35,618 bases of DNA. It comes from Candidatus Omnitrophota bacterium (GTDB lineage: Bacteria > Omnitrophota > Gorgyraeia > Duberdicusellales > 4484-171). Within the stretch, counting starts at the first letter, position 1; each line of letters starts with the position of its first letter. Below, one piece after another: positions 1 to 35,618 of the stretch. The notes under the pieces are model-generated. The model had not been told where the DNA came from, made no database searches, and saw only the letters and a program-made list of their open reading frames with translations. The position numbers and the translations under genes were made by a program. Location: the NCBI GenBank assembly GCA_046484225.1, contig JAWOBO010000038.1, forward strand, positions 1 to 35,618, read 5' to 3'.

Positions 1-28
1 TTGATTTTATTTTATTTTACGCTATTAT
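1..28 (+). promoter_or_regulatory. Putative sigma70 promoter for the first operon
   Basis: TTGATT (1-6), 16-nt spacer, TATTAT (23-28), upstream of ATG at 60. Very AT-rich context, so a chance match is possible. Confidence 0.35.
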
Positions 29-59
29 ATTTTTTATATCTTTATAAAATTTATTAAAT

Positions 60-689
60 ATGTTTAGTATTAAATTTTTAATAATAATTTCTGTTACATT
101 AATGTTTGTTTCTTGCACCCACCAACAAAAATATACCAAAGATTCTAACAAACAGCAGCCTCAGGATAAAAAAGTATTTCATATCATAAAAAAAGGTGAT
201 ACTTTATGGAAAATATCTCGCCGCTATAAAGTTGGTACAAAGAAAATAATGGAAGCAAACAAGCTTAATTCACCTAATAATTTAAAAATTGCAGAAAAGT
301 TAATTATCCCAATTAATACAGATAAGAATAATAAATTTTTGTGGCCAGCTTATGGAAAAATAGTAAACCCTTACAATAAAAAAAATGGCAAAATACCTAA
401 TAAGGGTATTGATATCGAATTAGGAAAAGATAAAACTATTATAGCATCTAACTTAGGCGAAGTAGTCTTTTCTGATAACCTAGGCGCATGGAACAAAACA
501 ATAATCTTAAAACATCCAAATAATTTTTATACTATTTATGCTAACTTAGACAAAATGCTTGTATCCTCAAACCAAAATGTAAAAAAAGGGCAGGCTATCG
601 CTAGCTATGATAGTTCAGGAACAAAAACTGTTCATTTTGAAATACGAAAAGATTATATACCAAAAAATCCCCTAAACTATCTTAATTAA
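60..689 (+). CDS. LysM + M23 (LytM) domain lipoprotein, NlpD-like, probably catalytically degenerate
   Basis: Lipobox-like FVSC after a hydrophobic N-terminus; LysM motif HIIKKGDTLWKISRRY; M23 motifs FLWP..G, NKGIDI and VHFEIR. The HxxxD Zn ligand His is replaced by Asn, as in NlpD-type amidase activators. Confidence 0.85.
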   Translation: MFSIKFLIIISVTLMFVSCTHQQKYTKDSNKQQPQDKKVFHIIKKGDTLWKISRRYKVGTKKIMEANKLNSPNNLKIAEKLIIPINTDKNNKFLWPAYGKIVNPYNKKNGKIPNKGIDIELGKDKTIIASNLGEVVFSDNLGAWNKTIILKHPNNFYTIYANLDKMLVSSNQNVKKGQAIASYDSSGTKTVHFEIRKDYIPKNPLNYLN

Positions 690-2252
690 ATGGATCCTTT
701 TAACAAAAACCCTAACTTAATCAATCTCTCAAAAAGAATTAGTTCTTTCAAGCGAGGCTATCGTCAAAATATAGCTATTCTTGCTGATGACAAAAACGAA
801 ATATCAAACCTAATTAACAGCTATTTAACTCACAGAAAAGCCGAACAACTAGTCCATATCTATCTTAACCCAACTTATTTAAACAAAAATAATGTTTTTA
901 AATCCATAGCTTTCTGTTTACTTTCCGAACATAGCTCAACTGTTACAAACTTGGACCAATTGATAACTACCTGCTCTGATAGTTTACCCAAAACTACCAA
1001 TTTGATTAAAGACTTATTACAAAAAAATATCAACCTTTTAGACACATTAAACCTAATAAATGAGTTTATCCAAGAAAGTAACAAAAACTGTATTTTCATA
1101 ATTGAAGAATTCCCCCAAGCCAATAAACTTTTTAAGAATTTTTATCAACAACTTGCTAGCTTTGCGATATCTCAACGAAAATGCATGCTTGTGATCAGTT
1201 CGTCTCACCCTGAAACCGCAGATAAAATCATAGGCAATGAATTGAACCTTCTTTTTGGTAATTTTGAAAAAATATACCTCAATAAAAATAATTTTTTTGA
1301 AAATTTTATTTTACTTGAAAGCAAACTAGATAAACTCAAACCTTCACCGGTCTTTATATCTTTTTTTATCAACATTATTGGCAATAACCAAAGCTACTAT
1401 CAATTATTTAAAAAAGCTATAAATCAGCACTATACAGAGGTAGAAGAAAATACTATCATAAAGGTCCTAGAAGTTTTACTTTTTAATCAAGAAACTTATT
1501 TTTTTCAAAAATTTAATGACAAGGTTAACAAAATCAAATATCACTTCAAAGCGCCTGCACCTATAATTAAAATACTTTTTTTGCTTAGTAAAGGTTATAT
1601 GCGTAAAGAAAACCTTAAAAGCTTAACTGGTAGCTCAAGTCGCGATATAAACCATAAGTTAAATAAGCTAGTAAGCCTCAACTATCTAAACAAACATGGA
1701 AATATCTATAAAATAAAAGATAAACTTTTTTCCTTTTGGATGTCTCACTTTTTTAAATTTTATTCTATTTCTCCTGTGTCTGAGCCTCAAAAGCGAAAAA
1801 ATCTTTGGCAGAAAGAAGTTCAAGAAGAAATAAACCTTTTTAAAGAAGAATTTGCAAAAAATAGATTGAAAAAAATAGTTGAGCTATTTATGGCTTTCAA
1901 GGATGACTCCCTAGCAATTGACAAAGATAGATACAACCTACCTAAATTAGATAATGCAAAAGTTATTTCCTACCCAGAAAATAACTTCCATCTTTTAGTG
2001 GGAGAGGGTAAAAAAATTGTATTTGCCGGAATAAAAGAAAAAACAGCCGACGATAAAGATATTCTTGAATTTATTGAAAAAGGCACTAACATCAAAGGTA
2101 AAAATGTTCAAAAAATATTTATTTCATTAGATGAATTAACTGATACTGCCAACTTGCTCGCTAAAAATAAAAAGATTACTCTCTGGGATAAAAATAGAGT
2201 AAATAATCTTCTTGATATCTATAACAAACCAAACCTTTTGCAGTGTTTATAA
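690..2252 (+). CDS. Degenerate P-loop ATPase-like protein with wHTH and C-terminal restriction-endonuclease-like fold
   Basis: 520 aa. RQNIAIL strand is followed by a decayed Walker A; Walker B-like IFIIEEFPQ; HTH-like segment LKSLTG...KLNKLVSLNYL...YKIKDKLFSFW; C-terminal IFISLDELTDTANLLAKNKKITLWD resembles Mrr/PD-(D/E)xK tails. Confidence 0.55.
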   Translation: MDPFNKNPNLINLSKRISSFKRGYRQNIAILADDKNEISNLINSYLTHRKAEQLVHIYLNPTYLNKNNVFKSIAFCLLSEHSSTVTNLDQLITTCSDSLPKTTNLIKDLLQKNINLLDTLNLINEFIQESNKNCIFIIEEFPQANKLFKNFYQQLASFAISQRKCMLVISSSHPETADKIIGNELNLLFGNFEKIYLNKNNFFENFILLESKLDKLKPSPVFISFFINIIGNNQSYYQLFKKAINQHYTEVEENTIIKVLEVLLFNQETYFFQKFNDKVNKIKYHFKAPAPIIKILFLLSKGYMRKENLKSLTGSSSRDINHKLNKLVSLNYLNKHGNIYKIKDKLFSFWMSHFFKFYSISPVSEPQKRKNLWQKEVQEEINLFKEEFAKNRLKKIVELFMAFKDDSLAIDKDRYNLPKLDNAKVISYPENNFHLLVGEGKKIVFAGIKEKTADDKDILEFIEKGTNIKGKNVQKIFISLDELTDTANLLAKNKKITLWDKNRVNNLLDIYNKPNLLQCL

Positions 2253-2253
2253 A

Positions 2254-2751
2254 ATGAGAATATTAGTAATTTCTGACACTCATACAACTGAACCTAACAA
2301 AAATCTTTTTTCAGAACTGGACAAAGAAATCAAAATAAGTGACTGTTGTATCCACGCTGGCGATTTTACTACTTATTCAATATATGAGGAGCTTTCTAAA
2401 AGAATTAAAACTTATGCAGTTGCCGGGAATATGGATGATGACCTAATTGTACAAAAACTGCCTAAAAAAGAAGTATTTAATATATCTGATTTTACTTTTG
2501 CTCTTATCCACGGTAGCGGAACTCCAAGCACCATAGAACAATACATTCGATACCAATTTCAAGAAAATTTCGAAAAAATAGATATCTTTGTTTATGGCCA
2601 CTCTCACCAAGCCGCTGATCATAAAATAAACAATAAAATATATTTTAATCCCGGCTCAATTGGTGATACAATAACAACTTCAGAAAGAACATACGGAGTT
2701 ATAGAGATAAAAAATGGAGCATTAAACAGGAGTATTAAAAAAATTGGATAA
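2254..2751 (+). CDS. YfcE/MJ0936-family metallophosphoesterase
   Basis: Motifs ISDTH, HAGD, GNMD, IHG, GHSH, FNPGS. Start moved to ATG 2254 (MRILVISDTH), just after the upstream stop. Confidence 0.9.
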   Translation: MRILVISDTHTTEPNKNLFSELDKEIKISDCCIHAGDFTTYSIYEELSKRIKTYAVAGNMDDDLIVQKLPKKEVFNISDFTFALIHGSGTPSTIEQYIRYQFQENFEKIDIFVYGHSHQAADHKINNKIYFNPGSIGDTITTSERTYGVIEIKNGALNRSIKKIG

Positions 2752-3220
2752 ACTTTGGGCGCCTTGGCGAATAAAATACGTAAGCCAAAAAAAAGAATCT
2801 GGCTGTCTTTTTTGCAAGATTCACAAACAAAAAAAAGATAAAAAAAATCATATTGTTTTACGCTCAAAATATTGTTTTGTAGTTTTAAACCGTTTTCCTT
2901 ACAATAATGGGCACTTGTTGATTACTCCCTACAAGCACACCGCAAAACTAGAGCAGCTAAAGGAAAAAGAAATTCTTGATATATATAAAACAATGATTAA
3001 AATAAAAAAAATTGTTCAAAAAGTTTTACACCCAGATGCATTTAATATTGGATTTAACCTTGAGGAAGCTGCCGGCGCAGGCATAACAGATCATCTACAT
3101 CTTCATTTAGTGCCTCGCTGGAGGGGTGATACTAATTTTATGCCGGTTTTATCTGAAACTAAAATAATTTCACAAAGTTTGGATGACCTGTACAATAAAT
3201 TAAAAAAGGAAGCCAAGTGA
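2744..3220 (+). CDS. HIT-family protein (Ap4A hydrolase/phosphorylase type)
   Basis: LWAPWR, CLFC, LNRFPYNNGHLL, AAGAG and histidine triad HLHLHLVPRW; TTG start. Confidence 0.9.
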   Translation: MDKLWAPWRIKYVSQKKESGCLFCKIHKQKKDKKNHIVLRSKYCFVVLNRFPYNNGHLLITPYKHTAKLEQLKEKEILDIYKTMIKIKKIVQKVLHPDAFNIGFNLEEAAGAGITDHLHLHLVPRWRGDTNFMPVLSETKIISQSLDDLYNKLKKEAK

Positions 3221-4260
3221 ACACTAGTTTGAAGATGTTTTCGTCATACCATACCCTTTACAGGTTGGCTACTACTTTCACTGACCTGAAAAGTTTTGCT
3301 ATCGGTATAGCTAAGATATATAAGAACGCCTTTAGAGCCGATAAAGTAACAGTGGTTTTAAAAACTATTGGCTCCAAGCAATATGTTAAAGTAAGTTTTA
3401 AAAATCAGACAAAGATTATAAAAAAAGGAGGAATTTCAATACTTACCAAAGTTGAAAAAAATATCCTCAAGCAAGAAAATGAAATAATATTAGACAAACG
3501 ACTGGTTTATCCTTTTACCTTCATTAAAACCTTAGGTGGAGTCTATATCAAAAGAGGTAAAAAACTTAAAAAGTTTGCTCCAAATGAAAAGAAATGGTTT
3601 TATTCACTGTGTGAAGAAGCTAGCTTAGCTCTTAAAATATTTTCTTTGTACAAAGAGCAACAAAAACTAATTTTAAGCTACATAAAATCTATATCCAATT
3701 TTCTTAGCCAACATGTCCCAACCTCACGGCTTCACACCAGGCACATTCTTCAAATTTTAAAAGCAATGGAAAAAGAACTATCTTTGACAAAAGCAGAAAT
3801 AAAGTCTTTAGAGTTTGCAGCTCTCCTGCATGATGCCGGAAAAATGAATCTTCCCCGAAAACTTCTTAAAAAACGAAAACCACTGACAGCAGAAGAATTT
3901 GAACTCATTGCCAAGCATCCACAAAAAGGCACTGAACTGATCAAGGATCTTGAATCTTTAAAGCCGGTTATGCCAATAATCCTTTACCATCACGAAAGAT
4001 ATGATGGCAAAGGTTATCCTTCTGGTTTGAAAAAAAATCAAATTCCTTTAGGCTCCCGAATTTTGTCTATAGTCGATTCTTTTGATGCTATGTACTTCGG
4101 CCGTCCATACAGAAAAGGCTTCTCGCTCGAAACCGTCAAAGAAGAATTAAAAAAACAAAAAGGTAAACAATTCGATCCAAAAATAGTAGATGTATTTTTA
4201 AAAATATTACGGCGTAAAACTATAAAAAGGGCCTTGAGGTATGACTACAAAAAAAAATAA
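3217..4260 (+). CDS. HD-GYP cyclic-dinucleotide phosphodiesterase with N-terminal GAF-like region
   Basis: LLHDAGK, HP..G, HHERYDGKGYP, DSFDAM..RPYR, GKQFDP; GTG start overlapping the HIT stop. Confidence 0.9.
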   Translation: MNTSLKMFSSYHTLYRLATTFTDLKSFAIGIAKIYKNAFRADKVTVVLKTIGSKQYVKVSFKNQTKIIKKGGISILTKVEKNILKQENEIILDKRLVYPFTFIKTLGGVYIKRGKKLKKFAPNEKKWFYSLCEEASLALKIFSLYKEQQKLILSYIKSISNFLSQHVPTSRLHTRHILQILKAMEKELSLTKAEIKSLEFAALLHDAGKMNLPRKLLKKRKPLTAEEFELIAKHPQKGTELIKDLESLKPVMPIILYHHERYDGKGYPSGLKKNQIPLGSRILSIVDSFDAMYFGRPYRKGFSLETVKEELKKQKGKQFDPKIVDVFLKILRRKTIKRALRYDYKKK

Positions 4261-5230
4261 ACTGAAAAAAATTATTTCTAAATTTGCCAATAAAAAAATT
4301 TTGGTGGTTGGAGACCTTATCTTGGACCGGCATATTTTCGGCAGCGTAAACCGTATCTCTCCTGAGGCTCCTGTCCCGGTAGTTTGGGCTAAAAAAGAAA
4401 CATTTCGAGCCGGCGGAGCTGCAAACGTTGGCCTAAACTTAACAGATCTAGGCGCCAAGGTAGCTCTTTGCGGGTTAATCGGCCAAGATATCTTTGGTAA
4501 ACAACTATATTCTTTGCTTAACAAAAAAAAACTTAGCACAAAATATATCTTCAAAGACAAAAAACGACGAACTACCTTAAAAACCAGAATTATTGCCCAC
4601 CACCAACAGGTAGTCCGGCTTGATTGGGAAACAACCAATCACTTTTCTAAAAGAACCACAACAAATATTATCAACAAAATAAAAAATAACCTAGATAACT
4701 TTGACGCAGTAATTATTGAAGACTACGGCAAAGGAATGGTTAATCCCTTATTAGTTAAAGAACTTGTCAGCCTTTGTGGGAAAAAAGATAAAATTATCAC
4801 TGTAGATCCAAAAGAAGATCATTTTCAATACTACCAAGGAGTAACTGCTTTAACCCCCAACCTTAGTGAAGCTCAAATAGCAGCCGGGAAAAAAGCGAAA
4901 AATAAAAGTGAGATAAAGAGTCTTGGAGAAAAAATTTTAAAAGAGTTAAAGCCTAAATCAGTTCTTTTAACTTTGGGAGAAGATGGAATGATGCTTTTTG
5001 AGAAAGGAAAAATTCAACATATTCCCACTGCTGCCTTAGAAGTATACGACGTAACTGGAGCCGGTGATACGGTAATTTCTTTATTTACACTGGCTTTAGC
5101 AAGTGGGGCAACCAGTTTACAAGCAGCCCAGCTTGCTAACCTAGCTGCAGGATCTGTAGTAGGAAACCTAGGAGCAACAACAACAACCAAAAAAAAGTTA
5201 ATAAAGATAATTAATGAAAAAAGAAATTAA
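4241..5230 (+). CDS. hldA: D-glycero-beta-D-manno-heptose-7-phosphate kinase (RfaE domain I)
   Basis: VVGDLILD, RISPEAPVPV, GGAANV, DYGKG, VDPK and PfkB signature DVTGAGDT; no adenylyltransferase domain. Confidence 0.92.
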   Translation: MTTKKNKLKKIISKFANKKILVVGDLILDRHIFGSVNRISPEAPVPVVWAKKETFRAGGAANVGLNLTDLGAKVALCGLIGQDIFGKQLYSLLNKKKLSTKYIFKDKKRRTTLKTRIIAHHQQVVRLDWETTNHFSKRTTTNIINKIKNNLDNFDAVIIEDYGKGMVNPLLVKELVSLCGKKDKIITVDPKEDHFQYYQGVTALTPNLSEAQIAAGKKAKNKSEIKSLGEKILKELKPKSVLLTLGEDGMMLFEKGKIQHIPTAALEVYDVTGAGDTVISLFTLALASGATSLQAAQLANLAAGSVVGNLGATTTTKKKLIKIINEKRN

Positions 5231-5990
5231 TGTTATTGGAGTAATCCCGGCAAGATATGCATCAACCAGGCTTCCTGCTAAGCTGCTTCAGGATTTGTGT
5301 GGAAAATCTATGTTACGTTGGACCTGGGAAAGTGCTTCGGGAGCACGCCTCCTAGATAAACTAATTATTGCTTGTGACCATCCTGAAATCGAAAAAGAGG
5401 CAAAAAAAATCGGAGCAGAAGTGGTCAATACCTCTGATCAACATACATCCGGAACCGATCGAATTGCTGAAGCAGTAAGAGATATTGATGCAAAGCTAGT
5501 AATAAACATTCAAGCCGATGAACCCTTTATACATCCTTCGACAATTGATAGCCTTATTCAAGAAATGCTTGCGGCTAAAGATTTATCTATGGCAACCGTT
5601 AAGAAAAAGATAGAAGACCAAAGCCAAATCAATAACTCTAATGTAGTAAAAGTTATCTGTGACAAATTTGACTTTGCAATTTACTTTTCTCGGCTCCCAA
5701 TACCTTACTATCGCGACAACAGCAATGATAGCTCCTTTTCTTTGAAATCTTTTCGCAACACCTACTATAAACATCTAGGAATTTATGCCTATAGTAAAGA
5801 TTTTTTATATACTTTTAAAAATCTACCGATTTCTAAGCTAGAAAAGGCAGAAAAATTAGAACAACTACGTGCTCTTGAGGCAGGATATAAAATAAAGGTT
5901 ATTGAAACCCATTTTGACTCTTTTGGAATAGATACCTCCGAAGATCTCTACGAAGCTGAAAAAATCTTAATGCAAAAAGGATACGCATAA
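5214..5990 (+). CDS. kdsB: 3-deoxy-manno-octulosonate cytidylyltransferase
   Basis: IPARYASTRLPAK, SGTDR, NIQADEP, YFSR, HLGIYAY, EKLEQLRALE. Confidence 0.97.
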   Translation: MKKEINVIGVIPARYASTRLPAKLLQDLCGKSMLRWTWESASGARLLDKLIIACDHPEIEKEAKKIGAEVVNTSDQHTSGTDRIAEAVRDIDAKLVINIQADEPFIHPSTIDSLIQEMLAAKDLSMATVKKKIEDQSQINNSNVVKVICDKFDFAIYFSRLPIPYYRDNSNDSSFSLKSFRNTYYKHLGIYAYSKDFLYTFKNLPISKLEKAEKLEQLRALEAGYKIKVIETHFDSFGIDTSEDLYEAEKILMQKGYA

Positions 5991-5992
5991 TT

Positions 5993-6775
5993 ATGAAACA
6001 AGAAAAATTAATTATCATTGCTGGGCCCTGTGCCATAGAAGATGAAAAAACTACTACAAATATCGCATCTTACCTAAAAGACAATCTCTCTGACCTGCCA
6101 ATTAAACTTATTTTTAAAGCAAGTTTTGACAAAGCAAACAGAACTTCAGTTGATTCCTACCGTGGGCCGGGTTTAAAAAAAGGTTTAAAAATATTAAAAA
6201 AAATTAAAGAAAAAACCAGCCTTTCTATTTTAACCGATGTTCATTGCTGTCAGCAAATAAAAGAAGTTGAGAAGGTGGCAGACATAATACAAATTCCAGC
6301 TTTTCTTTGCCGGCAAACCGATCTAATAGTAGAGGCGGCTAAAACAAAAAAAATAATCAATATTAAAAAAGGTCAATTTGTGTCTCCTGAAAACACAAAA
6401 CACATACTGAAAAAAATAGAATCAACGGGTAATAAAAAAATTTTTATTACCGAGCGTGGCTTTTGTTTCGGCTATAACAACTTAGTAGTTGATTTTCGCG
6501 CATTTCCAATTATGAAAAAGTTTGGTTATCCGATTATCTTTGATGTAACTCATTCACTTCAAAGGCCTTCAGCTGAATCAGGAACATCGGGCGGAGACAG
6601 TCAATTTGTTAAGCCGCTTAGCCTAGCAGCAGCTGGTGCAGGAGTCGATGGCTTTTTTCTTGAAGTTCATCCTAACCCAAAAAAAGCCTTGTCAGACCGC
6701 TTTACAACCTATAAACTTAGCAAGATAAAAGAACTAATTCAAAAAATATTAGCTATAAGAAAAATAATTAATTAA
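5993..6775 (+). CDS. kdsA: KDO-8-phosphate synthase (metal-dependent type, Cys in GPC)
   Basis: AGPCAIE, KASFDKANRTS, QIPAFLCRQT, KKGQF, ERG, DVTHS. Confidence 0.97.
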   Translation: MKQEKLIIIAGPCAIEDEKTTTNIASYLKDNLSDLPIKLIFKASFDKANRTSVDSYRGPGLKKGLKILKKIKEKTSLSILTDVHCCQQIKEVEKVADIIQIPAFLCRQTDLIVEAAKTKKIINIKKGQFVSPENTKHILKKIESTGNKKIFITERGFCFGYNNLVVDFRAFPIMKKFGYPIIFDVTHSLQRPSAESGTSGGDSQFVKPLSLAAAGAGVDGFFLEVHPNPKKALSDRFTTYKLSKIKELIQKILAIRKIIN

Positions 6776-6776
6776 A

Positions 6777-7757
6777 ATGAAAAAACTTAATAAAAAAACT
6801 ATCCTTGACTGGGCCGAAGACGTGTTGACCACTGAAACCAAAGGCCTTGAAAATGTTAAAGCAAAGCTAGGAAAAAACTTTTTTGAGTCAATTAAGATTG
6901 CCTCAAAGTGCAAGGGCCGGCTCATTATCTCAGGAATGGGTAAAGCTGGAATAATCGGTCAAAAATTTTCTGCAACTCTTTCTTCAACCGGAACATCAAG
7001 TTTTTGGCTCCATGCAGCTGAAGCAGTGCATGGAGATTTAGGAAGAATTAAAAAAAATGACATTGTGATAATTCTATCTTATAGCGGCCAAACTGACGAA
7101 ATAAAAAATCTAATTCCTTTTGTTAAAAAAATTGGTTCAAAAATTATCGCGATAACCGGAAACGTAGGATCAAATTTAGCTCAATACTCGGATGTAGTAA
7201 TCGATGTTGCCGTAGATAAAGAGGCCTGTGGCTTAGGCCTGGCACCAACTACATCTACTACTGCAATGTTAGCAATTTGTGATGCAATTTCAGTAGTTTT
7301 ACAAAAAATAAAAGGTTTTAAAGAAAAGGACTTTGCGTCTTTTCATCCAAGAGGCTCTCTAGGAAGAAAACTTCTTCTTAAAGTATCAGACATCATGAGA
7401 AAAAAGAAATCAAACCCGGTAGTTGACGCAGAAACATCGGTTGATCAGGTTTTATTAAAGATTACCTCCGCACATGCAGGAGCTGCTACCGTTGTAGACA
7501 AAAAAAATAAGATAATCGGAATATTTACCGATGGCGACCTCCGCCGGAATTTAAAAAAAGACAGAAATATCTTAAATAAAAAAGTTAAACTTGTTATGTC
7601 AGCCAAACCTACGGTTGTCAAGGATAGTGATTTAGCCTCACAAGCCCTTAAGGTTTTAGAAAAGAAAAAGATAGATGAGCTACCCGTTGTTGATAAAAAC
7701 AATCATCCGGTCGGAATGCTTGATATCCAAGATTTGATTGCAGCCGGCTTGGTCTAG
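6777..7757 (+). CDS. kdsD: Arabinose-5-phosphate isomerase (KpsF/GutQ family, SIS + 2 CBS)
   Basis: GMGKAG, STGT, EAVHGDLG, LAPTTST, FHPRGSLG, GIFTDGDLRR; lies in the kds cluster. Confidence 0.95.
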   Translation: MKKLNKKTILDWAEDVLTTETKGLENVKAKLGKNFFESIKIASKCKGRLIISGMGKAGIIGQKFSATLSSTGTSSFWLHAAEAVHGDLGRIKKNDIVIILSYSGQTDEIKNLIPFVKKIGSKIIAITGNVGSNLAQYSDVVIDVAVDKEACGLGLAPTTSTTAMLAICDAISVVLQKIKGFKEKDFASFHPRGSLGRKLLLKVSDIMRKKKSNPVVDAETSVDQVLLKITSAHAGAATVVDKKNKIIGIFTDGDLRRNLKKDRNILNKKVKLVMSAKPTVVKDSDLASQALKVLEKKKIDELPVVDKNNHPVGMLDIQDLIAAGLV

Positions 7758-7760
7758 GTT

Positions 7761-7807
7761 TTAATGTTACGTTCCGATAGAAGACGGACGAAAAGACGAT
7801 AGACGAA
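7761..7807 (-). repeat. Partial, inverted copy of the 97-nt heptamer-periodic element
   Basis: TTAATGTTACGTTCCGATAGAAGACGGACG aligns to the reverse complement of the right end of the copies at 19547 and 22457 (TTATAGTTTCGTTCCGATGGATGATAGACG); GATAGAC-type units continue to 7807. Confidence 0.7.
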
Positions 7808-7810
7808 CAA

Positions 7811-8356
7811 ATGAAAAAAATGAATGTAAAAAAAATAAAAAAAAGATTAGCTGGGATAAAACTTTTGATCTTAGATGTTGATGGGGTTCTTACCAAAGAA
7901 GAAATAGTTTATGATGACCACGGCAGAGAACTTAAAATGTTTAACGTAAAAGACGGTTTAGGAGTCTATCTCCTCTCTATTATAGGGGTAAAAACCATTT
8001 TCCTTTCGGCTAAAAATTCACCGATTTTAAAAAAACGAGCAAAAGATATGCACGTAGTAGAAGTACGGGGAGGAAAGATACCCAAAGAAAAAGAACTAAA
8101 AGAAATTAAAAATAAATATCAAGTAAATGAAAAAGAAATTTGTTTTATCGGAGACGATTTAATCGACTTAGGAATGATTGAAAAATCTGGGGTCGGAATA
8201 GCAGTAAAAAACTCTTATCCGGAAATAAAAAAGGCTTCTGACTACATAACCTCACGTCGTGGCGGTGAAGGGGCAGTACGAGAAATCGCAGATTTAATAA
8301 TCAACGCCAAAGGCGCCAAGAAAAAAATCTTAAATTTTATCAAAAACCCTAGATAA
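7811..8356 (+). CDS. kdsC: KDO-8-phosphate phosphatase (HAD, YrbI family)
   Basis: LDVDGVLT, FNVKDG.G, IGDDLID, GGEGAVRE; start may be a few codons downstream. Confidence 0.95.
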   Translation: MKKMNVKKIKKRLAGIKLLILDVDGVLTKEEIVYDDHGRELKMFNVKDGLGVYLLSIIGVKTIFLSAKNSPILKKRAKDMHVVEVRGGKIPKEKELKEIKNKYQVNEKEICFIGDDLIDLGMIEKSGVGIAVKNSYPEIKKASDYITSRRGGEGAVREIADLIINAKGAKKKILNFIKNPR

Positions 8357-8366
8357 ACTCCTAGTA

Positions 8367-8394
8367 TTGACTTTATCCTCTTATCTGATATAGT
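8367..8394 (+). promoter_or_regulatory. Putative sigma70 promoter for lptC/A-lptB
   Basis: TTGACT (8367-8372), 16-nt spacer, extended -10 TG-A-TATAGT (hexamer 8389-8394). Confidence 0.6.
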
Positions 8395-8418
8395 AATATT
8401 CCTTTAAAGAGAAAGATT

Positions 8419-9246
8419 ATGCGAAATATAATATTTTTGCTTTTAATAGCATTCTTTTGTCTTGGATCTATCTTTGTTAGCTATGGGAGCACCAAGCAGG
8501 AAATAGACGATTTTTACCTTTCTAACTTCAAAAAAGACGGCTCCAGCGATTGGGAGATCGAAGGAAAAGAAGCAGTAGTAGATGGTGACTATATTGATAT
8601 CGAAACCATGGATGCCAACTACTATACAAAAGGCGATACGATATCGGTTAAGTCAAATAAAGCAAGATTGAATCAAAAGAGTCAAAACATCCAACTTGAC
8701 GGCGATGTGTTAATCGAAAACAAAGAAGGCTGGAATCTTAAAACTGATCACCTTGACTGGCAGCGAAAAGAAAATTATATAAAAACTGAATCTCCGGTAC
8801 GCACAGAAAGAGACGAATTTTTAGTTAAAGCCAAAGGTTTATATGCTGATTCGCAACTCAAAAAAGCTGACTTCAAAAAAGATGTTCAGGTTACTTATAC
8901 AGATAAAGACAAAAAGAATGCTACTACCATAAATTGCGATGGTCCGCTTGAAATAGAATATAACAAGAATAGAGCGTTTTTCGAAAACAACGTAGTAGTA
9001 AACCATAAGCAAGGGAAGCTCTTTTCAGATACGGCAACTATTTTTTTTGACAGAGAAGAAAAAACAATCACCAAGATTATATCCAAAGGTCATGTGAAAA
9101 TTGTACGAGATAGTAACGTTACTTTTGCCGAAAAAGTTACCTATCTAGCCGATGAAGAAAAACTTATTCTAGAAGGTAGCCCGCGCTTAATCTATTTTCC
9201 CAAAGAAGAAAACAATGATTCTTCAGGTTTTTTTGGAATGGATTAA
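8419..9246 (+). CDS. LPS export periplasmic bridge protein, LptC-like N-half fused to LptA/OstA-like C-half
   Basis: Lies between kdsC and lptB; N-terminal hydrophobic segment; beta-jellyroll motifs (LDGDV, LKTDHLDW, FKKDV, then FENNVVV, SKGHVKI, LILEGSP). Confidence 0.75.
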   Translation: MRNIIFLLLIAFFCLGSIFVSYGSTKQEIDDFYLSNFKKDGSSDWEIEGKEAVVDGDYIDIETMDANYYTKGDTISVKSNKARLNQKSQNIQLDGDVLIENKEGWNLKTDHLDWQRKENYIKTESPVRTERDEFLVKAKGLYADSQLKKADFKKDVQVTYTDKDKKNATTINCDGPLEIEYNKNRAFFENNVVVNHKQGKLFSDTATIFFDREEKTITKIISKGHVKIVRDSNVTFAEKVTYLADEEKLILEGSPRLIYFPKEENNDSSGFFGMD

Positions 9247-9273
9247 AATTAAAACAAAGATAAAATAATCAAA

Positions 9274-9996
9274 ATGCGTCTCCTAGAAGTTAAAAATTTG
9301 ACTAAAAGTTATGGTGCAAACACCGTGGTAAAAGACTTATCTCTTTCGGTAAAAAGAGGAGAAGTCGTAGGTTTACTTGGGCCTAACGGTGCCGGTAAAA
9401 CTACTAGTTTTTATATGATTGTCGGAATTATCCCACCTGATAACGGCAAAATACTTTTTGATAACGAAGATATTACTTATCTGCCGATTCATTTGCGAGC
9501 AAAATTTGGCATTGGATATCTATCACAAGAACCATCTGTATTTAGAAAGCTTACGGTTGAAGAAAATATATTAGCAATTCTTGAAACTTTACCGATAAAC
9601 CGCAGTCAAAGGTTGAGCAAACTGAATGAACTTCTCAAAGAATTGAGAATATCTCACCTGCGTAAAAACCAAGCCTATACATTAAGCGGAGGAGAAATGC
9701 GCAGATTAGAAATTACCCGAGCCCTGGTGACTAACCCTTCTTTTCTTTTACTTGACGAACCTTTTTCTGGTATTGATCCAATCGTAGTAAAAGAAGCTCA
9801 ACAAATAATCGGAGAACTAAAAGAGAAAGGCTTAGGCATTCTTATCACCGATCATAATGTCCGCGAAACACTTTCAATTACAGATAGAGCTTATTTAATC
9901 ACAGAAGGCCAAATATTAACCGCTGGAAACTCCGAGGAACTAATTAACCACGACCGGGCTAGAGAAGTATACTTAGGAAAAGATTTTAAAATGTAA
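9274..9996 (+). CDS. lptB: LPS export ABC transporter ATPase
   Basis: GPNGAGKTTSFYMIVG, LSGGEMRRLEI, LLDEPFSGIDP, ILITDHNVRETL, VYLG. Confidence 0.97.
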   Translation: MRLLEVKNLTKSYGANTVVKDLSLSVKRGEVVGLLGPNGAGKTTSFYMIVGIIPPDNGKILFDNEDITYLPIHLRAKFGIGYLSQEPSVFRKLTVEENILAILETLPINRSQRLSKLNELLKELRISHLRKNQAYTLSGGEMRRLEITRALVTNPSFLLLDEPFSGIDPIVVKEAQQIIGELKEKGLGILITDHNVRETLSITDRAYLITEGQILTAGNSEELINHDRAREVYLGKDFKM

Positions 9997-10035
9997 AACA
10001 CGGATGTACACAGATAGATGCAGATACACACAGAT
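9994..10035 (+). repeat. Period-10 tandem repeat (4 x ...CAGAT)
   Basis: CGGAT/CAGAT at 10001, 10011, 10021 and 10031; 36/42 identical to the reverse complement of 27469-27510. Confidence 0.8.
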
Positions 10036-10060
10036 AAATAACTAAAGGGAGAGTGGAATT

Positions 10061-10948
10061 ATGGAAGTTAATGTCAAAAAAATTGATAAGCTAAAACACA
10101 AATTAGATATAAAATTAACTGGAAAAGAGTTTACTGACAAAAAAGACAAATTTTATGATCAAGCTTCAAAAAAGTTAAAAGTACCTGGTTTCAGGCCCGG
10201 AAAAGCACCTCTCAACCTAATTAAAAAACATCACGAAAAAACACTTAAAGATGAGTTTATAAAACAACACCTCCCGGTAATTTACCAACAAGCTTTAGAA
10301 CAAAGTGAAATTACACCTGCAGGACTTCCTCAGGTTTCTGATATAAAAATAACCGACCAAGCTCTCAGTTTTGTGGCTGAACTAGAGATACAACCAAAAA
10401 TTGAGATAAAAGAAAGCACTTATAAAGGCATAAAAATCAAAGATCAAAAAACTTCACCTGACTCTAAACAGGTAGAAGAAATGATAAAAAAGTTTAAAGA
10501 AGAGGTCAAAAAGATAACTAAAAAAGAGTTTGATGATCAAAAATTAGCTAAGTGGGCTTCTTATCCGGATATGAATTCCTTCAAAGATGCGATCAATACT
10601 CAGCTTCATCTTGACAGCTTACAAAAAAGAAGGCAAAATATTGATAATCAAATAAAAACTCATCTTCTTAAGTCTATCAAGGTTGAAGTACCAAAGGCAG
10701 AAATAGAAAGATACCACAAACAGTTAGTAGATCGACAAATGCAACAACTACAACAACAGGGAGTAAAACAGCAGGATTTAGAGAAGTATAAGGCTGATTT
10801 TGAAAAAAAATTAGAACCTATGGCTGAAGATGAAGTAAAATTTTTCTATATTTTACGAGCAATTGCAAAAAAAGAAAAAATAAAGGAAGACCGGGGAATG
10901 GCTGAAGCCGTACTAGGTCTTATCTTGAGCGAAGCAAACTTTAAGTAA
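10061..10948 (+). CDS. tig: Trigger factor lacking the FKBP PPIase domain
   Basis: Ribosome-binding signature VPGFRPGKAP, YKGIKI linker, C-terminal helical domain (IAKKEKI); only 295 aa; upstream of clpP. Confidence 0.88.
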   Translation: MEVNVKKIDKLKHKLDIKLTGKEFTDKKDKFYDQASKKLKVPGFRPGKAPLNLIKKHHEKTLKDEFIKQHLPVIYQQALEQSEITPAGLPQVSDIKITDQALSFVAELEIQPKIEIKESTYKGIKIKDQKTSPDSKQVEEMIKKFKEEVKKITKKEFDDQKLAKWASYPDMNSFKDAINTQLHLDSLQKRRQNIDNQIKTHLLKSIKVEVPKAEIERYHKQLVDRQMQQLQQQGVKQQDLEKYKADFEKKLEPMAEDEVKFFYILRAIAKKEKIKEDRGMAEAVLGLILSEANFK

Positions 10949-10978
10949 TAACATTACGACAAAGCAATCTCTCTGTGA

Positions 10979-11050
10979 TGTCATCCTGAGCCCGAAGGGC
11001 GAAGGATCTCATTCGTTATAGAGATTCTTCGGCTTCGCCTCAGAATGACA
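10979..11050. repeat. Branched palindromic (REP/RPE-like) element
   Basis: Outer stem TGTCATCCTGAG / CTCAGAATGACA; inner stem GAAGGATCTC / GAGATTCTTC; side hairpins GCCC-GAA-GGGC and GGC-TTC-GCC. Confidence 0.85.
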
Positions 11051-11100
11051 AATTGTTGATAAAGCTTTTTACAATACGAACGTTTTCAATGGAGGTAGAA

Positions 11101-11703
11101 ATGAAAAATCAAACTTATGTCCCGATGGTTATCGAAAAAACTGGACGAGCTGAACGAGCTTACGATATTTTTTCTCGGCTTCTTAAGGATAGAATAATTT
11201 TCATTGGAACACCAGTTAATGATAACGTCGCTAATGTAGTTATTGCGCAAATGCTCTTTTTGCAGATGGAAGACGTAAAAAAAGATATAAGCCTATACAT
11301 TAACTCACCCGGAGGGGCAATCACTGCTGGAATGGCAATCTATGATACAATGCAATTTGTAAAGTGTGATGTTGCTACCTACTGTATAGGACAAGCCGCG
11401 TCTTTAGGAGCATTACTTCTTGCCTCTGGAGCTAAAAACAAAAGATTTGCTTTACCAAACTCTAGAATAATGATCCACCAACCTTGGGGTGGATATCAAG
11501 GAACAGCAGCAGACATTGCTATTCACGCTAAAGAAATAATAAACGTAAAGGCAAAAGTAAATAGAATTTTATCTGAGCATACCGGAAGATCACTAAAACA
11601 AATAGAGAAGGATACTGACCGTGACTATTTTATGTCAGCATCAGAATCTAAAAGTTACGGGATAGTAGATGATGTTATTGAAAAAACTAAAAAAGACAAA
11701 TAA
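11101..11703 (+). CDS. clpP: ATP-dependent Clp protease proteolytic subunit
   Basis: [42 protein letters not shown]; GGAGGT SD before ATG 11101. Confidence 0.97.
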
Positions 11704-11723
11704 ACTAAAAACGAGGAGAAAAT

Positions 11724-12860
11724 ATGACGCGTAAAAAATTAATGACTCCCGGGCCTTCGCCGGTTCCTTCTTTTCTAAGAGAAGTTTTAGCTAAGGAAAT
11801 AATCCATCACAGAACAGATGAATTTAGAAGCATCTTGGCAAAAGTACACCAAGGACTTCAGAGCCTTCTTTTTACCAAAAATCCTGTAGTTGTCCTTTCA
11901 GCTTCTGGAACTGGAGCAATGGAGGCAGCTGTTAGCAATTTATTTTCAAAGGGAGATAAAGTTATTACTATATCCGGAGGAAAATTCGGCCAACGTTGGG
12001 CTGAAATTTCAAATAGCTTTTCCTTAGATGTAGTTGAGATAGAAATAGAGTGGGGTGATGCTCCAGATCCTCAAATGTTAGAAAAAGTTCTTGCTGAAAA
12101 TAAAGACACAAAAGCAGTTTTAACTACTCTTTGTGAAACCTCAACCGCAACAGTATATGATATTGAAGGCATTACAAAAATTGCCAAAAAAGCAGGGGCG
12201 ATAACGGTAGTAGATGCAATAAGTGGCCTGGGCCAAGATAAGCTTCTCACTGATCAATGGGGAGTTGATGTAGTAGTTAGCGGCTCTCAAAAAGGATTAA
12301 TGCTGCCGCCTGGCCTTTCTTTTGTAAGCATAAGTGACAAAGCAAAAGAATTAATGGAAAAATCTGATTTGCCTAAATACTATTTTGATTTAAAAAAAGC
12401 TTTAGGCAAACATAAAACTAACGATACACCTTACACTCCAGCAGTTACCATTATTGTTGCTTTAGCAGCCGCTTTAGACGCTATTAACAAAGAAGGAGTT
12501 GAAGTTCGCTGGCAAAAATTTGCCAAATTAGCCAAAGCCACCCAATCAGCAGCAAAAGCTTTAGGGCTTTCTATTCTTTCTAGCAGCCCTTCAGCTTCGG
12601 CAACTGCAATTAAAGTGCCCGAAAATATAAAATCTTCTGAAGTTGTAAAAATTTTAAGAGATAAATACGGCTTAAGCATTGCCGGCGGGCAAGCCCAATT
12701 AAAAAACAAAATAATAAGAATAGCTCATATGGGTTGGATAAATGCACAAGATTTAATTTCATGTTTTTCACTTCTTGAGGTTGTACTCAAAGAAGTGGGA
12801 TATCAATTTAATTCCGGCAGCTCACTTGCACAACTAGAGGAGGTTATCTATGGCCAATAA
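11724..12860 (+). CDS. Class V PLP aminotransferase (alanine-glyoxylate/serine-pyruvate family; likely phosphoserine aminotransferase role)
   Basis: LMTPGP, HHR, SGTGAME, ETST, VDAISG, SGSQKGLMLPPG, RIAHMG; overlaps serA. Confidence 0.88.
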   Translation: MTRKKLMTPGPSPVPSFLREVLAKEIIHHRTDEFRSILAKVHQGLQSLLFTKNPVVVLSASGTGAMEAAVSNLFSKGDKVITISGGKFGQRWAEISNSFSLDVVEIEIEWGDAPDPQMLEKVLAENKDTKAVLTTLCETSTATVYDIEGITKIAKKAGAITVVDAISGLGQDKLLTDQWGVDVVVSGSQKGLMLPPGLSFVSISDKAKELMEKSDLPKYYFDLKKALGKHKTNDTPYTPAVTIIVALAAALDAINKEGVEVRWQKFAKLAKATQSAAKALGLSILSSSPSASATAIKVPENIKSSEVVKILRDKYGLSIAGGQAQLKNKIIRIAHMGWINAQDLISCFSLLEVVLKEVGYQFNSGSSLAQLEEVIYGQ

Positions 12861-14433
12861 AGTTTTAATATCTGACAAGTTAAGCAAAGAAGGTATTCAA
12901 ATTTTAGAGAAAGCTGGTTTCCAGGTTGATTGCAAATACAGTCTCTCGCCGGAAGAACTAAAAAAGGAAATAGCTAACTACCAAGCAATAGTCATAAGAA
13001 GCGGTACAAAACTTACTGCAGATATTATTAATGCTGCCAAAAATCTAAAATTTATCGCCAGAGCAGGAGTTGGAGTTGATAATATCGATATCAACGCCGC
13101 CACTAACTCTGGAATAATTGTTATGAACGCTCCCGGCGGAAATACGATCTCAACTTGCGAGCAAACTTTTGCTCTGCTTCTTTCAGTTGCAAGAAACATT
13201 CCTTTTGCCTACAACTCTTTAAAAGAAAAGAAATGGGAAAGATCAAAATTTAAAGGAACAGAGCTTTATCTTAAAAAACTAGGCATAATTGGCTTGGGAA
13301 GAATTGGGAAAGAAGTAGCTAAGCGAGCTTTATCTTTTGGGATGGAAGTCTTAGTTTATGATCCTTTTTTGCAAAAAGAAATTGCCGAACGTTTGGGAAT
13401 AAAATCTGTTAATTTAGAGGACTTAATTAAAAATTCAGATTTTATTACAGTTCATACACCATTAACCAAAACAACTAAAGATCTTATATCAGACAAAGAG
13501 TTTAATAAGATGAAATCTAGCGCCTATATTGTAAACTGTGCCCGAGGAGGAATAATAAACGAAAACGCCCTAGCTAAAGCCTTAGCTGATAAAAAGATAG
13601 CCGGAGCGGCTGTGGATGTCTATTCCAAAGAGCCTCCTTTAGAATTAAAATTTATTGATTCTAAAAAATTAATCGCAACTCCACATCTAGGAGCTTCAAC
13701 AAAAGAAGCTCAATTGAATGTAGCAATTGAAGCAGCGAATTCAGTAAAAGACGCTCTCTTAGGCAAAGCAATAAACAACGCAATAAACTATGCACAACTT
13801 GAACCAGAAACTTATCAAGCTATGCAACCTTATTTTAACCTCGCTGATAAAATGGGATCTTTTGTTTCTCAACTTACCGAAGGTGCAATAAAAACTGTAA
13901 AGATATCTTACCTTGGTAAAATATCTACTCAAAAAGTAGATATCATCGGAGGAATGTTTTTAAAAGGACTACTCTCGCAACAAGTTGAAAAAGACATAAA
14001 TCAAATTAATGCGCTAGATGTCGCTAAAGAACGAGGTATAAAAATAGAACAAATTAAAGCTCCCGAAGAAGAAGAATACATAAACTCACTTCGACTTAAA
14101 ATAACTACCGATAAAGATGAAAAAACTTTAGAAGGAACCCTTTTTGCAAACTCTGACCCTCGCTTTGTAAGCATGAACGGAGTCTCGCTTGAGGTATCTC
14201 CATCAACTCATATGTTAGTTATAAATAATAAAGATATGCCTGGTGTAATTGGATTTTTAGGAACTACTTTGGGAGAGGACAATGTAAATATCGCTGGAAT
14301 GAGTTTGGGTAGACACACCCCCAAAGGTACGGCTCTTACTATTTTAAATTTAGATAATGCGCCTAAAGAAAAAGTGCTTGAAAAAATTAAAACCAACCCT
14401 AACATAATATCAGTTAAGGTAATAAAACTCTAA
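12850..14433 (+). CDS. serA: D-3-phosphoglycerate dehydrogenase (type I, ASB + ACT)
   Basis: RAGVGVDNID, GLGRIG, HTPL, NCARGG, TPHLGAST.EAQ, C-terminal ACT (DMPGVIG...NIAGM). Confidence 0.96.
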   Translation: MANKVLISDKLSKEGIQILEKAGFQVDCKYSLSPEELKKEIANYQAIVIRSGTKLTADIINAAKNLKFIARAGVGVDNIDINAATNSGIIVMNAPGGNTISTCEQTFALLLSVARNIPFAYNSLKEKKWERSKFKGTELYLKKLGIIGLGRIGKEVAKRALSFGMEVLVYDPFLQKEIAERLGIKSVNLEDLIKNSDFITVHTPLTKTTKDLISDKEFNKMKSSAYIVNCARGGIINENALAKALADKKIAGAAVDVYSKEPPLELKFIDSKKLIATPHLGASTKEAQLNVAIEAANSVKDALLGKAINNAINYAQLEPETYQAMQPYFNLADKMGSFVSQLTEGAIKTVKISYLGKISTQKVDIIGGMFLKGLLSQQVEKDINQINALDVAKERGIKIEQIKAPEEEEYINSLRLKITTDKDEKTLEGTLFANSDPRFVSMNGVSLEVSPSTHMLVINNKDMPGVIGFLGTTLGEDNVNIAGMSLGRHTPKGTALTILNLDNAPKEKVLEKIKTNPNIISVKVIKL

Positions 14434-14435
14434 AT

Positions 14436-14463
14436 TAGCTCATAGCTCATGGTTGTTAGCTTA
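14436..14463 (+). repeat. Period-7 tandem repeat after the serA stop
   Basis: TAGCTCA TAGCTCA TGGTTGT TAGCTTA. Confidence 0.55.
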
Positions 14464-14485
14464 GGAAAAAAATTCGGAGAGTGAA

Positions 14486-14542
14486 AATGTATCTACTTAT
14501 TTGCGAAGCAAATTCTGCTCGAAGAGCAGTAGTAGATCCATT
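14486..14542. repeat. Three-way-junction palindromic element
   Basis: Outer stem AATGTATCTACT / AGTAGATCCATT (11/12) encloses ATTTGC-GAA-GCAAAT and CTGCTC-GAA-GAGCAG. Confidence 0.75.
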
Positions 14543-14617
14543 ATTGCTTTTGATTACAAAAATAATTTTTCCATATAAAATATTTTGCAATATTAGCAAT
14601 AAAAATAAACAAACTAA

Positions 14618-15892
<1,275 letters not shown>

Positions 15893-15893
15893 A

Positions 15894-17999
15894 ATGGATT
15901 TGTTTTTAGTTTTCGCAGGTTCGCTATTGGCTTTAATCTTTTGTGGTTATTTAATTCGTTGGATATTAAAACAACCTCAAGGTAATGAAAATATGGTTAA
16001 GATCACCAACTATATCTTTGAAGGCGCAAAAGGTTACCTGCGCCAACAATATAAGGTGGTTGGAGCATTCTTCGTTATCGTTTTTATAATATTACTGGCA
16101 ATGGCCTTAAAAGGCTTACTTGTAATATTTGTTCCTTTTGCTTTTTTAACCGGCGGGATATTTTCAGGATTTTGTGGTTTTTTAGGAATGTACATTTCAA
16201 CAAAATCAAACGCCCGTACTACCCAAGCTACATCTTCTAGCTTAAACAAAGGCCTAAGGGTAGCCTTTAGTGCTGGGATGGTTATGGGGCTGATGGTCGT
16301 CGGCTTAGGCTTAATCTTTTTAACCGGCTGGTTTATATTCTTAAAGCTATATTACTCAAACAATCCTCTTCCTTACGGAAGCAACCTTTTTACTGCTATC
16401 ACCTCAACTATGCTTTGTTTTGGAATGGGGGCTTCAGGTTATGCTCTTTTTGCACGTTTAGGTGGGGGAATATATACTAAGGCAGCTGATGTAGGCGCTG
16501 ACTTAGTTGGAAAAGTGGAAACCGGCATTCCCGAAGACGATCCAAGAAACCCGGCAGTTATTGCCGACCAGGTTGGAGATAATGTTGGTGATGTAGCTGG
16601 AATGGGAGCCGACCTTTTTGAGTCTTACGTCGGTTCAATAGTTGCAGCCATGGCTCTTGCTGCAGCAGCCGGACTGGGGTCAAGAGGAATTATAACCCCT
16701 TTGTTATTAGCTACCGGCGGAGTTGTTGCTTCTCTATTGGGCTATTTCTTTGTCCGCACTAAAGAAGATGCGACACAAAGCTCACTGCTTAAAGCTTTAC
16801 GAAAAGGAGTCTGGACTGCAGCCGCTTTAACTATTGTTTTTTCATTTTTTATTATTAAAAACTATCTTCCGCAACAAATGGGTATTTTTGGTTCAGTTAT
16901 CATTGGGTTGGTAGCAGGCATACTAATTGGACAATTTACTGAATATTTCACCTCAGCCCACTACAAGCCCACAAAAACACTTTCAAAATCTTCAGAAACT
17001 GGAACTGCTACTTTTATTATTGAAGGCCTAGCTTTAGGAATGATTTCGCCAATCGGCGCTGTAATCACCGTTAGTGCAGCAATTTTAGGTAGTTTTGCAA
17101 TAAGTGGGGGCTTTCAAAATTATACGATAGGTCTTTACGGTATTGGAATATCAGCCGTTGGCATGCTTTCAACTTTAGGAATAACCTTAGCGACCGATGC
17201 CTATGGGCCAGTTGCTGATAATGCCGGCGGAATAGCAGAGATGGCTGAATTAGGCCCAGAGGTAAGGAAAAAGACAGACCAACTTGATTCATTAGGAAAT
17301 ACTACAGCCGCAACCGGTAAAGGTTTTGCTATCGGTTCAGCAGCTCTTACAGCTCTAGCTTTGATTGTTGCCTACCGTAACCATTTAATCAATGAAGCCG
17401 GCAGGTTAGATATAGCCTTAGATCTAAATCTAAGCTTACTTGAACCAAATATAGTTATTGGTTTATTTGTTGGCGCGCTCATGCCTTTTGCCTTTTGTTC
17501 GCTTTCTTTAAAAGCGGTAGGAAGAGCGGCAGGTTCAATAATTTCCGAAGTTAGAAGACAGTTTTCTCAAATTACCGGTTTGCTTGAGGGTAAAGCTAAG
17601 CCTGATTATACCCGCTGTGTAGAAATCACCACAAAGGCAGCTCAAAAAGAGATGATTGTACCTTCTCTTTTAGCTATTATTGCTCCGATTGCCATTGGTA
17701 TTCTTTTAGGAGTAAAAGGAACTATGGGCCTACTTATTGGAGCCTTAGCCTCAGGATTTGTGTTAGCAATTATGATGGCTAATGCTGGTGGTGCTTGGGA
17801 TAACGCTAAAAAATATATTGAGGAAGGACATCACGGAGGCAAAGGATCAGATTCACATAAAGCAGCAGTCACCGGAGATACAATAGGAGATCCTTGTAAA
17901 GATACAGCCGGGCCATCCTTAAACATTTTAATTAAGCTAATGTCAATGGTCTCTATTGTGTTTAGCGGGCTAGTTATCTCTTTCAGCCTGTTCAAGTAA
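15894..17999 (+). CDS. hppA: K+-dependent membrane ion-translocating pyrophosphatase (probably Na+- or Na+/H+-pumping)
   Basis: [42 protein letters not shown] (Ala marks the K+-dependent class), GDTIGDP.KD. Confidence 0.95.
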
Positions 18000-18008
18000 A
18001 TAAATATA

Positions 18009-18076
18009 AGATGGCAGATGGGAGATTGGAGATAATAAAATATATCTGCTAAACTCCAATCTGCAATCTCCAATCT
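18009..18076. repeat. Hairpin built of period-7 repeats
   Basis: Left arm AGATGGC AGATGGG AGATTGG AG; right arm CTCCAAT CTGCAAT CTCCAAT CT; 19/23 complementary. Confidence 0.8.
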
Positions 18077-18084
18077 AATAATTT

Positions 18085-18390
18085 ATGGAAGTTGAACTAA
18101 CAAATTGTCAAAAACACCTAGAAAAAAAAGAACAAGAGTGGGAAAGCCTTTGTGTAAGATGCGGGGCTTGCTGCGGGGCTTTTGACGATCCTTGCCTGCA
18201 TCTTAAAAAAGATAAATTTGGCAACTATTACTGTCAGATTTATTCAAAACGGTTTGGAATTAGAAAAACTTTAAATGGTCAACTTTTTAGATGTGTTCCG
18301 ATAAAAAAATTACTTCGTACTCATTGGAAAAACGATCATCTTTGCCCCTACAAGAAACTACAAAAAAAGCCTTCTACAGATATAATATGA
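18085..18390 (+). CDS. CxxCxxCC cysteine-cluster protein (YkgJ/YcgN-like)
   Basis: WESLCVRCGACC, C.HL, C.IY..R, CV, CPY. Confidence 0.8.
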   Translation: MEVELTNCQKHLEKKEQEWESLCVRCGACCGAFDDPCLHLKKDKFGNYYCQIYSKRFGIRKTLNGQLFRCVPIKKLLRTHWKNDHLCPYKKLQKKPSTDII

Positions 18391-19547
18391 AAAAAATAAA
18401 AGGGATAAATCTCGGTAGCTGGCTTCTTATGGAAGGTTATATCCTCGGTGGCCCAAATATCGCCGAAACCAAAATAAAAAAAGACTTTCAAAGAAAACAG
18501 GGAAAAGTTGAGCTTAAAAAATTTGAGAATTTTTTTCGGAAAAATTTTATTCAAAAACAGGATTTTAAAAATATTGCCCAAACTAAAGCAAAATATATAC
18601 GGCTACCTTTTAACCAAAAGCTAATAGAAAAAAAGCCGTACTCTTACTCAAAAACCGGTACCCAATTTATAAAAAATGCCCTAAATTGGGCAGCTGAATT
18701 CAACCTAAAGATAATCTTAGACCTCCATGCTGCTTGCGGATCACAAAACTGTGACTGGCATGGCGATTCAGACGGATCGGCAAAATTCTGGCAAAAAAAA
18801 TCATACAGAAATCGAGCCATTAAACTTTGGGCTTATCTATCTGATAAATTTAATGATCATCCCGGCTTAGGCGGATACGACCTGCTCAACGAACCAGTCA
18901 CCGATAAAAACAATATTAATTTAATTAAAGATTACTATAAAAAAGCAATAGCTGCGATTAAATGCTCTGACAAAAGGAACCCTATCTTTTTAGAAGGAAA
19001 TTGCTGGGCTCAACAAATTAATTTTCTCGCCGATCTAATTTCTGAAAATATAAAAATTAGCATTCATGCCTATTCACCGCTTTCTTACACCTATGATTTT
19101 GTAAAAGGGTTGAGTTATCCGGGAAAAATTGAAGGCCAGCGGTGGAACAAATCAACCATCTATAAATGCATGAAACCTTATGCTGATTTTTCTAAAAAAA
19201 ATAATGTTGATATTCTAGTGGGTGAATTCGGCATAAATTGGCGCGGCGGTTTTTGGGGAGAAAAAAAATACCTTGATGACCTTCTTTCAGTTTTTGATGA
19301 TTATAATTTTGGCTACACCTATTGGACCTACAAAGCTATAGCAAACTCGACCTTTCCTGACGGATTGTTTCAGTATCTTGGGAACAACAACTACGTAAAA
19401 AGAGAAGGGCCAACTTATGGTTGGCAGAACTACTCTTTATATTGGAAAAAAGAGAAAAAAAAGATTAGAAACTTTTGGCAAACAAAAAATTTTACGCCGA
19501 ACAAAGAACTTTTAACAATTTTAAAAAAACACTTTAAAAAGAATTAG
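18387..19547 (+). CDS. Glycoside hydrolase family 5, no signal peptide
   Basis: GINLGSWLLMEGY, IRLPF, ILDLH, LLNEP (acid/base), IHAY, VGEFG (nucleophile), WTYK; start at the ATGA overlap 18387. Confidence 0.9.
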   Translation: MKKIKGINLGSWLLMEGYILGGPNIAETKIKKDFQRKQGKVELKKFENFFRKNFIQKQDFKNIAQTKAKYIRLPFNQKLIEKKPYSYSKTGTQFIKNALNWAAEFNLKIILDLHAACGSQNCDWHGDSDGSAKFWQKKSYRNRAIKLWAYLSDKFNDHPGLGGYDLLNEPVTDKNNINLIKDYYKKAIAAIKCSDKRNPIFLEGNCWAQQINFLADLISENIKISIHAYSPLSYTYDFVKGLSYPGKIEGQRWNKSTIYKCMKPYADFSKKNNVDILVGEFGINWRGGFWGEKKYLDDLLSVFDDYNFGYTYWTYKAIANSTFPDGLFQYLGNNNYVKREGPTYGWQNYSLYWKKEKKKIRNFWQTKNFTPNKELLTILKKHFKKN

Positions 19548-19643
19548 AAAGTACCGATAGACGATAGATGATGGATGAAAGGACGAAATCGTCTGCCATC
19601 TTAGTGAAACAGCCGTCTATCATCCATCGGAACGAAACTATAA
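19547..19643 (+). repeat. 97-nt heptamer-periodic hairpin element, copy 1 (MITE-like)
   Basis: Ends GTACCGA...TCGGAAC; 78/97 identical without gaps to 22457-22553. Confidence 0.9.
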
Positions 19644-19650
19644 CTTAGAT

Positions 19651-20271
19651 ATGATTGTACCTGCTTTACTTAGCCAAGACAAAGAAAAAATGCAAGAGAT
19701 GCTTAATATCTGCTCTAATTTTGCAGAGTTAGTCCAAATAGATATTATGGACGGAAAATTCGTTCCTTCCCAAAGCATAACTACCCAAGAATTAGTTCAA
19801 CTAAAAATTAATACCCCTAATGAACTTCATTTGATGGTCAATAATCCTTTTGCTTGGATAGAGCCAGCTTCTCAAATTGGCTCAAAACGAATAATATTCC
19901 ACTTAGAAACAGAAATAGATCACAAAAAATTAATTACAGACATAAGAAAATCAGGAATGGAAGCAGGAGTGTCCCTAAATCCTGAAACAAAAATTGAAAA
20001 ACTAAAACCGATTATCAACCAAATTGATTTAGTACTGTTTATGTCTGTTAATCCTGGTTTCTATGGTGCGGCTTTCATCCCAGAGGTGTTAGAGAAAATT
20101 AAAAAATTTAAAAAAATTTGGCCGGATAAAAAAACTGCTATCGACGGAGGAGTTAAAGAAAGCAACTTTCTTAAGATAAAAAATATTGGCCTAGATTATA
20201 TTTGTATTGGAAGCGCAATACTTAAGTCAGAAAACCCCAAACAAGCATTTTTAAAATTTAGCCGTCTTTAG
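19651..20271 (+). CDS. rpe: Ribulose-phosphate 3-epimerase
   Basis: DIMDGKFVP, HLMV, FHLE, LNPET, MSVNPGF.G, IDGGV. Confidence 0.93.
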   Translation: MIVPALLSQDKEKMQEMLNICSNFAELVQIDIMDGKFVPSQSITTQELVQLKINTPNELHLMVNNPFAWIEPASQIGSKRIIFHLETEIDHKKLITDIRKSGMEAGVSLNPETKIEKLKPIINQIDLVLFMSVNPGFYGAAFIPEVLEKIKKFKKIWPDKKTAIDGGVKESNFLKIKNIGLDYICIGSAILKSENPKQAFLKFSRL

Positions 20272-20838
20272 ATGTCTGTAAAGTTAAAAAAGGTTTTATT
20301 ACATATCTGCTGTGGCGTTTGTGCCGGCCATGCAATAGAAGAGCTGCAAGCTAGAGGTTATCTAGTCTCAGGTTATTTTTACAACCCTAATATCCACCCC
20401 TACAAAGAATATCTGCTTAGAAAAAAAGAAGTCAAAAGAATAGCTGACTTTTATAAAATAAAAGTTATCAGCCCTAACTACCAACTAGATAAATGGAAAA
20501 AGAAATGTGATAAATTTAAAGATGAAAAAGAAGGAGGAGTTCGTTGTGATGCCTGTTTTAAGCTAAGATTAGAAGAAAGTTATAAAAAAGCTAAAAACGG
20601 TAATTGCGACTATTTTACTACTACCTTAACTATCAGCCCCCATAAAAACAGCCAAAAAATATTTAAAATAGGAAAAAAAATAGGAAAAGATAAATTTTTG
20701 GCAATAGATTTTAAAAAGAAAAATGGTTTTAAAAAAGCAATTGAAATTTCAAAAAAATTAAATCTATACCGGCAAAATTATTGTGGCTGCATCTACAGTC
20801 TGAGGGATAGAGAGAATAAAATAGAAGGTAGAAGTTAG
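20272..20838 (+). CDS. queH: Epoxyqueuosine reductase (DUF208)
   Basis: LLHICCGVC, FYNPNIHP, EGG.RC..C..LRL, TTLTISPHK, YRQNYCGC.YS. Confidence 0.93.
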   Translation: MSVKLKKVLLHICCGVCAGHAIEELQARGYLVSGYFYNPNIHPYKEYLLRKKEVKRIADFYKIKVISPNYQLDKWKKKCDKFKDEKEGGVRCDACFKLRLEESYKKAKNGNCDYFTTTLTISPHKNSQKIFKIGKKIGKDKFLAIDFKKKNGFKKAIEISKKLNLYRQNYCGCIYSLRDRENKIEGRS

Positions 20839-20849
20839 GAATTAGAAGA
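20822..20849 (+). repeat. Period-7 tandem repeat overlapping the queH 3' end
   Basis: TAGAAGG TAGAAGT TAGGAAT TAGAAGA. Confidence 0.55.
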
Positions 20850-20874
20850 ATTGATTACACTAAAACAAAAGGTA

Positions 20875-20976
20875 ATTATGCTGATTTGGGCGCGCAGCGA
20901 TCTGAGTAGCTCCCGAAGGGAGCCATTAGGTTTAATTCAGCAATACGATGGATGTGAGCACCCAAATCAGCATAAT
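20875..20976. other. 102-nt structured element with perfect 16-bp terminal inverted repeat (MITE or ncRNA)
   Basis: ATTATGCTGATTTGGG (20875-20890) / CCCAAATCAGCATAAT (20961-20976); internal GCTCCC-GAA-GGGAGC hairpin; GC-rich relative to the flanks. Confidence 0.75.
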
Positions 20977-21002
20977 GGACTTATAAAGATTGATTCGATA
21001 TA

Positions 21003-21917
21003 ATGACAAAACATTATTACTCTTTTAATAATTATCTACGCAAAACTTTTGGAGTAAGAGTCCAGCGCCTTAGCCTTGATGCCGGCTTTAGCTGTCCAAA
21101 CCTTGATGGCTCACTCAGCAATCAAGGTTGCACCTTCTGCAACAACAAAGCCTTCAGCCGCTATACAGAGAGTAAAAGGAAGCCAATTAAAGAACAGATC
21201 AAGGAATCAATTCAGTTTGCCCGCAAGCGCTACAAGGCAAAAAAATTTATCGCCTATTTTCAAAGCTTTACCAATACTTATGCCGATATTCAAACTTTAG
21301 GCAAAAAATACAATCAGATCAAAGGTTTTAAGGATATAGTGGGAATTTCAGTCTCAACCCGGCCCGATTGTATCAACAAAGAAAAGTTAAATTTATTAGC
21401 TGAATTCTCTAAAGATTACAAAGTTTATATCGAATACGGCCTGCAATCTGTCCACGATAAAACTTTAGCCAAGATTAACCGCAAACACAACTTTAAAGCT
21501 TTTGAAGATGCCCTTAAATTAACCAAACAATACAAAAACATTCATTCAGCTGCCCACATTATTTTAGGGCTTCCCGGAGAATCAAAAGAGGAGATGCTTA
21601 AAACTGCAAAAACCTTAGCTAAAATGCTTCTTTGGGGCCTAAAAATTCACTGCCTGCATATTGTAAAGAATACAATCTTAGCTCAACAATACTACAAAAA
21701 CAAAGTTAAACTTCTCAGTAAAAACCAATATTTAGATATCTTGATAGATTTTCTAAGATTAATTCCGAAAGATTTTGTAATGCTTAGATTAGTATCCGAT
21801 GCAAACCCAAAACAATTAATCGCCCCTAAATGGCTCAACCAAAAAAGCAAAATACTTACTGAATTGGATAAAAGATTAAAAAAAGAAAATATTTGGCAAG
21901 GAGAACTGATTAACTAA
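21003..21917 (+). CDS. Radical SAM protein, YhcC/TIGR01212 family
   Basis: LDAGFSCPNLDG...GCTFC, YFQSFTNTY, TRPDC, EYGLQS, HIILGLPGE. Confidence 0.92.
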   Translation: MTKHYYSFNNYLRKTFGVRVQRLSLDAGFSCPNLDGSLSNQGCTFCNNKAFSRYTESKRKPIKEQIKESIQFARKRYKAKKFIAYFQSFTNTYADIQTLGKKYNQIKGFKDIVGISVSTRPDCINKEKLNLLAEFSKDYKVYIEYGLQSVHDKTLAKINRKHNFKAFEDALKLTKQYKNIHSAAHIILGLPGESKEEMLKTAKTLAKMLLWGLKIHCLHIVKNTILAQQYYKNKVKLLSKNQYLDILIDFLRLIPKDFVMLRLVSDANPKQLIAPKWLNQKSKILTELDKRLKKENIWQGELIN

Positions 21918-21970
21918 CAACCAATTGTAATAATTAATAAAATAAAATGTTTTTTATATAACTCTTTTAA

Positions 21971-21983
21971 TATCAATAGATTA
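21971..21983 (+). promoter_or_regulatory. Possible IHF-binding site in an AT-rich spacer
   Basis: TATCAA-TAGA-TTA matches WATCAANNNNTTR; chance matches are likely at this AT content. Confidence 0.25.
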
Positions 21984-22020
21984 TAAGCATAAAAAGCGCC
22001 CACAATTGTTTTAGATAAAA

Positions 22021-22455
22021 ATGAAAGTATTAATTAATAGAATAAGTAAAGGCAAAGTAGAAGTAGCAAAAGAAGTTATTGCTTCTATTAATAAAGGTTT
22101 GACTGTATTTGTAGGTATTGAATCTAACGACACCGAGTCAACCCTTGTAACTGCTTCTAAAAAGATTGTAAATATGCGGCTATTTGAAAATGACTCCGGA
22201 AAACTTTCAGAATCAGTAAAAGAAAAAGGTTATCCAATTCTTTGTATTCCTAACTTCACTCTTTGTGCCTCAACAGAAAAGGGGAGGCGGCCGTCTTTTG
22301 AAAAAGCGATGAAACCCGATGCAGCAAAAAAAATGTTTGCTAAATTTATGGTTTTGTTGCAAAATAAGATAGATCTTCAATCAGGAATATTTGGAGCTGA
22401 TATGGCTATAGATTTAGAGCTAGACGGCCCAGTAAATATAACGGTTAAGGCATGA
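22021..22455 (+). CDS. dtd: D-aminoacyl-tRNA deacylase
   Basis: KIVNMRLF, PNFTL (variant of SQFTL), KGRRPSF, GIFGADM, DGPV. Confidence 0.93.
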   Translation: MKVLINRISKGKVEVAKEVIASINKGLTVFVGIESNDTESTLVTASKKIVNMRLFENDSGKLSESVKEKGYPILCIPNFTLCASTEKGRRPSFEKAMKPDAAKKMFAKFMVLLQNKIDLQSGIFGADMAIDLELDGPVNITVKA

Positions 22456-22456
22456 T

Positions 22457-22553
22457 GAAAGTACCGATAGACGAAAGACGATGGATGAAAAGACGAAAAC
22501 GTCTATCGTCCAAGCAAAGCGGTCGTCTGTCGTCTCTCGGAACAAAACTATAA
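22457..22553 (+). repeat. 97-nt heptamer-periodic hairpin element, copy 2 (MITE-like)
   Basis: CCGATAGACGAAAGACG pairs with CGTCTGTCGTCTCTCGG (15/17); homologous to 19547-19643. Confidence 0.9.
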
Positions 22554-22558
22554 ACACG

Positions 22559-23311
22559 ATGTATCCTATACTTTTTAAAATTGGTCCGGTTACAATTTAT
22601 ACCTATGGGTTTTTTATATTCTTAGGAGTATTATTCGGATATCTCTTATTTCAAAAAAGAGCTAAAGAAGTAGGAATTGATAAACAGCAATCTTCAAATA
22701 TATTCTTCTGGGCATTGATAATCGGCTTTCTTGGCGCAAGAATTACCTATATCCTTATTAACTTGCAGACTTTCATTAAAGCTCCTTTAGATACAATTTT
22801 AAGTCGAAGTGGTTTTGTTTTTTATGGAGGAGTAGTTTTTGGCTTACTTTATCTTTTTTTATTTACCAGAAAACACAAAATTAAGCTTTTAAAAATTACC
22901 GATATATTCGCCCTGGCCATTCCCTTGGCCCATGGTTTTGGAAGAGTTGGCTGTTTTTTCTACGGTTGTTGCTATGGTCAAACAACACAATCATGGATTG
23001 GAATCAAATTCCCGCTTGGCTCACCAGCTGGTTTAGAAAACGCAAAAGTCATACCCACTCAATTGATTTCAGCTGGTTTTTTATTTATTTTGTTTTTGTT
23101 TTTATTTACAATCCGAAATAAGGTAACTCATATTGGTAGGCTTACTGCTTATTATCTTTTAACTTACTCTTTATTTAGATTTATTATTGAGTTTTTCCGC
23201 GGAGATCCCAGAGGATTTTTCTTTATTTTTTCAACTTCTCAATGGATATCTCTTTTTTTTATTCTTTTAGCAATTATAATTTTGGGCAAAAAACAAGCAA
23301 AATATAATTAA
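22559..23311 (+). CDS. lgt: Prolipoprotein diacylglyceryl transferase
   Basis: MYPILFKIG.....YG, GARI.Y, FYGG, GRVGCF..GCCYG, PTQL, RFIIEFFRGD; start taken at ATG 22559. Confidence 0.95.
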   Translation: MYPILFKIGPVTIYTYGFFIFLGVLFGYLLFQKRAKEVGIDKQQSSNIFFWALIIGFLGARITYILINLQTFIKAPLDTILSRSGFVFYGGVVFGLLYLFLFTRKHKIKLLKITDIFALAIPLAHGFGRVGCFFYGCCYGQTTQSWIGIKFPLGSPAGLENAKVIPTQLISAGFLFILFLFLFTIRNKVTHIGRLTAYYLLTYSLFRFIIEFFRGDPRGFFFIFSTSQWISLFFILLAIIILGKKQAKYN

Positions 23312-23320
23312 TTTTTAAAA

Positions 23321-23695
23321 ATGAAATTCGCCACCTCAATTCATTGTATGGACGGAAGAATACAAGAACCAATAATACAGTACCTGAAAAATAACTATAA
23401 AGTAATCTATGTTGACACAATAACCGAACCAGGCCCTTGTAAAATCATTGCTGACAACAGCGACAAAGCAACAATCAACTCAATTATCAAGCGAACCAAT
23501 ATCTCTGTAAATAAACACCACTCAAAGCTGATAGCTATATCCAGCCATTATGACTGTGCTGGAAATCCTTCTAGCAAAAAAAGAAAAAAAACGCAAATCA
23601 AAGCATCTGTTGAGTTTATAAAAAAAAGTTATCCCCAAATCGAAGTAATTGGGCTATGGATCAATAATCAATGGAAAGTTAATCAATATCTATAA
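23321..23695 (+). CDS. Putative small beta-type carbonic anhydrase-like protein
   Basis: Zn-ligand motifs CMDGR and HYDCAG, plus D.IT.PG. Confidence 0.75.
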   Translation: MKFATSIHCMDGRIQEPIIQYLKNNYKVIYVDTITEPGPCKIIADNSDKATINSIIKRTNISVNKHHSKLIAISSHYDCAGNPSSKKRKKTQIKASVEFIKKSYPQIEVIGLWINNQWKVNQYL

Positions 23696-23705
23696 CTACG
23701 ATCGC

Positions 23706-23733
23706 TTGAATAAACTCCTAAATTAAGTATAAT
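23706..23733 (+). promoter_or_regulatory. Putative sigma70 promoter giving a (near-)leaderless nadE mRNA
   Basis: TTGAAT (23706-23711), 16-nt spacer, TATAAT (23728-23733); ATG only 8 nt further; no SD. Confidence 0.65.
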
Positions 23734-23741
23734 ATCTACTT

Positions 23742-25343
23742 ATGATAAAAATTGCTTTAGCTCAAACTAACCCTACTGTCGGCGATCTTAGGAAAAATGC
23801 TAAAAAAATCAATGAATCTATAAAAAAAGCTAAAAAAAATGGGTCAAACTTTATAGTTTTTCCTGAATTAGCCTTAACCGGATACCCTCCTGAAGATCTT
23901 TTACTAAAAAACTATTTTATTGAAAAAAATCTCAAAGCTTTAAATAAAATAAAAAAAGAGACTGCTGGCATTACGGTAATTATAGGATTCGTCGACAGAA
24001 ATAAATTTAAAACTTATAATAGCTGCGCCATAATCCAAGACAAAAAAATAATCGATATTTATCATAAAATCTATCTACCCAATCACGGTATTTTTGACGA
24101 AAAAAGATACTTTAACCCCGGAAAAATATTACCTATTTATGAAGCTGGCAATAAAAAGTTTACTATAACTATCTGTGAAGATATTTGGATAAAAAAGCAT
24201 CAGCAGAGTTTAAGAAACAAGCACCTTGATTTTATTATAAACATTTCAGCTTCACCTTTTAGTATCAAAAAAATAGAACAGAAAAAGAAAGTTCTGTCTT
24301 CGGCAGCTAAAACTACAAAAGCATTCATTTTTTACTGTAACCTTGTTGGTGGGCAAGATGAAATAGTTTTTGACGGAAGAAGCCTGGTTTATTCACCAAA
24401 AGGAAAACTCCTAAAACAAGCTAAAAAATTTTCAACTGATATAATTTATTTTAACCCAAAAAGGTTTAGGCAAAAAACAATCCAAATAAAATCAAATAAA
24501 ATAGAAAACATCCATTCAGCTCTTTCTTTGGGAATCAAAGATTATATGCGCAAAAATAAATTTCAAAAAGCCATCTTGGGACTAAGCGGGGGGCTAGACT
24601 CGGCTGTAACTTTAGCAATTGTGGCAAAAAGCATAGGCTCAAACAGAGTAAATGCCTTAATTATGCCTTCCTGCTACTCATCTAAAAGAAGCCTGACTGA
24701 TGCAACCAAAATCTGTAAAAACCTAGGTATAAAATACTATACAGTAAAGATCAACAATATCTTTAATAGTTTCAACAAAAATCTCAAACCTTATTTTAAA
24801 AATTTGCCGGCTGACAGCACCGAAGAGAACCTTCAAGCTAGAATCAGAGGAAATATACTTATGGCTTTTTCAAATAAATTTGGCCACCTAGTTGTAACCA
24901 CCGGTAATAAAAGCGAGATATCCTGCGGTTATTGCACCCTTTATGGTGATATGGCCGGTGGCTTTGGAATTTTAAAGGATGTTTATAAAACATCAGTTTA
25001 CCAACTAGCTCGATTCATAAATAAAAAAAATAAAAAAAAGATAATACCGAGATCAATCATTACCAAAGCTCCTTCAGCAGAGCTAAGGCCCAACCAAAAA
25101 GATACTGACAGCTTGCCAAACTATAACTTATTGGATAAAATATTGCATCTATATGTAGAAAATGACATAAATTTTCAAGAAATCGTCAAAAAAGGTTTTG
25201 ATCGAAAAACCGTCAAAAAAATCATCGAAATGGTAGACTCTTCTGAATACAAAAGAAGACAGGCTCCCATTGGAATAAAAATCAGCGAACGAGCTTTTGG
25301 CAAAGATCGCAGAATGCCCATAACCAATAACTTCACAACTTAA
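23742..25343 (+). CDS. nadE: Glutamine-dependent NAD+ synthetase
   Basis: Nitrilase domain (FPEL, K..LPN...FDE.RYF, ICEDIW) plus synthetase domain (LSGGLDS, ENLQARIRG, TGNKSE, PSAEL, EYKRRQ). Confidence 0.96.
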   Translation: MIKIALAQTNPTVGDLRKNAKKINESIKKAKKNGSNFIVFPELALTGYPPEDLLLKNYFIEKNLKALNKIKKETAGITVIIGFVDRNKFKTYNSCAIIQDKKIIDIYHKIYLPNHGIFDEKRYFNPGKILPIYEAGNKKFTITICEDIWIKKHQQSLRNKHLDFIINISASPFSIKKIEQKKKVLSSAAKTTKAFIFYCNLVGGQDEIVFDGRSLVYSPKGKLLKQAKKFSTDIIYFNPKRFRQKTIQIKSNKIENIHSALSLGIKDYMRKNKFQKAILGLSGGLDSAVTLAIVAKSIGSNRVNALIMPSCYSSKRSLTDATKICKNLGIKYYTVKINNIFNSFNKNLKPYFKNLPADSTEENLQARIRGNILMAFSNKFGHLVVTTGNKSEISCGYCTLYGDMAGGFGILKDVYKTSVYQLARFINKKNKKKIIPRSIITKAPSAELRPNQKDTDSLPNYNLLDKILHLYVENDINFQEIVKKGFDRKTVKKIIEMVDSSEYKRRQAPIGIKISERAFGKDRRMPITNNFTT

Positions 25344-25344
25344 A

Positions 25345-25758
25345 ATGACAGATGTATTTATAGGCCTTGGCTCAAACCTCGGCAACAGAAAGAAAAACAT
25401 AGAAAAAGCTATTGAAAAAATAGCCTCTATAAAAGAAACAAAAATAAAAAAAAGATCTTCACTAATTGAAACAAAGCCCCACCAAGCGCCCGGGCCTAAT
25501 TATTTAAATGGGGCAATAAAAATAGATACCGATTTATTACCAGAAGAATTACTCGATAGCTTAAAAAAAATAGAAACAAAACTGGGAAGAAAACGTAGTT
25601 TTAAAAATGCACCGCGTATGATTGACCTAGATATATTATTATATGGCAACGAAACAATAAAAACTAAAAAACTCACAGTTCCCCACCCCAGGCTAAAATT
25701 CAGAGATTTTGTTAAAAAATCTTTGAGGGAGATCGAACCAAACTTAAAATTATCTTAA
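25345..25758 (+). CDS. folK: 6-hydroxymethyl-7,8-dihydropterin pyrophosphokinase
   Basis: IGLGSNLG, YLN, IE..LGR.R, PRMIDLDILLY, LTVPHP. Confidence 0.95.
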   Translation: MTDVFIGLGSNLGNRKKNIEKAIEKIASIKETKIKKRSSLIETKPHQAPGPNYLNGAIKIDTDLLPEELLDSLKKIETKLGRKRSFKNAPRMIDLDILLYGNETIKTKKLTVPHPRLKFRDFVKKSLREIEPNLKLS

Positions 25759-25759
25759 A

Positions 25760-26608
25760 ATGATTACAACAAGAAGTATTGCCAAAATAAAAAAAATAGT
25801 AGAAAAAGCAAGGAAAGACAACAAAACAATAGGGTTTGTACCCACCATGGGCGCTCTTCATAAAGGCCATCTTTTTTTGGTCAACAAGGCAAGAAAAGAG
25901 TGCGACTATTTGGTAGTAAGTATATTTATAAATCCTTTACAATTTGGCCCCTCGGAAGATTTCAAAAGCTATCCCCGCAATATAAAAGCAGACAAAAAGC
26001 TATTAAACGAAAAAAAAGTTAACCTTTTATTTTATCCTCAAGCTGATAAAATGTACAATCCTGATTTTTCTACTTTTGTCAAAGAGATAAAGCTAAGCAA
26101 AAACTTGTGTGGAAAATCCCGGCCTGGTCATTTCAAGGGAGTAACTACCATAGTTACAAAGCTTTTTAATATAGTCAAACCTGATCTTTCTTATTTTGGG
26201 CAAAAGGACTATCAGCAAGCCTTAATTATAAAAAAAATGGTAAGAGATCTTAATTTTTCTGTAAAAATAAAGATTGCTCCAACAATAAGAGAAAAAGATA
26301 AGCTGGCTTTAAGCTCACGTAACTTATATCTTAGCAAAAAAGAACGCAAAGAATCACAGGCTATATATCAGGCTTTACTGCAGGCAAAACAAATGATTAA
26401 AAACAATGAAAGTAACCCAAAAAAAATCATCAATAAAGCAGAAAAAACAATAAGAAAAAATTCTACAGCCTCAATTGATTATATTGAAGTTCGAAATGCA
26501 AATAATTTAGAAAAAATTAAAGAAATAAAAGGTAAAGTTTTTATTGGAATTGCCGTTTACTTTGGCAAAATACGTCTTATTGACAATATCATTGTAAACA
26601 AAAATTAG
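25760..26608 (+). CDS. panC: Pantoate--beta-alanine ligase
   Basis: GFVPTMGALHKGH, SIFINPLQF, SRPGHF.GV, FGQKDYQQ, LALSSRN, RLIDN. Confidence 0.97.
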   Translation: MITTRSIAKIKKIVEKARKDNKTIGFVPTMGALHKGHLFLVNKARKECDYLVVSIFINPLQFGPSEDFKSYPRNIKADKKLLNEKKVNLLFYPQADKMYNPDFSTFVKEIKLSKNLCGKSRPGHFKGVTTIVTKLFNIVKPDLSYFGQKDYQQALIIKKMVRDLNFSVKIKIAPTIREKDKLALSSRNLYLSKKERKESQAIYQALLQAKQMIKNNESNPKKIINKAEKTIRKNSTASIDYIEVRNANNLEKIKEIKGKVFIGIAVYFGKIRLIDNIIVNKN

Positions 26609-26644
26609 CGTTTATTCGTATAATATTAGTGTTTATTCGCGTTT
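26604..26644 (+). repeat. Period-10/11 tandem repeat
   Basis: ATTAGCGTTT ATTCGTATAAT ATTAGTGTTT ATTCGCGTTT; the first unit supplies the panC stop codon. Confidence 0.65.
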
Positions 26645-26658
26645 AAAAGGAGATAAAA

Positions 26659-27462
26659 ATGAAAAAAATAGGTATAGTGGGTTGTGGTGCTATCGGAGAA
26701 GGGCTTGCTTTATTTATTAATAAAAATCTATCTGGCCAAGCCACTTTAACAACTTTAGCCGACAAAAGAAAAACAGCAGCAACTTCTCTCAATAAAAAGT
26801 TACCAAAAAAAGCTAAAATTAAAACCATAAAAAATTTAGTTAAAGAGGTAGACCTTGTAATTGAAACTGCCTCACAAGCTGCTGCTTGCCAGGTGATAAA
26901 GCAAACTTTAAACTATAAAAAAGATGTAATTATTTTAAGCGTAGGGGCTTTAATAAAAAATCTAGAAATATTAAAAAAAACTCAAGCAAAAAATATAAAT
27001 CTATATATACCTTCAGGCGCTATCTCTGGAGTAGATGGCTTAGCAGCTTTAGCTAAAGGAAATATAAAAAAATTAACTATTACAACCTCTAAACCACCAG
27101 CTGGACTAGCCGGGGCTAATTATCTAAAAAATAAGAAGATAAATATAAAAAAAATAGATAAACCAACTATTATTTTTTCAGGAGACGTTGCTGAAGCTAC
27201 AAAATATTTTCCAAAAAATATTAATGTCGCCGCAACTTTACTTTTGGCTTCTAAATTTGATAAAGTTAAGGTTGTAATTAAATTAAACCCAAAAATTAAA
27301 AGAAACATCCATAAAATAGAAGCTATGGCGGATGAAGCTAAAATAAAAATAGAAGTTGAAAATGTTTCTTCAAAAATAAACCCTAAAACAAGCGCTTTAA
27401 CAATTCTTTCGACTCAAACATTACTTGAAAAAATCTTTTCACCGGTAAAAATCGGAACCTAA
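26659..27462 (+). CDS. nadX: L-aspartate dehydrogenase
   Basis: GCGAIG, VIE.AS, LSVGAL, PSGAI.G.D, KPP, FPKNINVA, N.H.I, NPKTS; AAGGAG SD. Confidence 0.9.
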   Translation: MKKIGIVGCGAIGEGLALFINKNLSGQATLTTLADKRKTAATSLNKKLPKKAKIKTIKNLVKEVDLVIETASQAAACQVIKQTLNYKKDVIILSVGALIKNLEILKKTQAKNINLYIPSGAISGVDGLAALAKGNIKKLTITTSKPPAGLAGANYLKNKKINIKKIDKPTIIFSGDVAEATKYFPKNINVAATLLLASKFDKVKVVIKLNPKIKRNIHKIEAMADEAKIKIEVENVSSKINPKTSALTILSTQTLLEKIFSPVKIGT

Positions 27463-27468
27463 TGTACA

Positions 27469-27510
27469 ATCTGTGTGCATCTGTTTCTATCTCTGTAAAT
27501 CTGTGTTTTA
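27469..27510 (-). repeat. Period-10 tandem repeat, inverted copy of 9994-10035
   Basis: ATCTG/ATCTC at 27469, 27479, 27489 and 27499. Confidence 0.8.
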
Positions 27511-27513
27511 ACT

Positions 27514-30306
27514 ATGTATAATTATATAACGATAAAAGGGGCAAAAGAACATAATTTAAAAAACATTAATGTTAAAATCCCTAAAAATAAAATAACCGTG
27601 GTAACCGGACTTTCGGGTTCAGGCAAGTCATCATTAGCATTTGATACTATCTATGCTGAAGGACAACGCCGTTATGTAGAAAGCTTATCCAGTTATGCTA
27701 GGCAATTCCTCGAACAACTTCAAAAACCTAATCTAGAACACATCGAGGGGCTTTCTCCGGCAATTGCCATTGAACAGAAAAAAGCCGGAGGCTCACTGCG
27801 TTCAATCGTCGCTACCCAGACTGAAATTTATGACTACCTACGCCTGTTATACGCAAGAATTGGAAAACCGCGCTGCCCTAACTGTCAGCGGCAAATATCT
27901 AAACAAACCCCGCAACAAATTATTGATCAAGTAATAAAATCTTTTCATAACAATAAAATATTTCTTCTTTCACCGATCATCCGCGGTAAAAAAGGAAGTT
28001 ACCAAGCTTTATTTGAAAGATTGCTAAAAGAAGGCTTTTCTCGAATAAGAATCGATAAACAAATCTATAACTTAGATGAAAAAATTAAGATTAATCGTTA
28101 CAAAATGCATGATATTGAAATTTTAGTTGATAGAATAAAAGTATCAAAAAAACATATCAAAAGAATAGCTTCTTCAATCGAAACTGCAATCAAATACTCA
28201 GAAGGTTATCTTTTAATTTACAACTTAACCGAAGATAAAGAAGTTTTATTTAATACTCATCTAAACTGTGCTTACTGTCACCTATCTTTTCCTAAGCTTG
28301 AACCCAGACTTTTTTCTTTTAACTCTCCTTACGGAGCTTGTCCTGCCTGCAAGGGTCTTGGAATCCACCTTGAATTTGATCCTGATTTAATTGTTCCTGA
28401 AAAAGACAAAAGCTTATCACAAGGAGCTATTGAGCCTTTTAGAAGAGGAAGCAGAGGATCTATGATGTATTACCGTGCACTTTTACGAGAGCTAGCCTAT
28501 GAACTTGATATATCAATGGATACTCCTTTCAAGAAGTTTTCAAAAAATACCCAAAAAACTATTCTTTATGGAAATAACAATATCTACGTCTGGTCAAAAC
28601 CTTACGAAGGAGTTATTCCTCATTTGGAAAGGATATTTAATAAAACTGATTCTCAGTACCGCAAACACGACATTGCAAACTATATGTCAAAGCTACCTTG
28701 CCCTGCCTGCAAAGGAATGCGGTTAAAAAAAGAAGCTCTCTCTGTATTTGTAGGAAAATATAATATTTGGGAAGTAGTTCAGATGAATATTCAAACTGCT
28801 TTTGAGTTTTTTTCAAAGCTAGAACTCACAAGTTCAGAAAAAAAGATTGCCAATGAAATCATAAAAGAAATAAAAAAAAGACTGCAATTCTGCCTAACCG
28901 TGGGTCTTTCTTATATCTGCTTAGACCGGCTCCGTTCTACTCTATCTGGGGGAGAAGCTCAAAGAATAAGACTGGCCACCCAAGTTGGCTCTGCTCTTTC
29001 AGGTGTAATTTATATTCTTGATGAACCAACCATTGGACTCCATCCTCGCGATGATAAAAATTTAATTAAAACTTTAAAAAAGCTAAAAACCCTAGGAAAT
29101 ACAGTAATTGTAGTCGAACACGATAAACAAATGATCAATGCCGCCGACTATATTATTGATTTAGGGCCAGCTGCCGGGATTAATGGAGGAGAAGTGGTTT
29201 ATGCTGGAAAAATTAATGGGATAAAAAAATCTAAATCCTTAACTGGCCAATACCTCAGCCAAAAAAAAGAAATTGAAATACCAAAAAAGTGGAGAGACTA
29301 CAAAAATAAAACTTATCTTGAAGTGAAAGGGGCTGCCGAACATAATTTAAAAAAAATAAATGTAAAATTTCCCTTAGAAAATTTTATTTGTGTAACTGGT
29401 GTCTCCGGATCAGGAAAATCTACTCTAGTTGAAGATATACTTTATCGGACTTTAGCAAAAAATATTTACAATTCACGCCTAAAGCCGGGCAAATTTAAAA
29501 AAATTAATGGCCTAAAAAATATTGATAAGGTAATCATTGTTGATCAATCACCTATTGGCAGAACTCCACGTTCTAACCCTGCTACCTACACCGGCGTTCT
29601 TACTCCAATCAGAGAACTTTTCAGTAAATTACCTGAAGCACGGGCTAGAGGATTTAAAAAGTCTCGTTTTAGTTTTAACCTTTCCGGTGGCCGTTGCCAA
29701 GCTTGCCGCGGTGAAGGAACGAAGAAAATTGAAATGCATTTTTTGCCGGATATCTACATCCCCTGTGAAGTTTGTCAGGGGCAAAGATTTAATAAGCAAA
29801 CTTTAGAAGTAAAATATAAAGGAAAAAATATATCCGAAGTTCTAAATATGAATATCGACCAAGCCTACCAACTTTTTAGCAATATTCCTTCAATAACTAA
29901 TATTTTACAAACCCTAAAAGATGTTGGTTTAGGTTATATAAAATTGGGGCAACCAGCAACCACTCTCTCAGGAGGAGAGGCTCAAAGAATAAAACTAGCG
30001 TCACAATTGCGTAAAAAAGCAACTGGAAAAACTCTTTACATCCTTGATGAGCCTACCACCGGCCTACACTTTGAAGATATCAAAAAACTTCTTTTCGTCC
30101 TTCAAAGATTAGTAGATAAAAAAAATACAATTTGTGTAATTGAACATAACTTAGACGTGATAAAATGCGCTGATTACATCATTGATTTAGGGCCGGAAGG
30201 TGGAGAAGACGGTGGAAAACTAGTTAGCTGTGGAAGCCCAAAAGAAATAGCTAAATCTAGAAAATCATATACTGGGAACTTTTTAAAAGAAAATTTTAAC
30301 TTATAA
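27514..30306 (+). CDS. uvrA: Excinuclease ABC subunit A
   Basis: [32 protein letters not shown], Zn fingers, two LSGGEAQRI signatures, second Walker [10 protein letters not shown]. Confidence 0.98.
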
Positions 30307-30315
30307 AGCTTACAT

Positions 30316-30343
30316 TTGACAGAAGCCTAATAAATGATAATAT
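30316..30343 (+). promoter_or_regulatory. Putative sigma70 promoter for the TPR-exbBD operon
   Basis: TTGACA (30316-30321), 16-nt spacer, extended -10 TG-A-TAATAT (hexamer 30338-30343); ATG at 30355. Confidence 0.6.
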
Positions 30344-30354
30344 TTGTTACACTA

Positions 30355-32790
30355 ATGAAGAAACTCACAAAAATTATTTTAATATTTTTTTTAACAGTCT
30401 CTGCAGCCTCGCCTTATGCTCTTGCTGAAGGCAACAATTCGGCCCAAGAAAAGTTTCAGATAGCATCAGGGGCATTCTCTGATGAATTTTATCAAGCTGC
30501 CCTTTCGTTATTTAAAAAATTTACCAACGATTTCCCTCAGAGCCCATTAACCCCAAAAGCAAAACTTTACATTGCCAAGTGCCTTTACCACCAGCAAAAA
30601 TATTCACAAAGTTTAGAAAAATTAGAAGAATTAAAAAACCAACAGATTCCGGAACTAAAAAATCAAATTAACTATTGGCTGGCTAAAATATTTTTTGAAA
30701 AAGAAGACTTTTCAAATTGCTTAAAATATCTTAAAAAAATAGAAAAAGACAGTCAATCAAACCTCTACCGGAAAGCAAAATATCTTCAAGCATCAGCTTA
30801 CCTTGAAACAAATCAATTAAAAAAAGCAAAATTAAATTTAAAAAAAATAATTAAAGAGTCCAGCGAGCAAGATTTAATTGATATTTCTTACCAAAGCCTT
30901 CTTCAAATTTATAGCAAAGAAGATAATTTCCATAAAATAAGTTCTTCAGCAAAGAAATATTTAAAAAATAACCCTCAAACAAAAATTAAGGATTATATAT
31001 ACTTTTATCTGGCAGACGCTCATCGTAAAAAAAGTAACTTCAAAAAAGCTGAAAACTACTATAAGCAATCTTTGGCTAACACAAACAGTAATAATTTACG
31101 TGACCTCATCTACAGGGGGCTGGGCTTAAACTACCTAGAACAAGGAAAACCCACTTTAGCTAAAAGAACCATCGATAAGATAGTTGAAGATCAACTAAGA
31201 CTATTTCTGCAAGGATTATACTATTTTAACACTGATGACCAGATCCAAGCTTTAGAAACTTTCAGCATCTATCTTGATAAATATCCAAAGGGAAAATTTT
31301 TAGCCCAAAGTTACTTAAAAAAAGGAGACATCTTGTATGAAATGGGAAGAATAAACGATTCTCTTTCTGCATATAATGCTATTTTAGGAGAGTTTTCCCA
31401 GTCGCAATACCCTGAAATAAGAAATAAAGCTCATTATGGACTAGCTTGGTGTTACCTAAAGAACAATAATTTTAAAAAAGCTATAGCAGAATTTAAAAAA
31501 ACTTTAGAATACAGTGATGACCCAGCAGTCAAAATAAGCTCCCAAATTCAGATAGCCGATGCCTACCAGGAGTCAAACCAACATCAAAAAGCTTTAGATA
31601 TCTACAATCAAATAATAAAAGACTATCCTAATACTTTGTATGCTGATTACATTCAATTTCAAATCGGGATAGTGCTTATAAAAGAGAAAATGCTAGATAA
31701 AGCATCTCTAGCTTTTCGTAATCTTACTAAAAATTTTCCTAATTCAAAATTAATACCCGAAGCAAAATATTACTTGGCTGTTGGTTATTTTTCACAAAAC
31801 AACTATGAAGAAGCCGAAAAAATACTTGATAAACTTATAAACGAATATCCTGATTCGAAAATGATTCCTGAAGCCGACTACCTTCGTGCAAAATGTCTTT
31901 TTAATCAAGAAAAATACGATCAATCCCTAGAAGCCTTTCAACAAATAATAGCAAAATATAAAGACTTATCCTTTTTACAGCTTGCCTACATTGACACTGG
32001 TCTGGCTTATCTGAATTTAGAAAAATTCGAAAAAGCTAAAGAGATCTTTACTAAATTCTTAAAAATTTATCCTAATTCCGAACATACTAATACAGTTAAT
32101 TTTTACTTAGGAGGAATTTACGAAACTGAAAACAACTTCAAAAAAGCAGAAAAACATTATAAAAAAGTAGCCAAAAATTCACAAACTAACCTAACAAGCC
32201 AAGAAGCCTTGTTGGCGCTAGGCCACCTTGCCTGGAACCAAAAAGACCTAGACAAAGCAGAACAATACTTTAAGAAAGGCTCAAAACAACAAACATCCTT
32301 TGGCTTAAAAAGTAAATTATACCTTGCTAAAATTTACCAGCAAAAACAAGAAATTGAAAAAGCCTTAAAACTATATCAGCAATTAATTGACTCTCAAACA
32401 AAAATAGCAAAAATCGCACTGGTAGATAAAGCCTTTTTGTTAAAAGATAGCAAAAATTACCAAAAAGCTATAGAGAGTTTCAAACAAGCCTTAGAAAAAG
32501 GGATAGACTCGGCCAAAATAAGATTTGCTCTAGGAGTTTGCCTTGAAAAAAAGAAATCACCCCAAAAAGCTATAGAACAATATTTTAAGCTTATCTATAC
32601 TTACCCTGAATTAGCCAAAAAGAACGATAAAACAAATTATAAAGTAAAAGCTTATTTTCGAATCGCTAAAATTTATGAAAACCAAGATAATTTAGAACAA
32701 GCTAAAAAAGTCTATCAAAAAATTGTAAATTTAGGAATTAAGGAATCAAAAATAGCAAAAATACGATTAGAAAAACTAAAAAATAACTAA
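30355..32790 (+). CDS. Large exported tetratricopeptide-repeat protein (BamD/CpoB-type repeats)
   Basis: Sec signal MKKLTKIILIFFLTVSAASPYALA; many TPR units with YP.S turns and A.Y.LA helices. Confidence 0.88.
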   Translation: MKKLTKIILIFFLTVSAASPYALAEGNNSAQEKFQIASGAFSDEFYQAALSLFKKFTNDFPQSPLTPKAKLYIAKCLYHQQKYSQSLEKLEELKNQQIPELKNQINYWLAKIFFEKEDFSNCLKYLKKIEKDSQSNLYRKAKYLQASAYLETNQLKKAKLNLKKIIKESSEQDLIDISYQSLLQIYSKEDNFHKISSSAKKYLKNNPQTKIKDYIYFYLADAHRKKSNFKKAENYYKQSLANTNSNNLRDLIYRGLGLNYLEQGKPTLAKRTIDKIVEDQLRLFLQGLYYFNTDDQIQALETFSIYLDKYPKGKFLAQSYLKKGDILYEMGRINDSLSAYNAILGEFSQSQYPEIRNKAHYGLAWCYLKNNNFKKAIAEFKKTLEYSDDPAVKISSQIQIADAYQESNQHQKALDIYNQIIKDYPNTLYADYIQFQIGIVLIKEKMLDKASLAFRNLTKNFPNSKLIPEAKYYLAVGYFSQNNYEEAEKILDKLINEYPDSKMIPEADYLRAKCLFNQEKYDQSLEAFQQIIAKYKDLSFLQLAYIDTGLAYLNLEKFEKAKEIFTKFLKIYPNSEHTNTVNFYLGGIYETENNFKKAEKHYKKVAKNSQTNLTSQEALLALGHLAWNQKDLDKAEQYFKKGSKQQTSFGLKSKLYLAKIYQQKQEIEKALKLYQQLIDSQTKIAKIALVDKAFLLKDSKNYQKAIESFKQALEKGIDSAKIRFALGVCLEKKKSPQKAIEQYFKLIYTYPELAKKNDKTNYKVKAYFRIAKIYENQDNLEQAKKVYQKIVNLGIKESKIAKIRLEKLKNN

Positions 32791-32808
32791 CAAAACCAAG
32801 GAGGTACT

Positions 32809-33450
32809 ATGGAAGAACTTATCTTAGGAAACAAACAACTACTTTGGCTTATGTCGCCAATAATTCTTTGCTCTATATTTTCAGTTGCAATAATACTTGA
32901 ACGAATTTTCTTTTATCTATCAATACGAAAAAACAAAACTACGCTTATTTCAGAAATAATAAAATTAACTAAAAAAGGTAAAATAACTGAAGCAATTGAG
33001 CTTTGCCAAAAAAAACCATTCTATGGCACCAATATCTTAAAAGCAGGGCTTTCGCAAAACCAAAAACCTAAAAAAGCCATAGAAGAAGCCATGGAAAATG
33101 CTTCTTTGTATGAAGTACCTAAGCTGGAAAAAAACTTAAATTTTTTGGGAACCATAGCTCATATTACTCCCTTACTTGGTTTGCTTGGTACTGTTATTGG
33201 AATGGTAAGTTGTTTTTATACCATAGAACAAGTTACCCAAACCGCAGGTATGGTTAACCCAACTGATCTAGCTGGAGGAATTTGGACAGCTTTGATTACC
33301 ACCGCAGCTGGGCTTTCTGTGGCAATTCCAACTTATATCATGTACAACTATTTCATTCATAAAGTAAGACTTCTAACTTTAGTGGCTGAAAGGGCTTCTA
33401 CAGAACTACTCGAGATATTAAGTGGAGGAGGCTACTCTGATGAAGTTTAA
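32809..33450 (+). CDS. exbB: MotA/TolQ/ExbB proton channel protein
   Basis: IILER, LGTIAHITPLLGLLGTVIGM, LAGGIW.ALITTAAGL.VAIP; AGGAGGT SD. Confidence 0.92.
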   Translation: MEELILGNKQLLWLMSPIILCSIFSVAIILERIFFYLSIRKNKTTLISEIIKLTKKGKITEAIELCQKKPFYGTNILKAGLSQNQKPKKAIEEAMENASLYEVPKLEKNLNFLGTIAHITPLLGLLGTVIGMVSCFYTIEQVTQTAGMVNPTDLAGGIWTALITTAAGLSVAIPTYIMYNYFIHKVRLLTLVAERASTELLEILSGGGYSDEV

Positions 33451-33841
33451 AAGAGAAAGTAAAATAAATGCCGGGCTGAAACAAATGGATATTATACCGC
33501 TGGTGGATTGTGTGTTTTTGCTTTTGATATTTTTTATGCTTTCATCAAGTTTTGTTGCCGTACCAGGGATAAACATAAAACTTCCTAAAGCAATAAGTTC
33601 ACAAACAATCGATACAAGGCCTTTAACATTGGTAATATCTTCTGAAGATATTGTATATCTAGATGGAGAACCTTACTCATCCGAAGAAATAGAAAGCTAC
33701 CTTCGCGAAAAAGAAACAAAATCTATTTTTATTAAGGCAGATAAAGGAGCCAGTCTGGAAACAGTTGTTACTATTTGGGATATTTGCAAAAATTTAAAAA
33801 TAAACAAAATCGGAATTGCGACAACCAACCAGGAGCAATAA
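33440..33841 (+). CDS. exbD: ExbD/TolR biopolymer transport protein
   Basis: IIPLVDCVFLLLIFFML with the essential Asp, I.LPKA, IKADK. Confidence 0.92.
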   Translation: MKFKRESKINAGLKQMDIIPLVDCVFLLLIFFMLSSSFVAVPGINIKLPKAISSQTIDTRPLTLVISSEDIVYLDGEPYSSEEIESYLREKETKSIFIKADKGASLETVVTIWDICKNLKINKIGIATTNQEQ

Positions 33842-33861
33842 TTCATTTTAAAAACAAATCA

Positions 33862-34413
33862 ATGAAAATAAAAAAAATATTCTTTATTTTTCTTTTATTT
33901 TCAATCCTTTTCCATATTTTATTTTTTTTACAAGTTAATCTCACAATCACCAATAAACAAAAACCATACATCAACGCTTGGCCCAACCTTCTTAACAAAA
34001 TCGACCTATCATCCAAGTCACAAACAACTAAACTACCTAAAGGAATAAGTTTTTCTACGGGAAAAACAAGAAAAGCATACTTTTCAAAAGCTCTGCCTAA
34101 ATCTAATCAAAAATATAGTTTTAGCCAAGATTTAGATAGCTACATAAATTCTGAAAATTTATCTAAAAAATATGTAAAAAATAGGAGTAATATCTTTTTT
34201 TTATGGGAAAAAGAGCCTCGATTGACTGATAAAGGAAAATCAATACCTTACCGAGCTTTAGTTTCTCCTTACGGCAAAATTATCTTACTTTATCCGCAAA
34301 AACTCTCTTTAGATTCAGATAAAAATATATCTGGCCATAACCATCTTAAAGAATCTGCTTATTTTTTAGAAAAAAAGTTTTTCTGGACAAAATTTAACGT
34401 TTTAGTAGAATGA
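33862..34413 (+). CDS. Membrane-anchored protein, divergent TonB/TolA-like
   Basis: Follows exbD; N-terminal TM with Ser-x3-His (FSILFH); C-terminal ALVSPYGKI...LS loosely resembles a TonB C-terminal domain. Confidence 0.5.
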   Translation: MKIKKIFFIFLLFSILFHILFFLQVNLTITNKQKPYINAWPNLLNKIDLSSKSQTTKLPKGISFSTGKTRKAYFSKALPKSNQKYSFSQDLDSYINSENLSKKYVKNRSNIFFLWEKEPRLTDKGKSIPYRALVSPYGKIILLYPQKLSLDSDKNISGHNHLKESAYFLEKKFFWTKFNVLVE

Positions 34414-34634
34414 TAAGTGTAGACTTAACCATATTTATAGGGTTTTTATTAGACATTTCAATAATAGTTTATTTTATTTTGTATTGGTTAAGTGATAAAA
34501 GATTTGTTAAAAAAGAAAAAAAAATAGACTTAATAAAGAAAAAATGCGAGATATGTGAAACTTCTTCATTTATGAATAGTCAGGGCGGGTATTGGAGATG
34601 CCCTAACTGTGAAAGTTTAAACCGAGGTGAGTAA
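34410..34634 (+). CDS. Small membrane protein with C-terminal Zn ribbon
   Basis: One TM segment, then CEIC...CPNC; ATGA overlap with the upstream gene. Confidence 0.7.
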   Translation: MISVDLTIFIGFLLDISIIVYFILYWLSDKRFVKKEKKIDLIKKKCEICETSSFMNSQGGYWRCPNCESLNRGE

Positions 34635-34853
34635 ATGGTAACCCAAATAGGAATCGTAGCTGGAGAAATTTGGAACTTTTTAGACGAGCACGGAGAAACA
34701 ACTCTAGATGAAATCACAAAAGGTATAGATAAACCGGAAAAATTAATATTAATGAGTTTAGGTTGGCTAGCTAGAGAAAAGCATGTAATAATTGCAGAAA
34801 AAAATAATACCTACCAGATAAACTTAAATCAGAAAAAACAAAAAATAAAATAA
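34635..34853 (+). CDS. Small winged-helix protein (DUF2582-like)
   Basis: IG..AGEIW..L...G and LGWLARE signatures; GAGGTGA SD. Confidence 0.85.
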   Translation: MVTQIGIVAGEIWNFLDEHGETTLDEITKGIDKPEKLILMSLGWLAREKHVIIAEKNNTYQINLNQKKQKIK

Positions 34854-34873
34854 AAACTCATTATCAGACAAAA

Positions 34874-35236
34874 ATGAAAAAAGGAGTGGTCTTAATTATT
34901 GTTTTTGCAGTATTAATTGTAATTTCTCTGCTTGCTATTACAGCAATAAATTTAATGCGCCAACAATCAAAGATAACCGAACATAAAATATCAAGGCGAA
35001 GGAAACTATTAGCAGCTCAAGCCGGCATGGTCCATGCTTATGAAGGATTAAGACGAGGGGTAGCAGCCCCTTATAATAATCCACTATCACCAACTAATAC
35101 TCGAATAACAGATGAAATATCAGATTTTGGTGAAACAGATATTACGATAGACATTGAAGTACTTCATAGTTCGCACGCTGACTGCGATTCTCCTTCTGGC
35201 GAATTATGTATAAAAGTAAATCCTAATTATGATTAG
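34874..35236 (+). CDS. PilX/GspK-like minor (pseudo)pilin
   Basis: MKKG-VVLIIV class III signal lacking Glu5, hydrophobic helix, AAQAG..A motif, C-terminal Cys pair. Confidence 0.7.
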   Translation: MKKGVVLIIVFAVLIVISLLAITAINLMRQQSKITEHKISRRRKLLAAQAGMVHAYEGLRRGVAAPYNNPLSPTNTRITDEISDFGETDITIDIEVLHSSHADCDSPSGELCIKVNPNYD

Positions 35237-35266
35237 AATCCATAGCCTTTCCTTTGTTAACAATCC

Positions 35267-35294
35267 TTGTTTTTTATCATAAATTAGTTAAAAT
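35267..35294 (+). promoter_or_regulatory. Putative sigma70 promoter for the tRNA
   Basis: TTGTTT (35267-35272), 16-nt spacer, TAAAAT (35289-35294). Confidence 0.4.
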
Positions 35295-35333
35295 GTTTCG
35301 ATACTATCAGCCATAAATATATTCTTTTTCAAT

Positions 35334-35486
35334 GGGGCCGTGGTGCAGTCCCGACGCTCGCACTTCGTGCTTGGTCGGGATCCCGATTTTTGACTTGTTA
35401 ATAAAATGATAGTGTCGAAACATCGGGGCTGGGAGAACGCCTGGTTCGCAATCAGGAGGTCAGGGGTTCAAATCCCCTTCGGTCCA
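35334..35486 (+). tRNA. tRNA-Ala(CGC) with an 80-nt insertion in the D-loop; CCA tail not encoded
   Basis: 5' part GGGGCCGTGGTGCAG (35334-35348). 3' part CTGGGA-GAAC-G-CCTGG-TT-CGC-AA-TCAGG-AGGTC-AGGGG-TTCAAAT-CCCCT-TCGGTCC-A (35429-35486). Joined length 73 nt, anticodon at 35447-35449. Confidence 0.85.
35349..35428 (+). other. Double-hairpin intervening sequence within tRNA-Ala
   Basis: Hairpin 1: TCCCGAC...GTCGGGA (35349-35380). Hairpin 2: TCCCGAT...ATCGGGG (35381-35428). Confidence 0.85.
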
Positions 35487-35521
35487 TAAAGTTTACATAA
35501 TTTTGATTTCTAAGTATACCT

Positions 35522-35618
35522 TGTCATTGCGAGCGAAATGAGTGAAACGAATGAAGCGAAGCAATCTCTAAAACAATAATAGAGATTGCTTCGTCGCTTC
35601 CTGCCTGCTGGCAGGCAG
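35522..35618. repeat. RPE/REP-like palindromic element with a nested second palindrome, cut by the window edge
   Basis: Starts TGTCATTGCGAG; perfect 14-bp stem CGAAGCAATCTCTA / TAGAGATTGCTTCG; then CTGCCTGC-TG-GCAGGCAG. Confidence 0.85.

What the first reader, a model, noticed from the sequence alone, without database searches (positions are those of the whole stretch)
35334..35486. tRNA-Ala(CGC) split by an 80-nt double-hairpin insert in the D-loop
Seen: removing 35349-35428 restores a 73-nt tRNA with the canonical Ala D-loop AGCTGGGA; the junction is at 15/16 or 14/15 because a G is shared. The insert is exactly two abutting hairpins that both open with TCCCGA and close with TCGGG(A/G). Established: known bacterial tRNA introns are self-splicing group I (anticodon loop) or group II, both much longer than 80 nt; short D-loop introns are an archaeal feature needing EndA and a bulge-helix-bulge, which I cannot see here. 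Inference: this is an unrecognised class of excised intervening sequence, a tRNA that works with a giant D-loop extension, or a palindromic mini-element that targets tRNA D-loops. Standard tRNA finders could miss such genes.
Basis: partly seen in the sequence, partly recalled or inferred. Interest (0 to 1): 0.85.

Follow-up and report, generated by a model that had tools for sequence, protein, structure and literature searches.

The report
Palindromic mini-element splitting a tRNA gene
The 80-base insert in this alanine tRNA gene is one copy of a widespread double-hairpin DNA repeat that lands in tRNA genes, and the gene it sits in is a mismatched hybrid that is probably dead, so it is most likely not a new kind of intron.

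Summary
A tRNA-Ala(CGC) is split at window 35349-35428 by an 80-nt insert ("E") that folds into two abutting hairpins. An uninterrupted orthologue in two same-genus genomes fixes the insertion point at G15|C16.

The intron reading is not supported.
- E is a dispersed element. This genome has four full copies (tRNA-Ala, tRNA-Met twice, tmRNA) and one half copy. Related copies occur in Omnitrophota, Patescibacteria and other phyla.
- It lies in either orientation relative to the tRNA and prefers WG|CW sites, above all the D arm. No target duplication was seen at the two sites with an empty orthologue.
- E-bearing tRNA copies are usually truncated, and an intact copy without E often lies nearby. 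Only 3 of 84 copies give a tRNA when E is removed.
- The window's gene is a hybrid. Its 5' 15 nt are the genus type. Its 3' 58 nt match another family's tRNA-Ala (56/58) but the genus type only 44/58. The acceptor stem pairs 5/7 and the D stem 3/4.
- No EndA homologue was found.

Best reading: a REP/MITE-like palindromic DNA element inserted in a probably dead hybrid tRNA copy.

Still open: whether insertion is coupled to the local duplication, and whether E is tolerated in RNA, since the only tmRNA gene carries it. No RNA data were available.

The parts
34874..35236 (+). Small upstream ORF (120 aa, hydrophobic N-terminus) that anchors the synteny with the relatives' tRNA-Ala(CGC) locus
   Evidence: ORF list. 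The DNA matches G001 at 89% over window 34701-35045. Alignment.
35293..35309 (+). Leader segment that is a 17-nt inverted repeat of 35407-35423 inside the insert (one G.U pair). Unexplained.
   Evidence: blastn, complementarity scan, and it forms the main helix of the minimum-energy fold of 35285-35490. The other three copies in this genome have no such partner.
35334..35348 (+). Native 5' piece of tRNA-Ala(CGC), nt 1-15 (acceptor 5' strand, U8, G9, D-stem 5' strand, A14, G15)
   Evidence: 15 of 15 identical to the uninterrupted genes of same-genus G001 and G006 at the syntenic place.
35349..35380 (+). Element E, hairpin 1: 7-bp outer stem TCCCGAC/GTCGGGA with a 4-bp inner stem
   Evidence: RNAalifold on 4 copies, single-sequence fold, 84-91% identical copies in C90 and C37.
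35381..35428 (+). Element E, hairpin 2: outer stem, bulged C, 7-bp inner stem that covaries between copies, and a variable loop
   Evidence: 6 of its 14 pairs show changes on both sides. Covariance model R1 scores this copy at 86.7 bits.
35429..35486 (+). 3' part of a tRNA-Ala(CGC), nt 16-73, of a type found in other families of the class. The anticodon and T stems are intact.
   Evidence: 56 of 58 identical to G148, 55 of 58 to G188, but only 44 of 58 to same-genus G001 and G006. Rfam tRNA hit.
35520..35618 (+). Copy of a second dispersed palindromic repeat (R2). The contig ends inside it.
   Evidence: blastn to many contigs of this genome.

Best explanation
The 80-nt insert is a non-autonomous, REP/MITE-like palindromic DNA element ("E"). 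It consists of two copies of one hairpin unit in opposite orientation, placed end to end. Elements of this family are dispersed in Omnitrophota, Patescibacteria and other phyla.

How it behaves (shown): it sits at short palindromic WG|CW sites, above all AG|CT. At the two sites where an empty orthologue is available it shows no target duplication. The conserved D arm of tRNA genes (TAG|CTCAG|CTGG) offers such sites, and the T loop and the tmRNA gene also carry copies.

Why we see it where we do (inferred): insertion into a needed tRNA gene is harmful. Copies therefore survive mainly in spare or displaced tRNA fragments, which are common next to intact tRNA genes in these genomes.

The window copy: E sits between nt 15 and 16 of a tRNA-Ala(CGC) that is itself a hybrid. 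Its first 15 nt are native. Its last 58 nt come from a tRNA-Ala lineage of other families, presumably brought in by recombination or by integration of foreign DNA at this tRNA locus. The hybrid has mismatched acceptor and D stems.

Consequence (inferred): this gene is most likely a dead remnant, not a spliced or working tRNA. GCG codons would then be read by the tRNA-Ala(UGC) that the genome also holds, which follows from standard wobble rules and was not tested here.

Not known: the enzyme that moves E.
For: E is a repeat family.
- blastn and covariance model R1 find four full copies in this genome: the window; C37:11834-11910 and C37:12299-12375 in tRNA-Met fragments; and C90:33606-33680 in the tmRNA gene. 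There is also a half copy after tRNA-Arg(TCT) on C9.
- R1 matches in 9 of 101 related genomes, this genome included.
- A motif scan of genome contigs gave at least 118 stretches in many phyla. R1 confirmed 66 distinct places in the 80 loci returned.

The structure is conserved. 25 pairs are predicted and 7 are compensatory.

It behaves as DNA, not as an RNA-level insert.
- It lies antisense to the tRNA in G003:C5 (L108) and on this genome's C9.
- It is a clean insertion with no target duplication at both sites that have an empty orthologue: the tRNA-Ala gene and the tmRNA gene, where E is absent from 4 same-genus genomes.
- Flank preference: G at -1 in 47 of 82 copies, C at +1 in 47 of 82, and AG|CT in 17 of 82. 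The two dinucleotides have background frequencies of 0.058 and 0.054.

It is associated with tRNA genes.
- 24 of 151 flanking 40-mers are tRNA-like, against 2 of 308 controls.
- 22 of 66 copies have an intact tRNA within 200 nt.
- In the closed genome of Ca. Velamenicoccus archaeovorus, 7 of 8 copies lie next to a tRNA gene.

E-bearing copies are spare copies.
- 13 of 66 have an uninterrupted copy of their junction within 1 kb, against 0 of 667 controls.
- Only 3 of 84 give a tRNA when E is removed.

The window gene is a hybrid.
- Its 5' 15 nt match the genus type 15 of 15.
- Its 3' 58 nt match the genus type 44 of 58, but G148 56 of 58.
- The two differences from G148 form a compensatory pair in the T stem.
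- The acceptor stem pairs 5 of 7 and the D stem 3 of 4. Both parental gene types pair 7 of 7 and 4 of 4.

Other points.
- tRNA-Ala(UGC) and tRNA-Ala(GGC) are present.
- No EndA homologue was found.
Against: - No transposase is linked to E. There was no R1 match within about 1.5 kb of 12 Y1_Tnp genes in 4 genomes.
- The only tmRNA gene in the assembly carries E, with both flanks well conserved. This suggests E can be tolerated or removed in an RNA.
- The truncated E-bearing copies end a consistent ~10 nt (range 5-21) past E. A pure selection filter does not predict that.
- The contig ends 190 nt after E, so a downstream intact tRNA-Ala(CGC) cannot be seen. The assembly holds no other one, and the genome is 89% complete.
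- The compensatory changes would also fit a constraint at the RNA level.
- Mobility itself was not observed. It is inferred from presence and absence between species.
Confidence: 0.6

Rival explanations
1. Coupled, self-healing insertion. E is the hairpin module of a small integrative unit that recombines inside tRNA genes. In the same event a segment of the target is duplicated, so an intact gene is always regenerated. The resulting layout is [long arm]-E-[short arm]-spacer-[long arm][short arm]-rest, or its mirror image. One way to get this is a single crossover with a small circle that carries E plus tRNA arms. On this reading the window copy is the displaced, E-bearing member of such a pair, and the working gene lies beyond the contig end.
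For: - 13 of 66 E copies have an uninterrupted junction paralogue within 1 kb, against 0 of 667 controls.
- In the closed Velamenicoccus genome the layout recurs at tRNA-Met, Thr, Val (twice), Gly and Asp: a tRNA 5' fragment of about 12 nt (with its leader duplicated too, where that is visible), then E, then a short piece of D loop, a spacer, and the intact tRNA.
- In 15 rows where E lies upstream of an intact tRNA and the junction falls after nt 10-13, the inner arm is 5-21 nt long, median about 10.
- G072 has an intact tRNA-Ala(CGC), then 25 nt, then a second copy with E at 12|13.
- The tRNA-Met arrangement is shared by this genome and G003, and a similar site is used in L113.
- This genome's other tRNA-linked hairpin modules are flanked by 18-55-nt direct repeats of the tRNA 3' end.
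- The native 3' end and the native downstream flank of the Ala gene lie on another contig, C31.
Against: - The tmRNA copy and the Ala 5' junction are simple insertions with no visible duplication.
- E lies inside one repeat copy, not between the two copies, which no standard transposition or integrase scheme gives directly.
- No integrase or other enzyme lies next to the copies I looked at.
- The arms of some fragments have diverged from the neighbouring gene. Older, independent duplications followed by E insertion would look the same.
- The window shows no intact paralogue.
Confidence: 0.2
2. RNA-level reading. E is transcribed as part of the tRNA and tmRNA. It is then either tolerated as a protruding double hairpin at a permissive site, or cut out by an unknown nuclease and the halves rejoined (for example by RtcB). 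This would make it an unrecognised bacterial intervening sequence.
For: - The single tmRNA gene of the assembly carries E, with both flanks 93-94% identical to G003 and G004. In the Rfam alignment E takes the place of the top of a helix after the tag reading frame.
- In the tRNA, E lies between nt 15 and 16, at the start of the length-variable part of the D loop (my own knowledge of tRNA structure).
- The anticodon and T stems of the 3' part are perfect.
- 7 of 25 E pairs are compensatory.
- An RtcB fragment is present.
- A weak promoter-like site lies upstream at 35257-35285, matching 9 of 12 consensus positions.
Against: - The acceptor and D stems are mismatched even after E is removed.
- No bulge-helix-bulge is visible in the fold.
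- No EndA homologue was found, although the genome is only 89% complete.
- RtcB is common in bacteria (10 of 14 control genomes), so its presence says little.
- E occurs antisense to tRNAs and in intergenic places.
- 81 of 84 copies do not restore a tRNA when removed.
- The other E-bearing tRNA copies in this genome are truncated and lie beside an intact gene without E.
Confidence: 0.12
3. Assembly chimera. The last 190 nt of the contig, which hold the foreign-type 3' part, come from another Omnitrophota population in the sample and were joined to this locus by the assembler through a shared copy of E.
For: - The foreign-type part and everything after it fill exactly the last 190 nt of the contig.
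- Other contigs of this assembly overlap their neighbours by 191 nt.
- The 3' part is 56 of 58 identical to a gene of another family.
- No sequencing run held more than 0.19 of the sampled words, so the join could not be checked.
Against: - If the 191-nt overlaps reflect the assembler's word length, then single words span leader, 5' piece, E and the whole 3' part. An 80-nt repeat could not cause a false join at that word length.
- This E copy differs from every other copy in the genome by about 10% or more.
- E insertions at tRNA-Met and tmRNA rest on independent comparisons with other genomes.
- Even if this reading were true, E would still sit at nt 15|16 of the native gene.
Confidence: 0.05

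Closest known systems
REP / BIME / REPIN palindromic repeats, including the CGTC-tagged REPs of Di Nocera et al. 2013 (PMC3733652; passages read)
   Same: - Short GC-rich hairpin units dispersed in many copies and many phyla.
- Often arranged as inverted dimers.
- Each E unit has an unpaired C just before GTCGG, so it reads CGTC.
- Like the CGTC REPs described in that paper, E has no transposase gene flanked by the repeat.
   Different: - The CGTC REPs in that paper have 8-9-bp stems that begin with A-T pairs, 4-5-nt loops and a short tail. They are mostly extragenic.
- E units have a 7-bp outer stem plus an inner helix.
- E units abut with no spacer.
- E units sit preferentially inside tRNA and tmRNA genes or their fragments.
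- No RAYT linkage was found.
- I did not test sequence relatedness to any named REP family.
Rickettsia palindromic elements (RPE)
   Same: Palindromic mini-elements that insert into genes for functional products. [quoted passage not shown] This genome's tmRNA gene carries E in the same way.
   Different: - RPEs are known mainly from in-frame insertions in protein-coding genes of one genus.
- E is linked to tRNA genes and to local tRNA fragment duplications, and it is spread over several phyla.
- Sequence similarity was not tested.
IS200/IS605-type elements and their miniature derivatives (mechanism recalled, not read here)
   Same: No target duplication at the sites where this could be checked, insertion next to a short specific sequence, and hairpins at both ends.
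   Different: - No Y1 transposase gene carries E-like ends (0 matches near 12 genes).
- The E target is symmetric (WG|CW), and E lies in the middle of it rather than 3' of an asymmetric tetranucleotide.
Integrative elements that recombine in tRNA and tmRNA genes and leave a duplicated gene fragment (recalled general knowledge; the integrase sublocation classes are also recalled)
   Same: A partial tRNA copy next to an intact one. A hybrid gene whose far part comes from the incoming DNA. The anticodon loop, T loop and D arm are used as break points.
   Different: - Here the units are only 60-300 nt long and carry no integrase.
- Many duplicate the 5' part of the tRNA rather than the 3' part.
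- E lies inside the displaced copy, about 10 nt from its end.
Archaeal non-canonical tRNA introns (bulge-helix-bulge, EndA) and bacterial group I introns in tRNA
   Same: An intervening sequence inside a tRNA gene, at a D-loop position that archaeal non-canonical introns can use (recalled).
   Different: - No bulge-helix-bulge.
- No EndA homologue.
- No Rfam intron family matched.
- Not in the anticodon loop.
- Occurs antisense and outside tRNAs.

Membership tests
Archaeal-type (BHB/EndA) tRNA intron | Bulge-helix-bulge motif spanning both exon-intron junctions | tested here: not met
   The minimum-energy and centroid folds of 35285-35490 and of the insert alone show two self-contained hairpins. 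No helix pairs the two junctions with 3-nt bulges.
Archaeal-type (BHB/EndA) tRNA intron | Splicing endonuclease (tRNA_int_endo, PF01974) encoded in the genome | tested here: not met
   0 matches in this genome at E <= 0.01. The control search hit 4 archaea. Caveat: the genome is 89% complete.
Archaeal-type (BHB/EndA) tRNA intron | Removal of the insert restores a canonical, fully paired tRNA | tested here: not met
   Acceptor stem 5 of 7 and D stem 3 of 4 in canonical register. ARAGORN needs a shifted start and a 1-nt linker before the D stem.
Group I intron in a bacterial tRNA | Group I ribozyme core, located in the anticodon loop | tested here: not met
   No Rfam intron family matched, even at E <= 10, in 35200-35618. 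The insert is 80 nt long and lies in the D loop.
REP / REPIN with RAYT | Short palindromic unit, many dispersed copies, often as inverted dimers | tested here: met
   The two hairpins share the outer stem TCCCGAC/GTCGGGA, with the unpaired C on opposite strands.
REP / REPIN with RAYT | A RAYT (Y1 transposase) gene flanked by the same repeats | tested here: not met
   Y1_Tnp genes exist: 4 in this genome and 9 in three other genomes. R1 with filters off finds 0 matches at E <= 1 in the 12 loci fetched around them. The fourth gene of this genome, on C2, was not fetched.
REP / REPIN with RAYT | Extragenic location | tested here: not met
   All four full copies in this genome lie inside tRNA or tmRNA genes or their fragments.
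IS200/IS605-derived miniature element | Insertion without target duplication next to a fixed short sequence | tested here: inconclusive
   No duplication at the Ala and tmRNA sites. The flank preference WG|CW is symmetric, unlike the asymmetric targets I recall for this family.
IS200/IS605-derived miniature element | An autonomous relative with matching ends | tested here: not met
   (0 matches).
tRNA-targeting integrative element (att duplication) | Direct repeat of a tRNA segment on both sides of the inserted DNA, with one intact gene | tested here: inconclusive
   Met for many E copies elsewhere. It cannot be seen for the window copy, because the contig ends 190 nt after E. The native 3' end lies on C31.
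tRNA-targeting integrative element (att duplication) | A recombinase gene carried by or next to the unit | not tested
   Four Phage_integrase genes exist in the genome. None is in the window's last 5.6 kb by ORF size and position, but those ORFs were not searched against Pfam.
Rickettsia palindromic elements | Sequence or profile similarity to RPE families | not tested
   Only the behaviour was compared.

The most novel reading that the evidence does not exclude
E-type double hairpins may be a previously undescribed kind of tRNA-gene-targeting mobile unit whose insertion is mechanically coupled to a short local duplication. The duplication always leaves one intact tRNA gene, so the insertion heals itself. 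That would explain how one element family can colonise essential tRNA genes across Omnitrophota, Patescibacteria and other phyla. The E-bearing leaders it creates upstream of tRNA genes, and the E copy in the tmRNA, might also be used at the RNA level.
Probability: 0.25. Interest if true: 0.75.

Novelty: new variant of a known kind. Interest (0 to 1): 0.55.

Why it matters
For annotation:
- The split tRNA-Ala(CGC) should be treated as a disrupted hybrid copy. It is neither a missed working gene nor evidence for bacterial D-loop introns.
- In these small genomes, tRNA finders will skip such copies. Partial tRNA hits next to hairpins should be expected.

For biology:
- One hairpin family is tied to tRNA genes in several phyla of mostly uncultured bacteria.
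- It recurs in a stereotyped layout: fragment, E, about 10 nt, spacer, intact gene.
- I could not find this described in the searches I ran.

If insertion and duplication are coupled, this is a new way for selfish DNA to live inside essential RNA genes without killing the host. It could also drive tRNA gene hybrids between lineages, as seen here.

Tried and rejected
RNA or read evidence. The look-up of sequencing runs listed no RNA holder, and no run held more than 0.19 of the sampled words. I therefore did not use read laying. Expression, splicing and the assembly join remain untested.

A second E at 15|16 of a tRNA-Ala. A degenerate junction pattern matched 17 of 401 class genomes, this genome included. 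That is about as often as the reversed control pattern, and no hit looked like E next to a tRNA-Ala D loop. I treat this as no further instance found among those searched.

A guide-like role for the variable hairpin 2.
- The window copy has a 17-nt complement in its own leader. The Met and tmRNA copies have none, so I dropped the idea.
- 11-12-nt G.U-rich complementarity to the T arm in the Ala and Met copies is weak, and I did not pursue it.

A group I intron after the anticodon of the truncated tRNA-Met copy. Rfam found none at E <= 1 in L001, and the downstream unit is a complete tRNA, not a 3' exon.

RAYT linkage. Tested and not found.

The loose empty-site test (2 mismatches and boundary slack) gave 29 of 77 against 32 of 352 controls. 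The controls were inflated by simple repeats. I replaced it with the strict test: 13 of 66 against 0 of 667, with 11 low-complexity junctions skipped.

In the arm-length script, 11 of 38 rows were self-alignments, because E lay within 30 nt of the intact gene. I ignored those rows. The "15 of 22" figure quoted elsewhere in this report is my hand count from the remaining rows with E upstream of an intact tRNA.

Literature. Eight full-text searches found no description of hairpin elements tied to tRNA gene fragments in Omnitrophota or Patescibacteria.
- I read passages only of PMC3733652, PMC3812714 (irrelevant), PMC10066038, bioRxiv 10.64898/2026.06.07.730766 and PMC1458961.
- Supplements were not opened.
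- Subscription journals are not covered.

Not used: protein homology searches, structure prediction, complex prediction, the protein atlas, and the phage, plasmid and E. coli collections.
Full report
**1. The observation**

The window is contig C82 of a 1.16-Mb assembly in 98 contigs, with 35% G+C and 89% estimated completeness. One of its same-genus relatives (G003) is a genome titled Candidatus Omnitrophota, because locus L108 is the same stretch as G003:C5.

- ARAGORN finds no tRNA in the window.
- Rfam finds a weak tRNA at 35426-35486 (37.5 bits), with the D arm deleted in the alignment.
- When 35349-35428 is removed by coordinates, ARAGORN calls tRNA-Ala(cgc) in 66 of 72 junction variants.
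- The insert alone folds into two abutting hairpins: -36.1 kcal/mol, z = -5.29, and 0 of 200 shuffles fold as well.

**2. The insertion point**

The same small gene (window 34874-35236) is followed by an uninterrupted tRNA-Ala(CGC) in 6 of the 9 syntenic loci fetched. In same-genus G001 and G006 this gene is identical between the two genomes. Its first 15 nt equal window 35334-35348 and run straight on as ...GTGCAG|CTGGGAG.... The insert therefore lies between nt 15 and 16, with no target duplication.

**3. The insert is a repeat family ("E")**

- blastn and reading show the same double hairpin in the tmRNA gene (C90:33606-33680) and twice at the tRNA-Met locus (C37:11834-11910 and C37:12299-12375).
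- In an alignment of the four copies, RNAalifold predicts 25 pairs, and 7 of them show changes on both sides.
- Hairpin 1 is conserved. The inner stem and loop of hairpin 2 vary between copies.
- The two hairpins share the outer stem TCCCGAC/GTCGGGA, with an unpaired C before GTCGG on opposite strands. E is therefore an inverted dimer of one unit.
- Covariance model R1 finds only these four places in this genome. A half copy, one hairpin only, lies after tRNA-Arg(TCT) on C9.
- R1 matches in 9 of 101 related genomes, this genome included.
- A motif scan of genome contigs returned at least 118 stretches from Omnitrophota, Patescibacteria, Margulisbacteria/WOR-1, Chitinophagaceae, Gammaproteobacteria, Planctomycetota, Mycobacterium and others. 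R1 confirmed 66 distinct places in the 80 loci returned.

**4. Where E sits**

- Of 151 flanking 40-mers, 24 resemble a tRNA, against 2 of 308 control 40-mers from the same loci.
- 22 of 66 copies have an intact tRNA within 200 nt.
- The flanks prefer WG|CW: G at -1 in 47 of 82 copies, C at +1 in 47 of 82, and AG|CT in 17 of 82. The two dinucleotides have background frequencies of 0.058 and 0.054.
- The conserved D arm of tRNAs offers exactly such sites. In 15 rows with E upstream of an intact tRNA, the junction falls after tRNA nt 10-13. Other copies lie at 26|27, in the anticodon stem, in the T loop, or at 65|66.
- E lies antisense to the tRNA in G003:C5 (L108) and on this genome's C9, and sense in the four full copies of this genome.
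- Some copies are intergenic, for example after terminator-like hairpins in G100.

**5. E-bearing tRNA copies are mostly spare copies**

At this genome's tRNA-Met locus there are three units:
- a 5' fragment (nt 1-26, then E, then nt 27-36) that then diverges;
- 290 nt further on, an intact gene without E;
- 12 nt after that, a 5'-truncated copy with E.

G003 shares the first two units but lacks the third, so this is not an assembly artefact.

In the closed genome of Ca. Velamenicoccus archaeovorus, 7 of 8 E places lie next to a tRNA gene.
- Six of them have this layout: a tRNA 5' fragment of about 12 nt (with its leader duplicated too, where that is visible), then E, then a short piece of D loop, then a spacer, then the intact tRNA. 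The genes are Met, Thr, Val (twice), Gly and Asp.
- The seventh is a 3' fragment with E in the T loop.

G072 has an intact tRNA-Ala(CGC), then 25 nt, then a second copy with E at 12|13.

Across all copies:
- 13 of 66 have an uninterrupted copy of their 18-nt junction within 1 kb, against 0 of 667 controls.
- Only 3 of 84 give an ARAGORN tRNA across the junction when E is removed: the window, G072, and this genome's third tRNA-Met unit.

**6. The window's gene is a hybrid**

- The 5' 15 nt match the genus type 15 of 15.
- The 3' 58 nt match the genus type only 44 of 58, although the two genus genes are identical to each other.
- The same 58 nt match the intact tRNA-Ala(CGC) of G148 at 56 of 58 and of G188 at 55 of 58. 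Both belong to other families of the class.
- The two differences from G148 form a compensatory pair in the T stem.
- Those genes have a different 5' part, which pairs perfectly with this 3' part (7 of 7 in the acceptor stem, 4 of 4 in the D stem).
- The window's combination pairs only 5 of 7 and 3 of 4. ARAGORN accepts it only with a shifted start, a U.U mismatch and a 1-nt linker.
- The crossover between the two types can only be placed within nt 13-22, which the two types share. E sits at 15|16 inside that stretch. Whether E took part in the recombination or arrived later cannot be told.
- The native 3' end and the native downstream flank lie on contig C31, behind two tandem copies of another hairpin module.
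- The window contig ends 190 nt after E, inside a second dispersed repeat. The assembly holds no other tRNA-Ala(CGC), but it does hold tRNA-Ala(UGC) and tRNA-Ala(GGC).

**7. The tmRNA copy**

E is a clean 75-nt insertion that is absent from four same-genus tmRNA genes. Both flanks are conserved (93-94% identical in G003 and G004; 78-89% in G006 and G002), and there is no duplication. In the Rfam alignment E takes the place of the top of a helix after the tag reading frame. It is the only tmRNA gene in the assembly. This is the best argument that E can be tolerated in an RNA. There is a published parallel: one Rickettsia palindromic element lies in the tmRNA gene of R. bellii (PMC1458961; passage read).

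**8. Enzymes**

- No EndA homologue was found.
- One RtcB fragment is present. RtcB is common in bacteria.
- Four Y1-transposase-like ORFs are present, and four tyrosine recombinases.
- R1 finds no E within the 12 loci fetched around Y1_Tnp genes of four genomes. The REPtron layout is therefore not met. In that respect E resembles the CGTC-tagged REPs, for which no dedicated transposase is known (PMC3733652; passages read).

**9. Reading**

The evidence fits a palindromic DNA element that inserts at WG|CW sites, for which tRNA D arms are the richest source. It survives in spare or displaced tRNA copies.

The window shows such a copy in a hybrid tRNA-Ala that is probably not functional (confidence 0.6).

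The stereotyped layout, with an inner arm of about 10 nt, keeps open a coupled self-healing insertion mechanism (0.2). Tolerance or excision at the RNA level (0.12) and an assembly chimera (0.05) remain possible.

The mechanisms I quote for IS200/IS605 elements, REPINs and integrase sublocation classes are recalled, not read here.

**10. Limits**

- No RNA or read data were available.
- Mobility is inferred from presence and absence between species.
- Related genomes are samples, and many are incomplete.
- The literature searches cover open-access text only.

Noticed in passing
G000 C12:1360-1513, C38:11614-11754, C59:402-543, C74:2442-2574, C33 (after tRNA-Leu(CAA), minus strand), C69:7622-7805, C31:29757-29529 (minus strand): A second family of mini-modules, about 65-125 nt long, sits after tRNA genes (Glu, Ser, Val, Gly, Leu, Gln twice, Ala twice). 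In most, an AT-rich part is followed by a closing stem with one or two hairpins. The module abuts a direct repeat of the tRNA 3' end that starts in the T loop. The repeat is 18-55 nt long and sometimes runs into the downstream flank.
   Followed up: partly
G000 C7:2480-2618 and C33 upstream of tRNA-Leu(CAA) at 10420-10502 (minus strand): Both tRNA-Leu genes are preceded, about 120-135 nt upstream, by a copy of their first 13-16 nt. Directly after that copy comes a third hairpin element (TAAGAAC...GTTCTT) and then a promoter-like AT-rich stretch.
   Followed up: partly
L176 (G148:C128, reverse strand), locus positions about 300-1560: A 5' fragment of tRNA-Ala(CGC) (nt 1-38, ending in the anticodon loop) lies 1.15 kb upstream of the intact gene, with a repeat-rich ORF in between. 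The duplicated part is the 5' part of the tRNA, which is the opposite polarity to classical 3'-end att duplications.
   Followed up: no
window 35293-35309 and 35407-35423: A 17-nt inverted repeat (one G.U pair) joins the tRNA leader to the 3' half of hairpin 2 of E. It encloses the 5' tRNA piece and hairpin 1 and dominates the predicted RNA fold. The other copies have no such partner.
   Followed up: partly
window 35520-35618, and many G000 contigs (C87, C31:1-38, C81, C92, C55, C84, C48, C36, C63, C80, C38, C33): A dispersed palindromic repeat of the CATTGCGAG...GAAGCAATC type. It also flanks the tmRNA gene on both sides (C90:33299-33334 and 33905-33940). Contigs tend to end in it.
   Followed up: partly
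L165, L168 (Ca. Velamenicoccus archaeovorus, around 1,966,000 and 1,073,300): Further 5' tRNA fragments in tandem carry other double-hairpin types (TCCGCC...GGCGGA plus CCCGCC...GGCGGG, and TCCCTCGGG...CCCTCGGGA) at the same D-arm position. Several hairpin families therefore use the same site.
   Followed up: no
G003:C5:35600-35929: A Y1-transposase-like gene (234-aa frame) lies about 140 nt downstream of the tmRNA gene of G003. No E-like hairpin is nearby.
   Followed up: partly
G000 C50:6785-7261 and C50:7418-7505: A tyrosine recombinase gene lies about 150 nt from tRNA-Ser(GGA), the usual look of an integrated element at a tRNA gene.
   Followed up: no
G000 contig ends: C37 end = C8 (reverse) start; C90 end = C73 start: Neighbouring contigs overlap by exactly 191 nt, so contig ends mark branch points of the assembly graph. 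Three of the four full E copies in this genome (the window, C37:12299-12375 and C90) lie within 300 nt of a contig end; C37:11834-11910 lies about 640 nt from one.
   Followed up: partly
L068, L070, L062, L037, L078, L088 (genome-contig loci): The flanks of several E copies look like protein-coding sequence, which suggests intragenic insertions of the kind known for Rickettsia palindromic elements. Frames were not checked.
   Followed up: no
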